DNA of 64,000 bases from Glycera tridactyla (lineage: Eukaryota). The stretch's first letter is position 1, and every line of letters begins with the position of its first letter. Below are positions 1 to 64,000 of the stretch, in pieces. The stretch covers positions 117,552,001 through 117,616,000 of the forward strand of contig OZ286462.1 of the NCBI GenBank assembly GCA_965644265.1. The letters run 5' to 3'. The translations under genes and the position numbers were made by a program. The notes below the pieces were generated by a model that was given only the letters and a program-made list of their open reading frames with translations, ran no database searches and had not been told where the DNA came from.

Positions 1-639
1 TCTTTGTAAACATCTAAAGTTTTACTCATGAAGCATCTTCGAACATGATAAGGACTTTGGCGCTTAATGAATCACTATAACAATACTCATTCAAACGTCA
101 TTTTTTCGGACTGAGTCATGCAGAAAGTGGTAAGGCAAGAAAGCAAATTGTCAACTAACTTAAATGCGCTCGCTGCATGGGTCAAGAAATTTCGCGCATG
201 AATGGGTATGTCAAATTTCCTCAAATGGCATTGACAGGTGAACCTCCATCTCCTCAAAAAATATCTAGTTTCTCCCTGATTTCCTGTCTCCAAGATACAA
301 ACTGTATAATAGATGGGTATACGTTCAGGATCAGTGATAATATGCTCTTTTTACAGAGGTTGCATGTGAAGAAGAAATATCATTTCTATACCTTTTTGTT
401 TCCTCACGTCAACCAGGTCCATGATATTGAGTTCCATGACCTGTTTAGTATCATTTCAAGTGCAAGCAATCAGCGTTACTCTGGAATCATTAGCAGGTTA
501 TTTCCTCCTTGATTTGTCGTTGAAAAATCTGATATCATAGTTCGTGTTATAAGAGCACTAAAAGTGCATTTTGGGAGAGCTCACCATTTTAATTTGCCTG
601 AAGGGTGAAGCTTCGAACATGTATCATGTGGGTAGCTAT

Positions 640-1075
640 TTTTGAGCGGGCAGAATGGTATCATGGTGGTGGGAGGGGGAGGGGCAGGGGTTGGGGTGGT
701 GGTTGAGGTGTGGTTCGTGGTAATGATGAATGTGGGGATGATGTTGGTGATGGAGATGGTCATCGTCATCGCCACCTTCGTTGTCGCCTTTCTCGCTGAC
801 CTCGTAGTGGGATGGAGGTGCACAAAATCGATGCTGGTCGTTGCGGACGCCAACCTATTTTTTGGATGATAAGTAGGTCGATTATATTGACGATGACGAG
901 ATGGTGGCGATAGCCATGACAGGGACAATGACAATAGCGATGATGACGAAGATGACCAGGATGGTGACGACGACACAAATGACTTTAATGATGACGAGGA
1001 TTGCTCGAAGACAATGATGAAAACAACATGAAGATACTCCTGGCGACAGTGATAATGGCGGTGATGGAGATGTGC
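640..1075. repeat. GAT/GAC/GGT-rich low-complexity tract (paralogue at ~28480-28970)
   Basis: Degenerate trinucleotide runs; they produce the Thr/Pro/His-rich spurious ORFs in the track. Confidence 0.8.
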
Positions 1076-1611
1076 CTCAGATCATACTGCAAAAATTCAT
1101 TGTTCTTCATTGAAGATTGAAACTTCACCTCACTTCTAATTAAGGTGACATTATATGGGCAATGCCAGTTCGAAGGCAGACCTTGGCAGCGATTCCCACA
1201 TCGAGCAGAGACAGCAAAGGCATCTGATTGGTTGATTGATCATTTTTTGTTCAATATCTTTTCAACATTCGATGGGTCATCCCTGAGTGAGTAGTTGCTG
1301 AGAAAGACGCATTAGACAAAGGGGTGAAGGCCCTCCTTACTTCTATTCTACAGGATGATGCCTCTTGTTTATACTCAGGGCTATGTACTCTCTCAATAGC
1401 TTCAGCAATACAACGTGGTCGAGGATATGATGATATGAATTTGAGTAAGTATGGAGGTTTGAAGTCTGGTATCCTTGACATATAAACCTGATTCCCTCAT
1501 AGGCCCTTTCCAAGCATGGGACATTTTTATCCCTCTTGAGAGTAAAAGCATTCACTGCAAAAACTCACATATCATTGCATTTCTATCAATGACTGCAGTC
1601 ACAACATCCTG

Positions 1612-4251
1612 AACCTTCCCCGAACACGACCCACTTTCCTATGCAGTGTATATCGGCCACCAGATGGCAACTTCGTACATGCGCTTGAGACACTCTCCAC
1701 AAGTATAGATGCGATTGACAACGGCTCGAAGTTTGACCTTCTAATACTAGGTGATATAAATCTAAATATTCTGGCAACCGATGCCAACACAAGAAAATAT
1801 GGAGAGTTCACTGAGAGACATAATCTCGACCACCTAATCCGAGCACCGACAAGAACCACTGATTCAACTAGAAGCTTTATTGACCATATACTATGTAATA
1901 ATAGAGATCAATTTTGCTTTAGTGGGGTAATCGACCCTGGACTAAGCGATCACAGCTTAACTTTCGCCTTAAGACAGCGCCAAAAAATCAGTAGGGAAAA
2001 ATCCATTGCGACGTTTCGCTCGTATCGGTTTTCCAACAATGAATCCTCTTGTAATGATATCGACTGTATTGAATTTGATATCCACCAATACCCTAACCTA
2101 GACGAAGCTAACGATGCCTTCCATCGCATTTTAAAGGACATTCTGGATCGCCACCTGCCCATCACTACTCATTCCAGGCGTGTTAAAAACGCACCATGGG
2201 CAAATGATAACTTCCTCTCTGCCATTGACTCGCGTGAGTACTGGTCAAATAGATTTCGAAAACAAAGTAGTGAGTATAACAAAGCTAAGAAACTAGCCGC
2301 GATGAACTGATGCACTCAATTGAAGATGAATCTGAAGCGTAATTACATTGAGGGCCGCATTAGAAATTTTCAAAAGATCCAAAAAGACTATGGAAGTGCA
2401 TCAGGGAATTTTGGCCAGATAAATCCACCACATCAAGCATCGATGAACGACATACGGAAGACAAACAAGAAATAGCCCGAAGCTTCAATAAACACTTCAC
2501 AAGCATTGAAAACACACTGGCAAATAACATCCATGTTTCATATGGTACCACTCTGCCTGTACTACATGCATACCCGCCTATTTTTGAATTTAGACACATA
2601 AATGAGCAAGATTATAATGAGGCTGTGAAGAAAATGAGCAACTCTGAATCCTCTGCAGAGGACGAAATCACCGCTCGAATAGCCAAACTGGGTGGCTGTA
2701 CACAACAACGAACTAACGCCAGCTATTACCCTGTAGTCTCGATCCCCATCCATTCAATGATGGACGATGATTGAGTTTACTTCCTCTCATGACATCAGGT
2801 TTTTAACCACTGAATGTTGTACATTAACCCTTCACCTTTCATCCTGCGTCCAGTTTCCTGCTTGTCATCTTTAATCAAAGTCTGGTGAAACGCACTTTCC
2901 CATCACTCTGGAAGCGAGCGGTGGTTACGCCTCTCTCCAAGAGTGGTGAGAAATTGGACCCTCAAAACTACCGCCTGATTTCGGATCTCCCTACCTTTGG
3001 AAAAATATTGGAGAGGATTGTACACTCTAAATGCTCAGACTATTTGCAATCTCATAATATTCTCTCGCCTTGCCAGTCAGGTTTCAGGAAGAATCATTCC
3101 ACTGTATCCTGCCTAATTGATTTCACGTCTGTCGTATATGAGGCAATGGATAGCGGCAGGATGAGCGGGGTGATCTTCCTGGACCTGACAAAGGCATTTG
3201 ACACGGTAAACCATGAAATTCTGTTGGGAAAGCTCATACATCTAGGCTTTAGACAGTCAGTTGTCAACTGGTTTGGATCTTACATCTGTGATCTGTATCA
3301 GGCTGTGAAATACCAGCGCGAGATCTCCTCCTTCGAACCTGTCCCCTGCGGAGTACCGCAGGGATCTATACTAGGGCCAATGCTCTTCGTACTTTACATA
3401 AATGACCTGGCAGCCCATATAAAACGATGCCAGGTCTTTATGTATGCTGATGACACAGCGTTACTGGCCAATGGTAAGACAGAAAAGGAAATAACTGAAA
3501 ATCTGGAGACTGACATGAATATAGTCCGCAAATGGATGTCTTTGAATAAACTGAGTCTTAACGTACGCAAATCAAAGGGAATGCTTTTTGGTACTTGCCA
3601 GAAACTGAAGACTGCAGGTAACCAGCCAACGCTACTTGAGTTCGAGAGGGTCTACGAATTCAAATATCTGGGAATTTGGCTAGACCCCTCCCTGACTTTT
3701 AATTCCCATATTGACCATATATGTAATTCCATTAGATCCTGTCTTTGCCTATTAAAAAGACTACGCCCGATCATAGATAAGAAACTCGCGTTGTTAGCAG
3801 TTACTGGGATGTAATCTATGGTGGAATCTTTAAAGAACAATCCCAAAGGCTTGAAGTGCTGCTTCACACTGGCATCTGTACCTGCCTGCAAAAAGATACC
3901 CGTACTCCTACCATTGAGCTACTTGAGGAATCAGGCCTGCTATCAATGAAGGCAGCACGTGAGTATCACTCTGTTTGTGAATTCTTCAAGATCGTACAGG
4001 GCTGTTGCTCTGATAGCCTTAGTAGTATTTTTTTTATGAGCTTTAGAGATCATGCCCGTTGTAGTAGATCTGCCTCTAACCAACTGTTAGTCATCCCAAG
4101 AACAAAACTAAAAAAGGCTGATGATTGTTCCCTGGTAAGAGGTGGAAGGCTTTTGAACAATATACCTCTCGAAATACGAAACTATGATACCGTTTGTTCA
4201 TTTAAGAAAGGAATTCTGAATATTTATTTTAATCGGGACGGTGTATCTTGA
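1612..4251 (+). pseudogene. Disrupted APE-RT ORF2 of LINE-a
   Basis: APE remnants VYRPPDG, LGDINLN, PTRTT..IDHIL, GLSDH; RT motifs QSGFRK, IFLDLTKAFDTVNH, GVPQGSILGP, YADDT, KYLGIWLD in ORF 2885-3814; frameshifts, stops and a deletion near the C-terminus. Confidence 0.9.
2692..2852 (-). other. 161-bp inverted templated insertion inside LINE-a
   Basis: Reverse complement of 5302-5462 with 2 mismatches; it interrupts the RT-proximal frame between ...ITARIAKLG and LLVIFNQSLVK.... Confidence 0.92.
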
Positions 4252-5652
4252 TGAATAGAGTGTGAACACCTTGTAATAACAAAGCACCGCCTGCTCATAC
4301 AAGAATTTTCATGTTGAAAACCGATTACTGTTTTCTGTCTTGGTGGATCTATGTGTACTTGACCCCATAGTTTTTGATAGGTGTTGGTATTGTGATGTAC
4401 ATAAATCTATTACTGTTTCTTGGTGATTATTGTGAATGTAAATGTTCAATTCGTACTCTAGGGAGGAAAATATGATGTACCTCCTCCTGAGTATAAAATA
4501 AAGAATTCAATTCAATTCAATTCAATCCTGCATACCAGCAACCTTACTAGATGAGGAAAATCACTCTTAGATGACTGAGATGTTCAACAAAAAACATCCT
4601 AATCAAATGCTTCTAGCAGAGAAGGAAAAAAGCAGTAGCCACATCATTATTATCTCAGATTGCCTGTCCTGACTCCCATCCATTCATCACTTGGTGGTGT
4701 CCGAATATTGATCCTGGTTCAGAAGGGGGGGGGGGGTGAGCATCACTTGACTTATATGATCTTTGGAGCCATATGACTTGAAACCATCTAATGACATCCG
4801 AAAATCACATCAGCAGAGACTGGAAATTCGGCAGACAGGGACACTCCGGCATACATCCCAGGATTCGAGGAAAAAATTGCATTAATTGGGATTTTAGCTC
4901 TGCCACTATAACCCAGGATTGAATTCGAAAATACCTGAATCACCAAGGCATTGACCATAAGAGTAATATCAAATGATTGAGAACATAAGAATTGCGAAGA
5001 TGGACGAGAAATATAAGATAAATGATGACAATTGACCTGGCATTTGCTGTGTCGGGCTAGTATACACTGTATCACGACTGGCCATACGCTAAAATGCCAA
5101 AAAATCCTTGGGCATGGCTTGCAAAGATATATATTACTCTCATGTGATTCTTGACCACTGAGGATAGAAAAAGAGGTGAGTAAATTGGGCGATGAGTGGT
5201 ATCTATCAATTTTTCACTGGTATGGCTGTTTAGATGAAGCATTTTTCACCTGAATAAGAGCATTATTGTTGGCTGTGAGCAACAACGAGTGATGCCAGTA
5301 ATGGACGCAGGATGAAAGGTGAAGGGTTAATGTACAACATTCAGTGGTTGAAAACCTGATGTCATGAGAGGAAGTAAACTCAATCATCGTCCATCATTGA
5401 ATGGATGGGGATCGAGACTACAGGGTAATAGCTGGCGTTAGTTTGTTGTTGTGTACAGCCACTATGCACAAAGTAGGAACCACCTGGGTCAGTGAGGTTG
5501 CAACTTGGTTTAAAAGGATGTTGATGACATTGTAATGCCAGCTCGATCAGCTGAATGATTCGTTGTTCACAATCGTGTGATCATCAGCTGACAAGATATA
5601 GAGGAGGCACTGATCATGGTGGAGTTGTTTTGAAGTTGACCGTTCATAACTA

Positions 5653-5828
5653 CAGTCAAACTTGTCTTAAGCAAGACTTGTGCTAGGCAAGAACTCGCCC
5701 TAAGCAACAGGTTTCGTATCATCCAACCAGTAAATATTTCACTACAATTGACCTGTTCTCAGCATGACCTTGCCCTAGGTACAACGTTTTTCCATTCCCC
5801 GTCTTCAAGCTTAGGGCAAGTTTGACTT
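5653..5828. mobile_element. Tc1/mariner-like MITE, family 1 (copy A)
   Basis: TA|CAGTCAAACTTGTCTTAAGC ... GCTTAGGGCAAGTTTGACT(T); TA target site; empty site in copy C at ~47280-47290. Confidence 0.85.
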
Positions 5829-8141
5829 CATACTATTTGATCAGGTTCTCCTCGAACCTGATGCATCGTTTTGTTTCAAGCATCATACGTTGCTGAAATA
5901 TGACATTGCTATCAGGTGCATGTGTTAGCTACCATCAGGTTTCATAGTCAGATATGCCATCAGTGAGGTCGTATAGGAACATGTGTGCAAAATAAATCTG
6001 TGTTTGAAGTGAAAAGTACTTCCACTCGTCAAATTCCTGGTTCCACATCATCTTCTATTTTGGATGTGAGAGAGTGATGCCTTCAGAGGACGGAGCATCG
6101 AACAGAATCATATGACATGCATGACATCGAACTCTGTCAATCAATCCACCAATTATTACTCTAACAGCTACTAAGAATATTGAAGCTGAGTAATTGCTTT
6201 CCTTCTCATCCCATGGTTTCCGCAACCACTGTTAACTCATGAGATTGCTCTGGTCATATGTGGCCATAGTAGATGATATCACAACAAAGACTGTTATTTG
6301 TGATGCCGGCAACAGATTGTAATGTCAGCAGGGGTGTGCTTGACAAGGCTGGTGATCATAGCAGTGAATGCTGGAAGCCACCCCTTGGAGTAGCTCTTAT
6401 TTCTCTCTCATATCCGATCACTGTGTAGATGGTGATCACAGAAACTGACCTTTTCATCTGATATCGCAGGACAGGCTGCGGGTCTATACAATGACCTTGA
6501 TGATGTTAAAATTGAACTCAAAAAAAAAAAAAAACAAGCAAACTCGATGAAATTCTGGTGGGGGTTCAAGAAGTCATCCCAAAAATAAATCATACATAAT
6601 GACAGTCTTGTGTAATTCAGTCGAAGCACATCTCTTTGAAGTATCTCTCTAGAGAATAATTACGAAGGCAATTCTCTTTCCCAGGAATCTTCCACTCTGC
6701 CAATTATCTTGAAGGCTCTCCCCTCGTCAAGTTAGTACGAGAGTTGTCGGTATAATTCAGAGGATAATTACAAACAGGTCGGGCCTGTCATGAACAAATC
6801 ACTTCGAAGACATGCAAAACATTGTGAGATAGGAGATAAAACTAGATACGATGGGCTCCAAAACCCATTATTCTGCGCAAGGAGAAACCATAGAATCTGC
6901 GCAGAATGAAGGATCCATGAGCCCATCTCATCTATTGTTATCTTCCATTCCAACGGCTTGTGTGACTCATGGATGGTGTTTAATGAGGCAATCATTCAAC
7001 GAGATGTACATAAAAAACGGTGGAATGGTACATCACACAGCAGTGGGATGAATTAGCATGCATGACCTGTTTGCTAACATACGACATCAGAGCATTCTTT
7101 CAGGCACAATCACTACCTTACAAATTCCTTCATTGAAAAACCCAAGGTTTGTGTCCATCGGTTTACACTTATGGATAGATGATGTTGGCCACGTACCCAT
7201 CTCACTGCATGGAGTATATCACATATTACACGTCCTGATACGATAAATGCCATGGCATAATGGCTTGAAATAGAACATAAAATACCTTCCAAATCTGATT
7301 CATTGATTGGACCATTTGCCTACTCGATATTTTCATTGAAGAGTATCGCAAGCCTTCGGATTCGATACTGATATCACCAACCGATCCACAGTGATATGGT
7401 ATGCAATATGTTTTCAGTTTAAAGTTATTACACTGTCACTAAAACCTAGTGGGTATCCTTTGACCGAAAACAGATATGCCTTGTATGTGCTTTGTAACAT
7501 GCTACAATCCACCAGTTACTCAGACATGTGATCATTTTGCAGAAGTTTATCATAGGAGCTCGGGGAAGGGGAACCTCCGAAGGAGGATAAACCTTCCTGG
7601 TGTGAGCCCACTCGAAGATGGAATGAAAGGTCTGACATACCATCGTTTATCGTAATAACAAGCAGCCTTTTCATGATCCCAGGTACATTGATACGTTGAT
7701 GAAATCGACTCTTTATAGCATAAGGTCAAGCCAATCATATGAATCAGATGATACAATAGCCTACTAACAAGCTCTATGACAGACAAAAAATATTGAATAT
7801 GACAAAGAAAAACACATTCATATGGCTGCATTCTGATACAGAGTCTTGTTAGTTCTAACACCACCACTAACCTATCACCATTTGCCCTCAGCTCCCATAT
7901 AGACGCTAACATCACCATAGTCCTGGGTGGGATCATTTTCTGCCCTGTTTTTTAATACTCCTGATATGGGAGGGAGGTTGGTTGGTTGTTTTACATGAGG
8001 TAAGAATGGCCATATCTTCCAAGATGAGGACAGAAAAACTTTGAGATTAGTAGCGACAGGGGAATACAATGGGCTGTTAGTCCGAGATGTAACAACATGT
8101 ACCTAAATGTCATCATTAATCATCATTCATCACGGCTACGA

Positions 8142-8234
<93 letters not shown>
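8142..8234. repeat. (ATG)31 microsatellite
   Basis: Perfect trinucleotide run; the paralogous (CAT)n run is at 53814-53894. Confidence 0.97.
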
Positions 8235-8236
<2 letters not shown>

Positions 8237-8599
8237 GCAAAGAATGTTCACGTAGCTTGTTATGATAGGCAGATATTGGATATTGGCGAATCTCATTGGC
8301 TTTTGTAGCAGAGACTTTATAATATATTGTGAATTACATAGCAGCGATCAATACAAATCAGACTTTCGCCATATCATGTTGATGGATCATGGGAAGCATC
8401 ACAAACAGGCTGATTCAATCATTCAGACAATGTAGCAGTGTTCACATCTTGTGATTGATGATGATTAAGTCTGCTTCTCTATATATAATGTACATCTTCT
8501 CATCGAGAGAGCGGCATCAATCACCGGCTCTTCCTGATATTCTGATGCAACATTTGGAAGCCTACACTTCTTTATGGTGGGGAGCCTGCGGATGATTTC

Positions 8600-8790
8600 A
8601 ATGCAGTGCCAGTGTGTAAGAGCCTGTCTGTCTGTCCGTCTGTCTGATTGTCCTTCTGTTTGTTTGACAGCCTGCCTGCCTGTCTGTCACTTTCGTGCTT
8701 TGTCTTCGGCTGTAGCCCTATCTCCCTGTAATCTGTTCGTTTGTCCTTCAGTGTGTCTGTTTGTCAGTCTGTCCCTACGTCTGCACTCTT
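8600..8790. repeat. Degenerate (CTGT)n microsatellite
   Basis: ctgt/ctgc tetramer runs; inverse (CAGA)n paralogue at ~53390-53580. Confidence 0.8.
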
Positions 8791-9670
8791 ATTGTTTAGA
8801 GTGTGATGGTGAATCGAGCTGAACAAACCCAGCCTACACCCCAGAAAAGCATGCTACAAATCGCAAACAATGCGATCACACTGGTAAGATACGGAAAGCA
8901 AACTTGTATCCATTTGAGATATTCCACACAAAAAAATGTAACTAGAATTTGCTTGAATGGATTTGTGTGGTACTGAGGAGAGTCCACACGACGCAGTGAT
9001 TTCAATAGGCAGAGTAGCGTGGTATAATTGATTGCACCAATTTGGATGTATCTCGCTTATCTGCTCTAACTGAATTACGTACTTTCCTAGAGAGTGAGGG
9101 TGAGCGAGACCAATGGACAGACAGAAAGACAGGTGGATGGCAGACAGATGAATAGACAGCTCAACAGACAGACTGACAGACCGATCGACAGTTCCTTTGT
9201 AATGGACTGATGTCTACGTTTTTCATGCATTAGTGATGATATTTTGATCAACATCATCGCTGTCAATCTAAGCATTCACTATTCCCATTCCAAAAAAATC
9301 AGATAAAAGCAAAGAAATTTCATTGTGGATGAAAGGTCTCTCATGAATTCCAATCATCGAACATTCACTTCTATCTGTTCACAAACGACTGAAGTGACTG
9401 TACATAGACGAAAGATAACGATCCAGTTCAAAGCGTGGCCATCCTGTCGTCACAGAGTTGATGGAGTAGCTAGGTGAATGCAATCGATTGTTCATTCAGC
9501 TGGTGGTTCTACATCAGCAAGAAGCACCCACATCATGTTGTCGAGGGTGAGATGGGAACGGGTGTAGTAAATCAGGTACTTTCAATGCTAGGCAGCACGA
9601 GGACCAGGTGAATGCTCAATCGCCGAACCGTGTCGATGCCGACAAATGCAAGGTATATAGATACTCCCTC

Positions 9671-11782
9671 ATGGAGCACCCGCTTACCCCGCCCCCACCG
9701 CCACTGCCACCAGCACCAGGCACGCAACCGTCAGACCGTGATCAACCTCGCGATCTGCCAATTATTCCCACTGCAAGCGATTCGCGGCTAACTAAAGACA
9801 CAAATAAAATCGTGCTTTCTGCAATAAGGTCAGCAATATCGTCACATATTGAGGATATGAGCTCTGAGGTGATCGAGTCACACCCTGACCCAGTAAGAAA
9901 CTTAATCGATGAACTGAATGAAAACGAGCCAGACACTCAGGGAATTGCCACGCAAGATAGTATCGAGCTAACAGCTGGTGCAGTGTCAGAAACACCTGCC
10001 GCCCCTCAGACTCCAGCAGTCAAACCTGCCCATGAATCGCCGTCAGTCAAACCAGTAAACTCGGCATCTTCTAAGAAAAAGAACAAAAAGAAACGTAAGA
10101 GAATTCATCACGCAGCATCGCCTGATGACTCAATGGGTATTGGCACATCTAATAAGAAACTAAATCGTGCGAATGACAGTCTGATCGATCTGGCAGCCGA
10201 AAATGGGAGGGAAAGTGGATCAGAGTACGAGACTGACTCGGAAGCTGAAAGTATGATGATTGACGATAGAGATGCATCCATCCCCCCTGGTCAAGTACCT
10301 AGAGACACTCAAGACAGCCATGATAGTCATGAATCCACGTTAAATAGTCAAATTGAGCCCATGGGTGAACTTGATGGATGGCAAATGTTCGACAACGCCC
10401 TAAACATCTCGAATCGACCGTCACCACCAGAGGCGCCACCATCAGCGCCACCTATAACACTACCAGAGTTACAACAGGAAGTAACGTCAAAAGAGCCACG
10501 AGAGGGACCTGAACCTGAATCTGTGGTGGAAACATACACTACTTCGACACCAATGGAAATGAAAATGAAGTTAAAAGCTGACCTGAAAGCTGAACTAATA
10601 GCAGACATGCGATCGACGATTGAGAAAGATCTGGCAGCAAAAATGGAGGTCACTATTGCTCAGAAAATTCGTCAAGATGTTCTAAAAGAAGTGAGCCATG
10701 AAATGCTTGACCTAACAACTCAAGTAAGAAAAATGAGCAAAGAACTGGAAGACAACTCGCGCACAATCATCATGCTGCGAAGTAATGTTGAGAGATTGTC
10801 TGGTAATGCAGCGATTAACAGACAACCACCAACACAACATGAAGACAATGATCAGTCAAGTAGCAGTCCCAGTGTAGCACATCGAGTAGAAAATCTCGAA
10901 TTGTCGGACAGATTAGATAGCATGATCATTGAAGGGTTGGATTTTAACCCTGAATATTCCTTATTAGATAACGTTGGCTATACAATCTGCGACAGCCTTG
11001 ACATATCTCTCTTCCACAAGGATTTCATTAAATGTTCTTTTATTGGCAAACCAAACAAAGACAGCCAACGCCCAATATTGGTAAAATTCAAGGATGTCGC
11101 TCTGAAACGACATCTAATGAAATTGAAAGGGAAACTTCGGGGATCTTCTATATTCTTTAAGGAATTCCTCACCACCAAAAACAATAAGATATACTACGAG
11201 GCTCGCACCGCCAAGAAGAATAAGCTTCTAGACAAGGTATGGACCTATGATGGCCTCGTTTGGGCACAAGAAGACACAGACTCCAAGCCTAGTGTCTTGA
11301 CAGATGCAGATGCACTTCACACGATAAATATAGAAGCATCACACAAAAGAGGCAGGATTCCCAACGACGACAGGCACCACAGCAACCACTTGGACAGCCA
11401 GAACACAAGCAACAGAGACTGTCAAAGGCGACTACCAACGAGGGAAGACAATACAAGAGAATCAGCCAATCATTCAAGGGATCATGACCACCATAGCAAT
11501 CGCAACGGTAATTCAGGGAGACAGGCCTATGAAGCACAGAATTCTACCGGCGACCACCACCGATCACGGGACCCAGCGCTGGAGTCACGCTCTATAAACA
11601 ACGACTCACGAGTTGGTAACAACGACGGAAATCGGCGGCAACCCAGCGAGCGTCGTCCACCCAGCAGTCAATACGGATACAATAACAGGCAGAGAAACAA
11701 GTATCAGAGTAGGAAAAGAGGACCAAGTTGGAATAACGAATGGCCGGAGCTGCCTCCTATGCAGGATAGAAGATATCACTAG
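9671..11782 (+). CDS. LINE ORF1p: disordered N-terminus with basic patch, coiled coil, L1-type RRM and CTD, R/N/D-rich tail
   Basis: Coiled coil MKMKLKADLKAEL...NVERL; RVENLELSDRLDSMIIEGL; RPILVKF..K..L; EFLT..N..IYYEAR; WTYDG, a pattern typical of Transposase_22-like ORF1p. First ATG is at 9671; the frame is open from 9575. Confidence 0.85.
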   Translation: MEHPLTPPPPPLPPAPGTQPSDRDQPRDLPIIPTASDSRLTKDTNKIVLSAIRSAISSHIEDMSSEVIESHPDPVRNLIDELNENEPDTQGIATQDSIELTAGAVSETPAAPQTPAVKPAHESPSVKPVNSASSKKKNKKKRKRIHHAASPDDSMGIGTSNKKLNRANDSLIDLAAENGRESGSEYETDSEAESMMIDDRDASIPPGQVPRDTQDSHDSHESTLNSQIEPMGELDGWQMFDNALNISNRPSPPEAPPSAPPITLPELQQEVTSKEPREGPEPESVVETYTTSTPMEMKMKLKADLKAELIADMRSTIEKDLAAKMEVTIAQKIRQDVLKEVSHEMLDLTTQVRKMSKELEDNSRTIIMLRSNVERLSGNAAINRQPPTQHEDNDQSSSSPSVAHRVENLELSDRLDSMIIEGLDFNPEYSLLDNVGYTICDSLDISLFHKDFIKCSFIGKPNKDSQRPILVKFKDVALKRHLMKLKGKLRGSSIFFKEFLTTKNNKIYYEARTAKKNKLLDKVWTYDGLVWAQEDTDSKPSVLTDADALHTINIEASHKRGRIPNDDRHHSNHLDSQNTSNRDCQRRLPTREDNTRESANHSRDHDHHSNRNGNSGRQAYEAQNSTGDHHRSRDPALESRSINNDSRVGNNDGNRRQPSERRPPSSQYGYNNRQRNKYQSRKRGPSWNNEWPELPPMQDRRYH

Positions 11783-11787
11783 CAAGT

Positions 11788-12915
11788 ATGAGTCTCTTAC
11801 CATTATTTAGAAGACCAGTTCGTAGGATATACCCGACTCCTCGTCGGTACTCTGCGATGGATGATATTTTAGCCAATGATCGTGTACGACGACCAGGGTC
11901 TGATCACTTCACTCAAATGGAACGGACAGTACGGTGCTTTGATCCACCTAACATCGTCGTGGTTGGTGCCTCACATGCAGTACATTTGGTGGACTACATA
12001 AATGCCCTAACACAGGACAGTCACCTTTACAAATTTGTAAACTCCACTAACGTCAAAGCGTTTGCAGTTGGCGGTGCCAAGTATTGGTCCTTAAAAGATA
12101 ACCTACAAGGTAGAGAAATGTCAGCAAAGAAGAAGAGCATCTACGGTGACCAATTGTCGACATTGTCATCGTCCAACTTCAAACCAGACTGAATTATAAT
12201 GTTAATAGGATCGAATGATACCGATGACGTTAATAGTCACATACACCAAATAAAGAGATCAAACACTGCCTACAATTACGGATGGAAAGCCCCCATTGAA
12301 GGGAGGATATGGCTTGACCAGTTGGAACCAGAGGTCGTGAAATTTATGGATTTCCTACGCTGTCTATACCCCGATATCCCCTGTGGGGTTGTCCCTGTGA
12401 TCCAACTTGATTGGTGGAATGAACATGCCCGTAACTTTGCCGACAGACTTGATCATCTTATGACATCCAAGTTGAGAGTTTCTCACTTCACCCGCAAAAT
12501 CACTGCAAAATCACTATATCAGAAGTGCAAGGTGGATGTTCATGATGACATCCTATCTACTTTTATGGACGATGGCAACCTACACTTGAGTGACACGGGG
12601 AATACTGTCCTTTTACAGGACATTCTACCTAGTGTGTTCGATTGGTGGAGGTCAAAACAACTACAAGAACATCCTGAACGCTACATATGTGAACGCACTC
12701 CACGTCGACGAAAACCAAGAAATGCAGGGAAGCGTCATACACCAAGCCAGATGGAAGTGCTTTTAGTTGGAGCCCATAATATTGAAGACGTTCGCACAGT
12801 CGCCCTACCACCCACAAAACGGATGAAATCAGTGATCAAAAATAGGTTCCTGGACAAGTCACATCGCCTGTCTGTGAGTAAAACATTCTCTCGCTATCAA
12901 TCTAAGCTGGCTTGA
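11788..12915 (+). pseudogene. Stand-alone SGNH/GDSL hydrolase (esterase) ORF with one in-frame TGA (12190-12192)
   Basis: Track ORFs 11788-12192 and 12199-12915 share one frame. Blocks: I VVVGASH, II AVGGAK, III PD*IIMLIGSND, V DDGNLHL. Confidence 0.78.
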
Positions 12916-13108
12916 TGTAGAACAACACCAGAGTTTAGTTCAGTTATTATCATGACATAGATGTTTTATAGTCACCTAGTATGATGCCGGGTTGAAACAA
13001 TCGAGTAAAATCAAAAATCAAATACATCTACTTGTTGACCTGCATCTCATTGTACTCTCAATATGTTTGAGTACTGGAGCTTCGTCCACATATGGTGTCC
13101 GCATGTAC

Positions 13109-14241
13109 ACTGCAGAAGTGAATCCATGCAGGCAACACTTTGCTGCAATGCCTACATTACTATATTATTCAACATGCCCAGACATTCTGCTGCAGCTCTG
13201 CAACTCAGTGAATCTCGCTTTTCCTTCAAATGCCGGATAATTACATGAGAGCTGCTGGAGTGAAACCGTACGGGTGACTTTACTACTACTTTACTCATCA
13301 TATCTAAAGGGTTGCCGGAATGTAATCATGCGGATGACATTCTGCTGCAGCTCTGCCACTCGGTAAATCTACGTGATCAGGTTTGCTTTCCCTTCAATTG
13401 TCGGATAATTAAATGGGAGCTGTTGAAGTGAATCCATGCGGGTGACACTCTGCTGCAGCGCCTGCAATTACTACATTGTTCAACATGCACAGTGGGCTGC
13501 CGGAATGAAATCATGCGGATGACATTCTGCTGCAGCTCAGCTTGGTAAATCTGCATTGTCAAGTTCACTTTTTTTTCAAATGCCGGACAATTATATGGGA
13601 GCTGCCGGAGTAAATCCACTAGGGTGACACTCTGCTGCAGTGCCTGCCTTTACTGCATTATTCAATATGCATAGAGGGTTGCCGGAATGAAATCATACGG
13701 ATGACATTCTGCCGCAGCTCTGCTCAAGTTCACTCTTTCTGCCGGATAATTGCATGGGAGCTGCCGGAGTGAATCCATGCGGGTGACACTCTGCTGCAGC
13801 GCCTGCAATTACTACATTGTTCAACATACACAGTGGGTTGCCGGAATGAAATCATGCGGATGACATTCTGCTGCAGCTCTGCTCAAGCTCACTCTTTCTG
13901 CCGGATAATTGCATGGGAGCTGCCGGAGTGAATCCATGCGGGTGACACTCTGCTGCAGCGCCTGCAATTACTACATTGTTCAACATACACAGTGGGTTGC
14001 CGGAATGGAATCATGCGGATGACATTCTGCTGCAGCTCAGCTTGGTAAATCTACGTTGTCAAGTTCACTTTTTCTTCGAGTGCCGGACAATTATATGGGA
14101 GCTGCCGGAGTAAATCCACGAGGGTGACACTCTGCTGCAGTGCCTACCGTTACTACATTACTACATTGATCAGCATGCCGGAATGAAATCATACGCATAT
14201 GCTGCCGGGTTGAAGTCATTCGGATGACAGCCTGCTGCAGC
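13109..14241 (+). repeat. Inter-ORF array of ~12-13 41-nt hairpins within 159-182 bp higher-order units
   Basis: Consensus GYTGC-CGGARTG-AA-WYC-ATGCG-GRT-GA-CAYTCTG-CT-GCAGC at 13109, 13251, 13311, 13419, 13496, 13601, 13678, 13760, 13837, 13919, 13996, 14101 and 14201; unit lengths 168, 182, 159, 159 and 182 bp. Confidence 0.9.
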
Positions 14242-14662
14242 ATCAGCAACCCCGACATCTCCAATCTCCAATTGCTGACCTTGAGGAAACCAAACGGAGG
14301 GACATCGATTGAGCTGTAATATGGTGATTGGCAACCATGCCTATAAAAAGGATACTTAATGTGATTCTATGTTGTGAAGGATGAACTGATTAGCAGAGTT
14401 TATTTAACATGTTAGGAGCACACATTTGAGCCACGACTGATATTTATGGACACATGGTGGTATGTTCTATCTTTCTTTCATGACTGTGAAGCATATACAT
14501 ATTTATCGAATCTCCAGAAGGCAGGCAATATTGTTGGATGGCTCATACATAAATTCGCGAGGTACTCATTTCCTACCGCATCCATACAAATCCAAACTCA
14601 TCTTTACTCTACATTGCAGCATCATTCTCATTTGTACTTTCTTATATCACTGATTTATACAA

Positions 14663-17600
14663 TTGATTTCATCACCAAACTCCACTCTGTTTAATAGTCT
14701 ATCGGACATCCCAACCCCAATACTATTCCATCTTCCTATCGACATCATAATCAATAACAATAGAAGGCGACCAACCCATGTTTTCCCCTCAGCCAATCCC
14801 TTGTCTGATTTTGAATATACTACTGCCTCTCTCTCAAACTTACCTGGTATATCTTTTGGATCCCTGAATATCCAGAGCATAACACGAAAAATTCATGATG
14901 TAAAGATATTTTTAGAAAAAAGTAAATTAGATTTTCTTGTTCTAACAGAATCCTTTCTTAATGACAGCATTGGAGATGAAGAACTGGCTGTTCCTGGATA
15001 TGAATTCTTAAGGTTTGATAGAACTGACTTGAGTGGTAAATCGGGTGGTGGTGGTCTACTGATCTATTATGCTTCTCAGTATTGTGTATCATCTCTACCT
15101 GATATATCTCTTTGTTCTCAAGCAGTAGAGACTGGGTGGTGTAAGATCCAATTCAATAAATGTCAGCCACTAATATTGGGAGCACTCTACCGACCGCCAG
15201 ATGGCCAAGCAAATGAGTTTATTACCCAGGTTACAGGAAATCTAGAAAATCTCCGTGACAAATGGCCTGTCCATAGTGTGATATTGATGGGAGATATGAA
15301 TTTAGACTTGAGCAAACAACGTGGTCCTGGAGTGAAAGCATATCGTGAATTCCTACGTGACCAGTCATTGTACCAACTCATCAATTCCCCAACTCGAATC
15401 ACGCCGACCAGTAGTACAATAATCGACCATATATTAGTTTCAGATAAGAGTTATTTCAACCAATCTGGTGTGATTGATCCGGGCATGAGTGATCACGCTC
15501 TGATATTTATGAACAGGAAACGTCAGAAATTATCTAAAAAGAAATGCGACTATCAGTTTAGGAGTTATAGGAATTTTAATGAGGTGGATTTCAAAAGAGA
15601 TCTCAGTAATATTGATATTGGACATATTGTTGCAGAGAATGATCCCGATGTATCCGCCGAATACCTGGCAAACGAGATAAATAAATGTCTGAATGTACAT
15701 GCTCCTGTAAAGAGACGTAAATTTCGTGAATTTTCTCAGCCCTGGGTAAATCATGAATACTTGAGCATGATTGATCTATGTGAATATCGTTCTCATCTAT
15801 TTTATAAGTCACCAACTGAAATGAATTTGGCATTGAAAAAAGAAGCCCTGAGGCGTAAATATTTTTTGAAAAAAGAACTAATTAGTACGTATGTTGAGGA
15901 CAATATTGAGCGGCATGAGCACAATCCTAAGAAAATGTGGAAGTCAATCAAAGAAATATGGCCACTGACAAAGAAAGGCACAGCCAAGCCAAAACTTGAA
16001 TCTGAAGCCAATTTTGCTCGAGCTTGTGAGATAAATGATTTTTTCTGTGACATTGGTTCAAAACTTGCAAATAAGATCCCTGATGTTGCCCACCCTCCGA
16101 GACCCACCTTACACTATCCGCCAGTATTTGAGCTACATCCCATCACGAAAGATGATGTATCAAAAGTTATTCACGAGCTGAATAGAACAACATCTGCTGG
16201 GAGGGATGGTATAACGAGCAACTTATGTCGCATGTTTCCAGGAAATATTCTTCATGCCATGACAGTCATATGTAATCAATCTTTTGCATCAAGTGTATTT
16301 CCCTCTGTCTGGAAGGATAGTATAGTAACTATCCTACACAAAGGAGGTAGTGACTTTAGTCTATCAAGTTTTCGTCCCATCTCTATCATACCAACTCTTG
16401 GCAAAATTATGGAGAAAATTGTTCATCGACAAGTGTATTCATATCTAACGAAGTATGAAATCTTGTCGGATGCCCAATTTGGATTCAGGGAGGGGTATTC
16501 GACTGGGGCATGCCTGACCAGCTTTTTGGAGTCAATCTTCATGGGCGCTGATCGGTCATGTCCCACGGGAGTCCTCTTCCTGGATCTGAAGAAGGCGTTC
16601 GATACAGTTGATCATACTCGTCTTCTTTCAAGGCTTCGCGAGGTGGGCTTTAGATATGGCACAGTTGAATGGTTTCGGTCGTACTTATCAAATCGCCAAC
16701 AGTCAGTGAAATTCGATAGTGCTATATCCTCAAATCGTACGATTACCTGTGGAGTGCCCCAAGGTTCCATCTTGGGGCCTCTTCTGTTTGTGATATATGT
16801 GAATGAGCTGCCAAATATTTTGCATGACTGTACCCCTCACTTATATGTCGATGATACTGCGGTGTGTGCCAGGGCATCAAGTGAAGCTGAATTGGTTGTA
16901 AAACTGGAGAGGGCTATTGCTTTATTGAGTGAGTGGTTCATGTACATGAAACTCTCACTGAATCTCGACAAATCCTCAATCATGATATTTGGTACCCGTC
17001 CTCAGACACAACGAATATCATTCACATCTCTCCTATATGGGGAACATATTATTCAGCGTGTATCCACCTATAAGTATCTAGGTATTATGTTAGATAGCAA
17101 TCTATCATTTGATGCACATGTCAGCTACTTATTAAGAAAGGTCAATATTCGTAAGTCAGCGCTGGCACACATCCGCCCGTACATCAGTGATCGTAGGGCT
17201 TTGTTTCTGTATCACTCTCTGATTCAGTCTCTCCTTAGCTACAATGGTCACATTTATGGAAGTCTGAACCAGGAACAGGCGAATAGGCTACAAGTAGCAC
17301 AGAATCGTTGTTTGAGAGTGGTGCGGAGTAATCCCAATTGCTACTCAGCCACCGAATGCCATAGAGCCTTGAAGGTACCTTTTCTTGGACAGCTGCGGAA
17401 TAGGCAGCTTATTCTTGAATGTTATAAGATGATTAATATGCCGTTGAATAATAGTCATGATTTTAGTCTAAGAACACGAGCAAGTGTGACTGGAAGGCTG
17501 ACTCGTCAGTCTGCCAGACATGATCTCCAACTGCCCCGCCTCAGAACGCAATTTGCAGCGAGAAGTGTGATTTTTAGAGGGATAAAACTTTGGAATTCTG

Positions 17601-17680
17601 TGCCAGTAGAACTTAGAGAAAGTGCTTCTTTGGCAATCCTAAAGAAAAAATGTAAGTTGTATTATGAGCACCTCAAATAA
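14663..17680 (+). CDS. LINE ORF2p, APE endonuclease plus reverse transcriptase (uninterrupted, 1005 aa from a TTG)
   Basis: APE: SLNIQS, LTES, RFDR, GGGGLLIY, LYRPP, GDMN, PTR, IDHIL, SDH. RT: QFGFR, LDLKKAFDTVDH, GVPQGSILGP, YVDDT, KYLGI. C-terminus IKLWNSVP..LR. Confidence 0.96.
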   Translation: MISSPNSTLFNSLSDIPTPILFHLPIDIIINNNRRRPTHVFPSANPLSDFEYTTASLSNLPGISFGSLNIQSITRKIHDVKIFLEKSKLDFLVLTESFLNDSIGDEELAVPGYEFLRFDRTDLSGKSGGGGLLIYYASQYCVSSLPDISLCSQAVETGWCKIQFNKCQPLILGALYRPPDGQANEFITQVTGNLENLRDKWPVHSVILMGDMNLDLSKQRGPGVKAYREFLRDQSLYQLINSPTRITPTSSTIIDHILVSDKSYFNQSGVIDPGMSDHALIFMNRKRQKLSKKKCDYQFRSYRNFNEVDFKRDLSNIDIGHIVAENDPDVSAEYLANEINKCLNVHAPVKRRKFREFSQPWVNHEYLSMIDLCEYRSHLFYKSPTEMNLALKKEALRRKYFLKKELISTYVEDNIERHEHNPKKMWKSIKEIWPLTKKGTAKPKLESEANFARACEINDFFCDIGSKLANKIPDVAHPPRPTLHYPPVFELHPITKDDVSKVIHELNRTTSAGRDGITSNLCRMFPGNILHAMTVICNQSFASSVFPSVWKDSIVTILHKGGSDFSLSSFRPISIIPTLGKIMEKIVHRQVYSYLTKYEILSDAQFGFREGYSTGACLTSFLESIFMGADRSCPTGVLFLDLKKAFDTVDHTRLLSRLREVGFRYGTVEWFRSYLSNRQQSVKFDSAISSNRTITCGVPQGSILGPLLFVIYVNELPNILHDCTPHLYVDDTAVCARASSEAELVVKLERAIALLSEWFMYMKLSLNLDKSSIMIFGTRPQTQRISFTSLLYGEHIIQRVSTYKYLGIMLDSNLSFDAHVSYLLRKVNIRKSALAHIRPYISDRRALFLYHSLIQSLLSYNGHIYGSLNQEQANRLQVAQNRCLRVVRSNPNCYSATECHRALKVPFLGQLRNRQLILECYKMINMPLNNSHDFSLRTRASVTGRLTRQSARHDLQLPRLRTQFAARSVIFRGIKLWNSVPVELRESASLAILKKKCKLYYEHLK

Positions 17681-18243
17681 GAATATATGGGGTAATAGTA
17701 TCCAGGATTGATCGGTGAATTGGCTATAGTGTTGCATTTATATATATGAGGTTTTTGAATAGGTGGGATTACATGGGTTGGAACGAGTTTGCATCTGATA
17801 TTTTTATATATATGTACTTTCTACTACATACTGTTTTATATGTGGGTGATATGATAGACTCTGGCTGCATATTAGTAGTAGTCGACAGATATATAATTTT
17901 TTTTAATTTTTCTCCTACATATTACCATACCCCATATTTCTGTAGATGCTCTGCCAATATTCCAATTCTCCTCGACATTTAATAGATATATTATCCAATA
18001 TCAATTTTCCAATTTATCCAATTTCAATTATGAGTTTCCCCATCTGACTCAAATAGATCTATCAGCCATCGATCAACTATCTGAAATTTATAAACATTGT
18101 ATATAATAACTCTGTGTTCTCCGAGCGCCACCGTATTTATATGTGATTATATCAAATTTCTCTTGTATATATTTATTTGTATTGGTTCACCTGTTGCAAT
18201 AGCTCGTTGTATCCCTGAACCTGTTTTGCTGTATGCCCACAAA

Positions 18244-18271
18244 AGCTTGTAGTGCGACTTCGGTCAAAGCT
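18244..18271 (+). other. 3'-terminal stem-loop of LINE-b with a C(UUCG)G tetraloop
   Basis: AGCTT...GAC-TTCG-GTC...AAGCT just upstream of AATAAA and the tail; such 3' stem-loops are RT-recognition elements in L2/CR1 LINEs. Confidence 0.6.
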
Positions 18272-18989
18272 ATACTGTGAATAAAGTTTTTCAAATCAAA
18301 TCAAATCATTCAATAGCTGAGGTTCAATAACAACTGTCTTTTCAGGACCCTTTTTCTCACGGTGTTTCGGAATTATATATGGAGCAAGCCAGATGTTCCA
18401 AGAATATTGCTCACATGTATTCTCATATGTTCCAAGAGGCAAAAAGTGGGGATATAGTGTGTGACGACTGGAATAGTAAAAGCCCGTTGTGCGTATGGAA
18501 GTCTATTCTTGTATGTATGACAATGAACAATTTCTATAATTTGCGTGGAGTAGGGGTTGTTCCCGGCAGAGGTGGAGCATGTTCTGTCTATGAACCCAAG
18601 CAGGTTGGAATGCCGTTGAACCTAATGAAGCGATCGGACTAAACAAACCACATGACCAATTCATATCCCGAAACATAGATCTGGTATCATCGCTCCAATT
18701 AGTCCCATTGGTGCACTACCACCATGTTGCCACCCCAATCGTACAACTAGAGAACGAAGAGGAGTGTACGTGGAGGTGAAGATGATTTGGAAGATATTCC
18801 CATTATATATCTACTCACGTGAAGACAAAATACTGACTAGGAACAAACAATTACCTCCAACTTAGATAGAGCACCCCACCGCATATTAGCAGACCGAGTT
18901 GGAGGGGGAGCGGGTGGAGGAGTGGTGGGGGTGATAATCACGATAGTCAGTATAATAACCAGCCACACATTTCGTGGACAAAAACACGG

Positions 18990-19330
18990 TTACATGATCA
19001 AAGTTGACGGATCAGAGAGCTTAGACTCGAAAATGTCAATACCTCCTGAAGTCTTGATATGCAGCTGAAGTTCATTTAAAATGTGACGGGCTCTATATCT
19101 GAAGCTTGACTTTGCTTTCTCCATCCAAAATCTAGGTACCAGAAGGGTCTTCTTTGAGCTTGAGAGTGTTGAGCAATTGTGATGATGTTCTAAAGGACTC
19201 GATTGGTTTGATGAGTACGATGGTGCATTTTTGTTTAGAATTTTGAACACTTGAATGGCAGTGTGTTTGATCGGAATGCTCGCAACCGCATCACTTTGAC
19301 CATGGAATTCATGATCACCCATGTCTTATT
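18990..19330 (-). mobile_element. Old CR1/L2 3'-end fragment embedded in the duplicated unit (copy A)
   Basis: Translation TLLVPRF..KAKSSFRYRA..ILNEL..IKTS..IDIFESKL matches the CR1/L2 ORF2 C-terminus; paralogue at 51330-51558. Confidence 0.7.
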
Positions 19331-21779
19331 ACATATACACTGATAATATATGAACAGATCAGCATCCGACGTTGGGTATGCTTGTTCGTAACGAAATGGA
19401 GAAGGAAAGTTGATATAATCTGAAGACAATCAATGAGTCCTTTGGTCAGTCAGTGAATTGTGCTCTGTGTATGAGAATTCACATATTGCCTTGAGTTGTT
19501 GTAGATTCCATTCTAGGGCTCGAAAGGCACCTGAGCCAGTGCTGATATGATACTACCGAGTTGTGACAGACCACCGCCACCAAAATCCCAGGGCAAGATA
19601 AGAGTTCCATCTCTGTGGGATCGATGGTTCAATTGAATGATTCAGAAAGATGCTAGGCATCGGAATTTATCGTCTGAGTAATTCCCTGATCGGATTGTTT
19701 AATTAGGGATTCCAGACACTGCTAATTGCCGAACAGTATCAGGCTGAAGTTGAATTGTTTTTGATTGGTGGATCAATCCTAATTGGCTAGCCTTCACGAT
19801 GCTATTTCACTGACCATAAATCTATCGTGAATACCAGTTAATGTTTCAATGTTCGATATTGCCCCACTTTGCTCCACTCAGGTAGACATCAAGTCTGCAT
19901 TAGTAGTCATGTCGAGAACATTATCCATTTCCATTTGTTTGTGTATATGCATGTATCATCAATACCGATTTCTTCTCATTGGGGGTGAAGTGTAATAAGG
20001 AGGGTTAAGATTGTTGATGTTGATTTCATCCCGGCCATACTGGGTTGACCCTTCATCCAATTATGAAACTTTCCCTGTAGAAGTGGAGCTTGAACCCATC
20101 AGGGTATATGGGATTGCCACTCTAAATGAACAATATCTGTGAGGCCATCTTGCTGCCTGTTCCCACCTGCATCGCCTTCTAATCCAAGAACCACTGTCAT
20201 GATTCATCAACTCCAAAATGCTTCATATATCGGAATAATGAGGGCCTTCATTGTGTGCCCTGGATGGTCATCGACCTCAACCAATGTAGTTGTTCAGAGA
20301 CTGTTATCCTCAACTACTCCGTTCCATCCACTGATCACATTCTTCAGCAGGCTCCGGTTATACCCACCCGCCAGGAAATATACAGTCACAGACCTAAAAT
20401 ACTGCACGATCTGAGCCACCACTGCCCATGACCAAGTACCAATTCTTAGGTAGAAGTGAAGTGGTGCAATGGCGAGGTTGAACTCAGTTACCTCCTCACA
20501 GAAGTGCCTCCTTAGAGGGAAATGCAGATTATGGTAATCCTACCGGTTCTGGTCGAGTGTATAATGGTGAAGGCTGTTCAATGTGGTCACCATCAGAGCG
20601 AACAGGAGTCCTACTCAACATGATGCTATTCCGCTGAAAATCAGTGTGACTAAATATGTCTTCATCTGAAGTGAGCTGACAATGGCAAACCAAGATACCA
20701 CAAAGCAGTAACAATTATACCTCTTCCCCTGCACAGTTATAAGCTCAATAGCAAAGAAACAACAGCTATGACTGTTAGACTGAAGAAGTCAGATCCGATA
20801 TCACATGACTACTTGGTCGAACCATCTGTCAGTCAGATAAGACACCGATCACATTATGTTTGAATCCATCTGATGCGATGATTTGATGGATTGATGACCA
20901 TTTCCTCTTCTGACATTGCTGAGTTTTCGAATTTGTCTCCTTGCATGGAATGAATCATTTGGTGTATGTGCAAGGAACCTACTTCATATCCTCAGATATC
21001 ATTATTGTACAGCCTGGATCACCATGCATACATGAAGCAATATCGTACATCAACCTTATTTGTCAGTACACATTGTTTATTGCATCATATATCAAATCAT
21101 ACCGCCATCGTTATGAGAACATCATCCGTAATATTGCATATAATTCATGAAGGTTTATGCACAGACTGGTCACGAACAATATAACTGTTTGTAGTGCATG
21201 ATTCCTCTGACACATTTCGAATAAGTGATGAAATACTATCACTGGTAGCAATGACGATGTATTCAATTTATCAACAGGGAACAAGGATGCAGTAAATATC
21301 TGAGAGGTTGATTTTCAAACCAAATACAGAATACAGAATAAATTATCGCAAAATGCATGACTGATAATGGGAAGGTATAACGGTTTCTGACATGATGGAT
21401 CAGAACAATATCATTCTGAGGTAGGTGCCTAGTATTGATAGGAAAATGAGAGGTCATGATAAGTTTCATCAGTGTGAATCCAGATCACAGCGATCCTACT
21501 AGAAGGCTGCTGTCATCCAAATCTGTCGAACAGAACAATTCTGACATTCGCAAAGGATTGCTGATTGTGATTTGTGAGGGTCGATGAAGAGAAAGTTCCC
21601 CATAATGCTCAAACTGAGCTGTTGGTGAAGATATGGACATGGGGACTCTCACCTACCCATCACACATCCCAATCTACATGTCACCAGGTATGTATCTGAA
21701 GCGGGATGTTTGGAAAATTCGGCTGGCCATGGTTGACTCCTGATTTAAGAAGGCATACTGTCCACCTGCATGCCGAGTA

Positions 21780-22025
21780 TCTGTCTGTCTGTCATTGTGT
21801 CTGTGCTCTTCTGTGTGTGTATGTGTATGTCTGTCTGTCTGCCCGTCTGTCTGTATGTCCGCCTGTCATTCCTTCTGTCCATCTGTCCGTCTGTCCATCT
21901 GTCCGTCTGTCCATCCTTCCTTCCAGCTGTCCGGCCTTCGGTTTGTCTGTCTGTCGGTTGGTCAGTTGGTCGGTAGGTCAGTCAGTTGGTCAGTCGGTCA
22001 GTCGGTCGGTTGGTCAGTCAGTCTT
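21780..22025. repeat. (CTGT)/(CCAT)/(GGTCA) compound microsatellite
   Basis: Low-complexity tetramer and pentamer runs; source of the SVC-rich spurious ORFs. Confidence 0.85.
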
Positions 22026-25014
22026 CGGAAGATGTGTGCAAAGAGAGGAGTGGGATTCTATCATATAGTGGAGATATATGCCCAACTAGAGATGCCACGA
22101 GATGAGCAGGCTTCTGATTCTGTTATTGATTTCGTTTTCGGGTGTGTAACTGGTATATCCACTATGATTCACTTGCATGCACTCGCTTTCTTTCCTTATG
22201 ATTGGCAGATTGGCATCGAATATGCACATAAATGAAGTGTGTGTATTAGTATGCGTACGAATGTGTGTGAATGTGTGTGTATGTGTGTATCAGCATGTAT
22301 GTGTATGAGACAGAGTGATACAGGGCAAAGTATTAGGAACGAATGAGAGGAAGATGAGGGGAGAGAAAATAGTCTGTGGAAGAATGCGAATAGAGATATT
22401 TGAATTTGAAAAAGAAGAAATGTAGGGCAGAGGAAGAGGAAATAGAGGAAGCAAAACTCAGGTCACCATCGCCTTGTTCACTCTAATCACGCAGATGGCA
22501 TTTTTTTCAACCCAGGGATCGATATCCATCATCGATAATATGCCAACATCAGAGAAGATATATCAGATTCTTCTGACAGATTGAGATTCAAGTGAACTTT
22601 TGTAAAGATGGAATATGATTAGGTTGACAGGACTGGATATGATACACCATCAATATTGAATGATTTCTCATATCTTATCGAGAATGCTGAGTTCACTTTT
22701 GATATAGAAACGATGACTTTACTAAACCGAGGCAATATAAATCAATAGAGTACATTGCTTCGGGCAATCACATAATCACAGTAGTAATTTCATTGCCATC
22801 AGAAGTGATCTTATCGCTCTGAGAAAGCCCAGATTATTTATAACATGAAACATAGCAATCAAAAATAACAAAAACAAAACTTTCAGAAGCAGGAAAATAC
22901 TCAATGAAGTGATTTGAACTTAATTAGATCTTGCCATCTCAGTGCCACAATCATGACATTGAGTGAAGATGTAGATTTGATCCAATTTCATTTGTCACCT
23001 ATCTAAAATTTCCAGCTCCTTTTTTGACCAATTTTCTTCCATGATAGATACATCAATGAGCAAGTGGATAGCCAGTGCAATGGAGAAATATCTCAACGCT
23101 AATTTATTGATTTATGAAATATGACCATATCTTGGATTCGGGATATGGTATCTTAGATTTGCCCAATTGGTATGACAATTATTGTATAGAACCTGATGAA
23201 ATAGGTACTGCATGGGCTCCAGATTTGTGAGCCATTTCAGAGGTAGAACAATCAATGCAAATATGTGCCCTTTTGTTGGCATAAAACCATTGAAGTGGAA
23301 TTGAATATAATAGACCATCGATGAAGACGTTGATGCTGTTCAGACCAGAGCTAAAAAATCTGTTCTCTTAACATTATGAGTAGGAAATGCTGGCTGCCTT
23401 CAGAGTGAATCCTTCTGACACCCCACCCATGCAAAGGATGTCAGCTTGTAAAAAAACACAATATAATATTCTTGGTACAAGACCTCCTGCAGGCGATTGT
23501 CAATATTATCATGAGACAGATATCAAACGGCACCCAGTGTGTCATTGTGATTTCTATCTGGCAGACATAGATCGTCGTTAATTTTGCTTTTGTCAGTGAA
23601 TATATATTGTATGGAAATCGAGTCTTATTCTGTGCCATACAGGATAAATACTGCGGATAAGAGAATCACTGCATGCCTACTATTGACTTTTAATACAATG
23701 CATAGGACTCGAAAGTACCGATGATTCTTCTTGTTTATCGGTTCAGACCGTGAAGCTGGCTCTGATCTGATCCAAATTCACTCGATTATATCTGTCAAAA
23801 TGTATTCATACATCACATTGATTCTATATCAAGTGAAACAGACAGACATACAGACCGACAGACAAACCGACAGACAGGTATGTCAAATTTCCTTCATTTG
23901 CAAATTCATGAGAATCTGTTACACCCTTGCCCTAGCCTAGAAGGATTTGGGATAAGATTCTCTTGGCACGATGCAGGCTAGACGAGGTCAGTTAAAAGAA
24001 AGAGAAGGGCACTCACCCAGCTCTCAATACATGGGTACTCAAGTGAATACAGGATTTGGCCATCAGCTTGGATCGCTGCATATTCAACGGCACACTCGGC
24101 CGTCACTCAAACCCCAACAGAAAATTATCTAATTTCACAATAAGATGGGTATAGTATAGCAATATCCTGACACTGATCTCGGGGGGATTTCCAGAGTACC
24201 GCTACTCCTGTCGATGTCATCAACACTACTTGTACAGTTTTTACCCATTACCAGCCGTGTTAGGTGTGCACTGAAATTCCGCTGCACAACACCGTTTCTG
24301 ATGTGACTTATATCAACTATGAGCGTGGCTATGCATATCTCTGTCTGGCGATCGGACAAAGAATAGCTTCGATATGGCACCTCGGATCCAAGCATGAGCA
24401 ACATACGTTTGTCAGGCTCACTCCTTCACTACAGATGAATTCCAGTGTGTGGATGCCAGCCGCACAACAGTGAAAGGTATGAAGATTGCCTGAACTCTGA
24501 CTTTTTGCAGTTATTCACTACATGTATTTGACAGCAGTGTGTATACAGATAGGTGTCCTCTTAACCATAGTCAGCTTGTTCCTATGCCTTTCATCTGTTT
24601 TCCTATCCTTTATCATCATCATCATCATACACATCCTCATCATCATCATTCTATCCATTCCGGCAATTCTCATCCCCAAGCAACCCCATTGTAGCCCCTC
24701 AAGCCAGAGTTGCGAAACTGGCAGATTTGTCATAGTTAGCAATTCAGACACACTTCTGCATCGGATACACATCTAAACCATTCACATAAATCTAAATGAA
24801 GCCTAATGATGCAGCTATTTATGATAAAAAATCTGGTCGAGATCAGCTTGGGCATGAATTATTCATCTCTCCGCGGCTGGAATGCCATCAGCCTCGTTGA
24901 TGCATGGCAATTTCGCGTGTCTGATACATCATTGTTGTACATACATGTGCATATCTCCTTTGTCTCAAGGGACAATAAATGGCATCAGGCGAGAGACTCT
25001 GGTCAGATTATGCA

Positions 25015-26988
25015 CAGCATATAGCTGCTCCCATCACCACACTACCACAGATAAATGCCCAAGTGTGAATACTGTCTGGGTATTGGCATAAAAATATATG
25101 TAGAATGTGACAGCAATGACCTATCACTATCATATATAGCTGCTGCCATCACCGCATCACAACAGATGGATGCTCAAGTGTGAATACTGGCTGGATATCA
25201 CCATAACAATGTATGTAGGTTGTGACAGCTCTGACCTATCACTGTCATATATAGGTGCTGCCATCACCACATCACCACAGATGGATGCTCAAGTGTGAAT
25301 ACTGGCTGGATATCACCATAACAATGTATGTAGGTTGTGACAGCTCTGACCTATCACTGTCATATATAGGTGCTGCCATCACCACATCACCACAGATGGA
25401 TGCTCAAGTGTGAATACTGGCTGGATATCAGCATAACAATGTATGTAGGATGTGACACCTCTGACCCATCACTGTTATATATAGGTGCTGCCCTCACCAC
25501 ATCACCACAGATGGATCCCCATGTGTGAATACTGGCTGGATATCAGCATAACCAAGTATGTAGGTTGTGACAGCTCTGACTCCTCACTGCCATATATAGC
25601 TGCTGCCGTCACCACATCACCACAGATGGATGCTCAAGTGTGAATACTGACCGGATATCAGCATAATAATGTAAGTAGAATGTGTCAGCTCTGACCCATC
25701 ACTGTCATATATAGCTGCTGCCATCACCATACTACCACAGATGGATCCTCAAGTGTGAATACTGGCAGGATATCAGCATAATAATGCATGTAGAATGTGA
25801 CACCTCTGACCCATCACTGTCATATATAGCTGCTGCCATCACCACATCACCACAGATGGATCCTCAAGTGTGAATACTGGCTGGATATCAGCATAACAAT
25901 GTATAAGGAATGTGACACCTCTGACCCATCACTGTCATTTATAGGTGCTGCCATCACCATACTACCCCAGATGGATCCTGAAGTGTGAATACTGGCTGGA
26001 TATCAGCATAATAATGTATGTAGAATGTGACAGCTCCGACCTATCATTGTCATATATAGCTGCTGCCATCACCATACTACCACAGATGGATCCTCAAGTG
26101 TGAATACTGGCGAGATATCAGCATAATAATGCATGTAGAATGTGTCATCTCTGACCCATCACTGTCATATATAGCTGCTGCCATCACCATACTACCACAG
26201 ATGGATCCTCAAGTGTGAATACTGGCTGGATATCAGCATAACAATGCATGTAGAATGTGTCAGCTCTGACCCATCACTGTCATATATAGCTGCTGCCATC
26301 ACCACATCACCACAGATGGATCCTCAAGTGTGAATACTGGCTGGATATCAGCATAGCAATGTATGTAGAATGTGACACCTCTCACCCATCACTGTCATAT
26401 ATATATAGGTGCTGCCATCACCGCATCACCAAAGATGGATCCTCAAGGTGAATACTGGCTGTATATCAGCATAACAATGTATGTAGAATGTGACACCTCT
26501 GACCCGTCACTGTCATATATAGGTGCTGCCATCACCACATCACCAAAGATGAATCCCCATGTGTGAATATTGGCTGTATATCAGCAAAACCAAGTATGTA
26601 GGTTGTGACAGCTCTGACTCATCACTGCCATACATAGGTGCTGCCATCACCACATCACCACAGATGAATCCCCATGTGTGAATATTGGCTGTATATCAGC
26701 ATAACCAAGTATGTAGGTTGTGACAGCTCTGACTCATCACTGCCATATATAGGTGCTGCCATCACCACATCACCACAGATGGATCCCCATGTGTGAATAT
26801 TGGCTGTATATCAGCATAACCAAGTATGTAGGTTGTGACAGCTCTGACTCATCACTTTCATATATAGCTGCTGCCATCACCACATCACCACAGATGGATG
26901 CTCAAGTGTGAATATTGGCAGGATATCAGCCTAAAAATGTAAGTGGAATGTGACAGCTCTGACCTATCGGTGTCATATACTAGTGCCA
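25015..26988. repeat. 115-bp minisatellite, ~17 units
   Basis: Anchor CAGATGGA recurs at 25163, 25278, 25393, 25508, 25623 and so on to 26891 (period 114-119, mostly 115). Confidence 0.97.
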
Positions 26989-29003
26989 AGTGTCAGCGTG
27001 ATATGTGAGCATCAATAACTATCATCCGTGGTATGAAATGAATAAGACCAGCTAGTCAGTTCTTTCCTGCAAGAAAACATCCGTTATCATGCTGACCATT
27101 CGCCTATTACGTAGAGAAATATTTCTTCACTGAAATTACACATCATAGTTGTCTCAGCCTCCCTACAAAAAAAATTCAACTCTTGCCTAGGTTAGAAGGC
27201 TTGTCATGGAAAGGTTATAACAGCAATGAGAGGATTTGCAATTGGAGTGATTCAGTCTATTGAACATCTAATTTCTGATGATCAAACTATGCAGCCTCTT
27301 CAAATAGGGACATCACTCGCAACATTCAGTCCTCTCATATTCACCTGACCAGGGCACCATGCAATCCCATGTGAAAAGTATAACGTGTGTGGACTGTTTT
27401 TTCACCTACTTTAAGTGCGAGTGGGTAGCCAATGATACTGCTTGTGATGTGCAGAGAACCCGATTAAAATAAGCCATATATATTCCCAGGGAAGGGACGT
27501 TACATCATCTAGTCGGTCTGGATGGGTTGAATGAGAGGTGAGGCTGATGAGGTCTCCGGTTTTCATTGCATATAGGTTTTTGCACGATATACAGGAATAT
27601 TTCAGGCACTATTTTTGTTCTTGTGGATGCAAATCCGTCAACACCTCTCCACGCCAGCCAGACTGGGTCCTGTACACAATCAAGACGATGCTAGGACATA
27701 CTTCATGCTCAGTGCCGCTCTAATATTTATATGTGACTCACCTTGAATATGATTTTTCTTCGATATGTTTATGTTCGTACATAACATGATACACAAATGG
27801 ATGAATGAATAGATGAAATCAGTGAATAAATCGAGGGTTCTGATGATCTTTGTAAACATCTAAAGTTTTACTCATGAAGCATCTTTGAACATGATGAGGA
27901 CTTTGGCGCTCTATGAATCACTATAACAATATTCATTCGAACGTCATTTTTTCGGACTGAGTCATGCAGAAAGTGATCAGGCAAGAAAGCAAATTGTCAA
28001 CTAACTTAAATGCGCTCGCTGCATGGGTCAGGAAATTTCGAGCATGAATGGGTATGTCAAATTTCCTCAAATGGCATTGGCAGGTGAACCTTCATCTCCT
28101 CAAAAAATATCTAGTTTCTCCCTGATTTCCTGTCTCCAAGATACAAACTGTATAATAGATAGGGATACCTTCAGGATCAGTGATAATATGCTCTTTTTAG
28201 ACAGGTCGCATGTGAAGAAGAAATATCATTTCTATACCTTTTTGTTTCCCCACGTCATCCAGGTCCATGATATTGAGTTCCATGACCTGTTTAGTATCAT
28301 ATCAAGTGCAAGCAATTAGCCTTACCCTGGAATCATTAGCAGGTTATTTCCTCCTTGACTCCTTGATTTGTTGTTGAAAAAACTGGTATCATAGTTCGTG
28401 TAATAAAAGCGCTAAAAGTGCATTTTGGAAGAGCTCACCACTTTTATTCGCCTGAAGGGTGAAGCTTCGAACATGTATCATGTGGGTAGCTTTTTTTTGA
28501 GCGGGCACAATGGTATCATGGTGGCGGGAGGGGGAGGGGCAGGGGTTGGGGTGGTGGTTAAGGTGTGGTTCATGGTAATGATGAAAATTGGGATGATGTT
28601 GGTGATGGAGATGGTCGTCGTCTTCGCCACCTTCGTTGTCGACTTTCTCGCTGACCTCGTAGTGGAATGGAGGTGCACAAAATCGATGCTGGTCGTTGCG
28701 GACGCCAACCTATTTTGTGGATGATAAGTAGGTTGATGATATTGACGATGACGAGATGATGAAGATAGCCATGACAGGGACAATGAAGCTGACCAAGATG
28801 ACGATTTCTATGATGACGGTGATAGTATCGATAGCAATGATGACGAAGACGACCACGATGGTGACGACGACACAAATGACTTTCATGATGAAGAGGATTG
28901 CTCAAAGACAATGACGAAAACAACATGAAGATGATCCTGGCGACAGCGATGATGGCCGTGATGGAGATGTGCCTCAGATCATACTGCAAAATCTCCTGGA
29001 TCT

Positions 29004-29178
29004 ATCTGTACCATTTCTCCCTCAAATTTAGCATTCCCCGGGCCGATAGGCCTACACGCGAACATTACAACAATACGAATAAAAATTCGTCAGTGTAACC
29101 CTACCCGTTACTCCCGCTAGATGGCTAATATCCACTAGATGTCGCAACTGCGTCACCGGTTCTCTGTGTATTTTTCAA
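29004..29178 (+). repeat. DIRS left terminal repeat
   Basis: 29011-29178 is the reverse complement of 39119-39286 with 3 mismatches, all at CpG sites. Confidence 0.96.
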
Positions 29179-29683
29179 CTTCGCCTCGTTGAGACAAGTT
29201 GAGGCATACCCGGGCTCTGGTTTGAATCACGAATTTCGTTGTTTAAACCATCGCCTACACCTCCGTTTTGATTCTTGGCGTTCCGGATATTGTTACACAT
29301 TGCTCTGGAATTGCCGGAATTATTTCGGGGAAATTTGCGAACTTGATATCTTTGATATTGTTACTTTTTCAGCCCGTGCTTCGGCACTTGTGTGTCTGAA
29401 TGAGTGTGTGTACTACTTATGAAATAGTGGAGAGACTTGTCTCAACACTTGTGATTTTCATATCATCGTTGCCGCGTTACAGATAATTCCGGAGTTGCAG
29501 ATAACAACTTAGCAGCGAGCGAACTTCGACCATTCTAGTTCGCCAGTAACAGCGGTCACGGTTCCGTACATAGGTTAGGTGACTGACCCAGTTCTATTGT
29601 TCGGGGGTTGGCGCGGTCTATAATCAGCAAGCCTGCATGCATTGCTCCGCGCTGACTTAGCTACACTTAGCCTCAATGTAACC

Positions 29684-32600
29684 ATGTCATCGTCGGCGTT
29701 GTCAACGTCGTCGCAGAAGAGAGGCAAATGTGGTCATTACATGTCTCGTCTGGATGATCACTTGAAATGTCCCTCATGTAGATTTTGTGGAAAATCGGAG
29801 GATCCCACTAAAGGGGAGAATGTGTGTAGGGTTTGTGCGAGTTGGACGCCAGAACAATGGGCAGGACATTATTCTAGGCGTACCTTCGCTTGTAAAAAGA
29901 AGAAGCAGTCAATTTCTAGAATCAGGATCGAGAAAGTAGATAATCCCAAGTCTGACAAACCGTCTAAGTCTAGTACGATCAAGTCAGGGAAAAGGTCTAA
30001 GTCTAAAGAGACTAAGTTGAAGGGGCCTACTTCTACTTTGGAACCCATCACTTCCAATTCTAAGAATATCTCACCTATTCGAGTTCCCTCTGCATCAAAA
30101 ACAACTTCAGTCAGATCAACTCCATCTAGTGACACACAAAGTTTAGCCCATATGGAAAAAGAAATGTCTTTAAGACCTCAACTTTTCCTTGCTATTGAAA
30201 GTAGAAGTCTAGCTGAAAAGAAGCTGAAAAAAAACAGAGAGAAAGGGCCCTGTAGTGAGTGAGACAGGGAATGAAGTTACTACTTCCATTACGCATAGAC
30301 TAAGGAGTCTACCAAGTTTATCGTCTAAGTTTTCAGGCAGGTCTAAGTTACCTAGTACGTACCAACTTAAGTGTACTAATCAGGCACAGACTCAGAGTGT
30401 ATCGGCAGAGCAGAAATTAGCTAGTACACAGTCAAACTTAGAGGATGAAATGTCTGAAGAGCATGATATTCCAGAGTTGGCAGACACTCTGTCACAGGAT
30501 CATACTAAGACAGGACAAGTTTCTGAGTCAGGAGATAAACAAGTACAACCTAAGGAGGTTAGAGTATCTAGAGTTATGCCAGGTCGAGATGAGTCACAAA
30601 TTACTCTGAACATGTTTCCTGGAAGAGTCATAGTACAGAAGCTCAAATTGGCCGGACAGACGACAGTATCTGTAAAATCTGGGGATAGGATGTCCAGGAA
30701 AATGACCGGACTGTCTAAAAATACCGGACATTCCAAGATAACCGGACACTCCAAATCTGTGTCCAAAGGGACTGACTTTCCGGAAGTTACGGGACAGTCT
30801 GAAGTCATTCAGAGTAGACACAGAAGGACCGGACATCTAGGGAATGCCAGACATTCGGATATTTCTGTACACAAAGCATCTGATTCCATGGGGAAGAAGA
30901 TGCCAGAAGAAGTGACCGGACACTCTAAGTTATCTCAGAGTGCTATGGAAATGACCGGACATTCAGGGAATGCCGGACATGTTACACCCACCGGACACTT
31001 GGTATCTGAGTCCAAGGGGACTAAGGTATCTGAATATGTGTCCGAAGAGACTGAGCGGACTCAGGACACACTGGGAATGACCGGACATTCAGGGAATACC
31101 AGACATTCCAATATAACCGGACATGGAATTGTTGTAGACACAGAGGGTGTAATTCCCGATCATAGGACCGGACACAGAATTACTAATCAGGATCAGGAGC
31201 ATAATGATTCTCCTTTAGATGAGGATGACAGTGACAGGAAGGAGAATGATCAAACAGATCATGTTTTGTTTGTTTCTGATCATTCTGAAGAGAGAGAATC
31301 AGAGGAAGAGGTGTTACTCAGAGGCTTCTGAAGAACACATAGCACCTGATTTAGATGCTCTTGACTCAATCAGGACTGAAGATTTCCTAACACCTAGAGA
31401 GCTAGCAGTGGTCAGGGAACGTTACTTAGCACAAGTAAGGGAGAGACAGGGGTTTACTAAGTCAGTTCCAGACCAAAAGCACTTAGTTTCTTCTCCAGAT
31501 AGGTTAGATCCACAAGTTTTTGGATCTCCTTCTGACATTAGCTTCAAGGCAAGTCTAATGCGAATGGCTTCTCGAAGGAAGTTATTAGAAGACAAATTAA
31601 GTGATGTTAGGGAGTTAATGAGTCAAGTAATGCCAGGTATTTCTCTCGGTAATAGGTTGGAAGAAATAACATCTAGTAGACCAGAGAGGATCATGAACAG
31701 TTTGCCTGTTAGAACAGAACAAGCTAAGTTTATTCCCCCTAAGTCAGTGGAGAGGTCTAAGTCTACCAACTCCAATTTGACTTTTAACTTACATGTTGAT
31801 ACTGTCGTCTCCAGAGTGAAAAGCAGAATTGGCCTCCTGTGGCGTATCCGGCGTTTCATAGATCGACCACTAGCCCTATATCTCTGCAATAGTCTTATCC
31901 TCCCCTTATTCGACTATAGTGACGTATTACTTCTCGGACTAAATAAGACTCAGAGTTCAAAACTGAATGTTTGCTACAATAATGCACTCAGAGCTGCTCT
32001 AGGAAAAGATAACAGGACCTCCACCAGTATCCTTCTTTCTGAAGCAAAACAAATTTCTTTAAATGCAAGAAGAAGCTACCATTCCCTATGTGAATTTTAC
32101 AAAATCTATAACGGAGCCTGCTCTGATAGATTAAGAAATATCTTTGAACAAAACTATTTTTCACACACCTCATCTCGCTCTACTCGCATGTACACAAACG
32201 AGCAACTCAGAATCCCTTACAACAAATTAATAAAAACTGATTCTAACTTCATCCTCTGCTGCGGTCATCTATGGAACGCCCTCCCTCTTGAAATTAGAAA
32301 AGCTGATACCATCTCTTCCTTCAAACGTAAACTGAAAAACACATTTGTGAGATACTGACCTCAACACTGATCACTATCACTGTATTAGATAATCGTATCT
32401 TGGAATCCTGATTTTACGCATATCATATCTATATACTCTACCAAGATCCTCCTGCCTCAAGACTAATCATGTTTGTATCTCCGTATACGTATTGCGCACT
32501 CCTGACCGTTGTAATCTCACACCATGCCTGTATCTGCTAATCCCGAAATATCATCTCCCAACATCTGAAGTAAAAGTCACTTGTAACAACGTTCCTACCT

Positions 32601-35600
32601 AGGAAACGTATACAGTCTATGAACTAATATGATATGATATGACATGATGTGTATGATCGTTGTTTCGTTGTTTTGTTTTACCTGATGTACATAGCCAACC
32701 ATTATTGCAATATTTTCACAATTGATGACGTTCCTATCTTGGAAACGTTAATCCTATCCTATCCTAACCAACCTCCTTAACCTGAAACATGATTGCTGCT
32801 GCCACAAACTGCTTACTCTTACATGCTTGTTTATGTCGATCGTACATAGCAAATTGTATCTAATATTCATCATATTATATCCGGCTCTCATAATAACGTT
32901 CCTACCTAGGATACGTTCATCCTGTTACTTTGTCTCATTCTCATACCAACTAACTACGAAACAAACTAATATAATATGATATAATATGTTATACCCGTTA
33001 TTTTCAATTTGCTCACACAATACGCTTGTCTTGCTATTACGTTATGCCCGTTATTTTCAATTTGCTCTCACAATATGCTCGTCTTGCTGAATGTACATAG
33101 CCAACCAGTATTGAAATCTTGTCACAATGAATGACGTTCCTACCTAGGAAACGTTAATCCTTTATTGCTATTGCTGCATAATAGCTTACTCTTACATGCT
33201 TGACTTTGCTGAATGTACTAAACAAACTGAAACTGATATACATCATATCTTGTCTAGCACTTTAATGCTGCACCTAGATTGGAACACTCTGGTATACTGT
33301 CTACATAGAGCCTGAACATATTTTAACTCATTTGCTTATCCCTATAAATTCAAAAACTCACAAGAAAATATCCATACTGATATTGATCATTGAATACTTT
33401 AAAGAATATTATTAGTTCAATCAATACATTTGTAAATACAATTTCAGATGATGTCCTTTCGGTTCGTCATATCACAACCACGACTTTATACTGTCAGCAA
33501 TGTTCCACTCTAGGAGATACCTGGGCCTTATCTAACCTGATCCATATCGCATGTTCATTCATATAAATCTCAATGATGTTCCTATTTCGGAAACGCCTGG
33601 TTCTATATCAAACCCCGATTTATTCATTTTATGTTTCATTCATATTTCCTATTTTCAAGTTCCTATCTAGCGCCTATACCTGACCTATGTCACACTAGAA
33701 ACTAACCATAACCATATCTTACATATTATATCTCTTGTTGCACCTGTTCTTGCTTCTCCATATATGACTGCACCCTTTCACATATACCCTTAATCAAGTC
33801 ATTTTACCTCCCATATGACCTAATCTTACCTGATCCATCACTAGTCATAACACTCTATTATACAACCCTGCCATTATTGTCATCTCATGCTATCTTATTT
33901 GTGAACGCAATATAACAAACTTTATTACAATGAATTCTACTAACATACCTCCTTATTATTCCTAATCTCCATCCCCCCCCCCCACCATTGAAACTACTTG
34001 CCAATTCCCACTTGTTTTCTCTTACCACTTTAGCCCTTTATGTAAACCCAAGCAATTACCTGTACTTTTACACCCGATACTACTTGACCACTGTTCTATT
34101 GTATATGTATATGTATATATGTTCTGTTTTTGCACTGTTTGTTTTCTTGTTCTCCTAAGGACAAAATATAGTCCGTTGACATGTCTTGCTGGAGCATAAT
34201 AAAGTTTTATTCAATCAAAAAAAAAAGTCATTGAAGAGACCTTCTCCTCAGGAAAAGACTACTCAGGCCAAAAAGAGTGGAGTAGAAATACCCCACACTG
34301 CAGCCTCTCCAGATGATGAAACAGAGATGGATCAGACTGAAAATAGTCAGAATGTGTGGTTCCAAGAAAGGAGGCCGGCTGAGCTCAGAGATGAAGCTAT
34401 GTGGCAGGCCATGAGGGACCGCTTTGAAGACTTAGAGTCCAGACTAAAAAGAGGGAAGAGTCTGAGGCTAATAAAGCTGGCTCTAACTCTGAGTCAGAGG
34501 GAGAGGCAGAGCAGCCAGTAGTCAAACGCCGCATGAGGAATTCCGTCGATTCGCGGCTGAGATTTTGCCTACTTATATTTCTAGACCTACCTCTTCAGAC
34601 CTCACAGGAGTAGGGATGTCTGATAGCAACAAGGATGCTGCATTTGTAGGTGAAGTACATGCTAAAGCTATTGATAGCCTCATGGATACTTCCTTGCCAA
34701 TTTCATCAGTTCTCAGGAATGCTCAAGAAATTCGTGACAGATTTTTGAAGGGAAGAGAGGGGTCGGAAGAATTTTTTCCTGTCTCTACCCCCTTAGAAGA
34801 GTTTGAACTTGGTACTGAGGGGATGCAGGAGAAGACTTCTAAATATTTCAAGATGTCTCAACCAAAAGTCTTTGGATGTAATCCTCGTTCTTATCGTACC
34901 AGAAAGTCGGGGGAGACATCTAGCAAATATCTTGTAAAATGCTCTCAGTTAGATCCAACTTACACAAAATATGCTAAGGGTAGTAAGTTTGAAGCTAAGC
35001 CAACTAATGATGAGATTATTCTCAGACAAACCTTGAAGATGCTTAGTTATACAGACTTAGCTCTAGCAGCTGGTCTATCGGCATCTGAACTTTCAGACAA
35101 TGACATCGAGAATGTCAAAGCCAAGGCCGAAGAGGCTATCCGTGTAGGGCTCTGCGCAGTGGAGCATGTCACTATACTACTGCTTAAAGTGGTAGGAAAC
35201 ATAGAGCTTGCACGGAGATCAGCAGCTCTTAAATACCTCAGTTTTGAAGAGGATACAAAAGAGAAACTTCGTACTCTTCCTCTAGGCCAACCACATTTGT
35301 TTGCTGGGAAATTGGACCAAGCCTCAAAATTATCTTTTGAGATTAGAAGAAGGAATCAATTCGAATCCAATACTCCAAGATCCCCTAAGAAATCTAGTAA
35401 CAAGGGCAATAGTTACAAGTCTAACCAGACTCAGGGCAAGCCAAGGGGCAGAGGGGGTTCTCGAGGCAGAGGTAGAGGCAGAGGTGCAGGGCAAGTTTCT
35501 AAAACCTTCAATTCTTCTGGGTCCAATATGAACCAGAATCAGCAAAACAATCAGCAACAGAAGAAGGGTGACTCCAAACCCCGATTCCAGAAATCGAGAG

Positions 35601-35626
35601 GCAGGGGAAAGAAACAGCAGCCCTAG
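29684..35626 (+). pseudogene. gag: DIRS gag-like ORF, broken by three frame changes and a LINE insertion
   Basis: ACCATG start; N-terminal C/H zinc-binding motif CGH..SRLDDHLKCPSC....C..C; TGH repeats; C-terminal LRTLPL...LFAGKL block and RGG-rich tail typical of DIRS gag. Pieces: 29684-30262, 30255-31331, 31219-31763, 34225-34521, 34565-35626. Confidence 0.8.
31764..34224 (+). mobile_element. 5'-truncated CR1/L2-group LINE (LINE-c) nested in DIRS gag
   Basis: 5-bp TSD AAGTC at 31759-31763 and 34225-34229; RT C-terminus SNLTFNLHVD...LWNALPLEIR..FKRKLK to 32358; ~1.85 kb 3' UTR; AATAAA and an A-rich tail. Removing it restores the gag frame (SK-S-LKRP). Confidence 0.93.
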
Positions 35627-37724
35627 GAGCTTGAGCGTCACTCTCTCACAAACCCAAGTTGTAGGAGCCAGACTTTTGAATTTTCTCCCAGAGTGGAAGG
35701 AAATTACAGCAAACCGATTTGTTTTGGATATAGTCAAGGAGGGCCTTTCGTTGTCCTTTCTGGAGCAGCCGCCACTTCCAACAACCTTCTTGCCTTTTAC
35801 TCTTCCCAGAGAACAGGAGAAGAAGGAGGCGCTGCTCCTGGAGATCAGGATGATGCTATCCAAGGAAGCAATAACCCCAGTGACCCAGTCACACAGTCCA
35901 GGATTTTATTGCAATCTATTCCTGGTCTCCAAGACAACGGGAGGCTTTCGTCCAATTATAAATCTGCGTCCACTCAACCAGTTTATTTACAACCAGAAAT
36001 TCAAGATGGAGACGGCCATGTCAGTAGTCAAATCAATTGTCAAGAACGACTGGACTGTCTCCATCGATCTGAAGGACGCGTATTTCCATGTACCTATCCA
36101 TCCTTCTTATCAAAAGTTTCTACGGTTTGCAATATCAGGAAAGGAGGCATACCAGTTTCGGGCCCTTCCTTTCGGCCTGTCTACAGCTCCAAGGGTGTTC
36201 ACGATGATATTGAGGGAAGTGGCGCAACACTTACATCAAAGGGGGATCAAGATCCATTTTTATTTGGACGACTGGTTGCTGAGACACCAAGATCCTCTTG
36301 TTCTGCAGGACCAGTTACAATATGTTCTCAATCTGGCGTCTAGGTTGGGGTGGGTGATCATTTCGGCAAAGTCAGATCTGAATCTCAGTCGTCAGTTTGT
36401 TTATCTGGGCTTGGAATTCGACACTCACCTCGATCTGGTTTGACCAGCCGTCAATAGAGTGGACAAACTGGTCCTGTGCATCAAACTTTTCTTTCGTCGT
36501 CCTCAGCAACCAGCCAGATCCGTTCTCAGACTACTGGGCCACATGTCCAGTATCGCAGATTTCATCCATTTAGGGAGGCTACATATGCGTCCAATCCAGT
36601 TGGCCTTGTTGGCACAGTGGAGGCTTCACAGAGATTCTCTGGAAGCCAGAGTCATTATTTATCCGGAAGTACTCAGAATTCTGTCCTGGTGGCAGGACAA
36701 GAGTATCATTTACGCAGGAGTACCTCTAACTCCTTGCTCTCCAGATTCAAATCTCATGACAGATGCTTCCCTGTCGGGATGGGGCGCTCAGTTGGCAGTA
36801 GGAGAGAACAGGTGGCAAACATCAGGAGAGTGGCCAGAGTCACACAGGAACAGGTCCATAAATGCTCTAGAGCTAGAAGCCGTTCTTCTGGCTCTGAGAG
36901 AATTCTCGAAGCATATCATAGACCTGGTGATTCTGGTCCTTTCAGACAATGCCACAACTGTCTCCTACTTGAGCAAACAGGGAGGAACCCATTCGTCCCT
37001 GCTATGTGCCCTGTCCTGGCAGATTTTTATGCTGACAGAGTCCCTTTCAGTTATCATCAAGGTAAGACACATTCCAGGACGCCTGAATGTGTTGGCGAAC
37101 TCCCTGTCGAGGGCGAAGCCGGTCAATACACAGTGGGAGTTAGATGTGACAATATTCAATCAAATTCTCAAAGTCTTCAATCTTTCTCCAACAGTCGACC
37201 TCATGGCGACTCCAGAAAACACAAAGCTTCCCGTATTCCTATCCCCATACCCAGACTCCAGAGCTCTTGAGGTAGATGCTCTGGAAACGTCATGGGAGGG
37301 ATTCGGGACAGCTTATGTTTTTCCACCGACAGCACTAATAAGGGATGTGCTGAACAAAATCAGGGGTCTGGAGATCACTCTGGTTTGCATTGCCCCTTGG
37401 TGGCCCAACCAAGGGTGGTTTCCAGACCTACTTGAACTATCTATAGATCTGCCAAGAGAACTTCCCATAGAAAGGAACCTCTTAACACAAGTTGTGAAGA
37501 GGAATCGAGTACACCACTTCAGACCACAAGTATTGAGTCTGACCGCCTGGTGTCTGTCCGGAGTGCCCTCTCCAGCAAGGGTTACTCAGCAGCGGCAATC
37601 AAGCGGATCTCTACATCTGTCAGAAAATCTTCTGCAAACATCTATGACAGTCGATGGCGTAAATGGTTCTTCTGGTGCGAGAGACATCAAGTGGATCACA
37701 AGAATCCCTCTCCACCAGAAGTAG
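35568..37724 (+). pseudogene. pol: DIRS pol: RT + RNase H + DNA N6-adenine methyltransferase-like domain, one premature TGA (36441-36443)
   Basis: VGARL..F...W; GFYCNLFLV.K..GGFRPIINL; SIDLKDAYFHVP; LPFGLSTAPRVF; YLDDW; RNaseH TDASLSGWG, INALELEA, SDNAT, ANSLSR; MT-like VDLMAT..N.KLP, DAL..SW, AYVFPP, PWWPNQGWF. Confidence 0.95.
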
Positions 37725-38544
37725 GCAAATTTTTCGTTGAGTTGTTTGAGTCAGGATTACAACCAGCGACCTTTAGGGGTTACAGAAACGCCATGCAATC
37801 TGTCTTTGTTTATACAGGATGTAATGTGTTGAATGGTAGAGATCTGAAAGCCCTGCAGTGTAACTTTGAGCTGGAGAGACCGGTGTCAGTCAAGTCCACT
37901 CCTCAATGGAACCTTCCACTGGTTTTGAGATTTCTTAAATCCATCCGTTTTAATGAGGAAAATGTTTCTCTTTTGGATTTGACAAGGAAGACAGCTTTCT
38001 TACTGGCACTGGCTTCGGGCAGACGCAGGAGTGAAGTCCATGCTTTTTCTGGTGCTGAAGGTGGTGTACGTTTCTCAGCTGACATGTCTTCTGTTCAGCT
38101 CTTTTCAGTCCCAGGTTTTCTGTCTAAGGGACAGAAACCGTCGAAGAGACCTCCCATTGTCAAGATTCCTGCTTTACCTAGAGAGCAGGTTGGGAATAAT
38201 AATGTTCTACTATGCCCTGTTAGAACTTTGCATGCTTACGTGGAAAGAGTGGCACCTCTAAGGAGGTGCAGAGTGCATCTATTCATCCCTCCAAGTCCGG
38301 CGACTTTGAGAGAGATCGGTGTGATCGCATTTCTTGCTGGATCCAGCAGGTCATAAAACTTGCTTATGATGAGACAGGTGATTCCTCATTACCAGATTCA
38401 GTCTCTGCCCATGAAGTTCGTTCTATAGCAACCTCTTGGAGGACCCTAAACAACGCCTGTCCGGTAGAGGAGCTGATGCAAGCTGCATACTGGCGATCTC
38501 CAAATACTTTTGTTTCATACTATTTGAGAGACATGTGTGGATAG
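37550..38544 (+). pseudogene. DIRS tyrosine recombinase, frameshifted near 38320
   Basis: SAM-like N-terminus (YDSRWRKWFFWC); LALASGRRRSEV; HEVRSIATSW; AAYWRS.NTF..YY catalytic motifs across ORFs 37550-38356 and 38266-38544. Confidence 0.93.
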
Positions 38545-38968
38545 GCGTGGGACTTATATTCACTTGGACCAGTTGTTTCGGCCCAAGCTGTTGTCATTCC
38601 ATCTCAGGTGGATTGATTCAATTGTAAATAGGAGGGTTGTTCGATTAGAACAGATTGTAATTAATAATGATTGGGTTTGTGATCATTACTTTTGAATTAA
38701 AAGTATATATCCTTCCTGATGGACAAGGAGTTTATGTCTCCTGGTCATGTATGATTTTTTAATACTCTGGTTTGTTACCATTACTCCAAGGTTGGAGTAT
38801 ATGTGCTTCCTGAGAGACACGGAGTGTTCTCCTGGTCTGACAATAGATACATTTTTTGAATACACGAGTTTGCACCATTACTCCAAGGATGGAGTATATA
38901 TGCTTTTTGAGAGACACGGAGAGACACGGAGATTTATTATAATTATGCCCTCCATCCTATCATATTTG

Positions 38969-39061
38969 ATGCTAAATTTGAGGGAGAAATGGTACAGATA
39001 GATCCCCCCAGGTTTGTTTATTTAACCTGGGGATCTATACTTACCATTTCTCCCTCAAATT
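38969..39061 (-). repeat. DIRS internal complementary region (ICR)
   Basis: Its reverse complement reads as the right-end terminus joined to the left-end start. Confidence 0.95.
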
Positions 39062-39118
39062 GAATTTTTCCCTCCTGTCCTCCCCGCATTATTGATGGTA
39101 TTCTGTATTAGAGGCTCT

Positions 39119-39331
39119 TTGAAAAATACACAGAGAACCGGTGACGCAGTTGCGACATCTAGCGGATATTAGCCATCTAGCGGGAGTAACGGGTAGGGTT
39201 ACACTGACAAATTTTTATTTGTATTGTTGTAATGTTCGCGTGTAGGCCTATCGGCCCGGGGAATGCTAAATTTGAGGGAGAAATGGGAAGTATAGATCCC
39301 CAAGTTAAGTGACGAAACCTGGGGGGGATCT
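39119..39331 (-). repeat. DIRS right terminal repeat plus right-end extension
   Basis: Inverted copy of the left repeat followed by a ~45-bp extension complementary to the ICR. Confidence 0.95.
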
Positions 39332-40869
39332 CTGATGATGATTGAAACTTTACCTCAATTCTAATCATGGTGACATTAAATGGGCAATGCCACTTCAAAG
39401 GCAGACTTCAGCATCGATTCCCACATCGAGCGGGGTCATTTGATTGGTTGATTAATCATATTCTATTAAATATCTTTTTAACATTTGATGGGTCATCCCG
39501 GAGTGAGTAGGTGCTTGAGAAAGAAGCATTAGACAAAAGGGGTCAAGGCGCTTCTTCCTTCCATACTACAGGATGAAGCCTCTTAATCATACCCAGGCCA
39601 ATGCACTCTTTTAACAGCTCCAGCAATACAATGAGGCCCCGTGTATGATAATATGAATACAAGTAATTGTGGCGGTTTGCAATCTGGTATCCTTGACATG
39701 AAAACCCAATTCCCTGACAGGCCCTTTCAAGCATGAGACATTCTTGACAAAAGCATCCACATATCATTGCATTGCTATCGATGATTGCAGTCACAACACC
39801 CAGCATACCAGCATCCTTACTAGATGAGGAAAATAGATGACTGAGATGTTCAACAAAAACATTTTGATCGAATGCTTCTAGCAGAAAAGGAAAAAAGCAG
39901 TAGCCACATCATTATTATCTCAGATTGCCTGTCCTGACTCCCATCCATCCATCACTTGGTGGTGTCCGAATATTGATCCCGGTTCAGAGGGGGTAATGAG
40001 CATCACTTGACCTGTATGATCTTTGGAGCCACATGACTTATAACCATCTAATGACTCACATAAAAATACTAATTAGTCAGGAATTAATCAGAGGGAAGCG
40101 ATCTGATGGAAGATATATCTAATCAGGAAACACATCAACCTGACACGCAGAGATCCGACAATCACATCAGCAGAGACTGGAAATTCGGCAGACAGGGACA
40201 CTCCGGCATACATCCCAGGATTTTTTGAGGAAAAATTGCATTAATTGGGATTTTAGCTCAGCAACAATAACCCAAGATTGAATTCGAAAATACCTGAATC
40301 ACCATAAAAGTAATATCTGATGATTGATAACTTAAGAATTGCGAAGATGGATGAGAAATATAAGATGAATGATGAAAATTGACCTGGCATTTGTTGTGCC
40401 GGGCTAGTATACACTATATCACGATAGGCCATACGCTAAAATGCCAAAAAATCGTTGGGCATGGCTTGCAGGGATACATATTACGCTCATGTAATTCTTG
40501 ACCACTGAGGATAGAAAATGAGGTGAGTGAATCGGGCGATGAGTGGTATCAATCAATTATTTATTGGTATGGCTGTTTAGGTGAGGCACCTGAATAAGAA
40601 CATTATTGTTGGCTGTGAGCAACAACGAGTGATGCCAGTAATGGACGCAAGATGAAAGGTGAAGGGTTAATGTACAACATTCAGTGGTTGAAAACCTGAT
40701 GTCATGAGAGGAAGTAAACTCAATCATCGTACATCATTGAATTGATGGGGATCGAGACTGCAGGGTAATGGCTGGCGTTAGTTTGTTGTTGTGTACAGCC
40801 ACTATGCACAAAGTAAGCACCACCTGGGTCAGTGAGGTTGCGACTGGGTTTAAAAGGATGTTGATGACA

Positions 40870-41035
40870 CAGTCAAACTTGTCCTAAGCAAGACTTGTGC
40901 TAGGCAAGAACTTGCCCTCAGCAACAGGTTTCGTACCATCCAATCAGAAAATATTTCACTATAATTGACCTGTTCTTAGCATGAACTTGCCCTAGGCACA
41001 ACGTTTTTCCATTCCCCCGTCTTCAAGTTTGACTG
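40870..41035. mobile_element. Tc1/mariner-like MITE, family 1 (copy B)
   Basis: CAGTCAAACTTG ... CAAGTTTGACTG|TA; left flank deleted relative to copy A. Confidence 0.85.
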
Positions 41036-44000
41036 TATACTATCTGATCAGGTTTTTCTCGAACCTGATGCATAGTTTCGTTTCAAGCATCATACGTTGC
41101 TAAAATAGGACATTGCTATCAAGTGCATGTGTTAGCTACCATCAGGTTTCATAGTCAGATATGCCATCAGTGAGTTCGTATAGGAACATGTGAGCAAAAT
41201 AAATTTGTGTTAGAAGTGAAACGTACTTCCACTCGTCAAATTCCTGGTTCCAAATCATCTTCTTTTTTGGATGTGTGAGAGTGATGCCTTCAGAGGACGG
41301 AGCATCGAACAGAATCATATGACATGCGTGACATCGAACTCTGTCAATCAATCCACCAATTATTACTCTAACAGCTACTAAGAATATTGAAGCTGAGTAA
41401 TTGCTTTCCTTCTCATCCCATGGTTTCCGCAACCACTGTTATCTCATGAGATTGCTCTGGTCATATGTGGCCATAGTAGATGATATCACAACAAAGACTG
41501 TTATTTGTGATGCCGGCAACAGATTATAATGACAGCAGGGGTGTGCGTGACAAAGCTGGTGATCGTAGCAGTGAATGCAGTAAGCCACCCCTGGTAGTTG
41601 CTCTCATTTCTCTCTCATATCCGATCACTCTGTAGATGGTGATCACAGAAACTGACCTTATCATCTGATATCGCAGGACAGGCGGCCGTTCTATACGATA
41701 ACCTTGATGATGTTGAAATTGAACTCAAACAAACAAACAAGCAAACTCGATGAAATTCTGGTGAGGGTTTCAAGAAATCATCCCAGAAGTAAATCATACA
41801 TAATGACAGTCTTGTGTAATTCAGTCGAAGCACATCTCTTTGAAGTATCTCTCTAGAGAATAATTACAGAGGCAATTCTCTTTCTCTGGAATCTTCCACG
41901 CTGCCAATTATCTTGACGGCTCTCCTCTCGTCAAATTAGTACGAGCACTTCAGAGGATAATTACAAACAGGTCAGGCCTGTCATGAACAAATCACTTCGA
42001 AGACATGCAAAACATTATGAGATAGGAGATAGAACTAGTTACGATGGGCTCAAAAACTCTTTATTCTGCGCAAGGAGAAACCATAGAACCTGCGCAGAAT
42101 GAAGGGTCCATGAGCCCATCTCATCTATTGTTATCTTCTATTCCAACGGCTTGTGTGACTCATGGATGGTGTTTGAAGCGGCAATCTTCCAACGAGATGT
42201 ACATAAAAAACAGTTGAATGGTACATCGCACAGCAGTGGGATAAATTAGAATGCATGACCTGTTTGCGGAAAAATGACATCAAAGCATTCTTCCAGGCAC
42301 CATCGCTACCTCACAAGTTTCTTTATGGAAGAACCCAAGGTATTTATCCATTGGTTCATACTTATGGATAGATGAACGGGGGCACTCACCCGTCTCACTG
42401 CACTGAGTATATCATATATTATACATCCTTATACGATATATGCTTAGGTATAATTGCTCGAAGTAGAACATGAAATACCTTTCAAATCTGATTCATGGAT
42501 TGGACATTCCAAATAGTTTCCATCCTTTTAAAACAGTTACAACTAATGCCGTCTTACGGACTTTCATTTGCTCAATCAATATTTTCATTGGAGAGTATTG
42601 CAAGCCCTTGGATCCGATACTGATATCACCAACCAGATCCACAATGATATGGTATGCTATATGTTTTCAGTTCAAAGTTATCACACTTTCAAAAAAACCT
42701 AGTGGGTATTCTCTGACCCGAAACAGATATGCCTTGTGTACGATTTGTGACAGGCGACAATCTGGCTACTATCCACCAGCTACTGAGATATATGATCATT
42801 GTGGTGAGTTATATTGGAGCTTGGAAGTATGGAACCTCCGAAGAGGATAGCCTTCACAGATGAGCCCAATCAAAGATGGAATAGAAGGTCTGACATACCA
42901 TCGTTTATCCTAATAACAAACAGCCTCTTTCCGATCTCAGGTACATTGTTACGTTAATGAAGCAGACTCTTTATAGCATAAGGTCGAGCCAATCATATGA
43001 ATCACATGATACAATAGCTGACTAACAAGCTCTATGACGGACAAAAAATAGTGAATATGACAGAGAAAAACACATTCATATGGCTGGATTCTGATACAGA
43101 GTCTTGTTTAGTTTGCCATTGTCAGCTCACTTCAGATGGAGACATATGTAGTCACACTGATTTTCAGCGGAATAGCATTATGTTGAGTAGGACTCCTGTT
43201 CGCTCTGATGGTGACCACATTGAACAGCCTCCACCATTATACACTCGACCAGAACCAGTAGGATTAACATAATCTGCATTTCCCTCTAAGAAGGCACTCC
43301 TGTGAGGAGGTAGCTGAGTTCGACCTCGCCATTGCACCACTTCACTTCACTTCTACCTAAGAATAGGTACTTGGTCATGGGCAGTGGTGGCTTAGCTCGT
43401 GCAGTTTTTTAGGTCTGTGGCCGTATATTCCCTGGCGGATGGGTATAACCGGAGCCTGCTGAGGGTGGAACGGAGTGGTTGAGGATGACAGTCTCTGAAC
43501 AACTACATTCGCATTCATTTTAATTGGTTGAGGTCAATGACCATCCAGGGCACACAATGAAGGCCCTAGTCAATCCTATATATGAAGTATTTTGGAGTTG
43601 ATGAATCATGACAGTGGTTCCGGGATTAGAAGGCGATGAAGGTGGGAACTGGCAGCGAGATGGCCTCATAGATATTGTTCAACTGGAGTGGCAATCTCAT
43701 ATACCCTGATGGGCTCAAACTCCCCTTCTGGAGGGAAAGTTTCATAATTGAATGAAGGGTCAACCCAGTATGGCCGAGATGAATTCAACATCAACGATCT
43801 TAACCCTCCTTATCACACTTCACCTCCTGTGAGACAAAATCGGAATTGATGATACATGCATATACACAAACAAATGGAAATGGATAATGTTCTCGACATG
43901 GCTACTAATGCAGACTTGATGTCTACCTGAGTGGAGCAAAGTGCGGCGATATAGAACATTGAAACATGAACTAGTATTTACGGTAGATTAACGATCAGTG

Positions 44001-45775
44001 AAATTGCATCGTGAAGTTTAGCTAATTAGGATTGATCAATCAATAAAAAGCAATTCAACTGCAGCTCATACTGTTTGACTGTGTCCGACATCCCTGATTG
44101 GACATCTGATCAGGGAATAAATTCCGATGCTTACCATCTGTGTCTGAATCATTCAATTGGACCATCGATCCCACAGAGATGGAACTCTTATCTAGCTATG
44201 GGTTTTCGGTGGCGGTGCTCTTTCATGACTTTGTGGTATCATATCAGCACAGGTTCAGGTGCCTTTCGAGCCCTAGAATGGAATCTACAACAACTCAAGG
44301 CAATATGTGAATTCTCATACACAAAACATAATTCACTTACTGACCAAAGGACACATTATCATCCCCACCATCCCCCCGCTCCACCCAACCCCTCCAATTC
44401 GGTCTGCTAATATGCAGTGGGTGCACTATCTGAGTAAGAGGTAAGAGCTTCCTAGTCGGTATTTTGCGGTCTTTATGTGGGTAGATATATAATGAGAATA
44501 GTTTCAAAATCATCTACATCTCCACATACATTCCTCTTGGTTTTATGGTTGTACGACTCGGGCGGCAACATGTCGGTAGTGCACCACTGGAACTACTGGA
44601 ACCAATGATACCAGATCTACGTTTTGGGATGTGAATTGGTTATGTGGGTTTTGAGTCTGTTTTCTCGATTTGGTTCAGCGGCATTTCGACCGACTCGGGT
44701 TATAACAGATGGAACATGCCGCACCGCTGCCGGGAACAACCCCTGCGCAATTAAATGACAAGAGTGGTTCATATGGGGGTACACAGGGGCAATATATTTT
44801 GAATATCAGGCTTGCTTCATATATAATTCCGAAACACCTTGAGAAAAACGGGTCCTGAAAAGACAGTTGATAATGAACCTCAGCTATTGAATGATTTCCT
44901 ACAACAGTTTCCTTCTCATCTTTGACAACATGATGTATGTGCCTCTTGCTGATGTAGAACCACCTGCTGAATAAACAATCAATGGCATTCACCTAGCTAC
45001 TTCATCAACTCTGTGACGACAGGATGGCCTTGCTTTGAACTGAATCGTTATTTGTCGCCTATGTACAGTCACTTCAGTCGTTTGTGAACAGATATAAGTG
45101 AATGTTCGATGATTGGAATTCATGAGAGACCTTTCAACTAGAATGAAATTTCTTTGCTTTTATCTGATTTTTTGGAATGGGAATAGTGAATGCTTAGATT
45201 GACAGCAATGATGTTGATCAGGTTATTTGTTGGTTCTCAAAATATCATTACTAATGCATCAAACGCATAAGCATCAGTCCATTGAAAAGGAATTGTCGAT
45301 CTGTCTGTCTGTCTGTCTGTTAGAATGTCTATTCATCCATCTACCATCTGCCTGTCTTTTTGTCTGTCCATCCTTCTCGCCGACCCGCAATCTCTCTCTA
45401 TCTCACTTTCTGTTTCTCTCTCTTTCACGATCTTCTCTCTCTCTTTTCCCAATCAGGTCGACGACCGTTTCTTGTGACAAAAATGGAAGTGTACGTAATT
45501 AAGTCAGAGCAGATAAGCCAGATACATCCACATTGGTGCAATCAATTAGACCACCCCACTCTGCTATTGAAGTCACTGCTTACATTGGACTCTGTATTCT
45601 CTTCACAACAATAGATTCGAGCAAATTTGAGTTACATTCATTTTCAGTCAAATATCTCAAATGCATACTATGTCCTATATTGTAGGTGTTTTGATGATCT
45701 GTTCTGGGAGAAAGGTTGATAATGGTCGCAATCGTTGCAGTGATTGTGGTGGTAGTCGAGGTAGTGTTGGTAGTT

Positions 45776-45835
45776 GTGCTGGTGCTGGTGCTGGTGCTGG
45801 TGCTGGTGCTGGTGCTGGTGCTGGTGCTGGTGCTG
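45776..45835. repeat. (GGTGCT)~10 hexamer repeat (paralogue at 52933-52969, ~6 units)
   Basis: Perfect hexamer run. Confidence 0.95.
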
Positions 45836-48800
45836 ATCCTCGTTCTCCGAACTCACTCAAAGCATTATTTGACATTCAATTGCTCCTGTGTCGGTCCATA
45901 GACATATGGGAGCAACTGAAGAGAGGCACCTCATACTTTCCCAAAGTTGGATAAATGTACTGAAATATTCAGTCACTGAACTGGTCATGAGTAGGATATG
46001 AGCCATGATTATAATTGTGGAACAACTCGTATCGCACCAGTGACATGCTATCATCATCCAATATCGCGTGTAGTGTGTATGTTATCGTCGTCCATCGTGA
46101 ACGTACGTAGGGATCGTGTTATCTCGGAGGTTACACTCCTTGTGATATAATCCATTCCCTGGTCGCGTGACGCTTGTACGCCACCGCTTATTGGCCATAG
46201 AACAATCGAGTTCAAGGGTCAACTGGCAGTGTTTCAGGTTTGATTTGTGTAGCGTCACGGCAATCGATAGGAATGATGCCTCGAGAAAAATTGTTGAAAC
46301 TACGCAACCAATGGTCTGATCTTCACAAACTAAGCAAAAAATGAAGGGCAATATGAGATTCCATTTATCCATGAAAAAAAAACAATGATTGATTCCATCG
46401 TGTCGAATTTAGTTCTACAATGACGAATATTTGATGATAAAAGTAGAATACAAGATCAAATAAAAGTCATAGACATTTCGGGGAAATGATCGCAGCTTTT
46501 TCACAGCTGCATGGGGTTTTCGAATTTCACCCCAGCCACTATTACCAATGATTGGATTTGAATATACATGATTTACCTAGGCATTGACCATGAAAGTAAT
46601 ACAAATGACTAAGAACATGACAATTGCTAAGATGAACAAAAAATAGAGATGAATGAGAAAAAATTCCTAGCCATTTTGAAGCATTAGTGAGCTAGCACTC
46701 ACACTGCATTACGACAGGCTATGTACAAAAATGCAAATAATTATTGGGCATAGCTGGCGAAGATCTTTCTTACTTCTATGTAATTCTTGACCACTGAGTA
46801 TTGAAAAAGTGGTGGGTAAATTGCGTAATGAGTGGTATCTAGCACTTTTTCATTGTATGAATGTTTAGATGAACATTTTCCACCTAAAAAAGAACATTAT
46901 TGCTGGCTATAAGCAACAACAAGTGATGCAAGTGATAGATGCAGGACAAAAGGTGAAGGGTTAATGTACAACATTCAGCAGTTAAAAACCTGATGTCATG
47001 AGAGAAGGTCAACTCAATCATCATCCATCAGTAAATGGATGGGGATCGAGACTACAGGGTGATAGCTAGTGTTAGTTCGTTGTTGTGTACGGTCACTATG
47101 CACAAAGTCGGCACCATCGTGGGCATTAAGGCTGCGACGGGGTTGTTTGAATGATGATAATATTGTACTGCCGGCTGAGTTGGCTGATTGATTTGTTGTT
47201 CACAATCTTGTGAGCATCAGCTGACATGATTTAGAAAAGGCACAGATTATCGTCAATTAGGTTCGGAGGTACCATTTCATGACTATACTCATCGATTTGG
47301 TATCCTCACACCTGGTGCATGTTCAGTTTGGCGAAAAAAAGCTAACGTTCATCCGATTTGTGTCATATTCCTGTTAAATTTGCAGAGAGGAGTGATGAAC
47401 GATGCATCTCCAAATCTCGTATATCATATGTTGGACACAATGAAACCTATTCTAATGGTCACCCATCACTAAAGCTAACGTTCGCCAATGAACGTTGTCC
47501 AGTTTAGGAGCGAACGCTATTGTGTGGAAATTGCGAACTGATCACGCTGCTGCTGAGCGATTTGTTTCTAGCATCTTATATTGCTAATGATGGATATTGC
47601 TATCAGGCGAGTGTGGTAGCTACTATCAGGATTTATAGTCAGATAATGCCATCGATGAGGTCGTATAGGAACATGTGAGGGATATAAATCTGTGTTTGAA
47701 GTGGAAAGTACATCCACTCGTCAAATCCCTGGTTCCACATCATCTTCTGTTCAGGATGTGTGAGAGTGATGCCTTTAGAGGACAGAACATCCAACTGTCA
47801 TGAAGCAGAATCATATGGCATGCATTTCGTCAAACTCAATCGATCAATCCATCAATTATTGCTCTAACAGCTACTGAGAGGATTGGAGTTGAGTAATTGC
47901 TTTCCTTCTCATCCCATGATTTCCGCAACCACTATTCTCTCATGGGATTGCTGTGGTCATATCTGGCCATAGTAGATGGTATCACAACAGAGAATGTTAT
48001 CTGTGATGTCAGCCACAGATTATAATAACAGCAGGGGTGTGCGTGACATGGCTGGTAATCCTAGCAGTGAATAGAGCAAATCACCCCTGGGAGTAGCTCT
48101 CGTTTCTCTCTCATATCCGATCACTGTGTAGATCGTGATCACAGAAACTGACCTCATCATCTGATATCCCGTGTAGCGTGAATGTGATCACCCACTACTG
48201 TGCCGGTTTGCGGCCACCCATTGCTCTCTCAGGACAGGCTGCCATTCTATGTAATGACCTTGATGATGTTGAAGTTGAACTCAAACAAGCAAACAAGCAG
48301 ACTCGATGGAATTCTGACGGGGTTTTAAGAAATCAACCCAAAAGTGAATCATACATAATGACAGTCTTGTGTTATTCAGCTGAAGCACATCTCTTTGAAG
48401 TATCTCTCTAGAGAATAATTACAGAGGCAATTCTCTTTCTCAGGAATCTTCTACTCTGCCAATCATCTTGATGATTCTCCTTCCGTCATGTTAGTTCAAG
48501 CACAATTCAGAGGATAATTACAAACAGGTCGGGCCTGTCATGAACGAATCGTTTCGGAGACATGCAAAACATTGTGAGATAGAAGATAGAACTAGATACG
48601 ATGGGCTCAAAAACCCTTTATCCTGCACAAGAAGAAACCATAGAACCTGCGCAGAATGAAGGGTCCATGAGACCATCTCATCTATCATTATCTTCTATTC
48701 CAACGGCTTGTGTGACTCATGGATGGTGTTTGAAGAGGCAATCATTCAACGAGATGTACACAAAAAGAAAAAGGGAATGGTACAACACACAGCAGTCGGA

Positions 48801-51329
48801 TGAATTAGCATACATGACCTGTTTGCCAACATATGACATCAGAGCATTCTTTTAGGCACAATCACTACCTCACAAATTGCTTCATGGAAAAACCCAAGGT
48901 TTGTGTCCATCGGTTCACACTCATGGATAGATGAAGTTGGCCACGTACCCATCTCACTGCATGGCGTATATCACATATTACACGTCCTGATACGATAAAT
49001 GCCTTGGCATAATGGCTTGAACATAAAATACCTTCCAAATCTGATTCATTGATTGGACCATTTGCCTAATCGATATTTTCATTGAAGAGTATTGCAAGCC
49101 TTCGGATTTGATACTGATATCACCAACCAATCCACAGTGATATGGTATGCAATATGTTTTCAGTTTAAAGTTATTACACTATCACTAAAACCTAGTGGGT
49201 ATCCTTTGACCCAAAACAGATATGCCTTGTATGCGCTTTGTAACATGCTACAATCTACCAGTTACTCAGACATGTGATCATTTTGCAGAAGTTTATCATA
49301 GGAGCTTGGTGAAGGGGAACCTCCGAAAGAGGATAAACCTTCATGGTGTGTGCCCACTCGAAGATGGAATAAAAGGTCTGACATACCATCGTTTATCGTA
49401 ATAACAAGCAGCCTCTTCTTGATCCCAGGTACATTGTTACGTTGATGAAGTCGACTCTTTGTGGCATAAGGTCAAGCCAATCATATGAATCAAATGATAC
49501 AATATCTGACTAACAAGCTCTATGACAGACAAAAAATATTGAATATGGCAAAGAAAAACACATTTATATGGCTGCATTCTGATACACAGTCTTGTTAAGT
49601 TTGCCATTGTCAGCTCACCTCAGATGGAGACATATGTAGTCACACTGATTTTCAGCGGAATAGCATTATGTTGAGTAGGACTCCTCTTCACTCTGATGGT
49701 GACCACATTGAACAGCCCTCACCATTATACACTCGACTAGAACCAGTAGGATCAACATAATCTGCATTTCCCTCTAAGGAGGCACTCCTGTGAGGAGGTA
49801 ACTGAGAACGACCTCGCCATTGCACCACTTCACTTCACTTCTACCTAAGAATGGGTACTTGGTCATGGGCAGTGGTGGCTTAGCTCGTGCAGTTTTTTAG
49901 GTCTGTGGCCGTATATTCCCTGGCGGATGGGTATAACCGGAGCCTGCTGAGGAATGTGATCAGTGGATGGAACGGAGTAGTTGAGGATGACAGTCTCTGA
50001 ACAACTACATTCGCATTCATTTTAATTGGTTGAGGTCAATGACCATCCAGGGCACACAATGAAGGCCCTCATTCATCCTATATATGAAGTATTCTGGAGT
50101 TGATGAATCATGACAGTGGTTCCAGGATTAGAATGCGATAGAGGTGGGAACAGGCAGCGAGATGGCCTCACAGATACTGTTCAAGTGGAGTGGCAATCTC
50201 ATATACCCTGATGGGTTCAAGCTCCCCTTCTGGAGGGAAAGTTTCATAATTGGATGAAGGGTCAATCCAGTATGGCCGGGATGAAATCAACATCAACAAT
50301 CTTAACCCTCCTTATTACACTTCACCCCCTGTGAGACGAAATCGGAATTGATGATACATGTATATACACAAACAAATGGAAATGAATGATGTCCTCGCCA
50401 TGGCTACTAATGCAGACTTGATGTCCGCCTGAGTGGAGCAAAGTGGGGTAATATCGAACATTGAAACATCAACTAGTATTTACGATAGATTTATGGTCAG
50501 TGAAATTGCATCGTGAAGGTTGGCCAATTAGGATTGATCCACTGATCAAAAGCAATTCAACTGCAGCCTAATACTGTTCAGCAATTAGCAGTGTCTTACA
50601 TCCCTAATTGAAAATCCGATCAGGGAATTAATCAGGCAATAAAATCCAATGCCTACCATCTGTCTGAAGTATTAGATTGGCCCATCGATCCGACAGAGTT
50701 GGGACCCTTATCTTGACATGGGTGTTTGGTGGCCATGCACTTTCACGACTTGGCAGTATCATATCAGTATTGGTGATTGATTGATTGATTGTTTGAGGTT
50801 TAACGGCATCAGTATTGGTGAAGGTGCATTACGAGCCTTAGAATGGAATCTACACCAATTCAAGCCAACATGTCAATTTCCTTACACAGAGCATACTACA
50901 CTGACTGACGGAGGACACATTGATTGTCTTCAGATTATATCTATCTTCATTCTCCATCAAGAATTCAGAAGAAGACTTTTTGACTGGCTCTACCCATGCC
51001 TATTGCATGAGTGTTTCAATATAGCTCATATAGTACTCACATACCGTGCAGCAAATAACCAATAAAAGCATTATCTTTGCAAGGTCTGAAAAAGGTGGGC
51101 CATGAACAATTCCATTCTTGCCCATCGTAGGAGTGTTTCAATGTAGCTCAGCTATACTCATGAGAATCCGAACAATCATCAGTTGGTTGCTTGAGGGTTT
51201 GCGTGAGTAATTGAGGTAATTGAGTACATATATTATCAGTGTATATGTCAACAGACATGAGTGGTCATTAATCAACATGACCTGTGACAAAGGATCTCAT
51301 GGTCAAAGTGATGTGTTTGTGAGCATTCC

Positions 51330-51558
51330 AATCAAACACACGGCCATTCAAGCGTTCGAATTTCTAAACAACAAAGCACCACGCTCAAGCTCAAATAAGA
51401 CCCTTCTGGTACCTAGATTTCGAACAGATAAAGCAAAGTCGAGCTTTGAATATAGAGCCAGTCACATTTGGAATGAACTTCCCCTGCACATCAGGACTTC
51501 AGGAAGTATTGACATTTTCAAGTCTAAGCTATCTGATCTGTCAACTTCAGTCATGTAA
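51330..51558 (+). mobile_element. Old CR1/L2 3'-end fragment (copy C)
   Basis: TLLVPRFRTDKAKSSFEYRASHIWNELPLHIRTSGSIDIFKSKL. Confidence 0.75.
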
Positions 51559-53493
51559 CCGTGTGTTTGTCTACGGAATATGTAGCTGATGATTATAGTG
51601 ACTATTATGATTATCGCCCCCACCACTCCCCAAAACCCCAGCCCCCTCCAACTCGGTCTGCTAATATGCGGTGGGGTGCTCTACCTGAATGGAGGTAATT
51701 GTTTGTTCCTAGTCAGTATTTTGTTTTCATGTGAGTAGATATATGAGGAGAATAGCTTCGAAATCATCTACACCTCCACATACAATCCTCATGGTTTTCT
51801 AGCAGTACAACTTGGGTGGCAACATGTTAGTAGTGCACCACTGGAACTACTGGAACCAATGATACCGGATCTATGTTTCGGGATATGAATTGGTTATGTG
51901 GTTTGTTTAGTCTGTTCGCTTGATTTGGTTCAACGTCATTTCAACCGGCTCGGGTTATAACAGATGGAACATGATGGAACCCCTACTCCACGCAAATGAC
52001 AGAAGTGGTTCATATGGGGGTACACAGGGGCAATATTCTTTGAATCAGCCTCACTTTGTATCTGATTCCAAAACACCATGAGAAAAAGGTCCTGAGGAAA
52101 CCGTTGATAATGAAGCTCAGCTACTTGATCAATTTTGTACAACAATTCCCATTTCCTCCTCGACAACATGTTGTATGTGCCTCTTGCGGATGTAGAACCA
52201 CCTGCTGGATAAACAATAAATGGCATTCCCCTAGCTACTTCATCAACTCTGTGACCACAGGATGGCCACGCTTTGAACTGGATCGTTATTCCCGCCTATG
52301 TACAGTCACTTCAGTCGTTTGTGAACAGATAGAAGTGAATGTTCGATAAAAGGAATCCATAAGGAACAATTCATCAAAAATAAAATATCTTCGCTTTTAT
52401 CTGATTTTTTGGAATGGGAATAGTGATTGCTTGGATTGACAGCATTGACGTTGATCAGGTGATTTGTTAGTTCTCAAGATAGCATTACTAATGCATGAAA
52501 CACATAAGCCTCAGTCTATTGAAAAGGAACTGTCGATCTGTCGATCTGTCTGTCTGTCTGTTAGGCTATCTATTCATCGGTCGATTCATCCGTAGGCCAT
52601 CCGCCTGTCTTTCTCTTTACCCATCTGTCTTGCTCACTCTCGCTCTCTCTCTCTCTCTCTCTCGCTCTCTCTCTCTCACACTCTCTCTCTCTATTCCTCT
52701 TTCTTTCTCTCACTTTCTCTCTCCCCATCAGGTTGACGACCATTTCTCTTGACAAAAATGGGAATGTTCTCACAACAATAGATCCAAGCAAATTTGAGTT
52801 ACATTCGTTTTCAGTCAAATATCTCAAATGCATACTGATTACTATATTGTAGGTGTTTTGACGATCTGTCCTGGGAGGAAGGTTAATATTGGCCGCAATG
52901 ATGGTGGTGGTAGTCAAGGTAGTGTTAGTAGTTGTGCTGGTGCTGGTGCTGGTGCTGGTGCTGGTGCTGATCCTTGTTCCACAAATTTCCCGAAAACATT
53001 ATTTGACATTCCACTGCAGCTGTATTGAGATATACAAGCAACAGAAGAGAGGCACCTTATACTTTCTTACAATTGGACGAATGAAGTGAAGCACACAGCC
53101 AATGAAGTGGTCATGAACGGGATATGAGCCATGACTGTGATTGTGAAATAAGTTTGCTTTTCGTATCTTACTAGTGTAATCGCCTTGTTTGCGATTTGTG
53201 GCATGCTTTTCTGGTGTGTAAGCTGGGCTTGTTCTGCTCAATCCATCATCCAACTCTAAACTATAAGAGTGAAAACCTGACTTAGAGAGCACTCATGTAG
53301 ATGAAAGATAGAGATGGAGATAGAGAGAGAGATAGAGAGAGAGAGGGGGGGGGGGGTAGAGAGGGAGTGCACACAAAACAGACAGACAAACAGACACACT
53401 GAAGGACGAACGGACAGATTACAGGGTGATAGGGCCACAGCCGAAGACAGAGCACAAAAGTGACAGGCAGACAAAGACAGACAGACAGACAGT

Positions 53494-53525
<32 letters not shown>

Positions 53526-53813
53526 CAGGCAAACAGAAGGACAATCAGACAAGGACAGACAGACGGACAGACAAACCGACGGGCTCTTACACAGTGGCAC
53601 TGCATTGAAATCATCTGCAGGCCCCCCACCATAAATGAGTGTAGGCTTTCATATGTTGCATCAGAATATCAGGAAGAGCCGGTGATGGATGCAGCTTCCT
53701 CGAATAGAAGACGTACATTTTATGTAGGGAAGCAGATTCAATCATCATCAATCACAAGATGTGAACACTGGTACATTGTTTGAGAGATTGAATCAGCCTG
53801 TTGTGATGCTTTA

Positions 53814-53840
53814 CATCATCATCATCATCATCATCATCAT

Positions 53841-53894
<54 letters not shown>
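53814..53894. repeat. (CAT)~27 microsatellite
   Basis: Near-perfect run with one AAT interruption. Confidence 0.96.
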
Positions 53895-54784
53895 TCAGAT
53901 CGTTAGTAGCCGTGATGAATGATGATTAATGATGACATTCAAGTACATGTTGTTACATCTCGGACTAACAGCCCATTGTATTCCACTGTCGCTACTGATC
54001 TCAAAGTTGAACCAGTATATTTTGATTGTATATATTTCTGTCCTCATCTTGGAAGATATGGCCATTGTTCCCTCATGTAAAACAACCAACCAACCTCCCT
54101 CCCATATCAGGAGTATGAAAAAACAGGGCATACGATGATCCCACCTGGGACTATGGTGATGTTAGCGTCTATATGGGAGCTGAGGGCCAATGGTGATAGG
54201 TTAGTGGTGGTGTTAGAACAAGATACCACAAAACAGTCACAATTATACCTCTTCCCCTGCACAGTTATAAGCTCAATAGCAAAGAAACAACAGCTATGAC
54301 TGTCAGACTAAGGAAGTCAGATCCGATATCACATGACTACTTGGTCGAACCATCTGTCAGTCAGATAAGACACCGATCACATTCTGTTTGAATCCATCTG
54401 ATGCGATGATTTGATGGATTGATGACCATTTCCTCTTCTGACATTGCTGAGTTTGCGAATTTGTCCCCTTGCATGGAATGAATCAATTGGTGTATGTGCA
54501 AGGAACATACCCCATATCCTCAGATATCATTATTGTAAAGCCTGGATCACCATGCATGAAGCAATATCGTACATCAACCTTATTAGTTAGTACACAATGT
54601 TTATTGCATCATATATCAAATCATACCGCCATCGTTATGAGAACATCATACATAATACGGCACATAATTCATCAAGGTTGATGCACTGGCTGGTCAGGAA
54701 GAACATCACTGTTTGTAGTGCATGAATCCTCTTACACAGATTCAATCAATAATTGGAATACAATCACTGGTAGCTATCATGATA

Positions 54785-54959
54785 CAGTGGAACCTCTCTA
54801 TAAAGACCGCCTTCGGTCGCATGAGAAGTGACATTTATAGGAGGTGGTCTTCATAGAGACGTCATTCACTGTTGAAAATACGACATGGTCGCAGCCCAGG
54901 GTGGTCTTTATAGGGAGGTGGTCTTCATAGAGAGGTGGTCTCTAGAGGAGGTTCGACTG
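54785..54959. mobile_element. Tc1/mariner-like MITE, family 2
   Basis: TA|CAGTGGAACCTCTC...GAGGTTCGACTG|TA; subterminal GAGGTGGTCTT repeats; absent from copy A (~21255-21265). Confidence 0.88.
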
Positions 54960-56582
54960 TACATTTATTTGTCGACAGAGGACAATTTTGGCTTAAGGTG
55001 AGATTCAAGTGAACTTTCGTAAAGATGGATTATGATCTGGTTGACAGGCCTGGATAAAAACACCATCAATATCGAATGATTTATCACATCATTTCGAGAA
55101 GGCTCAGTTTATTTTTGAAATGAAGAATGGGGATTTTACTAAACCGAGGCAATATAATTCATGGAGAACTTTTCTCTGAGCCAATCACATAATCACATTA
55201 GTAATCTCATTGCCATCAGATCTAATCATATCTTTCTGAGAAAGCCCAGATTATTTGTGACATGAAAAAAAACATTTATAAATGACTGAACAAAACTTTT
55301 AGAAACAAGTACATACTCACTGAAGTAACATGGTATCGTTAGATATCATCATCTCAGCGCCGCAAGCATGAAATTAGATGAGGATTGGGATTTGATCACA
55401 TTGCATCTGTAATACATCTTAATTGCCAGCGCGTATTTTGACCGAATTTCAACCAGGATAGATACATTAATGGGCGAGTGAAAAACAGGTGCAATGAGAA
55501 AATATGTGATGCAGAATTCAATCGAGCAAGATGTGTTTTTTCGGATGACATTTATTGCTGCTACATCCCTTCCAGATTCGTGAGTCACTTCAAAGGTAGA
55601 ACAATCAATACGAATATGTCTGCTTCTGCCGTCATGAAACCATCAATGCAAAAGTCGATAAAATAGATCATTATTGATGATGTTGATGCTGTTCAGATGA
55701 CAAGTAATGAGGCTGTTATCTCGACATCATGATTCCTTCTGACACACCAGCGATACGAAGGATGTCAGCTTGTATAAATAAACAATATAACTTTCTTGGT
55801 ATTATAACCTCCCGCAGGCGATTGTCAATATCATTATAAGGAAGATATCAGTGGCACCCTGTCTATCAATGTGATTTCTAGCTGGGAGACATGGATCTCT
55901 GTCAATTTTGATTTTTGTCAGTGAGTGCATATCGTAAGAGCATTGGGTCTTGTGTCGAACAATACAGAACAAATACTGTTGATGTGCGATTCACTGCATG
56001 CCTATCATGATTTTCAAACACAATACCTGGAATCATGGATAATCATTACAATGGAAGTACCAATGATTCTTCCTCTTGATCTGTTCAGACCATGAAGCTG
56101 GTACTGATTTGATCGAACTTGAACTTCTCTCAATTCCATTTGTCAGAATGTATTTGTGCATCCAATCCATTCTAGAATCCCATTATCGAGGTGTTTTCGA
56201 TATAGCGAGCAGGCTTTGGATCTCAGACCCAGTATACCATGTGTCCATCACTAGGAGGCTATGAGACAGGCACAATCGAGAAACCGATGATAGATTGAAT
56301 GCAGAGGTCATAGAGAACATGATTGATGTTGGGTTTGATCGAAAAGGCCGATCAGTTGGAGTTGGTCAATGGCGTAGATGATGTACGTGATGTGTCTTGA
56401 CCATCTTGTATGGAGAATGAGAAAGCTGTCACTGGTGCAGAGAGGATATATTTCTTGTCGCTGACCGTCTAATGCCTACAGATGATCTCCACCTACTTTA
56501 GCCGAGATGTAGCAAGCTATCTTAGAAAAGCTAGAATGATGATACTCACTGGTTGATCATGATACTGCGACCTCAGCTTTAT

Positions 56583-56814
56583 NNNNNNNNNNNNNNNNNN
56601 NNNNNNNNNNNNNNNNNNNNNNNNNNNNNNNNNNNNNNNNNNNNNNNNNNNNNNNNNNNNNNNNNNNNNNNNNNNNNNNNNNNNNNNNNNNNNNNNNNNN
56701 NNNNNNNNNNNNNNNNNNNNNNNNNNNNNNNNNNNNNNNNNNNNNNNNNNNNNNNNNNNNNNNNNNNNNNNNNNNNNNNNNNNNNNNNNNNNNNNNNNNN
56801 NNNNNNNNNNNNNN
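56583..56814. other. Assembly gap (N run)
   Basis: 232 N. Confidence 1.
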
Positions 56815-58009
56815 CCACAACTGCCCAATCATGCATTCATACTTTCATTGATCTATTCATTTATGTTTACGGAGCTGTCTGTCATCGCTAACTATGGCGT
56901 GATGACATCCCTCCTTCTGGCCAATGATGGGGGGATCAAAATCCATTCACACTGTCAAAACTATTTCTGTAACTTCTATCCCGTCTGGCATCGGTTGATA
57001 GATGCGAAGTCGTTGTAATAGTTTCAATACCTGTTCGGATCATTTGAGAGTGATCAGGTGAAAAGCAGATAATGAGATGGATGATAGTGAGGTATTCCTT
57101 GAAAAAGCTGAATGAAGGTGGGCCTACCTCTACAACTCATTGCTAATTGATGGAGTTGCAAGAGAGGACAAGACATTACAGGGTTTCCTGTTATGTCAGA
57201 TGGCAGTGATCAATCTTCAATCAAGATGGATCGCCACATGACTGCGTCCAGTATGGACGTTTCTCAGATCTACCATCAGGGCAGACCGATACTCTATAGC
57301 AGTTAATACACTTTGAGGGGAGTTTCAAAGTGTCATTTATTGGTTTGTAAAACATGACGTTTCATCAATCTCGGCGAAGGCTCTCAAGCGATGAGCTTTG
57401 TAATTGAATAGGATTGAAATTTGACGTTGAAATAATATCAAAATGTCATGGCTCTTGTAGAGATATGAGTGTAAACTTTAGTTGTGTCTTGCAATCAGAA
57501 ATACGGAGTGATTGATGTACCGTTCTTGATAAGAATGAGTAGATTATATATGAGGAAGTAGGTTCGATCATCATCCATCACATTATGTACAAACTGGTAC
57601 ATCGCTTGAAACATTGCATGAGCCTGTTGGTGATATTTCATATAATTCATCAACATAATCTGTCGAAAGCTGAATGCGTGGTCAATTACTTGGAAGATTC
57701 AGCACATTTTTACATATGATCCGAGTTTAGATAACATTCTCAAACATCTTTCATATAGGCAAATGCTACAATTTACTTTAATACTTGTCATAACTTGATA
57801 TTTAGACTTGCCCATGGCACATAATAGTTTGAAAAGAATATGTATCAAAACACAGCAAGCACCCACACTAGCATGGGGAAGCTGCTGGTTTGTTTTGGCT
57901 GGAAACTTGCCCTCTCCTAGCTGCAGGCGCACGGAGGCTGCACAGGTGAATGTAGCCAGCCTACTGTTGGTTGCATATTTTGTTTGTCCGTATCCAACTA
58001 GGCTCCTGC

Positions 58010-58899
58010 TGTTATATATCCTCTAGTGGGCTGTTTAGCTTGGCATTAAGGATGAGTACTGACACCCCACCGGCATCCACCAGGAGGGTGGCCCCGCTGT
58101 CAGAAAAGCAGATCAATCATGTGGCATCATGGGAGATACGGACAGGTACACCTGAGAACCTGGTAAATTGAATCTGGGACTAAGGTAAAGGGCAGGGGCC
58201 CCGAACACATACATATCTGCCACCTGTTGGTGCAAAAACACATTAGTGTACTAAGCTAAGTAACAAACCCATTCCACCTGTCATAATAGCAGTTCATCTG
58301 AAACCGGTGTAAGGGGTGCGTCTGGGATGAGCCACTAGAATCCACAGGTGCCCCTCTCGCGGGAAAAGATTCTCATTGGTACAGGTGTATTGCATCAGCC
58401 AGAAAGGTCAGGAGGTCCCATACCACCGCTCCTTGTAAAGGGGTCCGCTGATGCAACGGCAGGAAAACCCAGAAAACAGGCAGAATAGGCCCCGCCCCCC
58501 CCTATATAAGCTCCAACATTTGGGCTCCCAGGACCTGAAATCACTGGTCACAGAAAGGATCATACCATGCTCCACTAGCCTCAAGGACTTCTCCATCATC
58601 CACCACCACCACCCCTCTCAGGATCTACCATGACAAGCAGTTGGGACTTCAAACTTTACCATTGAACTTGAAGGATTCCTTGTGAACATTCATGTGGGAA
58701 GTGAGTTGCCTTCAGTCTTGATAGTGTGCTCAGGGTTGTGATCTGGTTAGAAGTTGAGCTCTGATTTCCCTAAGATCCCCTATCTCACTTTGATTGGTTG
58801 TCTCAAACCTTCACTGTAATTCACAAAGTAAGCGAGTTTGTTCTCAATTATCCCCAGAAATATTTATAATCATTGAACTTCAAACTGAAATCTACAACA
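58010..58899 (+). mobile_element. Putative LTR (TGT...ACA) with internal promoter
   Basis: Begins TGTTATATA and ends TACAACA, followed by AG-TGG. Contains an E-box cluster, GC box and TATA. No second LTR, TSD or clear poly(A) signal was found. Confidence 0.35.
58489..58510 (+). promoter_or_regulatory. GC box plus TATA box
   Basis: GCCCCGCCCC (58489-58498) directly followed by TATATAAG (58503-58510). Confidence 0.55.
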
Positions 58900-58916
58900 A
58901 GTGGTTGGTGTCTGTG

Positions 58917-59221
58917 AACAGGTAGTACTGTACAGTGGTCACAGTCTCCTGCTCATAAGAAGTGTCTACAAATACAATATCACACTCAGAGTTAGGGGTT
59001 TCTAACAGGTTGAACTGTACAGTGGACACAGTCTCCTGTTTTTCATCATAGAAAACAGTGGTGTGAGATTATGGTTAAGATCTGTGAACAGGTTGGACTG
59101 TTAAGTGGTCACAGTTCCCTGTTCTGTGCTAAAGAGAACAGTCTGAAATTTGCAATAAGTGTGAGATAAAAGATTGACCCAAGAAAACAGGTTGTGCTGC
59201 ACAGTGGACCCAGCACCTGTT
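58917..59221 (+). repeat. Four 36-37 nt hairpin repeats AACAGG...CAGTGG...CCTGTT
   Basis: Copies start at 58917, 59004, 59087 and 59186. Confidence 0.8.
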
Positions 59222-60503
59222 TATTATCAAGGAAACAGTGCATTGAAAGATTGGCCATTGAATAGAGTTGCTCTTGGGAATAGATATGCTATTCCATTCA
59301 GATAAATATTCAAACTAAGAATCAGGAACGTGGCAACAACACATCTGAAACAAGTTGCACTATATTGGAAATTCAGGATCTCTCTCTTGAAACAATTGAG
59401 CTGAAATCATCAGGCCAAAGATTGACAGGCTCACTGTGGACTGAGGCCCATGATATACTCTTGTTGATATTCAACTGAATGTCATAGAGCTAGAAATCCC
59501 TAGGCTAACTGGAGACCAAGGCCAGTGGCAGGTTGACCAGTAGAGATCTGGCATTTAATCATTGAAAGTCCCTAAATAAGTCATTGGATTGCCATCAATT
59601 AATAGAAATTCAGATTTCACTAACCGCTACTGAAAGCACTCCTCCTTTGGCGAACATTGGGCAGTGTTTGATAGCCAGTGAAATATATGGTTGCAACTGA
59701 GAGAAATACAGGACCAATTGGACTGAGAAGGCCTTCTGTAAAGTAGTCATCCCAGTTGCCTAGTTCCAGATTAAGCAGGCATCATCATTTTATATCAGTA
59801 GCATTATCAGATCAACCTGTGAGCAAATCTATACACACGTGCCAGTTGATCATTTAAGACACTAAGAAACTATCCCCACTCACTCAAGATTCAAATAGAT
59901 AAAGCAAAAGTCAAACCTGTGCAGAGAATCTGTGGAAGGCTCAGTCTTGCCCTCACACAACCCCCAAACACAAATATCCAGTGAAACCTGTGTTCATATC
60001 ATATTTAACAGCTTGTTGAAGCAAAGCCAGACTCAAGACCAAACATCTCACACCCGTGCTACTTGTGTTCAAAGAAAATAAGATTAAAAGCCCAACCTGT
60101 GCTAGGAGCTTGTGACGGAACCAGTCCACCTCTCTCACAACCCCCAACCACAAGAAGGATCCCGTGAAATACTGTATACATTGTATACAATACCTTATTT
60201 CACATATCCAAATCTATGCCTGTATCAACACAATCGGCGAATTTCTTTATGTTTCGCTCAAAATCAGCTTTGAACGAATGCCAGTGGAATCTAATGATAC
60301 GCGTGAAATAACAGTTCCATAGAAAATCGATGGCTATCCACATGCAATAATGTCTATCAGTGATGAGAAGATGGAGTAGCTTACAAAATCTTCAATATCA
60401 CACAGATTTTATAATGAATCATTCATCTATCAATCATACTGTGACACACATATGTTTTCTCTGGCTTGAAATTGAGCAGCTATTCTGTCAAACCTCTGAC
60501 AAA

Positions 60504-60722
60504 NNNNNNNNNNNNNNNNNNNNNNNNNNNNNNNNNNNNNNNNNNNNNNNNNNNNNNNNNNNNNNNNNNNNNNNNNNNNNNNNNNNNNNNNNNNNNNNNN
60601 NNNNNNNNNNNNNNNNNNNNNNNNNNNNNNNNNNNNNNNNNNNNNNNNNNNNNNNNNNNNNNNNNNNNNNNNNNNNNNNNNNNNNNNNNNNNNNNNNNNN
60701 NNNNNNNNNNNNNNNNNNNNNN
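60504..60722. other. Assembly gap (N run)
   Basis: 219 N. Confidence 1.
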
Positions 60723-61089
60723 AGAAGAGAGAAAGATGGGATATTTCGTGTCTATGTGCTCTATGTCTGTTCGCATGTGTGTGGGTGTTATCTACATATC
60801 AAGTATTTGAGCCATCTAGCTTTCACAACGTAAGATGTGACTAACTGTCTTGAACACTGATGTGCCTGCCACAGAATAAGGTCAAATCGATCAACTGCAC
60901 AGCCATCTTTAACCACATCCCAAAAAAGCTGCCTCCAACAGATAGAGCTTCGGTGATGCAATATCCAATCACTTAGTCTATTGCAATCAATATGTCCTTA
61001 TGTGAGATGCTATATGTGTGTCGCAGGACCCTTCGCTTTGACAGGAACATTTGCAGGCTTTTTGATACAAATGTTCCTGTATCTATTCT

Positions 61090-61450
61090 GAACAATATAT
61101 GTTCTTACACCAATTAATATATGCTTTTATGTCTGCTGTTATCAGTTTAGGTTCTTGCAATTGCATCTGAGAAGTTCTGGTACCTATTACTATCGATATA
61201 TGTTCTTATGTCTATCTGTATATTTTTCAACTATCTATTTTATTTATATTGCCATATATGAGCTTATTACTAATGCAATATATGTTCTTATGTCTATTGG
61301 TATATTGTTTCACTATCATCATCTCTTTTATATATAGATCTTGCCATGTATGAGCTTATTACTAATGCGACATATGTTCTTATGTCTATTGTTATCAATA
61401 TCTGACCCTATGCCTATCGTCACATATGTTTTCATGCTTTTTGCTATGAA
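61090..61450. repeat. Degenerate AT-rich tandem repeat
   Basis: ATATGTTCTTATGTCTAT and GAGCTTATTACTAATGC recur at ~85-110 bp spacing. Confidence 0.65.
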
Positions 61451-61769
61451 AATATGTTTACCTTTTACCTTGTTTCAGATTGATTTTATAAGATCCTCCC
61501 TGTTTAGATATATGGCACCACCATGGAACCTTCATGACTATCATGATCGTTTCAACCAACCCTACTCAATAAAGTAGTTTCCATATTCCCTCGAGATATT
61601 GGCCAGTTGTCAAATTGATGCCGCACCACTCTGAATGGTGAGGATTGAATGAGAGGAAGAGATGGAATGATAGTGAAACGTATCTGTTTGTTTTGTATCG
61701 CAGGCAGGACCTGTCGTGATCTATCACTGTTTTATCAGCTGGAAAAGTGATTTGGTTTGGGAGTGAAAG

Positions 61770-62270
61770 CCTGAATCAGAGTGCACTCGTGTATATGATG
61801 GGAACAATTAAAAATAGAGAGGCTGGAGAGAGAGGAGATACAGACAGACCGACAGACACACAGACACACAGACACACTGACACACAGACACACACACAAA
61901 CAAAGACACACAGACAGACAGACAGATGTATGAGAAATTCTGATGTGTATCCGGGCGATTGAGGTATCTTAGGCAGAAAATTATGATTTTTTGATTAGAA
62001 CAGTGGGTCCAACATAAAGGCAAGCACTGCACTTATTACATGCGTATGGACCTCCATATATCCTACTCAAATATCAGGAAGAGCCAGTGTTCGATGCATC
62101 ATTTGCGATGGTAAAACTTAAGTCATATGAGGGGAAGCAAATCCAGTCCTAATCGATCACAGGATATGACAATGGTACATTTTTTGAAATATCGCATTAT
62201 TTCAGCTTTCTGATGATGCTTCCCATAATCCATCAATAAAATCTGTCACGATTCGAAAGTGCAGTCCATG
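61770..62270. repeat. Diverged fourth fragment (copy D) of the duplicated unit
   Basis: GAGTGAAAGCCTGAATCAGAGTGCACTC resembles 53268-53296; (CAGA)n tract; AATATCAGGAAGAGCC and GATGCTTCCCATAATCCATCAA resemble 53666-53681 and the reverse complement of ~8378-8399. Confidence 0.7.
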
Positions 62271-63176
62271 ACTCCAGGTAGAGTTCACAAACATCCTAAA
62301 TCTCTTCCCGTATTGGCGACCATGAAGAACTTCATCATACACATTTGTTCAATACCTCATTCTATTCTGAATATCTGTTGATTCATCAACATCATCATCT
62401 ATATATTGAATTAAATTTTTCCCACATTGTGAATAGACCTCAAAGAGTATTTGTTCTGCCTTTTTTGTTCATCTGTATTGTCCTCTCTGATCATCATATC
62501 AATCAGACACCTTTGAATCACTCACCAAGATAGATCACTGTTTATGTCTTTCTGTGATGCATGAAATGGATAGGTTACTTGCTCAATGTCTCGGGAGCAT
62601 CATCTGGTTCGGACTGACACCTATCCGATTGGCATGGGCGAACCCCCCCCCCCACCCCCCCTATATTGAGTTCCCAATCAAAGTTGAAAGTTGATGAACT
62701 TCACAGACCCGAGATGTCGTTTTGGTGTCATTCATGAAGATAATCTTAATATTACAAAGTGAATCAATTTTCATTCTTCACGCCATGAGATTGTGGTGGT
62801 GAAGAGAAAAATAGAGCGGCTACACAATCTTCAATGTCACACAGTTCATCCATCACATCCACCGATCCATCTATCTCTGACTACTATGAGTTCACTCTGG
62901 TTTGAAATTAAGTAGTCATCAAGGCAGACCCGTCAAGGAAATATTTTTAGATTTTTGACCAGTGAAGCCACTTGATTAATATGTACGCTTATAATGAATC
63001 TATTCTTGTGCCAAGCTAGGACTGTTCTGTCCATTTTGCTTATTACATGCGAACACTGCATGGGCTTACTGATTAGGTAAGTTGGTCCCTAATTTATGGT
63101 GAACATTTCTGTGATTCGGAGAAACCCGAGGATCAATCATCACTGCTACAATCATTTCTTTTTTTTGTGACACCTG

Positions 63177-63222
63177 GCAGGGGGCCTCGATAGAGAGGTG
63201 GTCTCAAAAGCAGGTTTGACCG
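63177..63222. mobile_element. Right-end fragment of a family-2-like MITE
   Basis: GAGAGGTGGTCTCAAAAGCAGGTTTGACCG resembles 54930-54959. Confidence 0.5.
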
Positions 63223-64000
63223 TTATTTCGATATGTTGGTCGTGCAGATGAGTGCTCACTTTGGACAACATGGACAACTTGGACAATTAGCCGACTTATC
63301 TGCTGATGTATCACATTTTGTGCGTTCTTTTTGGTATTTTTGCTATTGTATAAAAGGGATACAAGTGGCTGAAGAAACTTCTACACTACTTTTTACTAGA
63401 TTGCAGAGTGGACATATATAGGGTACAGTGCACAATCTTTTCAATCATCATCAATCATGGAATGTAAGACTCAGTGTATACTCTGAAAGTTTGGAAAAGC
63501 CCCCCAACGTCTCTGCCTTCAATTCATCAACACACGTGCATGCTAGCACAAGCATTTTGTACCGTCGACCCAATCTTTACAGTTGTTTTCGGCAGTAGAG
63601 TTTTTTTGCGATTATCCAGGTTTCTATAATACACACAATGGCACTCATTCCGAAAGAAGTTTGTCAGATTTGGTTTGATAGCCGGCTAATTGACACTTTC
63701 CTTTATCGCAAATAAGAGTGCGAATAATCCAGTTCTAAACAAGTGAAACTACTTTCAATGATCTTGATTTCAATATGAGGTAAATTTCAGACTACCTATT
63801 TCAGCCTTACCAATCCTGCGTGGATCTTTCATGAAATAATTAATGAAAATGTCACAATATTTCACCTCCTCAGCATAAAGCAATCGCATAAATGGAGAGT
63901 GTTTATGTATGTATGTGTGGGTTCAGATATTGGTGTATGTTAGTGTGTGCATGTGGTTGTGTGTGTTTGTATGTGTGTGTATGTATGTGTGTGTTTGTAT

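Follow-up and report, generated by a model that had tools for sequence, protein, structure and literature searches.

Two old questions about LINEs concern the translation of ORF2 from a bicistronic RNA and the way in which the encoded proteins choose their own RNA (cis-preference), and for neither of them do the best-studied LINEs have a defined RNA signal. In stringent-type LINEs (L2/CR1-like elements such as eel UnaL2 and zebrafish ZfL2), a 3' stem-loop is recognized by the element's own reverse transcriptase. This principle is restated in PMC5135761. Such a stem-loop is, like the hairpins that I will discuss in this article, small, conserved, cis-acting in the sense RNA and kept through compensatory change, but it is single-copy and 3'-terminal, whereas the hairpins form a multi-copy, internal array. 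The signals described for ORF2 translation include the UAAUG stop-start of SART1 with its downstream structure, an IRES between the ORFs of mouse L1 and the unconventional reinitiation of human L1 (PMC3894237; works cited in PMC3045867). They share with the array a place between ORF1 and ORF2 and the same unsolved step, and they can work without an ORF2 AUG; however, each is a lone element whose spacer measures between 0 and a few hundred nucleotides, none of them is a covarying tandem of hairpins, and the distance from the array to ORF2 is, unlike theirs, long and variable.

Outside this step, the Xist A-repeat consists of about eight tandem, conserved, GC-rich, hairpin-forming cores joined by variable, U-rich linkers; it serves as a multivalent platform whose partner is SPEN. 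The array resembles it in its tandem hairpin cores on variable linkers (the platform role of the array being a proposal of this article), but the A-repeat belongs to a host long non-coding RNA with a known SPEN partner and is unrelated to the array in sequence. The dispersed packaging hairpins of single-stranded RNA viruses, and retroviral psi, cooperatively recruit the virus's own coat or nucleic-acid-binding protein, while LINEs are thought to use cis-preference rather than a defined packaging signal. These packaging hairpins are again many degenerate copies with a conserved recognition motif and an otherwise variable sequence, although the viral ones are scattered through coding RNA and the array is a tandem repeat. 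Mouse L1 5' UTR monomers and satellites born from transposable elements are, like the array, LINE-internal arrays in which unit number shifts by unequal exchange, but these are DNA promoters or neutral, with no strand-specific covarying fold and no contrast between core and linker. Lastly, the retroviral constitutive transport element (CTE) has a stronger effect in more copies. The CTE binds NXF1 (PMC10158996), and an NXF1-binding element in the 3' UTR of human L1 was reported by Lindtner et al. (2002), as cited in PMC3045867. Like the array hairpin, it is a stem-loop in unspliced retroelement RNA; its internal loops matter for its function and it recruits a host protein directly, but it is one long two-loop hairpin in the 3' region, with no sequence or Rfam match to the array. 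The GACA strand of the array hairpin presumably resembles the CTE.

The array is a real signal in LINE RNA and one that has apparently not been described. The preliminary description of this DNA, made from the sequence without searches, had known of no such inter-ORF hairpin array, and none was found in Rfam or in the literature searched in full text. LINE inter-ORF spacers, usually taken for junk, can carry structured RNA, and in this case the compact, clearly selected 41-nt module has a readable mutational record, in which stems covary, certain unpaired bases are fixed and the loop is free. It recurs 5-16 times at a single place in many copies, apparently young ones, and so offers direct experimental handles.

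The LINE copy and its spacer

The window is the 64,000-nucleotide stretch of Glycera tridactyla DNA that was analysed, and it contains one LINE with the following parts:

9575 to 18308, plus strand: LINE copy, one element, its 3' end a (TCAAA)n tail
9575 to 11782, plus strand: ORF1 remnant, with a coiled-coil region and a conserved C-terminal domain
11788 to 12915, plus strand: second ORF, weakly GDSL/SGNH esterase-like (sub-threshold matches only)
12916 to 14653, plus strand: non-coding spacer of about 1.7 kb from the esterase-like ORF to ORF2
14512 to 14528, plus strand: second conserved spacer motif, YCCAGAAGGCA(A)GGCAG
14654 to 17680, plus strand: ORF2, APE endonuclease and reverse transcriptase, an open frame of 1009 codons
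18242 to 18308, plus strand: conserved 3'-terminal stem-loop (18242-18271) with a UUCG-type loop, then AATAAA and (TCAAA)n

The copy is 5'-truncated within ORF1, since similarity to a fuller copy elsewhere in the genome (L031, 99% identical) begins at 9575. The ORF1 protein has no sequence match in Pfam or PDB, its feature matches (Atlas) stay below 0.9 with L1 ORF1 families as weak leads, and an AlphaFold model from a 3-sequence alignment, with a pLDDT of only 38.7, did not establish an RNA-binding fold. The ATG of the esterase-like ORF lies 5 nt past the ORF1 stop, and its frame has an in-frame stop at 12193-12195 in the window copy and is open throughout in L031. As a candidate CR1/L2-group LINE, the element is characterized by the APE and RT domains of ORF2 (Exo_endo_phos and RVT_1), the 3' stem-loop and the (TCAAA)n tail, the esterase matches being sub-threshold only; the closest public ORF2 proteins are 35-38% identical, and the nearest of them (38%) carries no family name. 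In the 630-nt 3' UTR the order is stem-loop, AATAAA, (TCAAA)n. The sequence of this stem-loop is unrelated to that of the inter-ORF hairpin, which means that the array did not arise by copying what is likely the RT recognition site; nor is it that site itself, being internal and accompanied by the separate stem-loop at 18242-18271.

The hairpin array

Within the spacer, the hairpins and their remnants lie as follows:

13109 to 14241, plus strand: array of hairpins (41 nt each; 12 full units, two partial) in sense orientation with the LINE, between ORF1/esterase and ORF2
13109 (degenerate), 13311, 13419, 13496, 13601, 13678 and 13760, plus strand: starts of full or degenerate units
13837, 13919, 13996, 14101 and 14201, plus strand: starts of further units
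13251 (3' truncated) and 14174 (5' half only), plus strand: partial units
13760 to 13800, plus strand: type A reference unit, stem CGGAGUG/CACUCUG, apical CC/GG, -20.7 kcal/mol
13837 to 13877, plus strand: type B reference unit, stem CGGAAUG/CAUUCUG, apical AUC/GAU, -13.9 kcal/mol
14201 to 14241, plus strand: final unit, stem CGGGUUG/CAGCCUG, apical GUC/GAU, -18.9 kcal/mol
12985 to 12998, plus strand: 5' hairpin-arm remnant upstream of the array
13181 to 13200, plus strand: 3' hairpin-arm remnant

Each unit folds as a 5-bp outer stem, a CU bulge, a 7-bp stem, a 2x2 AA/GA loop, a 2-3 bp apical stem and a 5-nt loop, as the preliminary description had drawn it; all stem and loop strings quoted there are present in the unit alignment, and RNAfold returns the drawn structure for the three main types, with z-scores against dinucleotide shuffles of -3.7, -2.3 and -2.8 (type A, type B and the last unit) vs -1.3, -0.5 and -0.7 for their reverse complements. 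The 5-bp outer stem holds for the window, but in other lineages it is effectively one of 4 bp, because pair 1-41 is frequently A-C outside lineage W (the lineages are given below). Among the window units 93.9% of pair cells pair, compared with 29-67% when the 3' partners are slid. When whole arrays are folded globally, minimum free energy structures recover the local hairpin for only 15-50% of units, since arms of separate units can pair together; that types A and B each covary within the unit is an argument for local pairing.

The units are separated by G-poor spacers of 36-67 nt, with two longer gaps, and are organized in a higher-order repeat of 159-182 bp built from two alternating hairpin types; over 13308-14042, the periods given by Tandem Repeats Finder are 159 (93% matches) and 182, with 77 and 82 as sub-periods. 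As this repeat copies units, the 12-13 hairpins first counted represent only about four independent variants with about five compensatory events, and the covariation within the window alone is thinner than the first account implied.

Relatives of the array in the genome

A DNA search of the Glycera tridactyla genome (2.04 Gb, 207 contigs) returned the array in two near-identical copies (L031 and L032) and weaker hairpin-sized matches at seven further loci, and 10 kb around each of these nine loci (L031-L039) was examined, which together with the window gives ten sources. A same-strand ORF2 lies just downstream of the hairpins at all nine loci, and the sources fall into five lineages:

Lineage W: the window, L031 and L032
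Lineage X: L034-L037
Lineage Y: L033
Lineage Z: L038
Lineage V: L039

Compared with the window, amino-acid identity across the five lineages is about 69% in ORF2 and about 47% in ORF1, and ORF2 of W and X agrees at 73%, 86% and 41% of nucleotides at first, second and third codon positions. Lineages X and Z are closer to each other and share a spacer repeat.

A covariance model built from the window (lineage W) units has no match elsewhere in the 64-kb window and gives 110 matches over the ten sources, where those that score 19 bits or more map without exception, in the sense orientation of the LINE, to the stretch from the upstream ORFs to ORF2; the array thus recurs at the same place in other family members, which the preliminary description had put forward as a check. 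Arrays have 5-16 units (8-16 in intact or long copies), and the short ones, in L032 and L037, belong to copies without an upstream ORF1 match that look 5'-truncated. Genome-wide, the same model gave at least 146 matches at a minimum of about 42 loci, with 150 scored of about 1.4 million loose candidates. Of these loci, 22 were shown to lie just upstream of ORF2, ten by sequence and 12 by coordinates, the latter with a same-strand ORF2 match 0.5-1.6 kb downstream that is 59-71% identical (endonuclease part), and one further locus has its ORF2 match 5.2 kb off; this placement drew on 125 scored of 13,282 ORF2 candidates. Two ORF2 copies about 81% identical to that of the window had no hairpin match among the small scored fraction of candidates, and their DNA similarity to the window starts only at the conserved ORF2 start. 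The nearest public ORF2 contigs show no hairpin in the only 570 and 333 nt of upstream sequence that they contain.

Covariation and selection on the fold

When 60 distinct units are taken together, 94.0% of cells pair and double changes occur at 11 of 15 pairs, in an alignment that had been fitted to the model. For this reason, lineages X, Y, Z and V were held out, their 41 distinct units were re-aligned with MAFFT, giving an alignment free of gaps, and the structure was taken from W: 92.8% of cells are paired vs 28-67% when slid, double changes remain at 9 of 15 pairs, and no shuffle came up to the observed values. RNAalifold independently recovers 11 of the 15 pairs, eight of these with compensatory changes, and when all 820 column pairs are ranked by MI-APC, pairs 17-23 and 16-24 come first and second, with six proposed pairs in the top 16. 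In a tree-aware null (a FastTree phylogeny with Fitch reconstruction, on which the substitutions of each column were placed anew 1000 times), the paired fraction was 0.937 compared with 0.784 +/- 0.038 and a null maximum of 0.896 (0/1000), and 12 pair types changed on both sides compared with 5.6 +/- 1.8 (1/1000). Ten same-branch co-changes fell in proposed pairs, nine of which kept pairing, or 0.67 co-changes per proposed pair vs 0.18 in other column pairs. With a weak tree and only 41 columns, this test is to be read as support and not as a p-value.

The constraint on the hairpin is also evident between lineages, where consensuses have 34-39 of 41 positions in common compared with the 41% third-codon-position identity of ORF2 (W/X), and hairpin conservation is near that of second codon positions. 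BLAST comparisons of the 1.7-2.6 kb spacers give 3-130 hairpin-to-hairpin segments per lineage pair, and these make up nearly all of the similarity; the few other matches are hairpin-arm remnants, the repeat shared by X and Z and a small module near ORF2. Little change is seen in the lower stems or at A14, A27 and C35, the CU bulge is conserved as well, and variation is found in the apical loop (positions 18 and 20-22) and at position 15. The first unit of the array carries a compensated A8-U32 pair common to W, X and Z, which suggests that a multi-unit array is older than their split. The hairpin is a probable structured RNA element whose predicted structure is conserved across LINE lineages at a fixed position in the element, and the selection on RNA shape first proposed from the window is supported by the held-out covariation, by the excess over the tree-aware null and by matches confined to the sense strand.

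What the array may do

With moderate confidence, I propose that the array is a cis-acting element of the sense RNA, a multivalent protein-binding platform kept by selection for LINE replication. One 41-nt hairpin recurs in it 5-16 times, with fast-evolving, G-poor linkers in between, and each hairpin would be a candidate sequence- and shape-specific site at which a protein would read the internal loop, the bulge and the stems but not the variable apical loop, while repetition would bring numerous molecules of that protein onto the LINE RNA. A constraint on stems and unpaired bases that leaves the apical loop free is the pattern expected of a protein recognition site. The linkers, on the other hand, are lineage-specific and unalignable, yet mostly 36-64 nt long, with a G content of 14-19% compared with 29-36% in hairpins. 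The variable distance to ORF2, the conserved stems and unpaired bases and the regular spacing of units on G-poor linkers favour the platform.

The most natural candidate partner would be the element's own oligomerizing ORF1 protein, which would nucleate an RNP on the RNA that encodes it, and the alternative candidate is a host export, stability or localization factor of the NXF1 type. ORF1 is only about 47% identical between lineages and the stems barely change, which is not the co-variation expected if a fast-evolving ORF1 protein reads them. The esterase is not the partner of the array, given that lineage X has lost the esterase body, keeping a 51-codon ORF with its N-terminus, and has retained the array. 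It is a more tentative idea, which I would sooner doubt than accept, that an invertebrate LINE clade uses a tandem hairpin array as a dedicated assembly or packaging signal, that is, as a high-affinity, multivalent loading site for its own protein; if this were true, non-LTR retrotransposons would have a cis-element of a new class, one that would explain how the RNP forms on its own RNA. On this view, different LINE families of the genome may each have their own hairpin code.

The main rival, which I regard as unlikely but worth keeping in mind, is that the array serves ORF2 translation, by attracting ribosomes or cofactors of initiation or by providing a shunt with its structured block, so that the ATG-less ORF2 would be reached over a spacer of 1.7-2.5 kb. 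ORF2 does lack a conventional start, as the preliminary description had noted, with its first in-frame ATG at codon 211 in lineage W and codon 192 in lineage X, while its frame has a stop 25-35 codons ahead of the first conserved residues (inter-lineage conservation starts near 14750, at NRRRxTHVFP). Start codons are not depleted from the spacer, and its 52 ATG triplets (counted over 1747 nt) make plain scanning or reinitiation to ORF2 implausible; the array, moreover, always sits between the last upstream ORF and ORF2, and a review treats ORF2 initiation in non-LTR elements as unsolved and considers that long intergenic regions could hold IRESs (PMC3894237). However, the end of the array lies anywhere from about 410 to 1000 nt from the opening of the ORF2 frame among copies, unlike IRESs that position the start, and the motif YCCAGAAGGCA(A)GGCAG, at a near-constant 254-263 nt from the conserved ORF2 start in three lineages, is a better candidate; together these argue against a start-positioning role. 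Stem sequences are also conserved more strictly than a stability block requires, and an Rfam IRES (including the dicistrovirus IGR type) is rejected both by this non-fixed distance and by a permissive Rfam scan of 9000-19000, in which no family matched at E values up to 1.

Much less probable is an action of the array as DNA, in which tandem transcription-factor sites would form an internal promoter or enhancer, perhaps for a sub-genomic ORF2 transcript. Mouse L1 monomers provide the precedent of regulatory tandem repeats in LINE non-coding regions, the hairpin core is strongly conserved and contains the palindrome CTGCAG, and ORF2 would be easier to translate from a sub-genomic transcript. 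A duplex site, however, gives no reason for double changes in 9-11 of 15 pairs, and it leaves unexplained both the excess of G-U over A-C among the cells of proposed pairs (117 vs 20) and pair 7-33, a G-U pair in almost every unit of every lineage. As G-U pairs would be mismatches on the opposite strand, this signal points to sense-strand RNA, and the hairpin is strand-specific to the sense RNA.

Slightly less probable again is a neutral or selfish palindromic minisatellite, with likeness between lineages due to recent ancestry, concerted evolution or exchange between elements. Unit number does change by whole higher-order repeats among near-identical copies (12 vs 16 in L034 and L035, 13 vs 6 in the window and L032), and repeats inflate apparent covariation within one array, but the covariation holds in held-out lineages and against the tree-aware null. 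A minisatellite drifting as a whole unit at one rate is rejected, as only the 41-nt cores can be aligned across lineages, these being conserved to about the level of second codon positions; exchange of arrays between lineages would have carried the linkers along. The preliminary description had considered that the array might occur elsewhere as an independent satellite, but no large free satellite was found among the 146 best genomic matches, and the loci, at least 42 in number, have no more than 16 units each. Finally, a 115-nt, 17-copy satellite in the same window (25019-26979) has a fold z of +0.2, with no excess, which indicates that tandem repetition alone does not create the hairpin signal.

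The least probable reading is that the hairpins are substrates or decoys of RNA processing or silencing (small-RNA precursors, or nuclease or editing targets) that would modulate host control, for although many near-perfect stems on an abundant transposon RNA would be plausible targets, their 12 bp plus 3 bp, interrupted by a bulge and an internal loop, are short for Dicer- or Drosha-type precursors, and the conserved, specific unpaired bases fit recognition better than processing.

Other readings of the spacer

A coding array is rejected because the higher-order periods differ by lineage (159, 179 and 93-101 nt) and no long frame crosses the array, a hammerhead or other small ribozyme was ruled out by inspection and a blank Rfam scan, and a kink-turn, in which tandem sheared G-A and A-G pairs come right after a 3-nt bulge, is inconsistent with the internal loop, which is a symmetric 2x2 one of AA/GA (in V, AA/AA or AA/UA), and with a 2-nt CU bulge located 7 bp away. 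Near ORF2, RNAalifold predicts a long-range pairing of GAAGGCA, within the fixed motif, with UGUUUUC at the ORF2 start, a prediction that carries no evidence as both sides are invariant. For the spacer as an intron there is no convincing conserved donor, and stops follow in the ORF2 frame. The CCAG/AAGG of the fixed motif follows a pyrimidine-rich tract and resembles a 3' splice site.

Conserved elements around the hairpin array

Several short elements lie on either side of the hairpin array and at both ends of the LINE, and the positions of those downstream of the 5' UTR are as follows.

Positions of conserved elements in the LINE copies
Window 11783-11790, plus strand; L034:3476-3482; L039, minus strand: junction of the ORF1 stop and the second-ORF ATG
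L034:3480-3635; L036:3573-3728: residual ORF of lineage X
Window 14512-14528, plus strand; L034:5748; L033:5898; L038:5369; L039, minus strand: second conserved motif of the spacer, YCCAGAAGGCA(A)GGCAG
Window 18242-18308, plus strand: conserved 3'-terminal stem-loop, then AATAAA and a (TCAAA)n tail

A short 5' UTR of about 58 nt (L031:122-181; L034:1040-1096) holds the conserved ACATGGAGTAACGCAC, which contains a two-codon mini-ORF (ATG GAG TAA) and lies directly upstream of the ORF1 start MPSG in both L031 and L034. In lineages W (the window copy, L031 and L032), X (L034-L037) and V (L039), the ATG of the second ORF, the esterase, follows the ORF1 stop by just 2-5 nt, a layout that suggests termination-reinitiation coupling. 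Lineage X has lost the body of the esterase and kept the hairpin array; what is left is an ORF of 51 codons, the first 22 residues of which match the esterase N-terminus.

The second spacer motif is preceded by a pyrimidine-rich tract. In three lineages it stands 254-263 nt upstream of the point where conserved ORF2 sequence begins, and in V the distance is 196 nt. It resembles either a 3' splice site or an element that positions the start. Its GAAGGCA is predicted by RNAalifold to pair with UGUUUUC at the ORF2 start, although neither side varies.

Two of the ten copies combine a small array, of just 6 hairpin units in L032 and 5 in L037, with the lack of an upstream ORF1 match, which suggests that they were 5'-truncated within the array; an upstream ORF1 match is likewise missing from L033 and L038, yet their arrays hold 13 and 8 units. 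Reverse transcription may often stop at the stable hairpins. All five lineages end in the stem-loop, AATAAA and (TCAAA)n tail, and the stem-loop, whose inner hairpin is GAC-UUCG-GUC (loops CUCG or CAUG in other lineages), is probably the RT recognition site.

Other repeats

A satellite at window 25019-26979 (115-nt unit, 17 copies, 90% identity) served as the negative control for fold excess, and none was predicted on either strand. Elsewhere in the genome, G000:C10:69478565-69512378 holds five ORF2 5' fragments that match with identical scores, on one strand and spaced by 3.2 and 13.5 kb, which from these coordinates alone looks like a tandemly duplicated block carrying a piece of the LINE.
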